Below are positions 1 through 64,000 of a stretch of DNA of 64,000 nucleotides, in pieces (the stretch's first letter is position 1; the number at the start of each line of letters is the position of its first letter). This DNA comes from Eledone cirrhosa (lineage: Eukaryota): assembly GCA_964016885.1 (NCBI GenBank), contig OZ024745.1, positions 54,560,001-54,624,000 on the forward strand. The letters are read 5' to 3'. The translations under genes were made by a program, and so were the position numbers. The notes below the pieces were generated by a model, which ran no database searches, was not told the DNA's origin, and was given only the letters and a program-made list of their open reading frames with translations.

Positions 1-377
1 ATCACCACTACAAACACAACCACCACCGACACAACCTTACTACTACCACCACAACAACCAACATATCAACAACAACACCATCAACAACAGCAATAAAAAC
101 ACCACCACAATGTCCGTCACCAATACTACTAATCGTACAATACTAAATTCACGGTCGATCCATGACAGAAGAGCGCTACATATTATTGCTAGCAAGAAAT
201 TTATGAGCGATGTGTGTTAGGTGTTATACTGGTCAAGTTGATCTAGACGGAATGGAATGTGAAGTTGTAATTTGATCTAAAAACGAATGTACTTAATGCG
301 CCACCCACTATCTAGTACATCATTAATTATATAGTCTGTCAAGGAGACTTAAACGCTTTGGTTATTGCGTTGAGAAG

Positions 378-429
<52 letters not shown>

Positions 430-446
430 ACATTTAACCCTCCCCC

Positions 447-519
<73 letters not shown>

Positions 520-524
<5 letters not shown>

Positions 525-728
525 AACGAGTAGGACCCCGACGGCTGAGCTCAAGCCGTTTCGACGGCTAATTCTGGACTAAAATGATTTTAGTCCAGAA
601 TCAGCCGTCGAGACGGCTTGAGCTCAGCCGTCGGGGTCCTACTCGATCCTATTACCCACTCTACTACCCTAAGTATCGAGTACTTTGGTGCGTTATGGTC
701 CACCTGGTTCCTTACCACATTTCCTTCG

Positions 729-731
<3 letters not shown>
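520..731 (+). mobile_element. Short (TA)n-embedded repeat, family A copy 1; fold-back palindrome 520-652 with half-hammerhead (probable Penelope-like element 3' end)
   Basis: Near-perfect palindrome centred on g586. Same sequence recurs at 43160, 45444 and 58060. The left arm (minus strand) reads GAAA-cggct..agccg-TC-ggggtc; the plus arm has GAGA. Flanked by (TA)n on both sides. Confidence 0.75.
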
Positions 732-760
<29 letters not shown>

Positions 761-765
<5 letters not shown>

Positions 766-1820
766 AATAATGGAGCTGCGGCGTTGCAAATGGGTTACAT
801 ATAAAAAAGGGGGGGAGTCCTTCATCAGTGACCCTCCAACCGTCCCAGGCATTTCATCGCTTTAAGGGCCATATACCTCAGGTTGGTGCGAACAACGGCT
901 AAAAAAAGTCGTTGGGACACGTAAATAAAGAGAACGTTAGGGTGAACAAACAAAATGGTTTAAGCAACAGAAAGTGAGAGGAAAGAGACAAGTCCCAGAT
1001 TTCTATGAATATAAACTCGATAAAATCGTGAACTACTAGAGAATAAAGACCATCGGACCTGGTTGAAATGTGAGTAAGGAAGGAATTTCTCACAGGCCTA
1101 ACGGGAGGAAGAAGAAGAAGGGGTCTGGTGTGCGAATTCGGTAAACATAAGTTTTGTGAAGACGCAGACGAGAGGGAGAGAAAAAAAATTCATACCGGCT
1201 TGGCCAAGAGTGCGCGAGAAAAGGAATCGGACAGGTCAAGCGGGAAGAAAGAGGAGTGGGGGAGAGGTAGTGACAGGGTATGAGTGAGTGAAAGTTGAGG
1301 AAGAGGCTAACAGAGAGAGAGACTGCTAGAAAGGGTAAAGATACAAAGAGAGAAACAGACGGGTGGCAGCAGAGGAAAAAATATGTGTAAATATGATAAT
1401 AATGGAGCTGCGGCGTTGCAAATGGGTTACATATAAAAAAGGGGGGGAGTCCTTCATCAGTGACCCTCCAACCGTCCCAGGCATTTCATCGCTTTAAGGG
1501 CCATATACCTCAGGTTGGTGCGAACAACGGCTAAAAAAAGTCGTTGGGACACGTAAATAAAGAGAACGTTAGGGTGAACAAACAAAATGGTTTAAGCAAC
1601 AGAAAGTGAGAGGAAAGAGACAAGTCCCAGATTTCTATGAATATAAACTCGATAAAATCGTGAACTACTAGAGAATAAAGACCATCGGACCTGGTTGAAA
1701 TGTGAGTAAGGAAGGAATTTCTCACAGGCCTAACGGGAGGAAGAAGAAGAAGGGGTCTGGTCTGCGAATTCGGTAAACATAAGTTTTGTGAAGACGCAGA
1801 CGAGAGGGAGAGAAAAAAAA
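761..1820 (-). mobile_element. Partial tandem duplication with 632-bp period (761-1392 plus 1393-1820); pseudo-LTR-like retroelement fragment
   Basis: Near-identical direct repeat (identical 64-aa ORFs at 899 and 1531); second copy truncated; flanked by (TA)n. The Penelope-like assignment and the strand are inferred from architecture. Confidence 0.6.
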
Positions 1821-1823
1821 AAA

Positions 1824-1865
<42 letters not shown>

Positions 1866-2152
1866 TTGTATATATGAGATATGTATAGCTGACTTACTAA
1901 CGTGCGTTTATATTAAACGCAGGTATTAGAGTAGTTTTGAAAAATGGATATTGCTGTTAAACCACATTTTCTTTCTTGTGTCGAGGAAAATAGGTAAACT
2001 ATTTCTGATAAAGTTGTAAAGAAAAAGAACAGTAACAAACATTCTGAAACTATACAGGTGGATTTGTTTTCTAATCACAGATTAAAATATGTTATTTATC
2101 ACAAAATCTATTATTCGTTTACTTGCATTGTGCCCTGTACTCCTATCTCCCG

Positions 2153-2154
2153 CT

Positions 2155-2201
<47 letters not shown>

Positions 2202-2260
2202 CTCTTTCCCTCTTCGCTTTTTTCTTCTTTTCTTTCTTGCTCTCTCTTTCTGTCTGTCTG
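2153..2260. repeat. (CTTT)n / CT-rich microsatellite
   Basis: Directly visible. Confidence 0.9.
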
Positions 2261-2983
2261 TATATATATATATACACCAACGCAAGCAGAAACACTACAA
2301 CATACACATTACTTTCTAGATCTGGAGTAATGGGAGTGTTCGTGACCATTGCAGTCCAGGAGCAGACAAATCAAATTGCATACATACTATGTAACTCAAT
2401 GCTAACTGAAATGAGTTCTAGAAACAGTGTATCCTCATACAGATGTAGTAATACAGTGACAAGTGAACAAAATAATTAGGGTTATTAAAAAAATTAATAC
2501 AACTAATAGCAAACAATCCATAAATCAAATCAATCAAAAAAAAATAATTATCAAATATATTGGTATATATCCGAAACTAGCCCTGGTTTCACCAATGACA
2601 AACTTCTAGTATTAGTTATGTAAATAAGTACATGTTCCATCAGTCAGATGTATAACAACCCGGAATTGGCATATGGATCTTCAGTTGACTTGTTCAGTAA
2701 ATAAAGCAGGAAAAATAGGATATTCTTTCAAGCACTAGACTCGCCGGTAGGAGTCAGCACAGATATGTGTCAGCCAGCGGCTTGAAAACACATAACTCTA
2801 ACCTCGCTACGTTTTCTAAAAGAATCGTGAAGTTAACAGAAATATTTACACGTGTCTTGAAAATAAGCTTTCGGTTAGAATTACTATTAGGAGTAAAATA
2901 TTCTAATAGGTTAACGAAATCACACTGCCACAAGATGCTTTACGCACCTATGGCATTGTAACACTGTTCCACACACTATCTTA

Positions 2984-3178
2984 CAGACCTATCAATTCCC
3001 CCAGCCCGATGGAGAGATTTACCACCCACTTTAGGATGGGTGAGATGTGTCTTTTCTTGTGAAAATGGGTGTAGCTTTCATTATGTAAAATCTTCCCATT
3101 TTGCTTCATTTCTCCCCGTTTTGGGGTATTTTTTCTCATGGTATTCCCCGCTCAGGTTTTTAGAGGTTTGCTGGTCTT
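2984..3178 (-). mobile_element. About 195-bp MITE (hAT-like termini), copy 1
   Basis: Reverse-complement match to 4114-4307; degenerate CAGAC...GTCT termini. Confidence 0.65.
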
Positions 3179-3585
3179 AATGTTAACTAATATATATAAC
3201 TAATGATTGTTTTCAACATAGAAATCGTTAGTTGTGACATTGAAACATTTTCCTGTGCGTCATTTATACTAGTTTTCACGCTGCATTTATTGTAACCATT
3301 CGGATATCACCAACACATATCTCTACATGTCAGAAATAATTTCTGTAACATTAATGTCCTTACCACCACTTGTTTTGAACCAATAAATTATGGCCTTTTT
3401 AACATACTACCTTACGCTCTCCTTTTCATTTTAACTTATTTTTATAGCATGTGGAATGTTTGGACGTATGTACGAACAAGAAACCGTTTGGTAAAACCTG
3501 AATAAGTCACACGATATACATGTTGACCGTAGTAGAAACATATCAATATTTAAAATGTTATATATATTGACAGAAGTAAAATAAT

Positions 3586-3772
3586 TGTTTCTACTTTTGG
3601 CACGAGGCCAGCAATTATCCAGTGCCTTACTGGTACTTTATTTTATCGACCCCGTAAGGATGAAAGGCAAAGTAAACCTCGGTGGGATTTGAACTCAGAA
3701 TGGCAAGGACCGTAACTCTATGTGTCAAAGCATGGCCTCCGACCCTCTACCGATACTGCCAATCCAGCGCCA
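3586..3772 (-). mobile_element. tRNA-derived SINE (Meta/MESC-domain-like core), full length with 20-bp TSD
   Basis: Minus strand has A-box-like tggcagtatcggtag, B-box gagttcaaatccc and core gcctttcatccttacggggtcgataaaataaagtaccag. TSD attgaca(g/a)aagtaaaataat at 3566-3585 and 3773-3792. Confidence 0.9.
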
Positions 3773-3959
3773 ATTGACAAAAGTAAAATAATATAAGTTG
3801 CTTTATAAACAAATTTCTGACAGCCGTAATGCTTGTCTTTACTCATACTATTTCGGAGTACTTTCGAAATGATGGTGTGATGTTCACAATATTATTACAG
3901 CTGATTAAGATTTAGTACTTAGCTCTCTCACCACTTATTGTTATTAAAGATTATGAAAG

Positions 3960-4350
3960 GGTGGTAGGTTGACAGTATTGTTAGAGCGCCCGAAAGTGCT
4001 TTGCGGAATTATCCCGGCTCCTAATGTTACCTGTTCAAATCTCTCCGAGTTCCCATTTACCTTTCATTTCATTGTGGTCAATAAATTAAAGTAGCAATCA
4101 AGTACTAGAGTTGCAGACTTGCCAACCTCTAAAAACCCAAACGGGGGGTACCATGAAAAAAGTGCCCTAAAACGGGAAGAAATGTGGCAAAATGGGGGGA
4201 TTTTACATAATGAAAGCTATACCCATTTTCACAAGAGAAGACATCTCTGACCCACCCCAAAGTGGCTGGCATATCGCGCCGTCGGAGGGGGAGAGTTTAC
4301 AAGTCTAATGTTGATATAATCCACTTTCTCCTCTCCTCCGAATTGCTAAT
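3960..4350 (+). mobile_element. Old diverged SINE interrupted by a MITE
   Basis: Degenerate B-box (tgttcaaatct) and core (cctttcat..gtcaataaattaaagta); tail resumes after 4307. Confidence 0.55.
4114..4307 (+). mobile_element. About 195-bp MITE, copy 2
   Basis: Termini cagacttgccaac...gtttacaagtcta; homologous to 2984-3178 in inverted orientation. Confidence 0.7.
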
Positions 4351-4449
4351 CGTTATTAAGGATTAAGATATGATATTGTTAACAAAAATCTTTTACTATA
4401 GCTTTAAAAAATAAACGAAAATATGTGTTGCTGACCATATAACTCTTTC

Positions 4450-5450
4450 GATGAAAAATTTATAAATAAATAGTTTTACATTGTTGTAAATGGAAACTGT
4501 GAGACTTATAAAGTTGCAGTTGCAGTCTATACTAACTACAAAACTAAATGCCGCTATTTGACCAGCTACAAGGAATTCTAAAAGCTGAAAGAGCAATGTT
4601 TTTAGACGAGCTAGAATTTAAAAATAATCTTTGGGCACACAGCATTCTATCTTCAAATACATGCATTAAACATCTCATATACAACTAATGAAGTGTGTAA
4701 GTAAATTGAAAAGAACGAGAAACGCCACATCAAAGGGAAATCGTTATATAGTGTACAAATACCACTACACGAATCTTAACGCAGAAAAAAAAGATTGTTG
4801 GAAAATATTAATTTATCATGGTCGACAGTTTCTGGCCCTCCTAAAAGGAATGGCTAATGATATCCAAATATTTTCGAATCATGCAACACGGATATATGTT
4901 TTATTCGATAATTATAGATGAGAGAGAGAGAGTATATAGTAAACGCTACACAATTGGATATATGTGTGCGTGAGTTAATGGCAAACTTCATGATACTAAA
5001 TTTTGTTGCTTTAAAATGTATGCATAGAATTTAAGAGGAAAATCTTTCCCTGAAATCAGCAAAAAGTAATGTTGATATGCTATATGAAAAACCTAAAAGC
5101 GTAGTTACGGATAATGTACGGTTTATGGTCGGATCTAAAAAGGACATGTTTTAATCAATACAGAATTGCAAAACCACAAACTGGAATCTAATACCTTAAT
5201 AGCGTGCCGTTGCTTTATTTAGTATCACGATTTAAGGGCATATTTTCTAATTATGAAATATTTGATGTAAATGGAAACAAATGTAAAGAAATATGGGATG
5301 CTATTTTATATGTAATGGCAGACAATGAGCACAATTACTTGCAACACGAGTCAATTCCTTTGCAGAGGGATAATACTTTGATAGCCTTTTTCAATAGAAT
5401 ACAGGTTTTAGAGTTGTACGTATTCTATGTATATATACAAACATATCCAA
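4450..5450 (+). mobile_element. Decayed hAT (SPIN/Buster-type) transposase remnant
   Basis: SVVTDNVRFMVGSKK (about 5098) resembles S..TDGA..M.G..KG; LIACRCFI resembles FHCIIH; ESIPLQRDNTLI resembles LNLxLQG.N.LI. Many stops and frameshifts. Confidence 0.5.
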
Positions 5451-5779
5451 GAATCATTTGCGTGCTAGAGTTACAGATATTAATTTTGCAAGCTAGAAAT
5501 CATAACTAAGCTAAAATAAAATAAAACACAAAGCAATCACTAACCTCTTTAGATCTTAACATAAGCATCGCTATTTAAGTCATTTAAGGCCACAAGATCT
5601 TATGTATATCTGTCCTCCGACAAAAGGAAAACATTCCTTAACATTTATTTAAGCTCGTAAAAAAGACCTGGCTCTTGAAAATCTTAACAATTACGTTCGT
5701 TATATACTAAGGCCAGAGCCGTCACACTAATCCAGTTTAAAAACCTCAACGCCGTTTGGGACAATAATTGTAACTATCC

Positions 5780-6270
5780 AAGTCTCTACCCATCGATTGG
5801 AGTAGTATGCATTCAACGTTTTACCGTTTCACCAAAGAACACAAACTTGGACCTAAGGATGAATTCCACTGACTCTAGCCTGCAAGCATCCATAGTAAAA
5901 AAATTGCTAGCTCCTTTATCCGATTATCTAGCCTATACATCAAATCTTTCTTTGATATGCCAACTGCGCTGAGGATTTTATTCAACTATTCCACCAGTTG
6001 GAACCAAGACAATTAACACAATAGATACACATTTAGAGTTAAGATCATATCTCTACACCTCTACACCTAATCTCGCAGCAACTAGCCTGCTGACTGAATT
6101 CCTTTTTTAATCCGAATTATACTACTTCGATCTTACCTGTGAAGATATCCCCCAAAATCTGTCCATCCTCATAGACAACATGTACGTACAAACCTTAGGT
6201 CTACCCCTGGTAACCAGGCTGTCGAGACAGTTTACCAGCAGTTACGTGGATGAGCTAAAGCGCAGAGGGT
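5780..6270 (+). mobile_element. Decayed Penelope-like RT fragment
   Basis: STFYRFTKEHK resembles FYGLPKIHK; MYVQTLGLPLVTRLS resembles YxQxxGxPMGSPLS. Confidence 0.45.
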
Positions 6271-9263
6271 TCCATATCACCCTAAAGCCACCACAATAGC
6301 TTATATAATATTTTGGATAAGCAACACATTACGGACATAGCTGGAAAGTCCTTTATCATAGAGCTGCTCGATTAGGAATGGGCGGATGTTATAAGATGAT
6401 AACAACTACGATGAGGACAACCATTACAATAAAAGTAAAAACAGATCAATGAGATAAGAATTTATGTGGTCACTCAACATGCGAGATATAACCTTCCTTT
6501 TACTGTATATTTCAATAAAAAATGACGGAAATTCATTGAACACTATAGCCCTAAATAAATCAGGCATTAAAAAGATAAGATGATCATGGCCAGAATTCCT
6601 TAATGAAAGCAGACCGGGGGGCTAAAGAATGGTCGCATCATTCCTACGTTTTTGAAAATGAAATGTTTTCCATATAACTATGCTGGTGAACGTATTTCTA
6701 ATATATATCGTTTTATTTGTGTAACAGATTTTTTTCGTTTAACCTGCAGCTAGATCAACATATATCAAAATAGCTTGGTAAAAACCAAGGCATTATAGAA
6801 ATAAATAAATAAATGAAGACTAAATCTAAACAAAAATTACAACAGCGATAAGAAAAATAACAAAAACCACTTAAGAGAAGCAAAACAATTCCAGTTTTTA
6901 TATTTGATTAGTAATCATTGATCAAGTGCTTTGGATTTACCAGCTTCAGCAGATTCATTTGGTGCTGTAGGCAACACTCATGTGATCAATTAAGCGAACT
7001 GAATATACAAAAAGCAACAACCAAAACAGGCACCTAATTTTCGGATGGTTCGATGTATTGGATGGCGACAGAACAATATTGTCGTGGTGCACACAAAATA
7101 TTAGAAACAGGAGAGTTAATAAATATACAAAACGAAAACATATGCTATAAAATCCAAACATAATAATAAAATTAGAAAGAAACAAAAAATATATAAACAT
7201 TAAACACATAAATAGTGAAAATACAAAGATAGGAAGATTCACCTAATGTAAGTAAGACAAATACGTTTAAACAAACTGAAAATAACAAACAGTAGCATAG
7301 CCACAGGATATTGACAAGAAGTATAATAGAACCAAGATCCAGAAAAACATATAAACACAAAATAATATATAATGAAAGGGATGAGATAACGAAAGAATTA
7401 TAGTTAATCTATCCAAGGAACCATGCAAAAATCTCCCAATGGGAAAATATAATTAAAGAAAATAATATAAACGTTATCCAGGACATACTAGAAAAAATAC
7501 GAATATTAAAATCAGAAAGCTGAAAAAGCATTTGCAGTTATCACACTGAAACATCGGTAGTTATCAAACAGTAAACTTCGATAACTGTCATATATAAGGA
7601 TGAAAGCCCACAAAAGATTTAATGGCATGGAAAAATGGCATATTTGAAATTATAGTAAGTAAGATATCAACAGAAACAACAGAAAAAATAACTTCTTTGA
7701 AACAATTAAGCTGCTATAAGAGAAAGAATTTTTATGGAAATACCAAGTAAATAGATAAGCAGAAATCCCTAAAGTTGTAGAATGACTGAAGTATAATTCA
7801 CTAAGGATTTGCAATAGATATGAGAAACAGTAATTATTTAAAGATCAAAATAATCACAAACCACAAAGAGAATTTAAAAATGGTTGCTTAAATGCGATGC
7901 AGAAGTAAAGAAAGTAACAATAATATAAGAAATAGCTTTATTTTTGTGAACAGTAATGGACGAAAATGAAGGATCGCAGAGAAGAATGTATAAAACAAAA
8001 CTTCCAAACAAACCACAGAATACAATAGGAGAGTCGCAGTTACAGTATAGCCATAATAAACTGTCAACACTTAAAGTACGCATTGTCGCAGACCAGCGGC
8101 TTGAATCTCTACCATATGTATTTAGCTAAATATTGAGCTTCTACATAGTCGCTCTACTCGATGAAAATAGAAAACATTCTTTAAAATTAAGCACTGAAAC
8201 CGTCTTAAAATGGACGATGTATGATTTTTTTTATCATAGGTCATTACTTTCTGAAAACATGCGTTAAAATAACATCATCAACAACAACATCAGCACTAAT
8301 AACAACAACAATGAGAACAACAGCAACAATGGCAGCAACAACAAAAACAACAAAAGTTAGAGCGTTATTTAAAATTCATGAAGAAAAACAACGTATGAAA
8401 TCCGCAATTGTGAAGTACTTGCAAAGATGAAAATATAATCTTACGGATTATTCGTTTCATTTGTAAAGAATTTAATTTAATATTTACGTATTTTCATATC
8501 TACAATATTATTACAATATATGTTATTTCTTAAAATCTGGTAAAGAATCCAAAACATTATAAGAACTAATATCAAGCATGGAGGCATTTAATACCAAATA
8601 TATAGAAGTTAATAACTCCATATATATATATATATATATATATAAATGATTCAGTGAGGATCATATCTGGCTAATTCCATAATGCCTGTTTTTATAAGTT
8701 TAAGAATATTTCATATGAATATTTACAGAATCCGTAAATAAATAAAACATTATCTTATCAGAAAACATAAGAAATTACATACGTTACGAAGTTCAAGATG
8801 TTATGATTTCACTAACAGGAAGAGGCAATGTGTGTGTGACAATTATACCGTGAAAATAAAATAAACTAGTGAAAATAAAAGCCGAATAACATAATATCCT
8901 AAAAACCGAGGACTAATGCGAATAGTTGGAATATATGTGACTTTGTTAAGGAATCCAAAGAAAATGTGCTGTTGTTAAACTGGGCATTGGAATAAGAACT
9001 GGGCATTGAAATAAGCTTACTAGTCAAGAACATTCACTATCCATCTGAAAGGAATCCTTCAAATCATTTCTGTGAAAAAAGTTGTGTCGATACGAAGCTA
9101 CAACAGAATACGCCTGCCTTTGGTGTTGAATGTCCTACTGGATTGAACGTGAAATCTTCTGACGCTGAACCAAACATCTTAATCCGATGAACACACATGC
9201 ACCCAATACATATTTAATAGACAACATAGATCAGATATACTAATCGTAAAATATATTCTCCAG

Positions 9264-9377
9264 TCGTCATGTATAACCTTTCCATTGAATATAGATCAAC
9301 ATTCTGAACGAGGCTCGTTGGTGTGGTGACTGGGGTGCAGTACTCCATCCTTTATGAACGTCATCTGTAAAAGACAT
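9264..9377 (+). pseudogene. CTL C-terminal exon remnant
   Basis: Acceptor ttctccag; SSCITF...ERGS/W...CSTPSFMNVICKRH fits the CTL end pattern C..GxW..C.....ICKR, with frameshifts. Confidence 0.55.
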
Positions 9378-9608
9378 TTATGGACGTGAAACTTTGACAA
9401 CCAGAATAATAAATGTTAATTTCAAATGCGTCCTAAATGACAAATGATATCTTTTGGTTTTGGTTTTCATTTACATTTTGAAGGTTGCCAAGTTGGATAA
9501 ATATACACTAACAGAACAAACGAATAGTAACTTTATCAACATTCATAAGATTTCACGAAGATAATGCATACATTCACCTATATACATATGCACGCACACA
9601 CACATATG

Positions 9609-9613
<5 letters not shown>

Positions 9614-9688
<75 letters not shown>
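9614..9688. repeat. (TA)n microsatellite
   Basis: Directly visible. Confidence 0.95.
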
Positions 9689-9691
<3 letters not shown>

Positions 9692-10161
9692 TGCATATAA
9701 AGCAAATATACATGAAAATCAATCAGGCACCTAACAATATTCTAACATGAGTATATTTATATAAACAAAAGGAACTCTACATCACAACAATGGTATAAAT
9801 AATAGTTTAACGCATGATATATATATGGAAGAGATTCTTAAAGATTCGGATGTTAGTCCTTCATCCGAAGATAAAAAGAGAGACGATATTTAGAGGAGAG
9901 AGAAAAAAGCAGATAGAAGAGAGTAAAAAGTGTAACGTGGGAAACGGGAGACAGGGGAAAACCCACGTGTATTTGTTAGTCAGCCAACACACTTACACAC
10001 TCACACACATTTACATTAATTGATAACACTTGAAACAGCGCTATCTGTCATTGTCAAAACGTACTAGCAACTCTGTGATATAAGCGCAGAGAAAAAAACA
10101 ATTTTCGCTAAGAAAAAGTATTGTTCTCCGATAGCGTGGCTACCCATATGTTTATTATATA

Positions 10162-11319
10162 CTAGCAGAGGTACCCGGCGTTGCTCGGGTATTAAATAGC
10201 AGTTATGTATACCATTTATGTCAATACATCAGTGCTGCTTTAAAAACTATACTTTTACAAAATCATCGGCTTTTTCCAAAAGGGTGTCCCTCCCCCAGGG
10301 GTCCCCTACTCAATATATGCCAATTCTGAGAGTTCACATTTATATGTAGAACAAACGTAGCCCATGTGTCAAGTTTTGTGAAAATCGGTTGCGAACTCCA
10401 GAAGTTATGACGTTTTGTTGCATTGCACCGCAGTGCTTCAGTCGACTACAAGGATAAAGGGGGTTATCTGCCGGGAGGCCCTATAAGGAATATCTGGAAA
10501 AATGAAAGTGCCCATGACAATCCAGAGTACATAAGTAACCTATGTATTAAGTTTGGTGAAAATACTGTAGAAATACATAAGGTTTACATACACACACGCG
10601 CGCGCGCGTGTTTGTGTGTTTGTGTGTGTGTATGTATTTGTGTGTGCGTATGTATATGTATGTGTATGTCCGTCGGCGCATACGTATGTACTGGCCTAAA
10701 TCTTCACTATTTACTTTTACTATTTTAAAGCAAAGTTAAAATCCCATCGAGGTTAACTTTGCCTTTTATCCTTACGTGTCGATAAAATAAAGCACCAGTA
10801 ATGTACTGGGTAATTGCTGGCCTTGTGCCAAAAGTAGAAACAACTATTTTAATAACCTCTGTCATTTTCGTTTACACTTTTATTTACATCATTCTTAAAC
10901 TCCGGGGCTGGAAATCATTCGGTTATTTTAAATAGAATATTTGTCTAACGACTCCATTTACACCATAAACTTGGTCTTTTTTTTTCATGAAATTGTTCTT
11001 CTCGGTCCACATAACGACGTATTATCCTCGCTTTTTTTCCGTTCATTACCAGGGAACGTCTTCACGAACCAAAATAAAGTCTTCCTGTTTTACTTCGGTT
11101 GCAACGTTTCTCGAAATATTTAATTCTGCATTTACAGATTGAATTTTTTAGTTTCAGAAGATCCCGTTAATGTTGAAAGCAGCGATTCTTTGCTTAAACT
11201 TTCTTTCTTTCTCAACCCTCTCCCTTTTTTCTCATACCCTCCCCCTCTGTTTCTCTCTCTCTCTCACTCATACCCCCTCTCTCTCTCTTCCTCTACAGAA
11301 TGGAGAACAATAAAGAACG

Positions 11320-11416
<97 letters not shown>

Positions 11417-12346
11417 TTGTGTGACCCAGCGTTCGTCGCCATTCTCTCTCTCTGTCTCTCTATCTGATTATCTTTACCTCTCTCTGTATAACGACCTATC
11501 TCACTCGCTCTCTCTCTACATCTCCCTTTCTATCTTTAGATGTATATGTTTATGTGTTTGTGTGATATATATATATAGAGAGAGTTGTAACATGTATGTA
11601 GTTTCATAGATTTTTGAGGGTAGTGAGAATGAAAATATAAACAGAGCATATAAATAAATTTACAGTAGAATAACATAACAAATATGTTTTATATATATAC
11701 ATAAATAACATTACAAATGCCTCGGTAACACTACAAAGGATGATAAAATGAAAGATATATTCCTTCAATGCTACAATATTAAAGAAAATGTAAAGGAAGG
11801 GGTGAACAACGGAGCCAACACCAGAGCAAAAGATAGCAACGTCGCGAGTACTGTGCAACCTCTCTAATGATTTTTGAAGCAAGCCAGCACACTCGCAGCG
11901 TTGCCTCGGGTGATGGCGAGGCTGATGCGCTGAAATATTGTTTTAAAAGACTTTTTAATGGAAATGAAGCAAAATGGAAGCTTAAAGTTGAAACTTCGAA
12001 CTCATGAATTTTGTAGGTTAACATTTTGCTGGCCCGAAAACTGTTCGCGTATTTTTGTACCTTTGCACGTTTATAGATAAACAAATGACGCCATAAAAGG
12101 GAAATAACTCGTCTCTCATCAATATTTATACATTTGAACTGAAAAATCAATATATTACAAATTCGATTTTTGCACTTGGCGTGTGTCGATTTGAAAATTT
12201 TTTTGACCGATGTCTCCGCCGGACCTTCATCTATAAGTGTAGCAATTTCACCGAAATTTGAACGTACGGTTTAGGAGGAGATGTGTGCCGACTGTTTTAG
12301 TAGATAGACAGACAGACAGACACACTCAGTTTTATATATATAGAGA
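10162..12346 (-). mobile_element. Non-autonomous Helitron (or two Helitron terminal fragments) with nested SINE and microsatellites
   Basis: Minus strand starts A|TC(tctatatatataaaactgagtgtgtctgtctgtc) at 12346 and ends with hairpin acccgagcaacgccgggt followed by ctgCTAG|T at 10162; A-T insertion context. Confidence 0.65.
10739..10846 (+). mobile_element. 5'-truncated SINE copy
   Basis: Core and tail (ggccttgtgccaaaagtagaaacaa) match the family. Confidence 0.85.
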
Positions 12347-12434
12347 TAAACGTATAATATACGTTTATATATGTTCTCATATACACCCCCATTATGCTTA
12401 AATGGTGTCTTAGCCATACAGCCAATTATATATA

Positions 12435-12627
12435 TATTTAATTAGAAAGTGAAAAACACAAAATATAACTACTCCATTACCAAAGGTTTCTGGATCACAG
12501 ACAATAATCGGTCGTCAGACACATCTGTCTGACAACCGATCCAGTCGTATATTGTTATTGTCTGTGATCCAGAAACCTTTAGTAATGGAGTAGTTATATT
12601 TTGTGTTGTTCACTTTCTAATTAAATA
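12435..12627. repeat. Fold-back palindrome (family B) with half-hammerhead and nested hairpin
   Basis: About 70-bp arms; minus arm reads tccaGAAAcctttgGTAatggag; inner hairpin atcggtcgtcagaca/tgtctgacaaccgat. Confidence 0.8.
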
Positions 12628-12685
12628 GCTCTGTTCTGTACATAGAGCACTCTTTTTTCCTTTGATTTTCCTTCGGAATTACCTA

Positions 12686-12743
<58 letters not shown>

Positions 12744-12837
12744 GTGGAACACTGGAAGGTAATAACCGTAGTGGTAGAGCACTCAGTCCAAGGGACGAGT
12801 TAGGTAGAAGTGGTTACACAACAGTTAGTTCACCATA

Positions 12838-12877
12838 CCGAGAACAATTGTTTCACCTTCGCGGATCTTCAGCTCGG
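12838..12877 (-). ncRNA. Minimal type I hammerhead ribozyme (sense to the element)
   Basis: Reverse complement reads ccgag CTGAAGA tccgcgaaggt GAAA caattg TT ctcgg. Confidence 0.75.
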
Positions 12878-13061
12878 GATGTGTATGGTTATAGGAACAG
12901 GAAGGACAACCGTACGAACGCGCATGCGCAGAAACTCGGTCACTTCATACAGGCAATACTAGACTGCGTGCGGGAGGTGTAAGGGAGATAACTGCGAAAG
13001 TCCGGAAAGTTTTTAGGTTGAAAATAAAATTAAAAGAAATTAAAAATAAAATTACAAAGAA

Positions 13062-13345
13062 TCAGTCCGGAGCCTTGTAGTTATGCAATAGATGTTTGGT
13101 GACGTGTGGACAACGTGTGAAAAATTCACTCCTCGTGTTTAGGCAATCACTATTGCGTAATCTCTTTAGGATAGTTATTCGTTCGTCGATACATAAGCCA
13201 CACGTCGGATTTCCCCCTGCGTATGGCTTGTACTTAGTGATGGCTTTCCATTGAATGGAGTAGCCTATACTTGAGTCCTTGAGGGACCATACGTGGCTCG
13301 CGAGTTTCGTGGATGAACGTCTGTCCGGGTGTCTGAAAAATGGTG
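13062..13345 (-). pseudogene. C-terminus of Penelope-type GIY-YIG endonuclease
   Basis: STKLASHVWSLKD..IQWK..CGLCIDERITIL..LNTRSEFFTRCPH matches the PLE endonuclease tail (CxLC..E..LN.R.E...C.H). Confidence 0.8.
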
Positions 13346-13569
13346 GTTCAAACATCTATTGCACAACTACAAGGCTCCGAACTGATTCTTTGTAATTTTA
13401 TTTTAAATTTCTTTTAATTTTATTTTCAACCTAAAAACTTTCCGGAATTTCGCAGTTATCTCCCTTACACCTCCCGCACGCAGTCTAATATTGCCTGTGT
13501 GAAGTGACCGAGTTTCTGCGCATGCGCGTTCGTACGGTTGTCCTTCCTGTTCCTATAACCATACACATC

Positions 13570-13609
13570 CCGAGCTGAAGATCCGCGAAGGTGAAACAAT
13601 TGTTCTCGG
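13570..13609 (+). ncRNA. Minimal type I hammerhead ribozyme (inverted pseudo-LTR copy)
   Basis: Stem I ccgag/ctcgg, core CUGAAGA and GAAA, palindromic stem III aacaattgtt, GUU triplet. Confidence 0.75.
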
Positions 13610-14025
13610 TATGGTGAACTAACTGTTGTGTAACCCCTTCTATATATCTATATCTATATATATATATCTATATATATCCAGGGAGTGTAACTATAGGTTC
13701 ACCCAGGTGACCACTCGATGTTTAAGTTCACGTCAGTATCGAGGTGTAGAGCTAGACAGAGTGTAATATAATAATACGGTTAAGCCTTCATTACGTTTAT
13801 TGGTGACGCGCCTTCTCTATTTTCTACAGTCTTCACAACACTAGCTTCATACCACATTTCCATATTTGTGTGTGTATATATTTATATATATATATATATA
13901 TATTATATATATTTTCATACACTAACCTCATACCACTCCTATCACCTTACTAATTCCCTATACCGCATGTCCCCTTTAACTATGTCTACATCCCACCCAT
14001 ATATATATATATATATTTATTATAT

Positions 14026-14058
<33 letters not shown>

Positions 14059-14109
14059 GTGAGTGTATGTGCGTTTTTCTGTGTAACATTTTTTTTATTC
14101 CTTTACCAG

Positions 14110-14260
14110 GAGGAATGCAGTGCCCATGAACCTTTTGAATGCTATTGATATTTGTGTGACCCATGGAGTAACGTGTACTAAAATCAGGAATATGTCCTGA
14201 AAAGTAAGGCAATGCCACTTGTTTCGATGTTTTAATGATCTCAGCAACCCAGTCCCCGAA
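14110..14260 (+). pseudogene. CTL N-terminal exon remnant
   Basis: Strong acceptor ttttttattcctttaccag; EECSAHEPFECY*YL...ICPEK*GNA/PLVSMF..SQQ resembles CY...C...LVSI...EQ. Confidence 0.45.
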
Positions 14261-15299
14261 ACTGTTATCTGGTTACGGATCCTAGAAAGAAGTATTCTTA
14301 AATTTTACCTGAAATATCTAGAGACGCACAGAAATACTAATATAAAGCTGCGATAGCCAAGCTTGGCCTAGTGCTATGCAAAACTGACAATACCCAAAAC
14401 AATATTATAAATACCAATAAGTGATCGTTTGACCTGCATGAAATAATTCTAAATGTTTTTCAAATACTCAAAATTCTTAACGAAAAATAACACACATAAA
14501 TTAATGTAGTATTACAATAGACCATGTTTAATTAAATGTTGAGGTGGGCATATCTAAATGTCTTTGATCATAAACGTACAGATAACGCACACACTACACC
14601 AACAGCCAATCATAAGCAGTTTCATTACATGTTTTCTGAAATTCCATGTTCAATATTTTTATGTTGTGTAGCCTTCTATAATCAATTTTAAGGAAGCAAC
14701 TTTGTGTATTTCCTGTTTCATGTGAAATATCCTTGTTCAATTTTCCATTGTTTCTTCTCTAAGTCATCCAGTTCTGTTGTGTTATTCAAAACGCAAGGCT
14801 TAAGAAAATATTTTATAAAAACACCGTATAAGGCCATTGTGTTCACACACGTGCGCTTTAGTATTTTACCAATATCACTTTCATGATATTAAATTGAAAT
14901 GAAATGTAACCCTTTCTTCTAATTCATAATACAAAATATGAAAACCTCCATGTACTTATAATTTTGTGCAAATAGAATTGAAGAAAAAGTGTCTACATAA
15001 AAAATCATGTATCCTAGTGAATAATACATGCATACAAACATACATACATACACGCATAGATACATACGTTTAAAATATACATACATTTCAAACATATATA
15101 CATTCATACACACATACAGCCATTTATAATGACATATATATTTACATACATAGACATACATGCATTTTCTTCTTAATTACATATGTTGAGTTGAAAGAGG
15201 ATAAAACTGAAAGAAAAATCATGAATCACGAGAAAACAACAGCAGCGACAGCACCACCGTCTCCATGACCACCACTAGCATCACAATCACCAATAAATA

Positions 15300-15497
15300 A
15301 TGGTTTCTCATACAGGCACAATGCCAGTAATATTTTGTGTGTGTGTGTGTGGGGGGGTCGATAAATAGACGCCAGTGCATGGCTGGTGCTTTATTTTATC
15401 GACCCCGTAAGGATGAAAGGCAAAGTTAACCTCGGCGGGATTTGAACTCAGATCATAAAGGGCCGACCCTCTACAGATACTTCCAATCCACCGCCCT
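15300..15497 (-). mobile_element. SINE copy with TSD accaataaataat
   Basis: Family core and B-box; internal deletion in the head. Confidence 0.85.
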
Positions 15498-15641
15498 TAT
15501 TAGTAACCAATAAATAATATCAATAAACATCAACTAACCAAAGTAGTTTCTAGTGATTCTTAACCCACTAGGTGTAGTTGACAATCCTCTATTATTGAAT
15601 GAAGTACACAATGTTCTAAATAAAAAAAATAACAATAGAAA

Positions 15642-15740
15642 ACATTCTGATAATGGTTTGAATGCCCTTTTGCTACTATATTTATTGTTGCTGTATTTCA
15701 AATAATTCAAGACCTGTGTATGACCAACTGAAACCAGAAA
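15642..15740 (+). pseudogene. CTL middle exon remnant
   Basis: ttc tga..ggt ttg aat resembles FWIGLN; tca aga cct gtg..acc aac tga resembles SPVxxTNW. Both Trp positions are TGA. Confidence 0.45.
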
Positions 15741-18216
15741 CATAGATCAACAATACTTCTCCTTTGATTCTTCCATTATCTTAGTGAAACGAGATTAAGT
15801 GCTGAATATGAGGAAAATATATTGAAAAGTATACATTGAAAATTTAGTTTTCTTCAAAGCCATCCTTCCCAAGCCAGAGCAGATGACATGTTTTAGAATA
15901 ATTTATTTAGCATTAAGTATATTAGAAAAGCATTTTCTTAGAATTAGGGCATAAGCAAAAATACAATATTTCAAATGTTTGTATTCATTTACATAATGAT
16001 TTTTGATTTAGGCAAAAAGCCAACCATTTTTTACGGGTGGGGAGGGAAAGTCGATTAAATCCAGTGCGTTACTGGCATTTTATTTTATATTCATAAACAA
16101 ATATTATTATTTACCATTTTCCACCAAGTTAAATCCAGTACCCGATAAAACTCTGTGGTGCCCCCAATTTTATTTGCGATTTAAGAACATGCATATATTA
16201 TTTATTTGTTAATCCGGGCCTGCCGTGAATGGTAAGGTCAATAATAAAGAAAATTATCTCATCTTTATTGCAAATAAACAAATAGCTCAACAAGTTAAAA
16301 TGGTAGATGAAAACACGAAGGGTAAACAAAATGAAGAGAATCAACAAATAATGTTTTTCAGTTCCATGTTAATAATATCTGCATAAAGATTAAAAAAGAA
16401 AAAAAGTATGCAGCTAGTTGATTTGTTTATATTACTTTTTCATGACATGCAAATCAAATTTCCTCTAATTCTAAATTGTCTAGGAACGCACATTTTTTTA
16501 TGTTAAGATGCTTCTTTGCCAGAATAAACGTGTGTATATGTGTATTTTTGAATTTTCTCAACTTAAAGAATAGCTGAGATCTAGTTTACTTGAAATATTG
16601 CCATATAATTATAAATATAATAAAGGGAATAACGTCACTTAAAAATGCATCACGATGAGGGAATTTATATATTCAAAATGTCAGATTTTATAAACCTTAA
16701 TTGCTTGTCAACGATTCAGGTTTATTTTGTGTATTTCAGTTGATGACTAGGGCTGTTAAAGCTGTTAAAGTCTGGCAGTCTCAGGAGATTTTCGTCACTT
16801 ATAATCAAAGCATTTCCATAATTGAACCAAGAAGAAATCTTTGTTCTCGTTTAACATGCTAGAAATAGTAGCGACATCTCTTCAAAGGCATAGCGTACTA
16901 TTGCAAAAAGAAAAGATGCATTGAAAATTGTGGTCTTACGATGTTATGTCTGCTTGACATATAGGAGAGTTATGTTTGGCACGCTTGTTCAATCGATGCT
17001 GAGCCTTAATAAACAAGAAAAATATAATTTTGGTAATTTCGAACCTTGTATGAAACAGAATGTATTAATCCTTTCTTAGTCATCAGCAGTCCACTCTGAC
17101 AATGTTATAGACAAGTATCTATCTATTAGTTCAACCAAACCTGGACGATACCCTTGATATTGCAACGCTAATTATCTGATAGATGGAGATTCACCACTAG
17201 TGTATACTACACCTGTAAAAAAGTGATAGCTCCCTAGTAGAGGAGTTGAATGCAGGAATGCAAATAAATGGATTAGTTGTCACGTTAAACATATTTTAAA
17301 TTCTTTTAATATATTTCTACTGTTATAGATAGGAACACTGAGCGATTGATGTCTTAACTGAAATCAGCGAAGAATTTGTGACACCACTCCCTTCGCTAGC
17401 ATACAGTGCAATAGCAAAACTGCGACAACCCAGAATAACTAGCAAGAACATCGTCCACTAAAAAACTTCCAATGAATAGAAACTATCTTTATTATAAAGT
17501 GTCTGCTATAAGATTCTATAATATGATAATAGAACTGGTGCAAGAGAAGATCTGTTGTTAGCTCCTTGTATGTTAATGAGGAAATTCTGCAGTTTGGTAT
17601 ATTATATTACATATGTTTAGTGATAAATTTGCCACTAACCCGGGAAGTGTAGTAAAATCAATGCTTTAATGAGAAAGGGAAAGTGTAATAAAACCAAGGC
17701 ATATCGAGATCCTTCGAAATAAAATAATGCATTTATCCTGCTGCATTAAAATAAAATCTGCATCGGATATCGTAACGCTAATATGATTCTTGATTTTCAA
17801 GTCAATGGCGTTGCTGAGATAGTTCATTTACTAATATTTTATTTATATAATTGTATGATTGTGTGGGTTTATAGATGTTAAAAATGTTTGCATTTTTTTG
17901 TGAATGCGCGTGACTATGTATATATATGTGTGTGTGTGTATGCATGTCTTTGTGAATGTATGTAAAATGAGTGGGCGGTTACATGCAAATATATATGCGT
18001 GTATACAGTAGGATTTTTATCTATTTCCGCACCCATAAAATTATGTACAACGTTGTTCGCATATTTTTCATCGGTTAATATTAATAGAATTCTGCATTAG
18101 CAAACAAGCAAGTAGGAAGTACTAATAACACATACAATAATGTTAATCATCTTAATATGATAAATAAAGGATTGTATAAAAGACAAATTCATAATCATGA
18201 TGATTAAAGTACATAT

Positions 18217-18340
18217 AATTGTTTCTACTTTTGGCACAAGGCCAGTAATTACCCAGTACATTACTGGTATTTTATTTTATCGACCCCGTAAGGATGAAAG
18301 GCAAAGTTAACCTCGGCGGGATTTGAACTCAGAATGATGT
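18217..18340 (-). mobile_element. 5'-truncated SINE with 16-bp TSD
   Basis: TSD ttaaagtacatataat at 18204-18219 and 18341-18356. Confidence 0.9.
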
Positions 18341-18546
18341 TTAAAGTACATATAATGTGAAAGAACTTATTCGTTGGGGAAAGGAAACTATACCTAATCA
18401 TGGGTTTATATTTACATATAACGATTAGCAGGGATAAAATTACATCATTTGTTTTAGGTTACACTTAGCAATTTCTCGCATATATTTTCTTAGCGGAGGC
18501 AATGAGTATTGCATCAAAATGTTCATGTCAATACATCTAACAATAT

Positions 18547-18729
18547 AATTGTTTCTACTTTTTGGCACAAGGCCAGCAATTACCCAGTGTATTACTGGTA
18601 CTTTATTTTATCGACCCCGTAAGGATGAAAGGCAAAGTTAACCTCGGCGGGATTTGCACTCAGAATGGAAAAGGTCGTAACTCTTTGCGTCAAAACATGG
18701 CATCCGACCCTCTACTGATACTGCCGAAT
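18547..18729 (-). mobile_element. SINE copy
   Basis: Full family match. Confidence 0.9.
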
Positions 18730-18779
18730 GACTGCATCTCGGTTTCGGGAATTGCCATCTCTTGACCTTTGTACATTAC

Positions 18780-19722
18780 AGGGGTGGCACGAACATGACC
18801 TTTTCGCCTTGCTAAGAACCTAAAAAAAGCCATGCTCGGGCAACAGACGTTTAAGTCGTCTAAATCAAGTGATGTCTATGCTTAACTTTCTTTAAGTGAA
18901 AAAACGCCTCGCACTGCACCAATCCAACTATCTGAACAACAGTGAGTTATCCAAATAGAAGAATAGGCCAACTGCATTGGCCGCCATCGAGGTTTTTACA
19001 TCAGGGCTTTTCCTCTCCTTGAGTATTATCCTAAGAAAATCTATGGTTCTCTCACTTCTGGTGGCCTAACTATATTTCCATGCGCCCAAGCATACATACA
19101 TACATACATACATACATACATGGTGCCTACCAACTCGTTTTCGAGTACGGCCACTACTTCATATCCATGTAGGAGAACCCCTACCGATGCGCTGAACGAG
19201 TGTGACTATTTAGTCCAGCCAGCGACTTGAAAACTCTGGTACAAACACTACACTTGTGACAATTCTTGACACATAGTGCTGGGCCCATGGTACCATGTGA
19301 CGACAAGTGCAGAGAGATCTCCAGATATAAAGCAATGCCTGTGCCGTGAAGCTTTTATAGTGAGCAAAGGCACTGCACAAAGCCAGTCCCACTCTCTTAA
19401 CCAAGATGATATTTACCAAAAAGAAGAACAAATCAACATCATTGGATACCATCAGGGTTGCAGGTGTTATATCAGAGTTTTCCTTCTCCTAGAATTCTGC
19501 CTCTCGGTGAATACTGCCTCTCCCGGTGATTTTGGATGGCCATTGACTCTTAAGAGCTCCTTTGCTCTTTGACAGGTTTTGTTTTTAGTCCCGCAGGATG
19601 TCCAAAGTCACCCTCCTCACCAAGAAACCTTGGTAGAGTTGCCAGTTTAGTCACCAACGACCCGACCATGGGACAGGTTGTACTGGGATACATGTTACCA
19701 GTAGCACAAACTGGTGACCTGA
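18780..19722 (-). mobile_element. Two RTE-LINE 5'-region-like fragments bounded by (CATA)n arrays
   Basis: Minus-strand ctaggagaaggaaaactctga (about 19470-19492) and related caaggagaggaaaagccctga (about 19001-19021), a motif I recall from RTE 5' regions; (ACAT)n at 19091-19120 and 19723-19792. Confidence 0.45.
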
Positions 19723-19764
19723 CATACATACATACATACATACATACATACATACATACATACA

Positions 19765-19797
<33 letters not shown>

Positions 19798-21172
19798 GTA
19801 CAGTTAATGATAAGCAAATAAGAGAAAAGCTCTTATGGCCTTGACAATGCAGTGTGAGGAGAGCTTGTCTATAATTGAACGTTGTAAAGCAAAGGATATA
19901 TTTAGAAATTACTTGTTCTCATCACCGAAGTATATTCATTTTGCAAGTTGACTGAACTAAAATTACAAGGAAAATACATCGAAAATAGGAAATAAATGAT
20001 GCACTGATTGTGCAGTTATATAATATTACATAAAATGATACAAGATATAGAAGTGACAATATATATGTATATGATATACTGAACAAGCTCTATGTTTTTT
20101 AGCAGAAATACATAACGTTGTCATTAGCAGGTAAGGAAAAGAGTAGTGGAAGATGGCTACTGGTTTTTATACAAGTTATATTACCAGAAAGTAGTTCTAA
20201 AATATCAAGATTAATCGAAATGTCAGAAAACTAAAATAGTGTCTGTTCAAATATAAATCACTACAGTACAAATCTCTACATTCGGAATTTAATATAAAAT
20301 TTTCCACATACTGAAGAGATTAAAACATAAAGATTAAAACTTAGTGATTAGATATAAGGGTTTTACGACATTTCAGCTTGATATGATAGATTACAGTTCT
20401 AACGTTTGGAAAATTCCGTGTCTATAAAATCGGTACGTCGCCTACTAAACACTGCTTGACTGCTGTTGATCGCTTTTTCTGTATGTATAACACATTTACC
20501 CATCACCGCTCGAAACATCGAGATGTATAAACTTATTTTAATATGCATGTCTTACTTTTATTAATCATATGTAATTTCCTTCAAGTCATTTTATTTATTA
20601 TTATATTATCACCCTAAAATTAGATTATTCGATTTTATTGCGGCTTTTACTAATCTTTGCGATAAGAAATATTCTCGTTATAATTGCGAAATATGTATTT
20701 CTATTAATAATATGTATGTATGTGTTGAGCGGCGGATGCATGTATATATCTACGTACGGATTTGTGTTTGTATGTATCTTTGAATGCATACATGTGTGGA
20801 TGGATGCCTGCATGTCTGAATGTATTCTAAACACATTCCCTGCATGAGTATGCGTATACTGAGTGGAATAGTGACTTCGAAGTTTCAGTTTGGTCGCTTC
20901 ATGAGGCAGCCAGATGAAGCGAATAAAAAGAAATGTCTTATCAAAGCTACTTTTCTACTCAGCCTACCTACAAGTATTGGGTGGTATTTCATGTATTGCT
21001 TTAATGTTTTTATATACTGCCGTATTGTAATATATATCATATATGCACATTTATAAACTCATTTTATTCAGAATCTGCCGTAATACAAATTTCTATGGCG
21101 TTCATGATTAAGCAATGCAATCATTACGGAACCACCAACACGACATCATCAAATGCAATCTTAAGTAATAAC

Positions 21173-21356
21173 TGTTTCTACTTTTGGCACAAGGCCAGCA
21201 AATACCCAGTGTATTACTGGTACTTTATGTTATCGACCTCGTAAGGATGAAAGGCAAAGTTAACCTCGGCGGGATTTGAACTCAGAATGGCAAGGGAAGT
21301 AACTCTATGCATTAAAGCATGGCGTCTGACCCTCTACCGATACTGCCAATCCACCA
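21173..21356 (-). mobile_element. SINE copy with 17-bp TSD
   Basis: TSD caatcttaagtaataac at 21156-21172 and 21357-21373. Confidence 0.9.
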
Positions 21357-21589
21357 CAATCTTAAGTAATAACGTTGTTATGTAACATTCCTATTTCAAT
21401 ATGAGCTATAAGTATGGGGACGGATTGATGGTATATTTCTTGTTCCGTGCTCCGCATACTCAGTCATGGACAACGAAATCACATTTGGAAGGATACATAT
21501 GAGTGTCGAAGAGTGTCTGAATCTAATTGCATCATCGTTTATAGATTGGTATGTTAAATATACAGCCGGGTCGGTCAACAGATTATACA

Positions 21590-21716
<127 letters not shown>

Positions 21717-22233
21717 GTATATATATATTTAAAAGAGTGGAAGTCAGTCTTGCAGCATATGCACAGACTTTATTTGCATATTACAATTTTTTGTATATTA
21801 ATCAGCTCATGGTACGATCAAGGTGACTGTTTTGGGTACATCGAACGGCACGCCGCCTCTCACTGTTGTTACACACCTAACACACACACACTCACACACA
21901 AACGCACACACACACACACTCACACACACAGGCACACACACACTCACACATATATGTTGGAGTAGATTACCACAGCATCAATCTAAACTGAAAAAAAAAA
22001 AAAAAATCTGATAAAATATAGAAAAGATATATTTGTGTGATTACATCGCAGCGTATTTTTGCGATATAAACATTTGTTTCTGAGATCAATCATTTTATTA
22101 CGCTAACTCACAACATTCTCTGTAATCGGTAAATATATAGCACTCACCCATGTGGAATTAGACATAAAAGCGTTTGATATGAATATATAGACATATAAAT
22201 ATACATATACAAGTATATATGTATATATATATA

Positions 22234-22299
<66 letters not shown>

Positions 22300-22369
22300 T
22301 ATATATATATACTTGTATGTCTGTATGTATGCATGCATCTATGTATGTGTGTGAGTTTGTTTGTATGTG

Positions 22370-22461
<92 letters not shown>

Positions 22462-22554
22462 CCAGCGAAAGAGTTATAAACAGTAAGTGAGAAAGTGAGA
22501 AAGTGGTAGAATCGACCCCAGTACTAAAGTGGTACTTTTTTCATCGACTGCTCC

Positions 22555-24640
22555 TCAGCTATGTAGGACTTGACAATCTTCCTACATCTCTTTTCCGTCG
22601 GAGTAGCTTAACAAAAAGATCCCTCTCTAATTCGAGTAATCTACTTTGTCTCCCGTTTTGAAAATTGGTATTATCACTCCCAATTGCCATTTCTAAGGTC
22701 CCTTTCCAGTGATTCTGGCCAGATGGCACACGTGAATCTCCTGGATTTTAACACCTTGGGCTCAATTTGATCAACCCAAGCGGCATTGCCAAATGATCTC
22801 TTTAATTGCTCTTGTGACTTCAGCCTCCGCGAAATTAATCATCGTTCCCAGATGCTTCTCGTATACATGAGAAGAAACTTTTGTGATCGGGTTTAGGAAA
22901 TAACAAATGTATTTTCTCCATCTCACGAGGACTTACATCTCAGAAGAGAGGAGAATCCAGACACGTTTTTGATAGCAGGTTTGGAGGTAGATTTCTTATT
23001 ACAAATTCGGTGGATGGTCTGCCACTTTATTTGCTCACCTGAAATCGGGATCTCAGTCCTCTTAACTTTGGACACCTTTATTTAATCTGATACGACATTT
23101 TGTGCCTGCTTGAACCGCAAGTGCCGGAAGGAGGACCTATTTCCAGGCTAAGCTTTGTGGTCCTCGTTCTTTTCTTGGATGACGCATTTGACCATTTGAT
23201 TGAACCAAGGTGTTCATCAGCCATCCGGCACCACACCTATTCTCTTCGTCCGCAATATTTAACAGCGAAAGCAGAACTCGTTGCACTGAACAATCTTCAT
23301 TCCGTTTCAACATCCTTAGTTTGCTCAGCGATGTCTCTGAATTTTGGCTTCTTTGACTTAAATAGGCTCAAGCTGCAGGTAACTAGCTGGTGGTCAGTTG
23401 ACTACTCAGCCAATCTTTTAATACGAACATCCAGCAAAGAATCGAAGATACCAGACAAAATCAGTTATTGATCTCTCTTTCCGATTCCTTTAATATCATG
23501 CATATTTATGGATATCTCTGTGCTGGAATGTGTTGATAATAGAGAGTCCATTGCTAGAACAGAGGTCTAATAAGGTCTCTCTATTGGTATTTATGTCGGG
23601 ATCACCGTTTCTTTCAATCTATGTCATGTGGTCAGTGCCAGCATGTGCATTGAATTCTCCCATCAGGATATATAATTCAATCTCAACTACATCTAACGCT
23701 GGAGTGACTTCAAGACAAACAATCTGTATTCGGATTCTTTGTTTAATGCAAAAAGTTGGACCAGCAACAGAGACCTATCATTCAGCCTAAGCTTCAAGAG
23801 GCAAATCTTAATGATATCCTGTCCCTAACACAGTCTGTGTACATAATGTCTAGCGCCACAGCCGAATAGTGGAGTTTCCATCCTCAATCCCAATCTACTG
23901 ATCAACAGCTAAGGAGCATTGTTGAGGATCGCCAACTATATCTAGTCGGTAGCATTTAACCTATTCTACTAGTTCCTGCCCTTTCCTGTGATATTCCAGG
24001 TTACAATTGTCAAGTTTGGCTTCCTTGCGAACAATCTTTGGGGTCTCGGGATACGCAATTTTGTGTCCATTCCATGACTCCCAGGACAGGTTGTAGCCCC
24101 ATCACCAGTCTTTACAGAATGAAATGGGGACAGCATTATATGTTTTCAGCCGGAGCCTCTACATATGTCCTGAACGCGTCCTTTGGTAACCCGCGCGAAA
24201 TACGAGGCTGTATGATTTCTTTTGTAACCTCTCATCATATTGCAGTTTTGGGTACCTTATTCCCGCCAGTCACCAATCTGGTACACCCTAGGCTTTTTTA
24301 GCTGCCGTCTTTACTAGCCTCAACATAGCAAAATCACTGGATGTGAGTCGTTTCTTGGAAGCTAAATGTTTCACCCATTGCTCCCTCTTTCCTAGTATTT
24401 TAACGCTGTTGGTCCGGGGCTGTTTGTTCGTCCGGCAGGTGCCCAATTATATCGCAACTAACCATCGTATCTGGTGGCTTTCTCTGGATAGTAGTCCTCG
24501 AAGAAGATTGGTTCTCTATGGTTCAGATATTCAACGATTTAGCAAGTCTAATAGCCTCTTACAGCCAAGAGAGCGTAACTGAATCGGATGCTTTCTTGTA
24601 ATCAAGCCAGTCTGTAACAAAATTGCTCCTCTGTCTACGC
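22555..24640 (-). mobile_element. Decayed RTE-clade LINE (APE endonuclease plus RT N-terminus)
   Basis: LMGEFNAHAG (GDFNAHVG-like), AE*STDHQLVTC (STDHHLV-like), WQLGVIIPIFKTGDKVDYSN*RGI (PIFKKGD..CSNYRGI-like). Confidence 0.8.
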
Positions 24641-24985
24641 ACCTCTGACATTATGGTGGCGTTAATAGGAGTTGTTCAGCACCCCAAAAACTCCTTTTTT
24701 TACAGCTGCTTGCACAACAGTATGCGTATGTGTGTGCGCGCATGTGTGTGTGTATGTGTGTATGCGTGTGTGTAGACAAAGCGGGTGTCTTAGGAAGCAT
24801 TGGTGAAATTTGAAATGCGTGCGTCCTAACGCAAATGCTGTCCACGTTTTACGACTCCATGGTTACTTTACTCGATTTTTCCAAATATGTATAGTGAACG
24901 ACTAGTATTTTGGTCATTTGCACTGGTACGCACACGCTTTAAATATATGTATGCACGCGTGTATGTTAGGGAATGTGCCTCTGTG

Positions 24986-25037
<52 letters not shown>

Positions 25038-25379
25038 TACACACACATATATATATATATATAAACACACACACACACATGCACACACATATATATATAA
25101 ATCGAGAGAGAACAAAAGTAGAATAGAGGGAGAGATGGTTTGGGAAAGACATAGAGATACTGAAAGTGCAAATGAAGGGAGGGGATCGAAGTGGAGAGAA
25201 ATCTATAAGAATGAGAAAGGGAACTGTTCTAATACAAAAGGTGTAAGGGCAAAAAATTGATATTAGAAAAGATGAAAGGTAAAATTGAACGTTATTTGAT
25301 CGTCAACTTGTCTATGTTGACGCTTGAGGAGACGAAATCTTGTTGTTGATGGTGTTGTTTTAGACATACGTTAGTGTGG

Positions 25380-25524
25380 TTGTTATTATTCAGGAAATTA
25401 TTATTATTATTATTATCATTATTATTATTATTGTTGTTGTTTTTGTTGTTATTAATATTGTTGTTGTTGTTGTAGTTATTATTATTCTTCTTCTTCTTCT
25501 TCTTCTTATTATTATTATTATTAA
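25380..25524. repeat. Compound (ATT)/(GTT)/(CTT) trinucleotide repeat
   Basis: Directly visible. Confidence 0.9.
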
Positions 25525-25623
25525 TTTTGCCTCTGAACGATGTCCAAAGTATGTTTTCCATCGCTTCCGAAAATATATAGCTTGTGTAGAAGGAAATAAT
25601 ATAACAATATTTCTTTTTATATT

Positions 25624-25749
<126 letters not shown>

Positions 25750-26139
25750 ATATGTATGTGTGCATATCTTACTGTAGTATTACAAAGACGGCGTGGAAAG
25801 AAAGAAATACTTAATTGTTGAATTTGAGCCGCAAGCTATTATTGGACAGGTAGAATAGAAAGAATGGTTATTTCAATCACTGCTGAGATTTTGTTGCTTG
25901 CCAGTACATATCAGTAATAATATGGTGTTGGTGTTATTAAACCTTGTGTTGCGTCCTCAACTCCGGATGGAGTCGTAAGAGTGTATCTTGGTCTAAATAA
26001 ATCACCTCCCTACAGGTCAGATCAAGGTGATGAGGAGTGACAGGAAGATAAATTGTGATAGATGGGTAGATATATTGAGAGAGGCAGAGATGGAAAGAGA
26101 GATGTAGAGAGAAAGAAAGAAAGAGAGAGAGAGAGAGGG

Positions 26140-26171
<32 letters not shown>

Positions 26172-26172
26172 G

Positions 26173-26240
<68 letters not shown>

Positions 26241-26486
26241 TCAAAGTGTTAAAACAATCAAATCTTAGTTTAATACATTTATTTGCTGACAATTGTTTCT
26301 TCTAGAGGGAAGTCTGGATTAATCGGACCATAGGAAATGTCTAAACAGGTGATTAAAATCCTAGTCATTCAGAACATTTAGGTAGATACATAAGTGTTGT
26401 TAGTGTCATAGACATCATGTATATAATCAGGAGTTAAACAGATGTTATGCTTGAGAGAACACTATATATAGAGAGATAGATAGATA

Positions 26487-27062
26487 TCTTTCTTTATTTG
26501 CCACAGGGGCGTACAAAAATGGTACATTACAAGCGGTGGTTTTACATAAAAATAATTTTAACATTAATAAATACCAATAAACTATATATGATAAAATAAC
26601 AATTGAAATCCCCAATAGGGGGGAACGTTACTGCACGGCTGTTTTACACCCCGTGGATAGAACAACCCTCAACAGGAACACGTTTTGTAGGTGTTGCTGT
26701 CTTCCCTCTGTTTATTTTCCTCAACCTACAGGTTTATATACAGAGAAGGCCCATTCACTCGGGCCATATTCGCCACATTTACCCACCTTTCAGCGAATTT
26801 AATGGGATGTAGCACCACTCTCTCCACTCTCACCTTACTTCTGAAGTGATACTTAAAGAAGGGGATAAGTTGTTGTCCGGAGAGAAAGGTGTTTGCCCTC
26901 AGTCCTTTTAACCTCGTCCACCATATTACCTCTTTCGCCATAGCCACCAGACAGAGGAAAACCGCCTCTCCTTCATTCTTAAATGAAGGCGGCGGGGTGA
27001 TCCTCACGATGGACTCGGCCGACAACTGGATGCGTCCCACACGTGACAGTAGATGTTCGTAG
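26487..27062 (-). mobile_element. 3' end of Tx1/L1-clade LINE in a (GATA)n microsatellite
   Basis: ORF2 C-terminus AVFLCLVAMAKEVIWWTRLK..FAERW, then 3'UTR and aataaa; GATA/ATAG repeats at both junctions. Confidence 0.7.
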
Positions 27063-27144
27063 ATAGACAGACAGATAGATAGGTAGATAGAGATATACAT
27101 ATAGATAAATAGATAGATAGAGAGAGAGAGAGAGGGAGAGAGAG

Positions 27145-27251
<107 letters not shown>

Positions 27252-27274
27252 ATTTGTGTGGAGAAGCAATGAAG

Positions 27275-27650
27275 CCAGTGTCTTACTGCTACGTTATTGA
27301 TACCGAAAGTATGACAAGTCAAGTTGATAACGACGAGATTTGAGCAACATTCGATGTCTGAATGGACACTGCATAACATGTTTCACTTTAGGAATCATTA
27401 GATATTCGCGCAGGAACTTAACAAAATGTTACTGGAATGATTTGAGTAAACTCATGAATGTAGTCAAAGTTGGCATCAATGGTTTAACAAAGAGACACTG
27501 TGCACATTTTCTCAGCAAAACATATAGCAAAGGAAACACCTATAACATTATTCAACACGAGAGTTTATTCACTAGACAAGCTAAACCTAGAAACCAAATC
27601 TCACTCAATGTCCACCTTATCTTACAATTGGAAGGACTCATTTGCTAATG
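27275..27650 (+). pseudogene. Near-complete decayed CTL domain
   Basis: SYCYVIDTESMT..., CYWNDLSK (YWIGLS-like), HQWFNKET, YNWKDS in CTL order across frames. Confidence 0.45.
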
Positions 27651-27854
27651 TTGACCTGTTGAACCGCAAAAAGGCAGGATGAGCACGGCCGTGTGAAATG
27701 ATTTTTACCATCATATCACTAGTATCACTATCACTCTTGTTAACAAGTTTAGTATCATCATTAAATTATCTTCCAACATGATAATCACTACGTAAGACTA
27801 CATCCCATGACCAGCATTATCACTACCTATACTAGTAATGATAAGAACATAACA

Positions 27855-28036
27855 TGGATTGGCAGTATCGGTAGAGAGTCGGACGCCATGCTTTCCAGCA
27901 TAGTTACGTCCCTTTACGATCTGAGTTCAAATCCCGCCGAGGTTGACTTTGTCTTTCATCCTTACGGGGTCGATAAAATAAAGTACCAGTAATGCACTGG
28001 TGGATTGCTGGCCTTGTGCCTAAAGTAGAAACAATT
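27855..28036 (+). mobile_element. SINE copy
   Basis: A-box-like, B-box gagttcaaatccc, core and tail present. Confidence 0.9.
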
Positions 28037-28609
28037 ATCATAATATATTCAGAATTATTTTGGAGAAATAAAAGCCGAGATGGTCAAGATAGGATTATTT
28101 TTCGATATGGGTCTCTTCGCATCAATGCCAAACAATCACTAGCATGACTACTGCCATCGCTACTATTACAACCAGCATAACGATCTTCCCGAACTGTTAT
28201 GTTCTCACAATCACCATCACGCCAATAACACAGCCAGCTCTACTATAACTTCAATAACAACATCATCAATCATCACCCCACCCAGTTATTTATAAACAAC
28301 CACTACCACAACTGCACGAGCACCTACAACATTATCAGAACCACAAACAGAGCAAAAACAACACTGAATCCACAACCCCTATCACCACCCATATTACAAA
28401 GACTGACGTCAGTATTGTCCCTCTGAAACCATCACTACAGCTACAATAATCACCACCACCACCACCACCATCCTCACCACCACAACCAGCCACGCCACAA
28501 CTTGCACTAACAACCCCTCAACCACCGATACCAACATCAGCAGCACGACTATCACACGTCCAACATTAATCTGGCATTATGCCTACATACCACCACGCAA
28601 TGCCAGACT

Positions 28610-29268
<659 letters not shown>

Positions 29269-29849
29269 CGTATTATCCCAGAAATGAACAAACCAAAGAG
29301 TTTATATGGACATATTTGCAATATTTAGCATATGTTGTGGCTTTGGGACATAATCTAACATTCACTAGAAACATGAAATATTTTGGAAATACTCCAAATG
29401 CTACATAATACTGTATTACACTCTGCTATGTTTCAGCACTACTAACAATTCGTATTACACCAGTTCATTTCATCCAAAAAAAAAAAAAAAAAGAAACCTT
29501 TACAATCGCCCAATGTTTCTTTCCCATTAAACCGTTTAAAAACCACAGAACTACTCTATCAGCAACCACTGGTAACTGTAGGGTTTAGTATGAGAACAAC
29601 AGGGAAAACAATGTGAAAACTTATTTGAAAAAGGGCTTTCATGTTCACTCAATCTTTGACGATAAAATGTACTGTTAAATATTATATATTTACTGTTGTT
29701 TTACACGGTACCCTTAAATATCATATGTATTGTTTTTGCTATATCAATATTTTGCGGAAAAATATATCTATAATCTCATTTCTGCATTCCTTCTTGGTAG
29801 CAGTTTGCCCACCTGCATCTAAGAAACTGCCGACAAGTACTTGAACGCA

Positions 29850-30770
29850 GGAAGGGCAAGATCTAGAAGCAAAAGTAGAGGTTGATTGGGAGTAGGAAAA
29901 ACTAAACAAACATCAGATGAATCAAATGAAGAATGTCAGCACATGGGAATACTGATAAAAGGAGTAGAGGTAACCCAATGCACGTGTTAGAGTGTGTCTG
30001 GAGTAGAGGGAGATCAAAAGGATATTGTTCGAAGAGAAAAGCAAAGAAATGGAAAAATCTATGGCGAGATATGACACTAGGCATCTGTACAGAATTGTCA
30101 AAGAGAGCTGACAAGAATAAGAAGTGATTTCTGAGGGCAAATGAAGAGTATGTATGTTTGGATGCTAGTAAAAAATGTGAAACAATCAGCAAGGTTAACA
30201 TTTCCAGGAAGTGCTCAATCGACCAAAACATGTCGACCTCTTAAGCTTCGACCAGAAAAGGTCGTTTGTAGATCAACTTGACGTGATATCTCGACGAAAG
30301 AATTCAGCAAAGCTATCGGTTACCCGAAGAACAGGGCAGCAAGGGTAAACAAGATAACTGTAGAAATGCTTAAAAATAGAAGCCATGACACCGCATGTGT
30401 TGGGACATCTCATGAATCAATAAGGCACTAAGAAGAGCTCATCAAGGCTTATGGTGATGGCGTAATGATAACATTATCCAGGAAAGTAGCTTAAGCTGAC
30501 TGTAACAACTGGTATGGGATAACATTGCTGATTGTCCCTGGAAAAGCTTTTTGTTGTGATACTAGGCATCTACTTAAACCGCTCTGAGTCAGGGGTAGAA
30601 GTTTGTGCAGTAAAGTCATCTTCATTCAAGTTAACATCATTGCGAGGAGACAGGAGTTCCAACAGCCGCTAATGGTGGACTTCATATATTTCAAATTGAC
30701 CTAGAATAGTCAGCACGGCAAGCCTCTATGGAAGGTTGTGGAGCTGTATGGAGTTAAATGCTAAATATGT
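29850..30770 (+). mobile_element. Decayed RTE-clade LINE RT fragment
   Basis: KNRAARVNKITVEMLK; DCNNWYGITLLIVPGKAFC; QQPLMVDFI..LWKVVELYGV. Confidence 0.75.
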
Positions 30771-30942
30771 TTACGAAAGCTAAGTCGGCAAATTGTCTCC
30801 AGACGTTTATAAACATTCCAGCAAATGCACATAGCACGTGATACTCAATACACTTAAAGACGTAATGTTTTGTATCTTCCTTTCATGGTATATTTCTTTC
30901 TTCTGCCCGCCACTATTACTCTCTCACTCACACTTTATATAT

Positions 30943-31013
<71 letters not shown>

Positions 31014-31504
31014 TTTTGTGTGTGTGTGTGTGTCTGCGTGTGTGCGTGTTTGTGTGTTTGCGTGTCTGTGTATATATATGTATATATATATATATATATA
31101 ATGCATGTATATATATATATATATATATAGATGTATATGTGTATGTATTTATATATAGATGTATTTACATAAAGTATGACTGTTGTCTGCAATATTACTG
31201 TCACATTACAATGGTATAGAAATGTACACACAGTAAGTCATTGGAGCTAATGCCATAGGAGTGTGTAATCAATAAAATGTTTTCTGTTTTGTAAGTGGAA
31301 TTGCTTTTTACAGTTTATTACAAACCACCCTCAGGCTAGCCTCACACTGATTCTTGATTAATGTTATAGATATAAGTGTATATCATATATAGGTGCATAC
31401 CTATATATATATATATATATTCATACAAACATCTACGCCCAGTCTTTGACCGTCCCAATATATATAATATATATTATATAAATACACACACATACATACG
31501 TACA

Positions 31505-31607
<103 letters not shown>

Positions 31608-31646
31608 GTGTGTGTGTGGCGTGTGTGATGTGTGTGTGTGTGTGTG

Positions 31647-31710
<64 letters not shown>

Positions 31711-31976
31711 CCTGCGAATGAGAATGGTGTTTCCAAAAAGAACGGAAAGACCACAGTTAAATTAAGTAGAGGAGGGAAACGTTATTCTTCCCTCTTTTTC
31801 TCTTTCTCTTTCTCTTTTCACCTCCTCTATGTTCTACCTTAACTCTTTCCTGGTTAACGGCTTTCGTCCAATATGATCTCATATTCCTTTTTACTTTTAG
31901 CTTAACATAGGAGAGCGAAACTGAAAAGAACTTTTATTACTGACCTCTGTCTTTGCCTTGTTTATCACCTTGAAAT

Positions 31977-32034
<58 letters not shown>

Positions 32035-32287
32035 GCGCATATACACACACATAAACACACGAACACACATACACATATTGGTTGATTGGCTAATATACAC
32101 GTATTCTGAAGAGAGTGCAATATTTTTATATTTACAGTGAAATTTGTATTTTCTGGCATGTTTGCATGACTACATATTTGATATGTGTATATATTTATAC
32201 ACGTTTGTACGGGCTCATTTACACACTTTCTGTTTATTCAAATATAAACCTATCATACAATTCGGCTTCTAGCGCACTTCGTACACA

Positions 32288-32398
<111 letters not shown>

Positions 32399-32555
32399 CA
32401 TACACATATATATGCATATGTATATATATATATATATAATTCTAACGGAACTAACATGATCGTAGCTCACGGTCTGACAATAGCTCAAGCAGCTAGTTTT
32501 CGTTTTCCGATTTCAATGTTAATAGCTCGTATTATATTTCACTCTCACACATATA

Positions 32556-32610
<55 letters not shown>

Positions 32611-33122
32611 CCCCCCCACATATATATATACATATTTGTATACATATATATATGTAAATATGTATGTGTGTATGTGTGTGTTGTATTTGTGTATATGTAT
32701 GTATGTATATATATAAGTCATCCTCATTTAAACTCCCTGTGTCTGTCTGTCTCAGTAACCTTATTTATATATGTATATATACTTCTCATAATTTCTCTCT
32801 TCTCTCTTCCTCTACATATCCATTCATGTATATAGTTGCTTCCGTTTGAACATACTCAACGAATGCTCCGGGATATAGTCATGTTACTATACAAAGAATT
32901 ACATAAAACATGCCATTATGATAATCAAAGCAGATGCAACATGAATGGCTAAGATGAATCTAACAAGAAAACTATGAACACATTCTTCTCATAGATCTTA
33001 GAATAATATCTAGCGCTTATGAATATATTAGGTTGTGCATTTAATTCAACATTTTACGACTACGTTTAGAGTATCACGACCGGTGCATATGTATGTGTGT
33101 ATGTATGTACGTTTGTATTCAT

Positions 33123-33174
<52 letters not shown>

Positions 33175-33741
33175 ATGTCTGTCTGTCTGTCTGTCTGTAT
33201 GTATGTATGTATGTATGTATGTATGTATATATATATATTTGTATGTGTGTGTATAGGTATGTGTGTGTTTGTGTTTGTCTGCATAAGTGCATGTATGCAA
33301 GTATGGATATCACTGTATATTTGATCCTTATACTTTGAATATACGCTTTGTATCTACACGTCTGTAAATATAGTTATTGTATGCGAAACCTCTAGAATCA
33401 TGTGCATAGTTTACAGCTCAGGTAACGGACTGTAAATATTCTTACATAGCTGTATTCCTTCTGGTTTCGTGAAGCTCGAGATCTCACAATTTGTGCTAAG
33501 TCTGTTAGTAACATATCCAGGAAGCCCTGATGCTTTCTCCCATGATTCAGGATAGTTCGCATAATCAACGCCAGTTTTTTCGCCGTTGGAAAGAGACAGC
33601 AATATACTTTTCGAAAAGGACTCTCTATTTAAAGCCAGAATACGTCTTTTTCTAACCCACATTTAATGTCTATGCGGTATGAATGTTCTATTGCAACTGA
33701 CAATACAGTTTTCGGTGGTCTTATTTATGCCAATCATTAAT

Positions 33742-33927
33742 GGGGCCGTGGATTGGCAGTATCGGTAGAGAGTCGGACACCATGCTTTGAAGCATAGAGT
33801 TACGTCTCTTTATGATCTTTATGATCTCGCCGAGGTTAACTTTGCCTTTCATCCTTACGGGGTGGATAAAATAAAGTACCAGTAATGTACTGAGTTTTTG
33901 ATGGCCTTGTGCCAAAAATAGAAACAT
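33742..33927 (+). mobile_element. SINE copy (B-box region rearranged)
   Basis: Family head, core and tail. Confidence 0.85.
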
Positions 33928-34571
33928 TTAATTTGGTAATTTGTTTTCAAACTCGCGAAATCTAGGCACCTTTAGAGGCATCCATTACAGGCTTCATCGT
34001 AACTGTATACTTGGGTTGTGATAGTTTTTGAGAGCGAACAGTGTCACTAATTGCTCCATCTCCCCTAGTATCTTACCCAAACTCCGTCTGATTTATTTAT
34101 TGTATTCCCTACTTTTGAACGAAAATAGGGTATGATTTGAGGGAGAATTTCACGTTATATCTAGCAGAGCATGCGACAGCTTACTTCGTATAACCGAAAT
34201 TAAGGTTATTGATAATTATGTCATTCTTAATTGTATTGTTCTTCCCAATCAACTTTTTTCCATATCAACATTTATGAACTTATGAAGAATACAATTTGAA
34301 AATATAAGAGATGCTTGTAAGATTAACAATTCGTAGCTCTACCAAAGGTAAATCCTAGAAGAACAGTTGGCGCTTAGAATATACGTATTATGTTTAACAC
34401 AGAAAACATAACAGATAAAAGTTAAGTAATTATTAATACATTAATTCCTTTCATACAAACGGTAACCTGTGGAAATGTTTGTATGTTCTCCGTGTTTAAC
34501 TTCGCAGCTTTAATTGCTGACTTTACAGGATTTAAGTTTGACTTTCGGGTATTCTATTCTATAATAATATT

Positions 34572-34706
34572 TACACATTGCTTTGCTAAAGTATGGTGAA
34601 ATTCATATGTATGTATATATATATATATATACATACATATGAATTTCACCATACTTAAGCAAAGCAATGTGTACACATTGCTAAAGTATGGTGAAATTCA
34701 TATGTA
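34572..34706. repeat. Forward-reverse-forward local duplication centred on (TA)n
   Basis: Palindrome 34572-34673 followed by a third, direct copy. Confidence 0.9.
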
Positions 34707-35265
34707 TATATATATATATATATATATACATATATACATGTGTGTGTGTGTGTACATGTGTGTGTGTGTGTTTGTGTGTGTGTGCGTGTGCGTGTTTGTG
34801 TAGAAACCTACTTCCATACCGCCACATACATACACATATAAATATATACGCCGGGCTCCATATTATCATGATCTATAATACTACTACAGCTACTACACTC
34901 AAACATACACACACACACACGCGCGTGAGCACAGCAGACATTCTCGGAAAAGAGAGAAAAAGAAAAAACACCAAGATAATGAAAAATAATAATTCATGAG
35001 ATATTGGATAGAATTTTCAAGAAAATTCTCATATATTTTATCTGTTTTTGAGTCTACATTTTTCACTTTACGCAGACATACACTCGAACTATATAATACA
35101 TAAAATACGTTCGTATATCTTTTCTCTCTCTGTCTCTATCTCTCTCTCTCTCTCTCTCTCTCACCCTCTCTTTCTCTTACCCCCCCCTCTCATACACAAA
35201 CACACACTCGCACAGGGGCACATACATATGGGTACACATAACTAGAAACAAACATTCATAGTCGA

Positions 35266-35974
<709 letters not shown>

Positions 35975-36284
35975 TATATGTACATAAATATATATATGTA
36001 CATATATGTATATTTGTATATTCAAATATATATGCATATATTTCTGTTTCTATCTATCTATCTATCTATCTATTTATCTAGCTATTTATATTTCCCTCTC
36101 TATATATATACACACACAAACATACACAAACATACACATGTACTTAGATGTATATATGTGTGTCTGTTCGGGTATATGTTGAATGTATATGTTGTCTGCC
36201 TTGTTCAAGGAAATATATATGCGTAGAAATTACGCATGCATTAAACCGTCGTATATATGTATTCTTATATTTATTTCTCTACCA

Positions 36285-36593
<309 letters not shown>

Positions 36594-36906
36594 AGAGAGG
36601 CAAAACATATGTAATCTCATGTATTGCCTAGGCAGTGATACAAACACTCACACTTATATACTTATGCATACACACACCGCTCACACACATTGATACACAT
36701 GCATATAGGTATGTTGAAATATATCTGGGTGTATTTGTGTGCACGCTTGTAAGAGTATACGAACTACATGACCGTAAATAGTTTTGCCGATCTCTGTGTT
36801 TGTATGTATTTCGTACATAAATATAGATATTAGTATATAAATATATATTTATATTTGAATATATATATATATATTCTAATATATATATATATATATATAT
36901 ACACAT

Positions 36907-36998
<92 letters not shown>

Positions 36999-37017
36999 TT
37001 ATGTGTATATATATATA

Positions 37018-37091
<74 letters not shown>

Positions 37092-37379
37092 TATATACAT
37101 TTCTATATCTACATACACATATATACAAATACAAAAAAATACACCATTTAATAAACAAAAAAAATAAAATAGAACCAAAAAGAAACAAAGAAAAATACAA
37201 AATACTCAAACAATCACACGTAGACAATATTTACTTTCTATAGATATTTTTTTTCATTATTGTTATTGTATTGCTGATGTTGCTGATGCTACCGTTGCTG
37301 TTGTTGTAGTTGTGGTCGTCATCGTTATTTTTGTTGTTGTGCATTCAATTATTTATTTCAGCTATTTCCTATTCTTTGC

Positions 37380-37490
37380 CAAATTATATTTCCGTTATAT
37401 TTCCCTATAGTAATATATTTGGTAAGGGAATCCTGCTAGGCGCGACATTGGCCAGTTGTTGGAGTATATTGTTGGCTACGTGGCTAAGAT
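37380..37490 (+). pseudogene. CTL N-terminal remnant
   Basis: RESC/LGATLAS resembles ARxxCxxLGATLAS. Confidence 0.45.
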
Positions 37491-37849
37491 GTCGATTAAT
37501 TGTACTGAATGATAGTTGTCTATTACTATTATAAATCTATAGCATTTTTGCGCTGTTTTGCGTTCAGTTCAGTAGTAAAATATTAAATTATATTTCGACT
37601 TATGTAGGAGAATATAGAACAGACTATTGTTTACCTTGTTGTTTATCCATTAATCATTACTGATCGAGTAGACGTACGTTCAAATGTACTTCAAACATGT
37701 TTAGATTCATTGCAACCTTAATCTCCCACCACTTGTTTTATTTTTGGCGGGACTGGGTGTGGGAGTGACAACGAGAATTACATCAACTAATAAATAATAT
37801 GTTTTTTTCTATTTGGAAATAAAGTGACAGATTTGAAATGTTCTAGAGT

Positions 37850-38250
37850 GTCAGTTGTTTGTGAAAGTTACCTTGCTGGTTGCTTCTCAGCAAGTGTATA
37901 ATGTAAATTGTGACAGCAATGTGTATTGGCTGTATTGGTGGTACATAGGAACACATTTGTGTCATTAATGGAGAAATATTAACCGACGTGGTGTGGTGAC
38001 GTTATCAGAAGTGTGATGAATTGGGTTTGTATGTTTATGAGCTCGTGCATGTTATATAGATAAAGGTTGTAGTTTCGAGTGTATTTAATAGTGGTCATGG
38101 AAGTGAATCCGTAGTTATCATCAACGCCTCTGGTAAAGAAGTGATGGTCAACAAAATAATTGTTTGAGTATATGAAACCGTCATAACATAGAGAAAATAT
38201 GGCTGGCACATAATTGGGGAGTTAACATGTCCTTCAATACATGAAATCTT
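37850..38250 (-). mobile_element. Decayed Penelope-like RT fragment
   Basis: FFTRGVDDNYGF resembles FxRYVDD; preceded by PNYVPAIF (PSYAxLF-like). Confidence 0.4.
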
Positions 38251-38689
38251 AAGCGAAGTACACAGTGGGTAATAATTGGTAAGTATACAACAAGATTGTA
38301 AATGTGAGGATACATACTTTTGATTACAAATTCAAGACAAAGGAAAATAAGCATATGAAGCGATGCGTATGGATAATTTTCAAGACATTATTGAAAGTTA
38401 CATAGAAATAAAACATTGATTTTCAACATATTTTTAATTAACAGAAAAAGTTAACAGGTAGCGTCAAAATAATATCTGCTGGTTGACAATGGTAGCTGAG
38501 TAGGTAATTCATATGGAATAATTTATTATGAAAAAGTAAAAAAATAAAAGATTAATTGACAATAGAGCAACTCATCGTAGATAAAATCATATTGATTTTA
38601 CATCGCAACATTATCGAAGAAAAACTGGATCGAAGAGCATTGATACGAGCCCCTTATAATTGGAAACCATTACGATTACTGGTTTGATA

Positions 38690-38830
38690 TTTGCAGTGGA
38701 TAGGTGCACAGGAAAATATATACTGGGATATACGCGAAATATTAACACTAATACTAAATCCTACAAACACGGTAAATTGTGTATAACGTAGCGTAAAAAC
38801 AAACCTGGTTATTGGATAATGCATAAGAGA
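38690..38830 (+). pseudogene. CTL second-half remnant
   Basis: LQWIGAQENIYWDIRE...KLCIT*RKNKPGYW. Confidence 0.45.
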
Positions 38831-39010
38831 TCGGTGGAAAGTGAAATAAAACAAAGCAAATAGAAAAGATAATCAGCCAATAGTTCTAGTAAAACATTTT
38901 AAACACTTCCTGATATAACATAATAAACAATTTACTGGAAATTGTTACATAACAATTGGTTATATGTACATAAATATGCATAAACACACATACACACACA
39001 AACACACATA

Positions 39011-39196
<186 letters not shown>

Positions 39197-39351
39197 CAGT
39201 ACTGAAACGAAGTCATCGGAAGGGACCGATATACTTTCAATCGTTTTTCAACTCACTGAATGATGTAATTAACCTATTAAAATATCTTTAACATACCAAA
39301 CCTAAAGGAAAGCAGAGTGCACACCCATACGTTAGATAATGAGAAAAACGA

Positions 39352-39493
39352 TTCTGTGACTCGGATTAATGCATTAGTTTCTGCTACTCAATCTGCTGGC
39401 GACAGGCCATATGGAACTGACGTGCAAAGAAATTAGGCAATGCTATTAAGCATTACGTAATTGGCTGAGAGCAGCTTCATCAGTGAGGAATTA
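39352..39493 (+). pseudogene. CTL N-terminal exon remnant
   Basis: FCDSD*CISFCYSI...IWN..TCK..LLSIT*LAESSFISEEL closely follows the CTL N-terminal pattern CY...W..C...LLSI....E..FI. Confidence 0.6.
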
Positions 39494-39587
39494 GCCTCTT
39501 CGGAATATATAAATATCTATAATATTCATTATAGAAATTGCTTCTACAGCACTAGAACTATTTCATCCGAAGGAACTCACACAAACG

Positions 39588-39626
<39 letters not shown>

Positions 39627-39642
39627 GCACACACACACACAC

Positions 39643-39698
<56 letters not shown>

Positions 39699-40126
39699 GC
39701 GCACACACACAGACACGCAGACACACACACATATATATAAATATATATACGTAGACCGATGGATATATAAAGTTGATTGTGACATCGTAAGTTTGATAAT
39801 GATCTCTCGGCGAAACCTTTTACAATAGAATCAATTTTTCAGAATAAATATATATATGATACTATTCATTCTATTATGACATTTTATCATGTTTGTTGTT
39901 CTTAGAGATTAACAAGACGCTGATGTTAACATATCTGTGTATTTGTGTTCAGGAGTACGTTACTGTGCATGTATATGTTATGTTTATATGCATATGTTTG
40001 TGCATTCGATGAACTTAACACTTCCATCGGACAACAAATTAGGTAGCTATGTCTTGTATTCTATACTGGAATAGTTGTCTTCAATAGACGATCGCCCAGT
40101 ATTTTAGAATATATAATTGTATATAA

Positions 40127-40225
<99 letters not shown>

Positions 40226-40444
40226 GAGAAAGAGAGAGTCTATGGTGCTGATACCGCAGACACCACAAATCATGAGGGTACTCAATGCATGGGAAAATGC
40301 AAAGAGGAACATACTCTGGTATAATCCCGAAACACCATTTCGTGACTCCGTAAGGTTTATACTTATACACCCTTCTCTCTCTCTGTATATATATATATAC
40401 ACACACACACGCACGCGCACCCCCCCCCCCCCCACACACACATA

Positions 40445-40600
40445 TATATGTTAGCGTCGGTGTTCTGTATCGTTTCCATATGCCAAAGTCTCGAGCAATC
40501 TAGTAGACGATGTAACACATTGGCACGCAGAGGGATCCAACCCGAAACAGACTGGTTTGGAAACCAAATTCTTAAACACATCGCCATAAATGGCACCACA
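40445..40600 (-). mobile_element. Diverged tRNA-headed SINE of a second family
   Basis: Minus strand tggcgatgtgtttaag...gggttggatccc (A/B-box-like), ending in TG/TA repeats. Confidence 0.5.
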
Positions 40601-40845
40601 TATTAATATACAAGATGATGTATGTTTACATAAATGTGAATTTATGAATGTTTATGAGCATTCATACACGAATTCAATTATTTCCAAATATATGTAGAGA
40701 GATCTATAGATTTATGTATGAATATACATATGTATATCTCTCATTCTCCCACTAAGCTCTTTCCCTCTTTGTCCAACTCACTCTGCTGTCCTCTCTTTTT
40801 ACATACAGACACACATACATATATACATGAATGCGTATGTATGTA

Positions 40846-41368
<523 letters not shown>

Positions 41369-41832
41369 ATGTTTATATGTTTATGCACATCAATATATTT
41401 ATTCTTGGCTGTATTTGCATGTATAGTAAACATCGATCTAAATGACTGCTATCGAACAACTCTTAGCGGCAGTTGTTTAGACTATGTGTGCCAAACAGCG
41501 TGGCCCAAAGCTGTCTTGCTAGTAGTACACAACATCAGATGGTATTTGAATTACTAGTAAAAATGACAACCGAGAAAGATATATGAAAGTTGTGAAATTA
41601 ATAATAGAAATACCAAGAGAGAAAGTGTGACGAGAGTGGGGAGGGAAAATCCAATAGCAATAAATAAGGCGGAGTGAGATGATAACAACAGCAACAAGAA
41701 AAACAACTATAATATCACTACTCCACCCTCTCTCTCCCTCACTCTTCATTATTTCTTTCAAATCTCTTTTTCCACATCTTTATACTTTTATTTTTACACA
41801 ATTTACTCATCAACTACCATTAATAACAATAA

Positions 41833-42553
41833 TAATTGTTTCTACTTTAGGCACAAGGCCAGCAATTTGAAGTGGAGGTAAAATTCGATTAAATCGATAC
41901 CAGTACGTTACTGGTACTTTATTGTATCGACCCCCCCTGAGGATGAAAGACAAATCTAAACTCGGTAGGATTAATAATTATTTCTATTTTAGGCACAAGG
42001 CCAGCAATTATCCCAGCGCATTACTGGTACTTTATTTTATCGACCCCGTAAGGCAAAGTTAACCTCGGCGGGATTTCAACTCAGATATGAAAGGGACGTA
42101 ACTCTATGCTTCAAAGCATGGTATCCGACTCTCTACCGATATTGCCAATCCACGTAGGATTAATAATAACAATATCTATAAAATTATCATGTTGATGATG
42201 ATGGTGGTGTAGATGTAAATAATAATTGCAATAACACACACATACACACACACATAGACATATTAATGAAATGGTGAGAGAGGTGTTATTGATGAACTAG
42301 TTCATAATAATAATTATTTCTACTTTTGGTACTTTATTTTATCGACCCCGTAAGGATGAAAGGCAAAGTTAACCTCGGCGGGATTTGAACTCAGACCATA
42401 AAGGACCGTAACTCTTTGCTGCAAAGCATGGCGTCCGACCCTCTAATAATTGTTTCTACTTTAGGCACAAGGCCAGCATTTACTCAGTGCATTACTGGTA
42501 CTTTATTTTATCGACTCCATAAGGATGAAAGGCAAAGTCAACCTCAGCGGGAT
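41833..42553 (-). mobile_element. Cluster of four nested or adjacent SINE copies
   Basis: Copies at about 41833-41970, 41980-42152 (TSD gtaggattaataat), 42312-42445 and 42449-42553. Confidence 0.9.
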
Positions 42554-43064
42554 AATAATGATGATAGCCATGTAAGATGAAAAGTATAAAGAGATAGATA
42601 ACAGGACATAGATCTAAATGTGGAAACAGAGATTTGAAGATTTTGAAGGAAATAGCGAAAAAGGCGGAGAGTGAGGGAGGTGAGTGACAGGCTTGGAGAA
42701 AGATGAGGATAGGGATAAAGAGAGGCAGGCGATCGATAGGAAGTAAGTCGTTGGAAGACAAAGAAAAAGGGATAAATTAATCGAAGATATATAACTGTGT
42801 AAGTATTACGTGTATTGATAATGCTATTTCTTGACCTATCGATGACTTTATGATGCTATCCTACATGCGCCAAGTCACAGTGAGAAAAACAATGAAATAT
42901 TATGTATGTTTATAATTTAATACGCATATTAAGCCGGCGCATACAACCATGCACAAACGTACATAATCCTACATACACATACACACAAGGATATATATAT
43001 ATATATATATACTTATGCATATATATATATATATATATATGCATAAGTATTTAAGTAACATATA

Positions 43065-43159
<95 letters not shown>

Positions 43160-43163
<4 letters not shown>

Positions 43164-43404
43164 ACCAAGTATGAACCCGACGGCAGAGCTCAAGCCGTTT
43201 CGACGGCTAATTCTAGTCCAGAATTAGCCGTCGAAGCGGCTTTAGCTCTGCCGACGGCTAATTCTGGACTAGAATTAGCCGTCGAAACGGCTTGAGCTTT
43301 GCCGTCGGGGTCATACTTGTTCCTATTACCCACTCTACTACTCTAAGTATTGAGTACTTTGGTCGTTATGGTCCATCTGGTTCCCTACCACATTTCCTTC
43401 GTTA
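43160..43404 (+). mobile_element. Family A copy 2, double fold-back
   Basis: The ctaattctggacta/tagtccagaattag segment is inverted twice; GAAA at 43284-43287, GTC at 43304-43306; (TA)n flanks. Confidence 0.8.
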
Positions 43405-43415
43405 TATATATATAT

Positions 43416-43558
<143 letters not shown>

Positions 43559-43601
43559 TATACTTATACATATATTAAGTAAGGGCTCTGATTTTCCTAA
43601 G

Positions 43602-44345
43602 TACGAGAGGGCAAGGCAGCACCTCGTTGATGTATATAGGCGTGTTGGTTATGACCTTGGCTGCTCTTACATACTTGTTTGAACATGATCGATTGAACGA
43701 GTCATGAATTATTGCTGTTTATAACCTCTGTTACGTTTACAATGCAGGAAAATATCGAATAACGGTACGCGATCAAATTTTGTGTGAAACTCGACAAATC
43801 TAATTATTTAACACAAGCTTATGGTGATGTCACTCTATCCAGAAGTAAGATTTTTAAGAGGTACAAAATTTTTAAAGTGGTCCGAGAAAATGTTGAAGAC
43901 GAATCTCGTTCTGGAAGCCCAATCTCAACAAAGGAAGAAAAAGTGGAAGCAGCATTGTCCAAAAAATCGCCGATTCACTGTTCGAATAACTGCTGAAGAA
44001 ATGGGCTTGGATAAAAATGTATTTCACACAATTTAATCAGCCCATTTGCACCTGCAAAAAATTTGTGCGAAGCTAGAGCCCTAACACGTAACTTGGCAAA
44101 GAGCTACTCGGCGAGAAGGATTCAAAATTGAACCAAATTTCTGGGATAAAGTAATAACAGGAGATGAATCATGGGTGTTCGAAGACGATCCAGAGACAAA
44201 ACGGCAAAGTGAGGAGAGGCATACGAAAAGTTTTTCTTGTCCGAAGAAAGCACGTATGAGCAGATCCAGGGTGAAAACAGATGCTTATCATTTTTTTCAA
44301 GTGCCCTCGTATTGTTAACAAATATATTTTACCTCCTGGCAGTTA
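43602..44345 (+). mobile_element. Mariner transposon 5' part (decayed transposase)
   Basis: MQENIE*RYAIKFCVKLDKS..QAYGD..LSRS..VEDESRSGSP; VITGDESWVFEDDPETKRQS..PKKARMSRSRVK (first catalytic D). Confidence 0.9.
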
Positions 44346-44651
44346 ATCGCACTTCTAAAACCAACACCAATAAACAATGGTAAAACAGCCAGACACACTT
44401 AGTCACAAACATGAACAAAGTATAGCCCATTGCAGCAATATATACGGGGATACAAGCAACAAATTAAAATCAATACACAAACATTCACATGTCACCCTTT
44501 TTCTGATCTATCTACGCGTATTACCCTGACTAAGGATTAAAGCCCTATACGTTGAACTTCTTTGCTTTCAATCTAAGCAGGAACATAATAACACAAATGG
44601 TGTTTCTATCCCTGTATTAGTCATTTGTTCTTCTATATATATAAAGATATA

Positions 44652-44955
44652 TACGAGGGTCGGTTGAAAAGTTCATAGGCTGACGAAGATACTGTCATGG
44701 AATGTGAGCAAATGAGGTTTAAATTTCAATATAGTTTCCCCTACGTTGCACACACTCCCTCCATCGGTGTTGCTGTGCTTGGATATATTGGTGAAGAAGG
44801 TCTCATACTGTAGGTAAAATAAAACAAATATCACCAACAGCAGATGTGAAGTCATCATCACAGTGACACGAGATGTTCCCAGCCAAGTGTCTTTTCTTGT
44901 TAGGGAACAAACAGTAAGATGGGCCTAAATCAGGAGAAGAGGGATGGTGATCAAT
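44652..44955 (-). mobile_element. Mariner 3' end fragment with TIR
   Basis: TIR tacgagggtcggttgaaaagtt at a TA; minus strand HHPSSPDLGPSYCLFPNKKRHLAG resembles HPPYSPDLAPSD.LFP. Confidence 0.85.
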
Positions 44956-45053
44956 ATACCCCCCCCCCCCCACACACTTTCAAGCGTGAAACTAAAAACA
45001 ATATCATTTGTCTGCCTCTCTGTTTTTTTTTGTTCTCTGTTCATTTATTAAAC

Positions 45054-45085
<32 letters not shown>

Positions 45086-45103
45086 AGTATGTATATATAT
45101 AAG

Positions 45104-45137
<34 letters not shown>

Positions 45138-45346
45138 TTTATGATAAACTATATATATGTGTTTGTGTCTATATTGTATCTGTATTATTTTTGACCGTCG
45201 GTCAGTCAATGGCAACATTGAGGACCGAGTAAGTTAGATTACCGATATAAAAGACACAGAAGCGAGAAGCGAAAACCAACCAAACAGTGAGTGTGTTCTG
45301 TTATTAATTCTGGCAATATTACACAAACATGACCCTCCCCAAGTAT

Positions 45347-45584
<238 letters not shown>

Positions 45585-46016
45585 TATATATATAATAAAA
45601 TGTGGAGAGGAGGCACACGAGTTAGGATATATATATATATATAAACACAGGGAGAAAGAGACGATTATGAGGAAGAAAAATATTTTTTTTTCCTTTTTTT
45701 TTTATTTCTCTCTCTCTTTTTTCTGGGTTAGAACGTAAAAGGTCAATGTGGAAGAAAAGTTAATGTTATTTACAAGCACTGTCGTTGAAGTTAAGCAGTT
45801 AAAAATGTGTTAATATCGCAAGAGTGCTTAGTTGAACCATGGTTCCGTGAAGGAGGAAAATGGTGGACTGTGGTTTGATATGATTTCCCTTTTTAGAGAG
45901 TTAATATGCAGGGGGAAGCAATTCTTGATGGGTGATATTTAATTTATTTAAGAAAAAGGATTAGGTAGGGTGTGAGGGAGGTAACTCTTGTAAATGTTTG
46001 ATGGTTTGTTGCAGTT

Positions 46017-47165
46017 TTAGATTGGTCCTAATTTTAGGGCATTGAGTACTGGTTGAAATGTATTAATGAAATGTGTTTCCTTTTTGGTGCGTTGGATGAA
46101 AGTAACGTTGTCTATGAATTTGTAAATGGGGAAAATATTAAAGTTTGGAAGTTGGTTGAGAGCACAATTGGCGATATGTTCACTAAATGAAATCTTTCTG
46201 TATTCCTGTATTTTAATTTGTGATTTATGGACGGTCATACGTTGACGGAGGCTGTTTTTTGTCTGTCCTATGTAGTGCTCTTGACAACCTGAGCAAGTAA
46301 AAACATAGATAAGGTTTTCAGATGCACATGTAAAGTTGTGTTTAACTGTGAAACGTTGTCCTTGTTTAAAATGGAATGTTTAACCTTCTACTAGATTTAT
46401 GCATATGCCACAGTTGGGCCTTCCGCATTTTGTTACTGTAGGGTTTATTGTGAGGGTTTGTTGGATTTTGGTTTGTGTGAGCATGTCTTTTATGGATTTG
46501 GGTTGTCTTTTGCTCTTTATAATGTTGTGTGTTTGGAGGATATTGTTCATTCTTGGGTCTCTTTTTAGTAAAGGAATGTTCTGGATCTAATGCCTCATTG
46601 TTGAGGGGGTTGTGTGTGGAGATGTATGGTAGAGTTTTTTTGTTGCGGCTCACTCCTGGGTTTGGGGTGTCTGAGTTCCTGGATGTCTAGTTTTAGGGCA
46701 CGCTGGAATCCATTGGTGATTAGGGATGGTGGGTAGTTTCTGCTTATAAGTGTGTTTTTTAATTCTTCTAGTCGTGTGTAGCATGTGTATTTATCTGAAA
46801 CTATTGTGCAGATCCTTCTGGCTAGGTTATAAGGAATTGCCATTTTGGTATGTCGAGGGTGGCACGAGTTGAATGGGAGGTATTGTTTGGAGTCTGTGGG
46901 TTTGTAGTATATGTCTGTTTCTATTTTGTTGCTTGTTTTCTTGATGAGGATGTCGAGGAAAGGGAGTTGTTCATGGCTGTAATCCATTGTGAATTGTAAG
47001 TTAATGTTGTGCTCATTCAGAAGGGTTTTGAACTCAAACAGTCTATCTATACTTTCATGCCAGAGGATGAAGCAGTCCTCCAGATATCTCTTCCAGTTCT
47101 TTTCTATGGGTTGGTAGACGTGGTTGCCGTATTTGTCTAGAACTTTGCGGTAGAGAATGGTTTCC
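46017..47165 (-). pseudogene. PLE reverse transcriptase C-terminus/thumb plus GIY-YIG endonuclease (disrupted)
   Basis: WKRYLEDCFILW, LPFLDI, YYKPTDSKQYL.F.SCHP; linker KCGRPNCGIC; TCASENLIYVFTCSGCQEHYIGQT..LRQRMTVH; contains stops and frameshifts. Confidence 0.9.
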
Positions 47166-47324
47166 AAATACTTTTCTTCCACATTGACTTTTTACGTTCC
47201 ACATTTAGCACGTTTTTTTTCCTTTTTCTTTTTCCTTTTCACTTCTTAAACCTTGTTTGTATATAAGATTATTCTTTCTGCACCTTCTGTTTAACATGTG
47301 CGACACCACACTAATACATTTCAG

Positions 47325-47366
47325 TATCATTTGATAATGCATATAAATGCAGAAACCGGTAATAGA
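47325..47366 (+). ncRNA. Degenerate hammerhead ribozyme
   Basis: TTGATAA tgc atataaat gca GAAA ccgg TA: two changes from CTGATGA; stem I weak. Confidence 0.4.
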
Positions 47367-47547
47367 CAATAATTAAAAATATAAATAGATAAATAAATGC
47401 CATTGTTAAATAATAAATAAATCAACTAATACCTCAACACTTCACACAAAGTAAAACATTTCGTTTTAATCATTTTCTAACCCAGAAGAGAGAGAGAGAG
47501 AGAGACAAAAAAAAAGGAAAAAAAAACCTTTTCTTCCTTATAATCCT

Positions 47548-47798
<251 letters not shown>

Positions 47799-48134
47799 CG
47801 TAGCCAAACGTAAAAAAGAATGACGCTTTGAGCATGCAAGGGGATGTATTTTGCTTTTGTCGAGCACGTGGGCAGATTGTTTTTGTAGAGCACGTAGGCC
47901 TTCATCCAATGTATTGTAATCATAATAGGTTTCATAGCTAATATCTTATTTTAATGAATACATGCAAAAACTAATATCATACTCGGATATAGCCAATAGG
48001 CACAGAAATCAAATATACAAAATGTAAAATCCCTCAGTACAGATAAAAGAAATCAAATTTACGCAAATAGCAAAAGGAGAAATTATAAATAAATCTTCAA
48101 ATAATATTCCTTTTTATTAATGGAGGCTTAAGGA

Positions 48135-48328
48135 AGCAAAAAACAAACAAACAAAACAGGCAAATGAGCTGTCTCTTATTCGGTCAACTGTTTAAATGGG
48201 CATAAAAGAGCAACATGCTGACTAAAATGACAAAGACTAAAGTCTTCAGTGCCTGGTTGTCTAGCTTAACATTGTATAGCAAAAAACAAACAAACCAAAC
48301 AGGCAAATGAGCTGTCTCTTACTCGGTC
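48135..48328 (+). repeat. 51-bp direct repeats flanking a 94-bp copy of 49827-49920
   Basis: Direct sequence comparison. Confidence 0.85.
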
Positions 48329-48609
48329 CTTCGATCTTTTACAATTGGCAACTACACTTCACTCATATAGCAGCCTTATATTAAGCAGTAAAAGACAAGA
48401 AAGAGAGAATATGGAACGAAACAACAGGAACAGAAGCAACATCACTAGCCATTAATGGAACATTTACACCGCAGCTTGACCTGAGATAAATAGCAATCAA
48501 ATCCCTTTGTATATTATCATCTTAAAAATAAAATAGCACCTTAGATACTTAATCTCTAGACAGGTTTGCCGCTAAATAATGTTGAGAATTTCTAATTCAT
48601 TTTGTGGGC

Positions 48610-48860
48610 ACTTCAAATGTGTTTGAAGAGAGATTTTAATAATATGTCTAAGGAATTGCTTAGGCGGTGCTCTTTGCAAATTGGGTCTACTATAATTGGT
48701 CTTAGTGTTAAGTCAGTTGTTATGGGTATATTAATACAATTGATTTTGGGCACTTTGCGTGTCTCATTAATTAATTTCGGTAAACCATAGAGATTACTCG
48801 TTTTACATCTAAAATTAGTAAGATAGTTTAATTCTTTAGCAGTTGGCAGTTTTGTATGGG
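48610..48860 (-). mobile_element. Penelope-like RT N-terminal fragment
   Basis: KTSNLYGLPKL...LRPIIV..HRLSNSLDILLK. Confidence 0.8.
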
Positions 48861-49079
48861 TGTAGCAAATCAGTGAATTATTTGTGGAACACAGACACAG
48901 AGACACAGACACACACACACGCACGCACACACAAACACACACACACACAAACACAAACACGCACACACACACACATATATATGAAGTTATTCATCCTATT
49001 CTACTTCCTCTTGATTAGTTCATCGTGCCGTTGAGCTAAATGTTACTGTACATTTTCCTGTGTTTAGGTAGACGCCACG

Positions 49080-49925
49080 TAGCTCCTAGTGGTCTTAAGT
49101 AAACTGATCTAATATATTACTCAATAAACTTCACGCCAAGAACTCTTTACGATTATACATAAAAGTTCTAGCTTGGTGACCACAGTGTACACTACTCCTC
49201 GTATTCAACTTCTATTTATTGAACTACAGGAATAAAGACTGTTATGAACACCGACAGAAAAGGCAAATAATTGCTGTACTATCATCATGTTCTGGAGGAT
49301 TAATCTACACGACATTCACGTTTTCTCTACACGTTTTGAAGCCACTAATAACATAATTATTTGCAGAGTACTCTTGTGACAAATTTGCACAAGTTATAGT
49401 TCAGCTGACTTCGAGTGACGACAGTATATGATATTGGCATATGTTCGATTCGGCGACTTCTGCAGCCAAACACACGGGTCTGCATTCGTTTGTACTAAAA
49501 CACTGCACAAAGCAAACAATATCAAATTAAAGTAGGGCATATTCTTATCAGGGAAAGTACAGTTCATAGATGACGGCGCTCTGAAATCAAATGCAGAAGT
49601 AGCTCCACAGAGGCAAATTTATTGCTTTATTTGGCACATAGAAATTTGGCCTGATTAGCTAGGAATTACGTTACATGCAATAGCATTATGAGAAAAATGT
49701 TTGCATCTTACTCAATATCTGCATCCGTGGTTACACGTTAGATGCAATAGAGATCTTCATCTAGATTTTCAGTAGCATCCCCATCAACAGTTTGTCACTT
49801 TTATGTAATGCAGCCACAGGATGGTACAACTGTTTAAATGGGTATAAAAGAGCAACATCGTGACTAAAATGACAAAGACTAAAGTCTCCAGTGCCTGGTT
49901 GTCTAGCTTAACATTGTATACCAGC
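49080..49925 (+). mobile_element. Decayed RTE-like RT fragment
   Basis: VQFIDDGALKSNAEVAPQR resembles LLFADD.AL.A.SE..LQ; downstream KFGL and TKTKV. Confidence 0.5.
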
Positions 49926-50068
49926 AACATAGATATTATACACACACCATTAAGGGGCACTGAAAGATTTGATATATTTTAATATATATATATATAAATC
50001 GTACATACACCCAGACGCCCACACACTACACTCGACATTGTAACACACGCACATACTAACACACACAC

Positions 50069-50164
<96 letters not shown>

Positions 50165-50192
50165 GCTGATAGGGAGAGAGCGAGGTTTAAGC

Positions 50193-50298
<106 letters not shown>

Positions 50299-51463
50299 TA
50301 ATGGATATGGTAAAGAAGAAGATATATATATGGATAAATATATTGTTTTGTTTCATTGGACAAGATCTTAATAATACTTGGATTTGATCGGAATGTTGTG
50401 CATTAATTCTGCACATGATGCATAAATTACATATTATGGATTACATATCATAAGGAAATATTTTGCGCAATGGTTTATTTATTTGGCTCACTTCAACAAC
50501 CTATTGATTTCTAAATACTAATTAAGTCATAGGAATTTTTGAAGGGCTGATTCCACATTGTAAACAACAATAACATTACAAACTCTGACACTGTGTGTAA
50601 TTTAGAGATAGGTGGCACCGCCTGTGCTAATATTTGACAAATATATTATATGGAAAAGAAATCATTAGTTAAATCCAAGCCAATTGCATTAGAAAACTCT
50701 ATCGCTACATTTATTTTAGTAAGTTATACAGAGGTCATTGTTAACGAAAGCAACAGAAGCACTAAACACGTATTCACAAACGAATATAACAAAACCAAGG
50801 TAAGTAAACAGCTCTTGAATTCGAACGACTATTATCTTCTTAGACTTCAGTTTGGACTAGCAGAAGCGATCATTTATCACGTCACTTGATCAATGTGTTC
50901 AAATGATGTGTCAATGAAAATAAGTAGGAAAGAAGAAGAAAATAAAGGAAAGCTTTTAACTATAAATATATTACAAATAGAGAAACAAACTAAAGTATAT
51001 TGTTTAAGTAACAATATCTAAATCTTTAAACTGTCAATTGGTTATATCTTTCAGGACAAAATGTCTGAAGTTTCAGGAGGACATTCATCAAATATCTGTA
51101 AAAAAAAACACTGGAATGAAAAATTGATGCTACTCGGGTAATTGGTTTCAGAGAGATGATTGTTATTCACAAAGAAATTCAACTAATTTATCGATGGACA
51201 TCACTGTCAACAATTTCTTGAATTCTGCTCTTTCCCTCACTTTCTCTCTGTCACTAAAATTACACGAACGCGCGCACACACTCTCTCACACACGCACACA
51301 CGCACACACAGACACACACTTACAACTATATATATATATATATATATATATCGTATTAATAACATTCCATATGATTGTATCAATGTTGCCAAATATACGG
51401 TGATGTCCATCGCGACATTTGCACCACTGAAGGCATGTTGATATAAATAGGGTAGCCCAATAT

Positions 51464-51648
51464 AATTGTTTCTACTTTTGGCACAAGTCCAGCAATTATC
51501 ACAGTGTATTACTGGTACTTTATTTTATCAACCCGTAAGGATGAAAGGCAAAGTTAACCTCGGCGGGATTTGAACTCAGATTGTAAAGGGCCGTAACTCT
51601 ATGTTAAAAACATGGTGTGCGACTCTATACCAATACTGCCTATCCACC
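51464..51648 (-). mobile_element. SINE copy
   Basis: Full family match. Confidence 0.9.
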
Positions 51649-52290
51649 TCGTCTGCTTTCAACTATATTTTTTGCACGACGATAAGACCCTATATATCAA
51701 GCGTTAACCTAATATACCCTTTCCATATACTGTACCGATTGTGTTGTTATTTCTGTTTACCTTATATATATATATATTTTTGAAGAGATGGTTTTATTCA
51801 ATGGTATATCGAAAGAAGGTGTCATAAAAAAAGGGTAAATTGGGCCCTTTTAATTTTAGGTTTTGTTTCATGCTGCAAACCAGATAGGCTTTCTTTTCCG
51901 ATGATAGACTAGTTTCGAAACGTAAAAAACTATTTTAGTGAATCACTTTCATATTTATTCGTCAATTGCTAATAAAATAAGGGATAACGATATGAGGTTA
52001 CATTAATGGAAAGTATTTATTTAGCTGTGTTGAAGGAAATTCAAAATCAACAGCAGCTTGTATTCAAACCAAATAAAATTAAAAGAAGGAAAAAAAAAAA
52101 AGGAAATCGAAAAAGACAGCCAATCTAAATAGTGAATCTGTTGACCGACTGATCTAAAAAGTGGATATATCAGTAGTCTTTTTCCACTTCTCCAAATAAC
52201 GTAGACATATATTTTTTCTTCAAATTAACAATTGAAAATATCATTACTGTACGTCTCTCCTTCCTGGAACGGTAATTAATTAATATAGTG

Positions 52291-52296
<6 letters not shown>

Positions 52297-52339
<43 letters not shown>

Positions 52340-52362
52340 GCAACATGACCCTCCCAAAGTAT

Positions 52363-52424
<62 letters not shown>

Positions 52425-52435
52425 TATATATACAT

Positions 52436-52527
<92 letters not shown>

Positions 52528-52543
52528 CATATATTATATATAC

Positions 52544-52606
<63 letters not shown>

Positions 52607-52714
52607 CATATACATATATATATATATATATAAATATATACATATATATATATATACATATATACTTGTATATATATATATATATGTATATATGTTATAT
52701 ATATATACATATTA

Positions 52715-52745
<31 letters not shown>

Positions 52746-52792
52746 CACATATATACATATGTTTATATATATATATATATATTATATTTATA
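52297..52792. repeat. Interrupted (TA)n block
   Basis: Directly visible. Confidence 0.95.
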
Positions 52793-53264
52793 CACAAACT
52801 TCAATGTAGGCTACTGTCTTTTTTTTTCTCCAAAAGAGACAGCAACGAGTATCGACAGTTCGATAGACACAATCATAAAAAATATATACGTAGGAAAATA
52901 ATGGCCGTTTCTTTCCGTAAAGAGGTTGTTGACTAAAGTATCTCATCGTCTTTATTGCTTATTTATTCAAGACTGTCTTCGGGGAATATTGTTGTTTATT
53001 ACGATGTACAGTTCTTAGTATTTTTCTTCTTCTAATTCTTTGAGTAGAACTTCCTTAATATTTCAATATTTGTTGATCAGTTTAGCTATCCGTACACACT
53101 TCCACCATTCCATCATTCCATCATTCCATCATTCCATTCATACACAAATGTATCTTTCTCACTCATCCTCGGTCAATTTATTTATTTCACAATTACAAAT
53201 ATTTTCAACCTACTTTCTCTCTCTCCATCTCTCTATGACATTATTAATTTCTTTCTATATCTCT

Positions 53265-53356
<92 letters not shown>

Positions 53357-53544
53357 GTGTGTGTGTATATATATAAGCTCTTAATATCTAGAAAAAGGCG
53401 CAATGAGTACCATATAGCATATCAATATTTATTAAGGCTGGTCTTGTGTCATGTCATTCTGGAGTTTGTCCAACAGTTACATGTTCTTTATAGAAGGCTG
53501 CAATAACAAGACAATTCTTTCAAGTGTATATTTCCTCCAAGGAA

Positions 53545-54178
53545 GACCGTTTAGTCCAGGCATGGAAACTAATTAAATGAGAAAGAACCTGGGTCAACCT
53601 AAACGCCGTGGCCGAAGGAATGCCAGCAACGCAAAAAAGGACATTGATTTATCGGAGCATTTCATTGCAAAGCCGTAAAGTGGAACTGGCTACAACAATC
53701 TCAGCATCAGAGAAGAGATAGAATACATAGCAAGGAGCAGAGAGTTGGGCACCATCTCGGTGCCGTGCAAATCCGAGGCCCTTGCCAGTAAACATTCGGT
53801 GATTCCCTGTAGAATGGACCACATTATCACGTACCCGTCCGACAGGGGCAGAAGAAGAGTGAATGTCCGCATTCCAAGGATCTCGCCACGGCTGAACTTA
53901 TGGTAGCTCCTAGGATGCGTGGTCGACTGATCAGCAGCCCCGGGTCAAGAAGAGAGCGAAACCGGTCGCTTGGAATCTGGCATGTTGGCAGGCGCTCACT
54001 GACCCCTACCAAGCGGGTAATGCGATGAGTGGAAATACCACTCTAGGGATCTATATAAGATAAGTGGTGGGCAAGTGGGAGATACTCTCGGAGAGACTCT
54101 GGGCGTCAACGAAATTGAACTGATCAGTCTGTTTCGGAGGACATTCACGGTGGGGACTATGGATAAGAAACCGGGTGT
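53545..54178 (+). mobile_element. Internally deleted Tx1/L1-like LINE fragment
   Basis: GC-richer island. ORF1-like KRTLIYRS..IEYIARSRELGTISV and ORF2-like LGETLGVNEIELISLFRRTF. Family recognition from memory. Confidence 0.45.
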
Positions 54179-54879
54179 ATATATATCAATAAACCTTCAC
54201 AAATTACTTTAAATCTTAATACAAACCATTCAGAAAACACAATATAAAGCTCATTTCTATTTCAAATATTATTGCAAACAATTTTAATAGCCTTGTCATC
54301 GATAAAAAACACCATTTGATAGAGCTTAAAACCAAGCTGAATCGCATGAAAATTATTTATGAAGAACATTTCACAAAACAGGTATTTGACACGAGCCTTA
54401 AAACAGCCGAAACAATATGTTCAAATATCGACTAGAACGCATTTGTAATATTATTATAGTCATTAGATATATTGAAAACCATCATAGCAAAGTACCGGAG
54501 ACTAGTGGATTGCGAGGGAGAATATGCACGCAAACATTTTAAATACCTTTAATTATTGAACCCCAAAGTACAAAAACTGGAACCGTGATGTAATATTGTC
54601 CAATCTAAAATACAGCCATTACGGGGAACGCAATATTGTCAAATGCTTCTTCAACTTAATTCAAAAGCATTTCTCCAGATGCCCAGGGGACAGAAATAAT
54701 CCAAATTCATTAGCCATCATCTTATGTACTAAGCCATAATCTAGAAACCGCGTCTTTAAACATCAATCTGAAACATTTCCCCCGCTTAGTAGCATAAATG
54801 CAATTGTCAAAATAGGGAGAGATATCCCCTTAGTAATATATATCAAGCTTATTCCTTGTTATATTGAACTACAGCATTA

Positions 54880-55275
54880 GTCCTTGGAGATATATAACAT
54901 GTTAAATCTTTTTTGCGGAATCTGTAGAGTCAACTTCGAGAGCCGATATTGAAAATATGAGTTCAGATTTAGACATAAAATCAAATAAAATTATCAACTC
55001 GTATATGGTACTTGAAAGATAAGAAAGTTGACAGCCTTAATATCACCAAGAACATACTGCGCCTCAGAAACAGGGGAATTCCTTTTATTTTTTATGTATG
55101 ACATCTATCCCATTTATTCAATGTTTTTCCATCCGGCCAATATCAAATATATATCACAACCAACTGTCTTTAATAACGGAAACTTAGAAAAATACACACC
55201 TGATACATGGATTAAATGTAATACGGAGTCCTGGTAGCTGGAACGACTTGGATCATATGTCTGCTCCATCTTTGC
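54880..55275 (+). pseudogene. Decayed CTL domain with WND motif
   Basis: SPWRYITC*IF..ENMSSDLDIKS; QPTVFNN; RSPGSWNDL (WND at 55239-55247); GSYVCS. Confidence 0.55.
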
Positions 55276-56235
55276 TAAACTGAGTTGAAATAGAAAATCC
55301 TAATCTTATCGCACGAAATGTCATAAATGCAACGTTAGCAAACATATGAACAGTCTACAATGCATATGATATCTTCACTGATTTAAAGAATATATAAAAC
55401 ACTGCGGCCCTGGAAATATCAGACCTTGTCTTCGATGAAATATCATGGCTACACCATAAACAGTACGTTTCTGAGAAACATCTATATTGATCATTTTTGT
55501 TGCTTAACCTCAGCTCAACTTTAATTGAACAAGTATATAGCCAACGGCTTTCTAGTGATGAGTAATTTGTCTCTTTGGGGATATGCGTGATTAAATTATC
55601 TAATGACTCTTCTCCTTATAATACACTGTGCGGTGTGACTTTATATATAGTTCGTTGCTCTTTCAGGCAGGTCGAGTACAGATTTACGCGTTAAATTACA
55701 CATCAGGTTGGTGTTAGCTAAATACATAGCATTGAAAACTCAAGAATTCAAATAATTCGCGCCGAACAATGATGGAGCCTATAGGCAGTCATTTGATATA
55801 CCGCAAATTGCAGTCATGTTTCTATAAAATCTCACTGTAAAGTATTGAAAATGAAATACATTTTTTACAATGTACGCCTTCATATGAACCAAAACTATGT
55901 GAACACTTTTGATCGTAGGGTTTTGCATTCAAGTTTATTTTGGAATTTTAACAGAAACAACCACAATATGATACACGTAGGAGCTTATTTGTCTTATTCT
56001 ACATCAAAGCCAGCCATTAGTGAGTCTACTTAATGGATTGGAATGTTTTGTGCAGGTAAAGTAACTCCGTCGTCATCCTTTTTTAATTTTTTTGCTAATA
56101 CGAAAGGATGATCTGTCCATAAATATACTACAAGTTTATATTTTTTAGCAAACAGTATATCGATATCTCCCATACTAATGCCTGTACACTTTTACTGTAA
56201 AATTGTTGTTGGATGTTCACACTAATATCTAGGTC

Positions 56236-57330
<1,095 letters not shown>

Positions 57331-58059
57331 AAACTCATACACAGCTTTTCTCTCAAATATGATATACCGAGTCTGATACAGTTTGATCATGCTTATAAAG
57401 GATTTGTCATATTTTTCTCAGTTCTTTATGCTTATTTTGAAAGAGTAGTGTTCCTAATTCATGTGTGTATTAACGTTGCAAATCTTACATAGTTCCTTCT
57501 GCAGATTAAGAATGGTCATACTAGTGGTGTATTTTTAATACAGTACATAAAGAAAAGAAAAGAGATACGACTACATTAGTTGATAGTACGACAATTCTGT
57601 ACAGAATTTCGTACAAAAGAAGGCTAATAACCGTAGAAGCTATACTGATATAGGAATATAAGTCTAAGATTAATGAAGCATATGTGAAACTAATTAACAT
57701 AACTTCCATGTTCGATTAAGAAATTTGAAATTAGGTTCCAACTATCACCTTCCACACCCATATTACTTTACAAACACTCAAAACCATGTAAGAATGACGT
57801 CAAAAGTATAACAATTTTGATTCCGGAGATGAGACCATAAATGTTTCGAAACAATACACACATCGATTTAGAAACGCTACTGCTCCAATCCAAGCTTTAA
57901 CAAAATACGACAATTCCTAAATATAATCTGGAGTACTTTTGTGTTTTCAATATAGAATATATATATATATATATATAGTAATAATAATAACTTTGAAGAC
58001 TAAATCTGTTATTTTAATGTTATTTTAATATATATATATATATATATATATGAAACAAA

Positions 58060-58230
58060 TCAGGACCCCGACGGGTGAACTCCGGTCATTTCAACAGCTA
58101 GATCCGATCTAGCTGTCGAAATGGCCGGAGCTCAGCCGTCGGGGTCCTGACTCTTTTCCTACTACCTACTCTACTACCATAGTATCGAGAACTCTAGTGC
58201 GTTATGGTCCACCTGGTTCCTTACCACACT
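58060..58230 (+). mobile_element. Family A copy 4 (diverged subfamily), fold-back
   Basis: Palindrome centred on agctagatc-c-gatctagct; GAAA at 58118, GTC at 58138; same 3' tail. Confidence 0.75.
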
Positions 58231-58487
58231 TATATACATTGTAGATGGTGATTTAAAGAAACTTCGGAGAATGTCGGTGAGGGCCTTTCTGTGACTTAAA
58301 CATTAACCATTGGGAGGTACAGAAAAACCTAATCCAACATTATCTAAAATTTTCCTCGGATTCTCTGGACAATGGATAAATATTACCAAGGTGGGATTAT
58401 CTCACTTTCTTTCTATTTCATTCATTTTCGTCCTCATATTCACTGAACCCCATCTCTCCGTTTCTTCAATAGAGTTTGTTGCCTGAC

Positions 58488-58564
<77 letters not shown>

Positions 58565-58779
58565 TGAAACTTATCGAGCCCTCTTCGGATTGTAGTCTTC
58601 ACATTTATTATTATTAGTATATATATATTCAAACAGAAGATATTCTGTTTGGTAATATTACCACCATTAATCCATCGATTATTGCTTATATGTCTGGTTC
58701 TATCGTCATTTTTCAGTCGATGCTTGAAACGAATGTTATCTATAAAAATAGCAAAAAATGGACAAGAGATTATAAATAT

Positions 58780-58936
<157 letters not shown>

Positions 58937-60470
58937 GAACCATATATATATTTATATTTTCATAGTTTAACATCTCTTTTCCTAATATCACATCACAACG
59001 TTAAATGTTCTGGTTATGGACACGAGCAATTACTGCTTCGTTAGGTCAACTCTCATGTAAACCGCTTGATAACAGCCCTAAAAAAGATTAAAAGTTCATA
59101 GATCTTGTCTTACTTATTCTCAAAGGCCGAGCATAACCAATTTTCAACTCTGCAGTATACGTTTAACGTGATATTTAAGGGAATGTAGTATCTGATATTT
59201 AGTTCATGGTCCGTGGTCCATGAAAGATCAAATCTGCAGCAGACGTTTCGTTGCGTGTCTGGAAAGATCACTTTTGTCTACATTGTTTCAGTTCACGTGG
59301 CTGTGGATAATGGTTATCAGATCTTGTGGTAAATTATCCGTAAATTTTATCACACAATGTAGATCACGAATGACCAAGCAAATGACTCATTTTATCACAT
59401 TTATATGTGGGATAAATATATATTTACTATTCAAAAGGTTTCATTGCAGTCTTCACAGCGAGCTATTTCTTTCAGTCCATAATCAAAATTAAAGACAAGA
59501 AAGAATTCAAGAGTTAACCTAGGTATATGAAAATACTATGTGGACATTTCAGTTTGCTAAGAAACCTCAGAAATATTTCCAGATACATAAATAAAATTTA
59601 AACCAGTGGTAAATCTATAATGAAATGCTCACTAATTGATAACACTCAAGACATTCAATGTGACAGTAAACCATACCAAGACAAGGGCAGTTAATGATAC
59701 CTAAGATAGACAACGGTGACATGGTAGAGACTATTTAGCATCGCATATACTGCAGTGTATATTCCTGCTCTCTGAGATCCCAGTTCAAAATTCACCGATA
59801 TCAACTTAGCACTGGATATTTTCTTACTCGACCGTTTCTTCTTCTTCTTCTTCTTCTTCTGCTGCCACCAGCTTCTGCTCACTACATCAAGAATCTGGAG
59901 TTCAATGGAGGAATTCGAAAGATGAGCAGGTCAACAAGCATAATCTACCCTTGCCATACACACGGAGGAGTATTAGATACATCTAAATAATCTGCAACAC
60001 ATATGTCTTTAGAACATTTAATTGTATTCTGTACTAGAAATCCATAGGTAAAGAGAAAAAATAACAACCAGAAAAACATAATGTAAACGAATATAGAATG
60101 ACAATTTTTGCGAGAGACTTTGTATCTTTAGAGTAGGTTTTAGGGAAAATGTCATGAAATACAGAATAATTTGGTGAAGAAATGCAGAGATTGAGTGTAT
60201 GGCTGACTGATCGAAATGAATTTAGAATGTTTCTTTGGAATAACACTAACATTATACCACATGTTGTTCTAAATGACTGGATACCCTCCTATTACAAGCT
60301 TCATGTGTTTTTACGTTTGTAGTCCGTATCGCTCCTCAGCGATACATAGATGCATACATACAAACACGTACACACATATGCACACATATAGCCCCTCCCC
60401 CCCATATATATATATATTAAAATGAATACCTAAATATACGTATATATATCAAAAACATTGCAAAACAAAT

Positions 60471-60517
<47 letters not shown>

Positions 60518-60530
60518 TATATATGCGTGT

Positions 60531-60577
<47 letters not shown>

Positions 60578-60590
60578 TATATATGCGTGT

Positions 60591-60664
<74 letters not shown>

Positions 60665-61430
60665 GCATATATTTGTGGCATTAACTTTGTGTTAGACGTA
60701 TCACACCCTCATAGACGTCTTCACAATCTCATACAAGCTACGTAATTGGCTTACATATACATTTAGCGTATATAGTATATAAGCGTATATTTACAGGATA
60801 TATTCTTGTTACAGAATATATCAAGCATTACACAGACATAACACATATACATACTGACATAACACATATATTTATATATTCGTATTCGTGAAGGAAGAAG
60901 TATAAAAAAAAAATTAAAAAGCTAGAGAGAAAGAGGTGCAGAAGAAAAGAGGAATTATGTAGAGGGAGAGAAATCTAAAAGGAGAAGACAATGAAAAAGA
61001 GATGGGTGATGGAAAAAAAAGAATGAAAGAAAAAGAAGAAAAGAGAATGGTAGTAAGCAAAGATTTGTTTTTATTATCAAAGTATATATATACAAGCATT
61101 GCTTCGCTTTAATTACAGAGCAATGACCAAATCAAAAGCAGTTTTTTTTTCCTAAAGTTATAAGCAACGGAGATCAATAATTGATCTGGGGAATCTATTA
61201 AATTAGTGTGAGATAAACGAATGGCAAGTCATCTGCCCGGATCCATATTTTGCATGAGAATTCCATTAAATTAGGCAACATCATTTTGTTGAAGTTCCTC
61301 TTGAGTATTCAATGGCGTTTGCACAAGTTCAAAGACTTTTGTTCAAATACATACATAAATACAGGCACACACACAAACACATGCATGTATGCGTGCGTAG
61401 GATGAGGGTATATATATATGTGAGGGTATG

Positions 61431-61472
<42 letters not shown>

Positions 61473-61478
61473 TGTATG

Positions 61479-61542
<64 letters not shown>

Positions 61543-61584
61543 GGAGTAGCCACTCGTCCTTGTTTTATTTTATTTTATATACTG

Positions 61585-61630
<46 letters not shown>

Positions 61631-61632
61631 TA

Positions 61633-61696
<64 letters not shown>

Positions 61697-61746
61697 AATA
61701 TATAAACATATAAATGTGTTATATACACATATATGTGTTATATACG

Positions 61747-61792
<46 letters not shown>

Positions 61793-61989
61793 AGCATATA
61801 TATATATATATGTATATAATACTCCCAAAAGTATATAGGAACCTATACATCTATGGTTGCAGAAAGTGCAGTTATGTTCCCTCAATAATAAAGAGAAATA
61901 TTTTTAGTTGGAGATTAGTTTCAATCCCCCAATGTTATCACGAAGCTGGTAAGTATCGAACTACTTCTCCCTCCTCATTAATTCCTCGT

Positions 61990-62062
61990 CACCATCATCA
62001 CCCTCATCATCATCATCATCATCATCATTATGATCATCATCATCATCATGAACATCATCATC
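61990..62062. repeat. (CAT)n trinucleotide repeat
   Basis: Directly visible. Confidence 0.9.
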
Positions 62063-62858
62063 AACTTAAGCAGAAGCAGTAGTGCCATCATTATCACCAT
62101 CAAGATCAAAATAGATATACATTACCCGCAGGCATGTATGTATATAGTACTTATTTTCATATATAAATAAATATACATGAAAACACACATACATATATAT
62201 ATACCTATATAATTACAAACTAATGCATGTACATGTATACACAAAAACAAATGTTTACACAGCCATAGAATCAAACGTATACCATTATGAGACGGTTCGT
62301 ATAAATTGCTCTACAAAGATTCTAGTGGGATTTTGAGCTGTTATTAATTATGTTATCATTTACGATACAAACATATATAAGCTCTCACACACATATATAG
62401 ACATACACACAAATATATAGAAATAGACACACGAATACACACACACGCACACAAAACATACTCACTCACATACACACATACAAACACTCTGAGGTATGTA
62501 TACTCATATTTTAAAATATAGGTTAGTGCTCTTCCGAAGATAGTAATCACTATATACGAACTAGTTTTAACACCACTGCGTCTCTCTCACATTTTCCTTT
62601 GAGTATACACGCAAGTACAGGATGTGCTTACATTTATTGATAAATGAATTGAGCGCGTCTTGAAAACAATCAGGCTAATGCTCAACAGAGCCCTGGCAAA
62701 TGTTATATATACATCTATGTGTATATATATATAGTGAAAGAGATATGGTGGGGGGGGGGGGATAATTAGGTGCATAGATTGAATGAAATAAGTTACGTAT
62801 AACAATGTGAACAATATGAAAAGTAGGGAATATAAGCACCATGCAGTTAGTAGGTTTC

Positions 62859-62895
<37 letters not shown>

Positions 62896-63046
62896 TTATA
62901 TGTATGTATATGTATTTACATATATTGAAGTGCACTTAAATAAGTCCCATAAATTGTAAATATGTTTCAGTGCGACAAGTAAAAAATAAGAAAATTAAAT
63001 AAAACAAATAAAAAGGTATACAATCATCAAATAAATGAAAGTAAAA

Positions 63047-63144
<98 letters not shown>

Positions 63145-63650
63145 CATGCACACACACATAAATAGGGAGGCATATAGTGTTTGTATGATGTTTTTTGAGG
63201 TCGGTTCAAAGAAAAGTAATGTATTAAATTAAATAGAAATTTGAATGCTATATCAATACGTTTCGATTAAATAATGTCTGATTACTTTTTTATTATAAAA
63301 CGTTTCACTCATAATAGATCTTTTTCAAACAATATAGTGTAACAAATAAGCAAAAACAAAAAACAAAACAAAAAAAGGCAAAAGAAATAACGGAATATAT
63401 GGTCAACACAAAAAACATTAACCATTAGTTGTCATGTTGTTGCTATATCCTGTGACAAAATTACTATTTTATAAATATGTACAGATTAAAAAGCTTCAGC
63501 ATTGGCTGCGGAACGAATGGCAACAATACCATAAATTAGCTCACATTTAAAAAAAAATACTCATACCTCCATTTACGTAATAATATTGATTGCGATATAA
63601 TGTTGTTCTTTTCGATATTATTTATAACGCATGGTAAATACCCGCCCCCT

Positions 63651-63714
<64 letters not shown>

Positions 63715-64000
63715 GAGGTTATATTTAATTTGTTGGCATACAACAAGCAAAATATTTTTATAACTGATATAAAGCACTCAACAAATTATTGGAATAAATA
63801 TACAATATATTAACAAATGGAAACTATATTTATAAAACCATATTTATTTCATTATACATATTTCAAGGGCCACCAAGGCAAACTATGGTGCGCTTTCATC
63901 AGATAAAATATAATATAGGTTAGTTTTATAAATAAATATTGACATCCCCTTAAAAATGCAACCATTCTGGTTGGAATCTCCAGGAGATTATATATATTTA

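What the first reader, a model, noticed from the sequence alone, without database searches (positions are those of the whole stretch)
520..731. Family of half-hammerhead elements that all break or fold back at the same point (4 copies)
Seen: four copies (520-731, 43160-43404, 45444-45584, 58060-58230), all in or next to (TA)n, share an about 140-bp unit reading ...ttagccgtc GAAA cggct-tgagctc-agccg TC ggggtc..., i.e. GAAA, stem III with a palindromic gagctc loop, a GUC triplet and a stem I strand. None has the CUGANGA half. All four stop just upstream of GAAA; three continue as the reverse complement of themselves (one twice) and one ends in (TA)n. Copy 4 has a different stem sequence but the same architecture. 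Known: Penelope-like elements carry type I hammerheads and often show inverted 5' truncations. Inference: a long perfect stem II in the parent makes nascent cDNA snap back during reverse transcription, replacing the catalytic 5' half with a mirror image; alternatively this is a non-autonomous hairpin element cleavable in trans by RNA that supplies CUGANGA.
Basis: partly seen in the sequence, partly recalled or inferred. Interest (0 to 1): 0.8.

Follow-up and report, generated by a model that had tools for sequence, protein, structure and literature searches.

The report
Short hairpin copies of Penelope-like retroelement
The four half-hammerhead repeats are short, mostly head-to-head insertions of one very abundant and recently active Penelope-like retrotransposon whose long copies carry a whole hammerhead motif with an unusual core (UUGANAA), and they likely all end at the same spot because the element's RNA begins there, inside the ribozyme, so that reverse transcription runs off the RNA's 5' end.

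Summary
The four copies are real. They are short inserts of a Penelope-like retrotransposon (PLE): 3.5-kb unit, intact 717-aa RT + C-terminal GIY-YIG ORF with every Hydra-clade motif checked, tandem arrays 99.8-100% identical, 63,548 exact cores genome-wide. The parent holds the missing half, but as UUGANAA (U3-A8; 5,559 hits), with a covarying helix II of about 10 bp and a 33-nt loop, not CUGANGA plus a long perfect stem. The break hotspot is real: 70 of 100 unselected arms end 5-16 nt upstream of helix II's 3' strand. Snap-back is refuted as the general route: 11 of 46 tail-less arms carry a core their partner arm lacks. Full-length copies do not stop there (at most 1 of 31), while mini-tandems jump from that point to RNAs starting at it again; an initiator-like TTAGT and an excess untemplated G mark it. 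Best model (inferred): two cDNAs primed at +46 and +126 run off a capped RNA 5' end inside loop II and are joined head-to-head. Ribozyme activity is untested; 1,409 arms have a mismatched C3-A8 core. No RNA data were available.

The parts
523..583 (-). Copy 1, tail-less arm: from about -15/-17 (loop II) through GAAAC, helix III, GUC, to the TTCC end (+46), then (TA)n
589..729 (+). Copy 1, tail arm: -15 to +126; core reads GAGAC at 610-614; predicted cleavage site C632/G633; 80-nt tail; (TA)n follows
   Evidence: (unit 3404-3543, 93.6%)
43162..43214 (-). Copy 2, tail-less arm, 5' end at -7
43215..43270 (.). Copy 2, internal inverted duplication of the head-to-head junction (secondary rearrangement, inferred)
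   Evidence: second junction is the reverse complement of the first
43271..43402 (+). Copy 2, tail arm, -7 to +126
   Evidence: 91.7% to the intact unit
45446..45584 (-). Copy 3, single tail arm, -13 to +126, (TA)n on both sides
   Evidence: identical copies elsewhere in the genome; 95.7%
58052..58105 (-). Copy 4 (older subfamily), tail-less arm, 5' end at about -7
58106..58231 (+). Copy 4, tail arm from about -6, tail ends about 7 nt short; helix II 3' strand GATCTAGCTG matches the parent subfamily with CAGCTAGATC

Best explanation
The four copies are short insertions of a recently active Penelope-like retrotransposon with Hydra-clade protein motifs, and they likely end in hammerhead loop II because the element's capped RNA begins there and its reverse transcriptase runs off that 5' end. 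Shown: the 138-nt unit is the junction between the 3' repeat (pLTR) of one element and the start of the next; it holds the 3' half of a U3-A8 hammerhead motif and two sharp 3' ends, +46 and +126. Inferred: the GIY-YIG nuclease cuts (TA)n; both DNA ends prime cDNA on RNA from one source, one at +46 and one at +126 (the two internal start sites shown in vitro for another PLE); on a linear transcript that starts near -12 each cDNA is only about 58 or 138 nt long, a strong-stop-like product; the two 3' ends are joined head-to-head by 0-4 nt microhomology or short filler, giving the hairpin. Long and tandem copies read seamlessly through the whole motif and so come from another RNA form with no 5' end at -12, most likely a circle or a multimer transcript (inferred). 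Whether the ribozyme cleaves, in cis in multimers or with its halves supplied by the two ends of one transcript, is untested.
For: Parent and ORF: seven complete 717/719-aa ORFs seen in two arrays, units 3,531-3,543 bp, 99.8-100% identical; motifs conserved in relatives; best fold match TERT, E 1e-8; GIY-YIG in 5 and RVT_1 in 4 of 82 alignment members. Unit is the tail-to-ORF junction: (404 junctions). 3' ends: 42 at +46 and 30 at +126 of the 100-core sample. Hotspot: 70 of 100 arms end at -5 to -16, 20 extend 30 nt or more. One source: both arms of the same subfamily in 50 of 51 typed pairs, 0.20 expected. Physical 5' end: 15 of 30 short-bodied junction copies jump from the hotspot onto a piece that ends in the first 65-822 nt of the body, and where that piece's own core is kept it begins at the hotspot again (7 cases); at most 1 of 31 independent long junction copies stops within 19 nt of the core against 77 of 100 overall, P 4e-14. 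T(T/C)AGT/A at -14..-10 in 100 of 108 complete copies, both subfamilies, none with G at -13. Base before A(-12): G 27, A 8, C 11, T 54 of 100 against G 9, A 11, C 14, T 66 at -10, P 0.006; untemplated G is attributed to copying the cap in L1/SVA (PMC3287187).
Against: No RNA data: the start site is inferred from DNA only. About 10 of 24 inspected G cases can be read from the partner arm (by eye), so the cap signal is weaker than the raw count. Ends spread from -5 to -16 with peaks at -6, -9, -11/-12 and many reach -13 to -16, beyond the proposed +1, which needs start-site spread or microhomology. No full-length copy ending at -12 was found although a linear mRNA would predict some. Long copies are survivors and might pass a roadblock more easily. 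The initiator consensus is recalled, and I saw no match to a downstream promoter element at the usual distance (by eye). In D. virilis Penelope the start lies upstream of the whole hammerhead (PMC2377424 and PMC4209133 taken together). 1,409 arms have C3-A8, and five long junction copies of that type also read through, so ribozyme-made circles cannot be assumed.
Confidence: 0.6

Rival explanations
1. The RNA has a physical 5' end in loop II, but it is made by processing (a nuclease cutting at the top of helix II, or another maturation step), not by transcription initiation.
For: Explains the hotspot, the jumps from it and the spread of ends equally well; the site is where helix II opens into the loop.
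Against: Does not predict the excess G before A(-12) nor the T(T/C)AGT kept in both subfamilies while the rest of the loop diverges.
Confidence: 0.17
2. Reverse transcriptase stalls on RNA structure (helix II and its loop, or a bound protein) on a continuous template, and both arms fall off at the same obstacle.
For: Ends begin right after the 3' strand of helix II; helix II is conserved by covariation; the enzyme has no obvious RNase H (not tested beyond the fold search).
Against: 35 of 40 long junction copies cross the same sequence a second time, and none stops at -5..-16; a block should act at the base of a stem, not after it has been copied.
Confidence: 0.13
3. One reading: the nascent cDNA snaps back and copies itself, replacing the catalytic 5' half by a mirror image.
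For: Both arms share the subfamily in 50 of 51 pairs; the tail arm is the longer in 30 of 57 short pairs; junctions show microhomology.
Against: In 11 of 46 short tail-less arms the partner tail arm stops before the core, so neither arm can be a copy of the other; the tail-less arm is longer in 16 of 57 pairs (centre deletions of palindromes could account for some) and by kilobases in L126 and L134; the second arm ends sharply at +46; the parent has no long perfect stem; single arms such as copy 3 break at the same place.
Confidence: 0.05
4. The hairpin unit is an independent non-autonomous element (or DNA-transposon end) that amplifies as a hairpin.
For: Some junctions recur exactly (copy 1's junction also in L001).
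Against: Junction length and sequence vary from copy to copy; the recurring junction occurs on different subfamily backgrounds; every subfamily of short copies examined has a long parent; the sequence is the pLTR-ORF junction of an RT element, not a terminal inverted repeat.
Confidence: 0.05

Closest known systems
Hydra clade of C-terminal EN+ Penelope-like elements (Craig et al. 2021, PMC8557442; includes Hydra-1_Obim)
   Same: Single ORF, RT then GIY-YIG; RW(K/R), DKT, CxCx5C linker, CxxC and CxH around the EN end, no CCHH; (TA)n targets; inverted 5'-truncated copy and tail.
   Different: Unit 3.5 kb with a 1.2-kb 3' UTR (described members mostly under 3 kb); tail 80 nt (30-40 reported); the 25 Hydra families listed in their file S2 have CUGANGA cores and short helix II, here U3-A8 with 54-56 nt between the core halves and a 6-bp helix III; tens of thousands of very young copies, about three in four of them cut at one site.
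U3-A8 minimal hammerheads of Schistosoma mansoni PLEs (Cervera and de la Pena 2014, PMC4209133)
   Same: Same covariation in the catalytic core, long helix II, short helix I, location in the pLTR.
   Different: Those are minimal, dimer-type motifs; this one has a stable helix III, folds as a monomer by minimum free energy and has a 33-nt loop II; Rfam does not detect it.
Poseidon PAc of the green anole (Frangieh et al. 2024, PMC11167929)
   Same: Two internal reverse-transcription start sites that bound the tail, at the pLTR-ORF junction; both DNA strands cut and extended; AT-rich targets.
   Different: Other clade; the paper (parts read) reports no fixed 5' end of genomic copies and found ribozyme cleavage dispensable in vitro.
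Retroviral/LTR minus-strand strong-stop DNA (recalled, analogy only)
   Same: Priming near the RNA 5' end gives a short run-off cDNA that must be extended on another template region.
   Different: No tRNA primer, no integrase; here the short products are themselves integrated in pairs by target priming.

Membership tests
Penelope-like element (EN+) | Single ORF with telomerase-like RT and GIY-YIG endonuclease | tested here: met
   717-aa ORF; YRDD, VIY-YIG conserved in relatives; model pLDDT 94, top fold match TERT 3du5; Pfam finds nothing in the ORF itself but GIY-YIG in 5 and RVT_1 in 4 of 82 members
Penelope-like element (EN+) | Tandem/partial-tandem pLTRs, inverted 5'-truncated copy, tail at one end | tested here: met
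Hydra-clade PLE | RWK-type motif, DKT, CxCx5C linker, CxxC and CxH in the EN | tested here: met
   RWR 37, DKT 117, CNCPDRSIC 572, CNLC 670, CKH 698 against the description
Hydra-clade PLE | C-terminal EN lacking the CCHH motif | tested here: met
   No CxxC between VIY and YIG; the one C is A in 55 of 60 relatives
Hydra-clade PLE | Insertion in (TA)n | tested here: met
   95 of the 100-core sample reach TATATA within 200 nt, most at +46 or +126
Hydra-clade PLE | RT phylogeny places it with the named Hydra families | not tested
   No named reference proteins were available as tool sequences; the 10 relatives looked up carry no informative name
Naiad/Chlamys PLE | N-terminal GIY-YIG | tested here: not met
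   EN lies at residues 591-700
Canonical type I hammerhead (CUGANGA) | C3-G8 core | tested here: not met
   8 hits against 5,559 U3-A8 and 1,409 C3-A8; patterns differ slightly at the 3' end
U3-A8 type I hammerhead variant | Three helices around UUGANAA / GAAA / UH, with N7 free and G10.1-C11.1 | tested here: met
   91.7% of 630 cells paired, three covarying pairs in helix II, slid controls 24-51%; N7 takes all four bases; exact hammerhead fold by MFE in 2 of 6 copies folded, near it in others, not in L007. Covariation rests on two or three subfamilies, so few independent events
U3-A8 type I hammerhead variant | Self-cleavage after GUC | not testable with these tools
   Indirect only: 4 of 30 short-bodied junction copies join at +28/+29, the predicted site; a stall at the base of helix III would look alike
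Non-LTR retrozyme | Tandem non-coding monomers each with a complete hammerhead | tested here: not met
   Short copies are head-to-head and lack the 5' half; definition from bioRxiv 10.64898/2026.07.22.740005

The most novel reading that the evidence does not exclude
This PLE starts transcription inside loop II of its own hammerhead, so a monomer transcript has a half ribozyme at its 5' end that is completed only by the UUGANAA half from its 3' end; uncleaved linear RNA yields paired strong-stop cDNAs (tens of thousands of hairpin inserts), while cleaved and circularised RNA yields full-length and tandem copies. The genome thus records the two RNA states of the PLE cycle and a built-in full-length check.
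Probability: 0.25. Interest if true: 0.82.

Novelty: new variant of a known kind. Interest (0 to 1): 0.58.

Why it matters
How PLEs make pLTRs, tails and inverted 5' copies, and what their hammerheads do, is called open in both PMC8557442 and PMC11167929. This family is young, intact and has tens of thousands of copies with two fixed 3' ends and one fixed 5' end, so the template RNA can be read from DNA and each step tested with one small protein and a 200-nt RNA. It also shows a large class of PLE hammerhead motifs that CUGANGA descriptors and Rfam miss, and a source of over 13,000 near-perfect genomic hairpins. If the start site proves wrong, what remains is an ordinary new Hydra-type family with a known core variant.

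Tried and rejected
Rfam: no hammerhead family among the 150 listed of 219 window matches and no match at all on a complete parent motif. CTGANGA upstream of the core: 39 hits; the 30 inspected were fold-back fillers, flanks or other repeats, none a parent. Pfam and PDB sequence searches with the ORF alone: nothing; profile: one weak retron RT. Sequencing runs: no RNA holder listed. One search used a misregistered structure string and is void; one search is the corrected count. The gapped extents overrun by microhomology (values 16-19); one search gives exact-match extents. Automatic classes were corrected by eye (L355, L356, L373 run through; L251-254, L375/376, L389/390 each counted once; 4 long copies that stop in the tail left out of the 31). 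The 57 pairs and the 69 pairs (51 typed, 18 dropped as rare types) come from loci fetched for several reasons and are not a random sample. A splice-acceptor reading of TTTAG/CAG was considered and dropped: no constant upstream exon is seen. Earlier findings: none returned. PMC5785218 was not held. Host species was not determined.

Full report
Numbering: 0 is the first G of GCCGTC in ...GCCGTC GAAAC...; negative numbers lie upstream; the predicted cleavage site is +28/+29.

Observation. The window belongs to a 3.0-Gb assembly in which the exact core GCCGTCGAAACGGC occurs 63,548 times (control 1) and head-to-head pairs with a spacer of at most 30 nt occur 13,443 times (control 0). The 40 best-scored matches to copy 3 are 99-100% identical. 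The breaks in the window lie at -6 to -17, a narrow zone rather than one base.

Parent. Longer copies gave the upstream sequence. It is not CTGANGA (39 hits within 36 nt, the 30 inspected being fillers or flanks) but CCCC-TTGANAA, 54-56 nt before GAAA: 5,559 hits, control 11. Fifteen long loci showed an ORF with RT and C-terminal GIY-YIG (output partly cut). Two head-to-tail arrays have units of 3,531-3,543 bp, 99.8-100% identical, with intact 717-719-aa ORFs, so activity is very recent. The protein has RWR, DKT, CxCx5C, CxxC and CxH and no CCHH, the features given for the Hydra clade (PMC8557442 section 11), whose members also target (TA)n. It has 800 relatives at E below 1e-30 among cluster representatives; an alignment-based model (pLDDT 94) matches TERT best. 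No tree with named references was built, so clade membership rests on motifs.

Hammerhead motif. In 30 complete natural copies chosen across subfamilies, helix I (5 bp), helix II (10 bp, one bulge) and helix III (6 bp) are 91.7% paired, with three covarying pairs in helix II between the main family and copy 4's subfamily (the parent of copy 4 was found). Position 7 takes all four bases. Two of six copies folded give the exact hammerhead as minimum-energy structure, and the 5' half cofolds with copy 3 into the same shape. U3-A8 is a known natural covariation in S. mansoni PLEs (PMC4209133). Against activity: 1,409 arms carry C3-A8 and only 8 carry C3-G8; single changes in the 3-8 pair abolish cleavage in PAc (PMC11167929), and that G8A does so is recalled, not found (0 papers). 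For activity, weakly: 4 of 30 short-bodied junction copies join at +28/+29.

Hotspot. In the first 100 exact cores on contig C1 (all examined), 70 arms end at -5 to -16, 10 at 0 to -4 and 20 extend 30 nt or more; 16 extend 200 nt or more. 3' ends are sharp: 42 at +46, 30 at +126, bounding an 80-nt tail, as the two in vitro start sites bound the tail of PAc. The tail runs straight into the 5' UTR and ORF in tandem copies (404 junctions), so the short unit is the pLTR-ORF junction, the region where PAc starts reverse transcription.

Snap-back. Both arms share the subfamily in 50 of 51 typed pairs, which fits snap-back or one source RNA. But 11 of 46 short tail-less arms are joined to a tail arm that stops before the core, and the tail-less arm is longer in 16 of 57 short pairs and by kilobases in L126 and L134. 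Neither arm can then be a copy of the other. Both were templated by RNA (inference). The parent has no long perfect stem II.

Roadblock or RNA end. I examined 70 of the 404 junction copies. Of 40 with at least 1.4 kb of body, 35 run upstream through the 5' half of the motif, 4 stop in the tail, 1 stops near +2; after collapsing arrays, at most 1 of 31 stops within 19 nt against 77 of 100 overall (P 4e-14). Of 30 with a short body, 15 are mini-tandems in which a unit starting at the hotspot is preceded by a piece ending 65-822 nt into the body. This is what template jumping from a physical 5' end would give. The hotspot sits on T(T/C)AGT, kept in both subfamilies, which resembles the arthropod initiator (recalled). 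The base before A(-12) is G in 27, A in 8, C in 11 of 100 listed of 5,146 hits, against G 9, A 11, C 14 at -10 in 100 listed of 3,212 (counted by eye, P 0.006); no complete copy has G there. About 10 of 24 G cases inspected can come from the partner arm, and several pairs have G on both arms. Untemplated G is attributed to cap copying in L1/SVA (PMC3287187). PLE promoters lie in the pLTR (PMC2377424; PMC6765202), though in D. virilis upstream of the hammerhead.

Model. Cutting in (TA)n; priming at +46 and +126 on RNA of one source; run-off at a capped end near -12; head-to-head joining with gaps of -4 to +2 nt in 38 of 57 pairs. Copy 3 kept one arm; copy 2 later duplicated its junction. Long copies need a template without that end, a circle or a multimer. 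Shown: anatomy, counts, parent, structure conservation. Inferred: priming mode, start site, cap, circle. Untested: cleavage, expression (no RNA holder listed).

Literature seen. PMC8557442: abstract, passages, section 11, supplement search and part 2 of 59 (files S1 Hydra sheet and S2); the other 58 parts, with consensus sequences, were not read and may hold a related family. PMC4209133 and PMC11167929: parts 1-2 of 4. PMC2377424, PMC6765202, PMC3287187: passages. PMC12029980: abstract and section 2.1 (not used). bioRxiv 10.64898/2026.07.22.740005: part 1 of 5; its supplements are closed. Seven searches listed no paper describing a fixed 5' break inside a PLE hammerhead, a U3-A8 motif in a Hydra-type element, or a start site in loop II; subscription journals and repeat databases were not searched, so the family itself may be catalogued.

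Verdict. Real; a new variant of a known kind. Identity as short inserts of a Hydra-type PLE about 0.95; run-off at a capped 5' end 0.6; full split-ribozyme and circle model 0.25. Interest 0.58.

Noticed in passing
window 12798-13649: Another head-to-head insert (arms about 300 nt, 97% complementary) of a different family, with a complete canonical CTGAAGA...GAAAC motif on each arm (12850-12872 -, 13575-13597 +).
   Followed up: partly
window 46598-47191 (-): 198-aa open frame resembling a PLE RT thumb region of another family (by eye; no Pfam hit), 1 kb from copy 3.
   Followed up: partly
window 763-1180 and 1395-1812: 418-nt direct repeat, 99.8% identical, starting just after copy 1's (TA)n.
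   Followed up: no
window 3580-3766, 18545-18725, 21168-21353, 27855-28038, 33748-33930, 41974-42153, 51459-51646: A 185-nt SINE-like repeat family, 83-90% identical, at least seven full copies plus fragments.
   Followed up: no
window 34566-34707 and 12435-12627: Other near-perfect palindromes, one centred on (TA)n.
   Followed up: no
window 43770-44300: Decayed sequence that looks by eye like a mariner-type transposase; not confirmed by any search.
   Followed up: no
L266-L267 (G000:C1:91.47-91.49 Mb) and L268-L269 (G000:C1:437.20-437.22 Mb): Arrays of four or more intact head-to-tail units, 99.8-100% identical, candidates for rolling-circle products or active sources.
   Followed up: partly
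L358, L386, L353, L260: Mini-tandems joined at the predicted ribozyme cleavage site (+28/+29); in L358 and L386 both junctions lie there.
   Followed up: partly
L339-L350 and 1,397 further hits: Whole subfamilies with a mismatched C3-A8 core amplified, including long copies that read through the motif.
   Followed up: partly

Follow-up and report, generated by a model that had tools for sequence, protein, structure and literature searches.

The palindrome at positions 12435–12627 of the window (the whole 64,000-nucleotide stretch of Eledone cirrhosa DNA that was analysed) is a 5′-truncated inverted insertion of the pseudo-LTR (pLTR) of a Penelope-like element (PLE) in a (TA)n tract. It is a dead stub of a known retrotransposon class and a new family member of known layout, given that an inverted pLTR copy with a one-sided tail is the arrangement described for PLEs in the Figure 2 legend of Craig et al. 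(2021, PMC8557442) and in Arkhipova et al. (2013, PMC3846280). We consider it likely that such two-armed, 5′-truncated insertions are formed mainly by priming at both ends of the target, with the products joined head to head. For any single copy, including the one in the window, fold-back or later palindrome deletion may be responsible.

Folding predicts a single long hairpin on both strands of 12435–12627 (−122.6 and −131.7 kcal/mol), with z scores of −24 and −27 against shuffled sequences, of which 0/200 were equally stable. The arms are 73 bp long with two mismatches (12454/12608 and 12481/12581), and the long palindrome described in the initial annotation is therefore real, as is its account of GAAAC..GTA ATGGAG in both arms with one substitution in the plus arm, which is G>A at 12581. 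The same annotation took CUGANGA to be absent and the symmetry centre to lie in the would-be stem II. Neither statement holds. An intact CTGACGA is found on the minus strand at 12518–12512, and its plus-strand counterpart at 12529–12535 is mutated to CTGACAA. The symmetry centre is the terminal loop 12522–12525. In the reference this loop falls within the stem I 5′ strand, some 60 nt before the GUA cleavage site. The centre looked shifted because the minus arm carries a deletion of about 15 nt in the stem II 5′ strand, visible in the fold as a 15-nt bulge. The second hairpin noted at the centre is present, and is simply the CUGANGA core folded against its own mirror copy. The insertion extends beyond the palindrome, as a family-specific tail follows on the right, but not on the left, between 12628 and about 12696. 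Its parts are as follows, in a reference numbering where 0 is the first base after the GUA cleavage triplet.

12425–12434, no strand: left (TA)n target tract, from the sequence; (TA)n flanks most family copies.
12435–12508, minus strand: inverted tail-less pLTR arm, reference +43 to −31, by BLAST to a family copy (97% identity); contains the stem II 3′ strand, GAAAC, stem III, GTA, the stem I 3′ strand and the downstream leader.
12507–12521, minus strand: inner segment of the same arm (reference −59 to −44), by BLAST mapping; holds the intact CTGACGA at 12518–12512 and is separated from the outer part by the deletion of about 15 nt in the stem II 5′ strand.
12522–12525, no strand: head-to-head junction and symmetry centre, in the stem I 5′ strand, from the hairpin loop and mapping.
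12524–12627, plus strand: sense pLTR arm, reference −61 to +43, from sequence and mapping; stem I 5′ strand 12524–12528, mutated core CTGACAA 12529–12535, long stem II 12538–12569, GAAAC 12572–12576, stem III with G>A at 12581, GTA 12582–12584, stem I 3′ strand 12585–12590.
12628–12696, plus strand: one-sided PLE tail, reference +44 to about +101/+111, which continues into the 5′ leader and ORF in full-length copies.
12697–12740, no strand: right (TA)n target tract, from the sequence, common to the next inverted insertion.

The window copy is predicted to be inactive as a hammerhead, because the core is broken on one arm and stem II on the other. Its relatives are numerous. A DNA search of the 3.0-Gb genome gave 1061 candidates, and the 40 that were scored are all near full-length matches; a 24-mer from the leader has 1085 exact matches and a 26-mer from the tail 701, while the reversed controls have 0. 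In the 25 loci read the centre shifts from one locus to another, and about 60 nt of further sequence follows one of the arms; this can be either arm, and in one locus (L007) it is both. Most copies of the family are flanked by (TA)n, as judged from inspected flanks.

Complete hammerhead motifs among the homologues, which had been proposed as a check on the initial annotation, do exist. A 39-mer that covers stem I, CTGACGA and stem II is matched exactly 56 times in the genome, and at the 30 loci that were read it leads on into GAAAC..GTA. All three core motifs (CUGANGA, GAAA and NUH, in type I order) are intact in 81/115 full arms. Stems I–III can pair in 85–99% of 104 arms at each position except at the base of stem II. 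There is little two-sided covariation across the arms, so that the pairing mostly reflects shared descent. The centroid fold of one copy (L050) has the three hammerhead stems, but with a z score of only −0.5. The closing pairs of stem II are mismatched, −49/−14 being paired in 10/103 arms and −48/−15 in 1/103; at these frequencies the G10.1–C11.1 pair that closes stem II is not a feature of the family. Rfam gave no match at gathering level in the window and no hammerhead for the isolated family motif. In five loci there was no hammerhead among the 150 of 167 E-value matches listed, which are mostly microsatellite miRNA models. The motif is best described as a hammerhead variant and a putative ribozyme.

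The minimal type I hammerheads of metazoan PLEs (Cervera & de la Peña, 2014, PMC4209133) provide the closest comparison. The motif resembles them in its type I topology, long helix II and short helix III, and in its occurrence in pLTRs, as scattered single copies and as dual motifs on opposite strands 100–700 bp apart. It differs in that C.A or A.A, together with a C.C mismatch, takes the place of the G10.1–C11.1 pair, described there as highly conserved, and in that loop III is not palindromic. The family or its hammerhead variant may already be listed in files S1/S2 of Craig et al. The repeats also recall non-LTR retrozymes, which are hammerhead repeats derived from PLE pLTRs (bioRxiv 10.64898/2026.07.22.740005; PMC7229834). 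As described in the former source, however, retrozymes are tandem units, whereas the stubs here are dispersed, individually truncated, inverted insertions.

The parent element was reconstructed by walking upstream from the repeat, and has the order ORF, 3′ UTR, first tail copy, microsatellite-rich sequence, hammerhead, leader, tail. In two loci (L112 and L122) the pLTR is in partial tandem, and hammerhead and tail run directly into the leader and a broken ORF, which ends in the family's own 3′ UTR. An ORF for reverse transcriptase (RT) with a C-terminal GIY-YIG domain is linked to the repeat in these two loci and in L121; the three parents read are all broken by stops and frameshifts. A homology search with an RT fragment found 146 protein matches, 120 of them listed, and the five that were aligned (655–718 aa) are colinear over the parent ORF, at 26–67% identity per segment. 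P0032, one of three homologues scanned, is above the Pfam cut-off for GIY-YIG, and the parent's own RT fragment has a weak match to Pfam RVT_1 (E 0.06). Section 11 of Craig et al. gives RWK, DKT, CxCX5C, CxxC and CxH as marks of the Hydra clade. RWK occurs in L121, DKT in L122, CxCX5C in L121 and L122, and CxxC/CxH in L112 and L122. No CCHH motif was seen in the parent translations, which were read by eye. The parent is a PLE with Hydra-clade motifs, and would be placed in that clade by the motifs.

The description of Hydra-clade PLEs in PMC8557442 fits the parent in several respects: a single ORF of about 700 aa for RT and C-terminal GIY-YIG, the motifs just listed, (TA)n targets, a hammerhead in the pLTR, heavy 5′ truncation, an adjacent inverted copy and a one-sided tail. 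It differs from that description in having a tail of about 58–68 nt instead of 30–40, a long microsatellite-rich 3′ region with a second, upstream tail copy, and a hammerhead without the G10.1–C11.1 pair. The second tail copy lies right after the parent 3′ UTR and is sometimes duplicated (L071:1237–1297, L117:3534–3593, L122:5939–5985). No hammerhead module was matched downstream of it in L117 and L122, which suggests that reverse transcription can begin on the tail by itself. The same (TA)n tracts also hold several other, nested PLE families (L058, L059, L112 and L126), for example an RT ORF at L059:5050–7470 with a different 3′ end. This ORF, which adjoins a copy of the repeat, was considered as the parent and rejected, because it is part of another PLE that has a 3′ end of its own.

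Inverted insertions make up 99/160 of those sampled. In four loci (L116, L123, L125 and L126) a truncated endonuclease ORF follows immediately downstream of the inverted pLTR arm, and the short palindromes therefore form the lower end of a single size series. Since they are short, high-copy inverted repeats flanked by TA, they might also be taken for a MITE or fold-back DNA transposon, or for whole copies of one non-autonomous master with a fixed palindrome. We regard this as highly improbable. Such elements have fixed symmetric ends and a fixed internal sequence, neither of which is found here: the position of the centre is not constant among copies, the two ends are unequal and either may carry the optional tail, and the family sequence runs without a break into the RT/GIY-YIG ORF.

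The arm ends were analysed in two sets of loci, both from contigs C1–C2 and biased to copies with an exact match. The discovery set comes from the first 100 of the 1085 leader 24-mer matches (90 loci, with five listed places left out, from which 5 duplicates were dropped to leave 85, 50 inverted and 35 single), and the replication set from the first 100 of the 701 tail 26-mer matches (87 loci, from which 12 overlaps with the discovery set were dropped to leave 75, 49 inverted and 26 single). Predictions were fixed before the replication set was read, and the null is a crude uniform distribution over −125..+43. Arm 5′ ends are concentrated at −75..−64, with 40/118 in the discovery set and 23/114 in the replication set (8.1 expected, p=5e−6). 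This main junction peak, at the 5′ edge of stem I, holds 63/232 ends against 16.5 expected. The modal end is −69 (22 ends), followed by −70 and −82 (11 each); ends mapped by BLAST are uncertain by 1–3 nt. The 3′ ends are bimodal, at +43 and at +101..+111. Arm ends at the cleavage site are not enriched (13/232, 13.7 expected). Cleaved RNA was considered as the template and dropped, as ends near −5..+4, which had seemed to cluster in the discovery set, are not enriched in either set (8/118 and 5/114).

The initial annotation had proposed that fold-back at hammerhead stem II may be a general mechanism generating palindromes in this genome, and had suggested examining palindrome centres for enrichment of the GAAAC..GTH motif. 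The centres do cluster in and around the hammerhead, and stem II is a real but secondary junction site. Its 5′ base (−48..−42, an interval chosen after seeing the data) has 32/232 ends against 9.6 expected, whereas the main peak is at the edge of stem I. In the replication set the stem II base holds 20/114 ends, so that our advance prediction of no stem II enrichment partly failed. Stem II as a whole is barely enriched (52/232 ends, 42.6 expected, p=0.07); among the inverted copies, native stem II is the centre in 6/99 and both arms end in stem II in 11/99.

These last two counts speak for fold-back, in which a single cDNA or an antisense template would prime itself to give the inverted arm, preferentially at the hammerhead stems, with later deletions giving the asymmetry; a similar self-priming idea is put forward in PMC3846280. 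So do the overlaps of 1–6 nt at 42/99 junctions of inverted copies, the few junctions that join stem I partners (L128, −69 to +12), and the window copy, which carries a 15-nt internal deletion and fits this route as well. The arms also mostly share subfamily alleles: in a comparison made on position-ordered sets, they are discordant in 10/44 copies at −30 and 9/45 at −20, where about half would be expected if they were independent and the background is 5.8%. As the arms agree far more than independent templates would, most arm pairs come from one RNA or one source locus.

Fold-back from one cDNA, however, needs the tail arm to be the one reaching furthest 5′, and copies with a shorter tail arm therefore count against it. 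On the 5′ side the tail arm stops short of the tail-less arm in 22/50 and 24/49 inverted copies of the two sets (46/99 together, a few outer ends of the partner arms being untraced). In 10/99 the arms barely overlap, the tail arm starting at +30 or beyond and the other reaching 0 or beyond (in L299 the partner end is untraced). The long arm of these asymmetric copies often ends in the −70..−64 peak. Barely overlapping arms cannot be explained by fold-back from one strand. The main junction peak is outside stem II, and some copies switch linked alleles between arms: in L130, L144, L241 and L303 the arms differ at 3–5 linked subfamily sites. We therefore think fold-back unlikely as the main route. 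The general cause of the palindromes is PLE retrotransposition and not a palindrome generator specific to hammerheads. For scans of this genome this serves as a warning that “half-hammerhead palindromes” are truncated PLE ends and not a new ribozyme-driven mechanism.

Under two-ended priming, the GIY-YIG/RT protein would nick both strands of the (TA)n tract, and each 3′-OH would start cDNA synthesis at either of two internal positions in the leader of the RNA, giving the one-sided tail. On transcripts from an internal promoter at about −69, RT would run off after only 110–180 nt or drop off earlier. The cDNA 3′ ends would then join via 1–6 nt of microhomology, filler bases or the self-complementary stems of the hammerhead, and repair would fill in. 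The hammerhead would be a passenger in the stubs. Several of these steps have a counterpart in the Poseidon element PAc of Anolis, as reported by Frangieh et al. (2024, PMC11167929): in vitro the protein cuts both strands and extends them, the tail is bounded by a pair of internal RT start sites, and insertion does not need hammerhead cleavage. The present family is similar in its two start sites bounding the tail and in its AT-rich targets. It differs in that the PAc start sites are 111–118 nt inside the ORF, whereas here the 3′ end classes fall in the 5′ leader, about 120–180 nt before the ORF. The Penelope of Adineta vaga (PMC3846280) shares head-to-head inverted pLTRs, junction palindromes, an optional tail and an initiator-like motif in the pLTR. 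Its authors favour self-priming on an antisense template; the copies described here speak rather for a pair of separately primed cDNAs and for a point of run-off.

What marks −69 is a separate matter. The DPE of a promoter has the consensus RGWYV at the fixed position +28..+32. The −69 base, an A preceded by C or T, forms an initiator-like YA. RGACGT occurs just once in the reference, at +28..+33 counted from this base, and RGWYV is matched at that site by 126/154 arms. Penelope of Drosophila virilis has an internal promoter with the DPE RGACGTGY (Schostak et al.). From the motifs and the DNA ends, the chances that RNA starts at −69 appear about evenly balanced; RT would run off there. The fuller proposal carries somewhat less than an even chance: a DPE-type promoter at the first base of hammerhead stem I, RT starting 110–180 nt downstream, and strong-stop-like run-off cDNAs from both target strands joined head to head. 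Copies break off most often at one base, and run-off at an RNA start there would explain why small palindromes are so common.

The peak could instead be an effect of structure, at the end of an extended stem I, or of microhomology, if TATA anneals to the TA-rich target. The −69 base is the outer pair of stem I, the −70/−69 site is also a self-complementary TATA, and of the top peaks −70 is TATA and −82 is ATAT, the latter (11 ends) having no DPE at its +28. We consider this possible but rather doubtful, in view of the exact DPE spacing from −69. Moreover, the four TATA/ATAT sites nearer the RT start (−37, −36, +10 and +11) have only 2–4 ends each, and the stem I partner (+8..+13) is not the joining point for most arms that end at −69.

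If the fuller proposal holds, a monomeric PLE transcript would by default give rise to short palindromes, a full-length copy could be made only by tandem read-through or a template jump, and the stubs would be a fossil record of the unsolved PLE cycle. Craig et al. describe the formation of tandem and inverted PLE structures as an open question. A run-off (strong-stop) model for PLEs was not found in our literature searches, and may still have been published. With about a thousand or more independent junctions, a peak at a single base, two start sites and a parent that has been traced, the family allows sharp predictions, namely an RNA 5′ end at −69 and two-ended priming.

The window also holds palindromes of another family, family A, which have a one-sided tail (520–730, 43177–43400 and 58049–58230). 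A local BLAST of the element against the window gave no family A match, in agreement with the annotated lack of visible similarity between the two. Family A nevertheless has the same palindrome-plus-tail layout, and in one locus (L260) its tail runs into an ORF with 33–62% identity per segment to the parent of the family described above. With the same layout and a link to an RT ORF, the common cause in both families is PLE insertion, with a family-specific break point. In family A, 32/43 arm ends are within 22 nt upstream of GAAAC (30 of 112 loci), and there was no match by eye to a DPE at +28 from the end clusters. No CUGANGA was found in the 1.5 kb read upstream in four long copies (L256, L259, L260 and L274), and a pyrimidine-rich CAG is located just before the break cluster. 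For these two reasons, an intron may split the family A hammerhead.

A second inverted insertion shares the (TA)n tract on the right of the palindrome. It occupies window positions 12742–13642, with arms of 294 bp that are 97.6% identical and 250 bp apart, and an apparent one-sided tail on the left. It has a complete minimal hammerhead at about 13570–13617 (CTGAAGA at 13575, palindromic AATT loop III) with a mirror at 12872, and probably belongs to another, younger PLE family. To the left, at 12095–12350, is another, separate dispersed repeat, about 250 bp long and containing a (GACA)n tract, for which there are 893 candidates in the genome, the 40 scored being 93–96% identical; we take it to resemble non-autonomous Helitron-like elements. 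Further local inverted repeats, some of them rich in microsatellites, are found at window positions 2985–4306, 34566–34733, 35266–35901 and 43271–45578.
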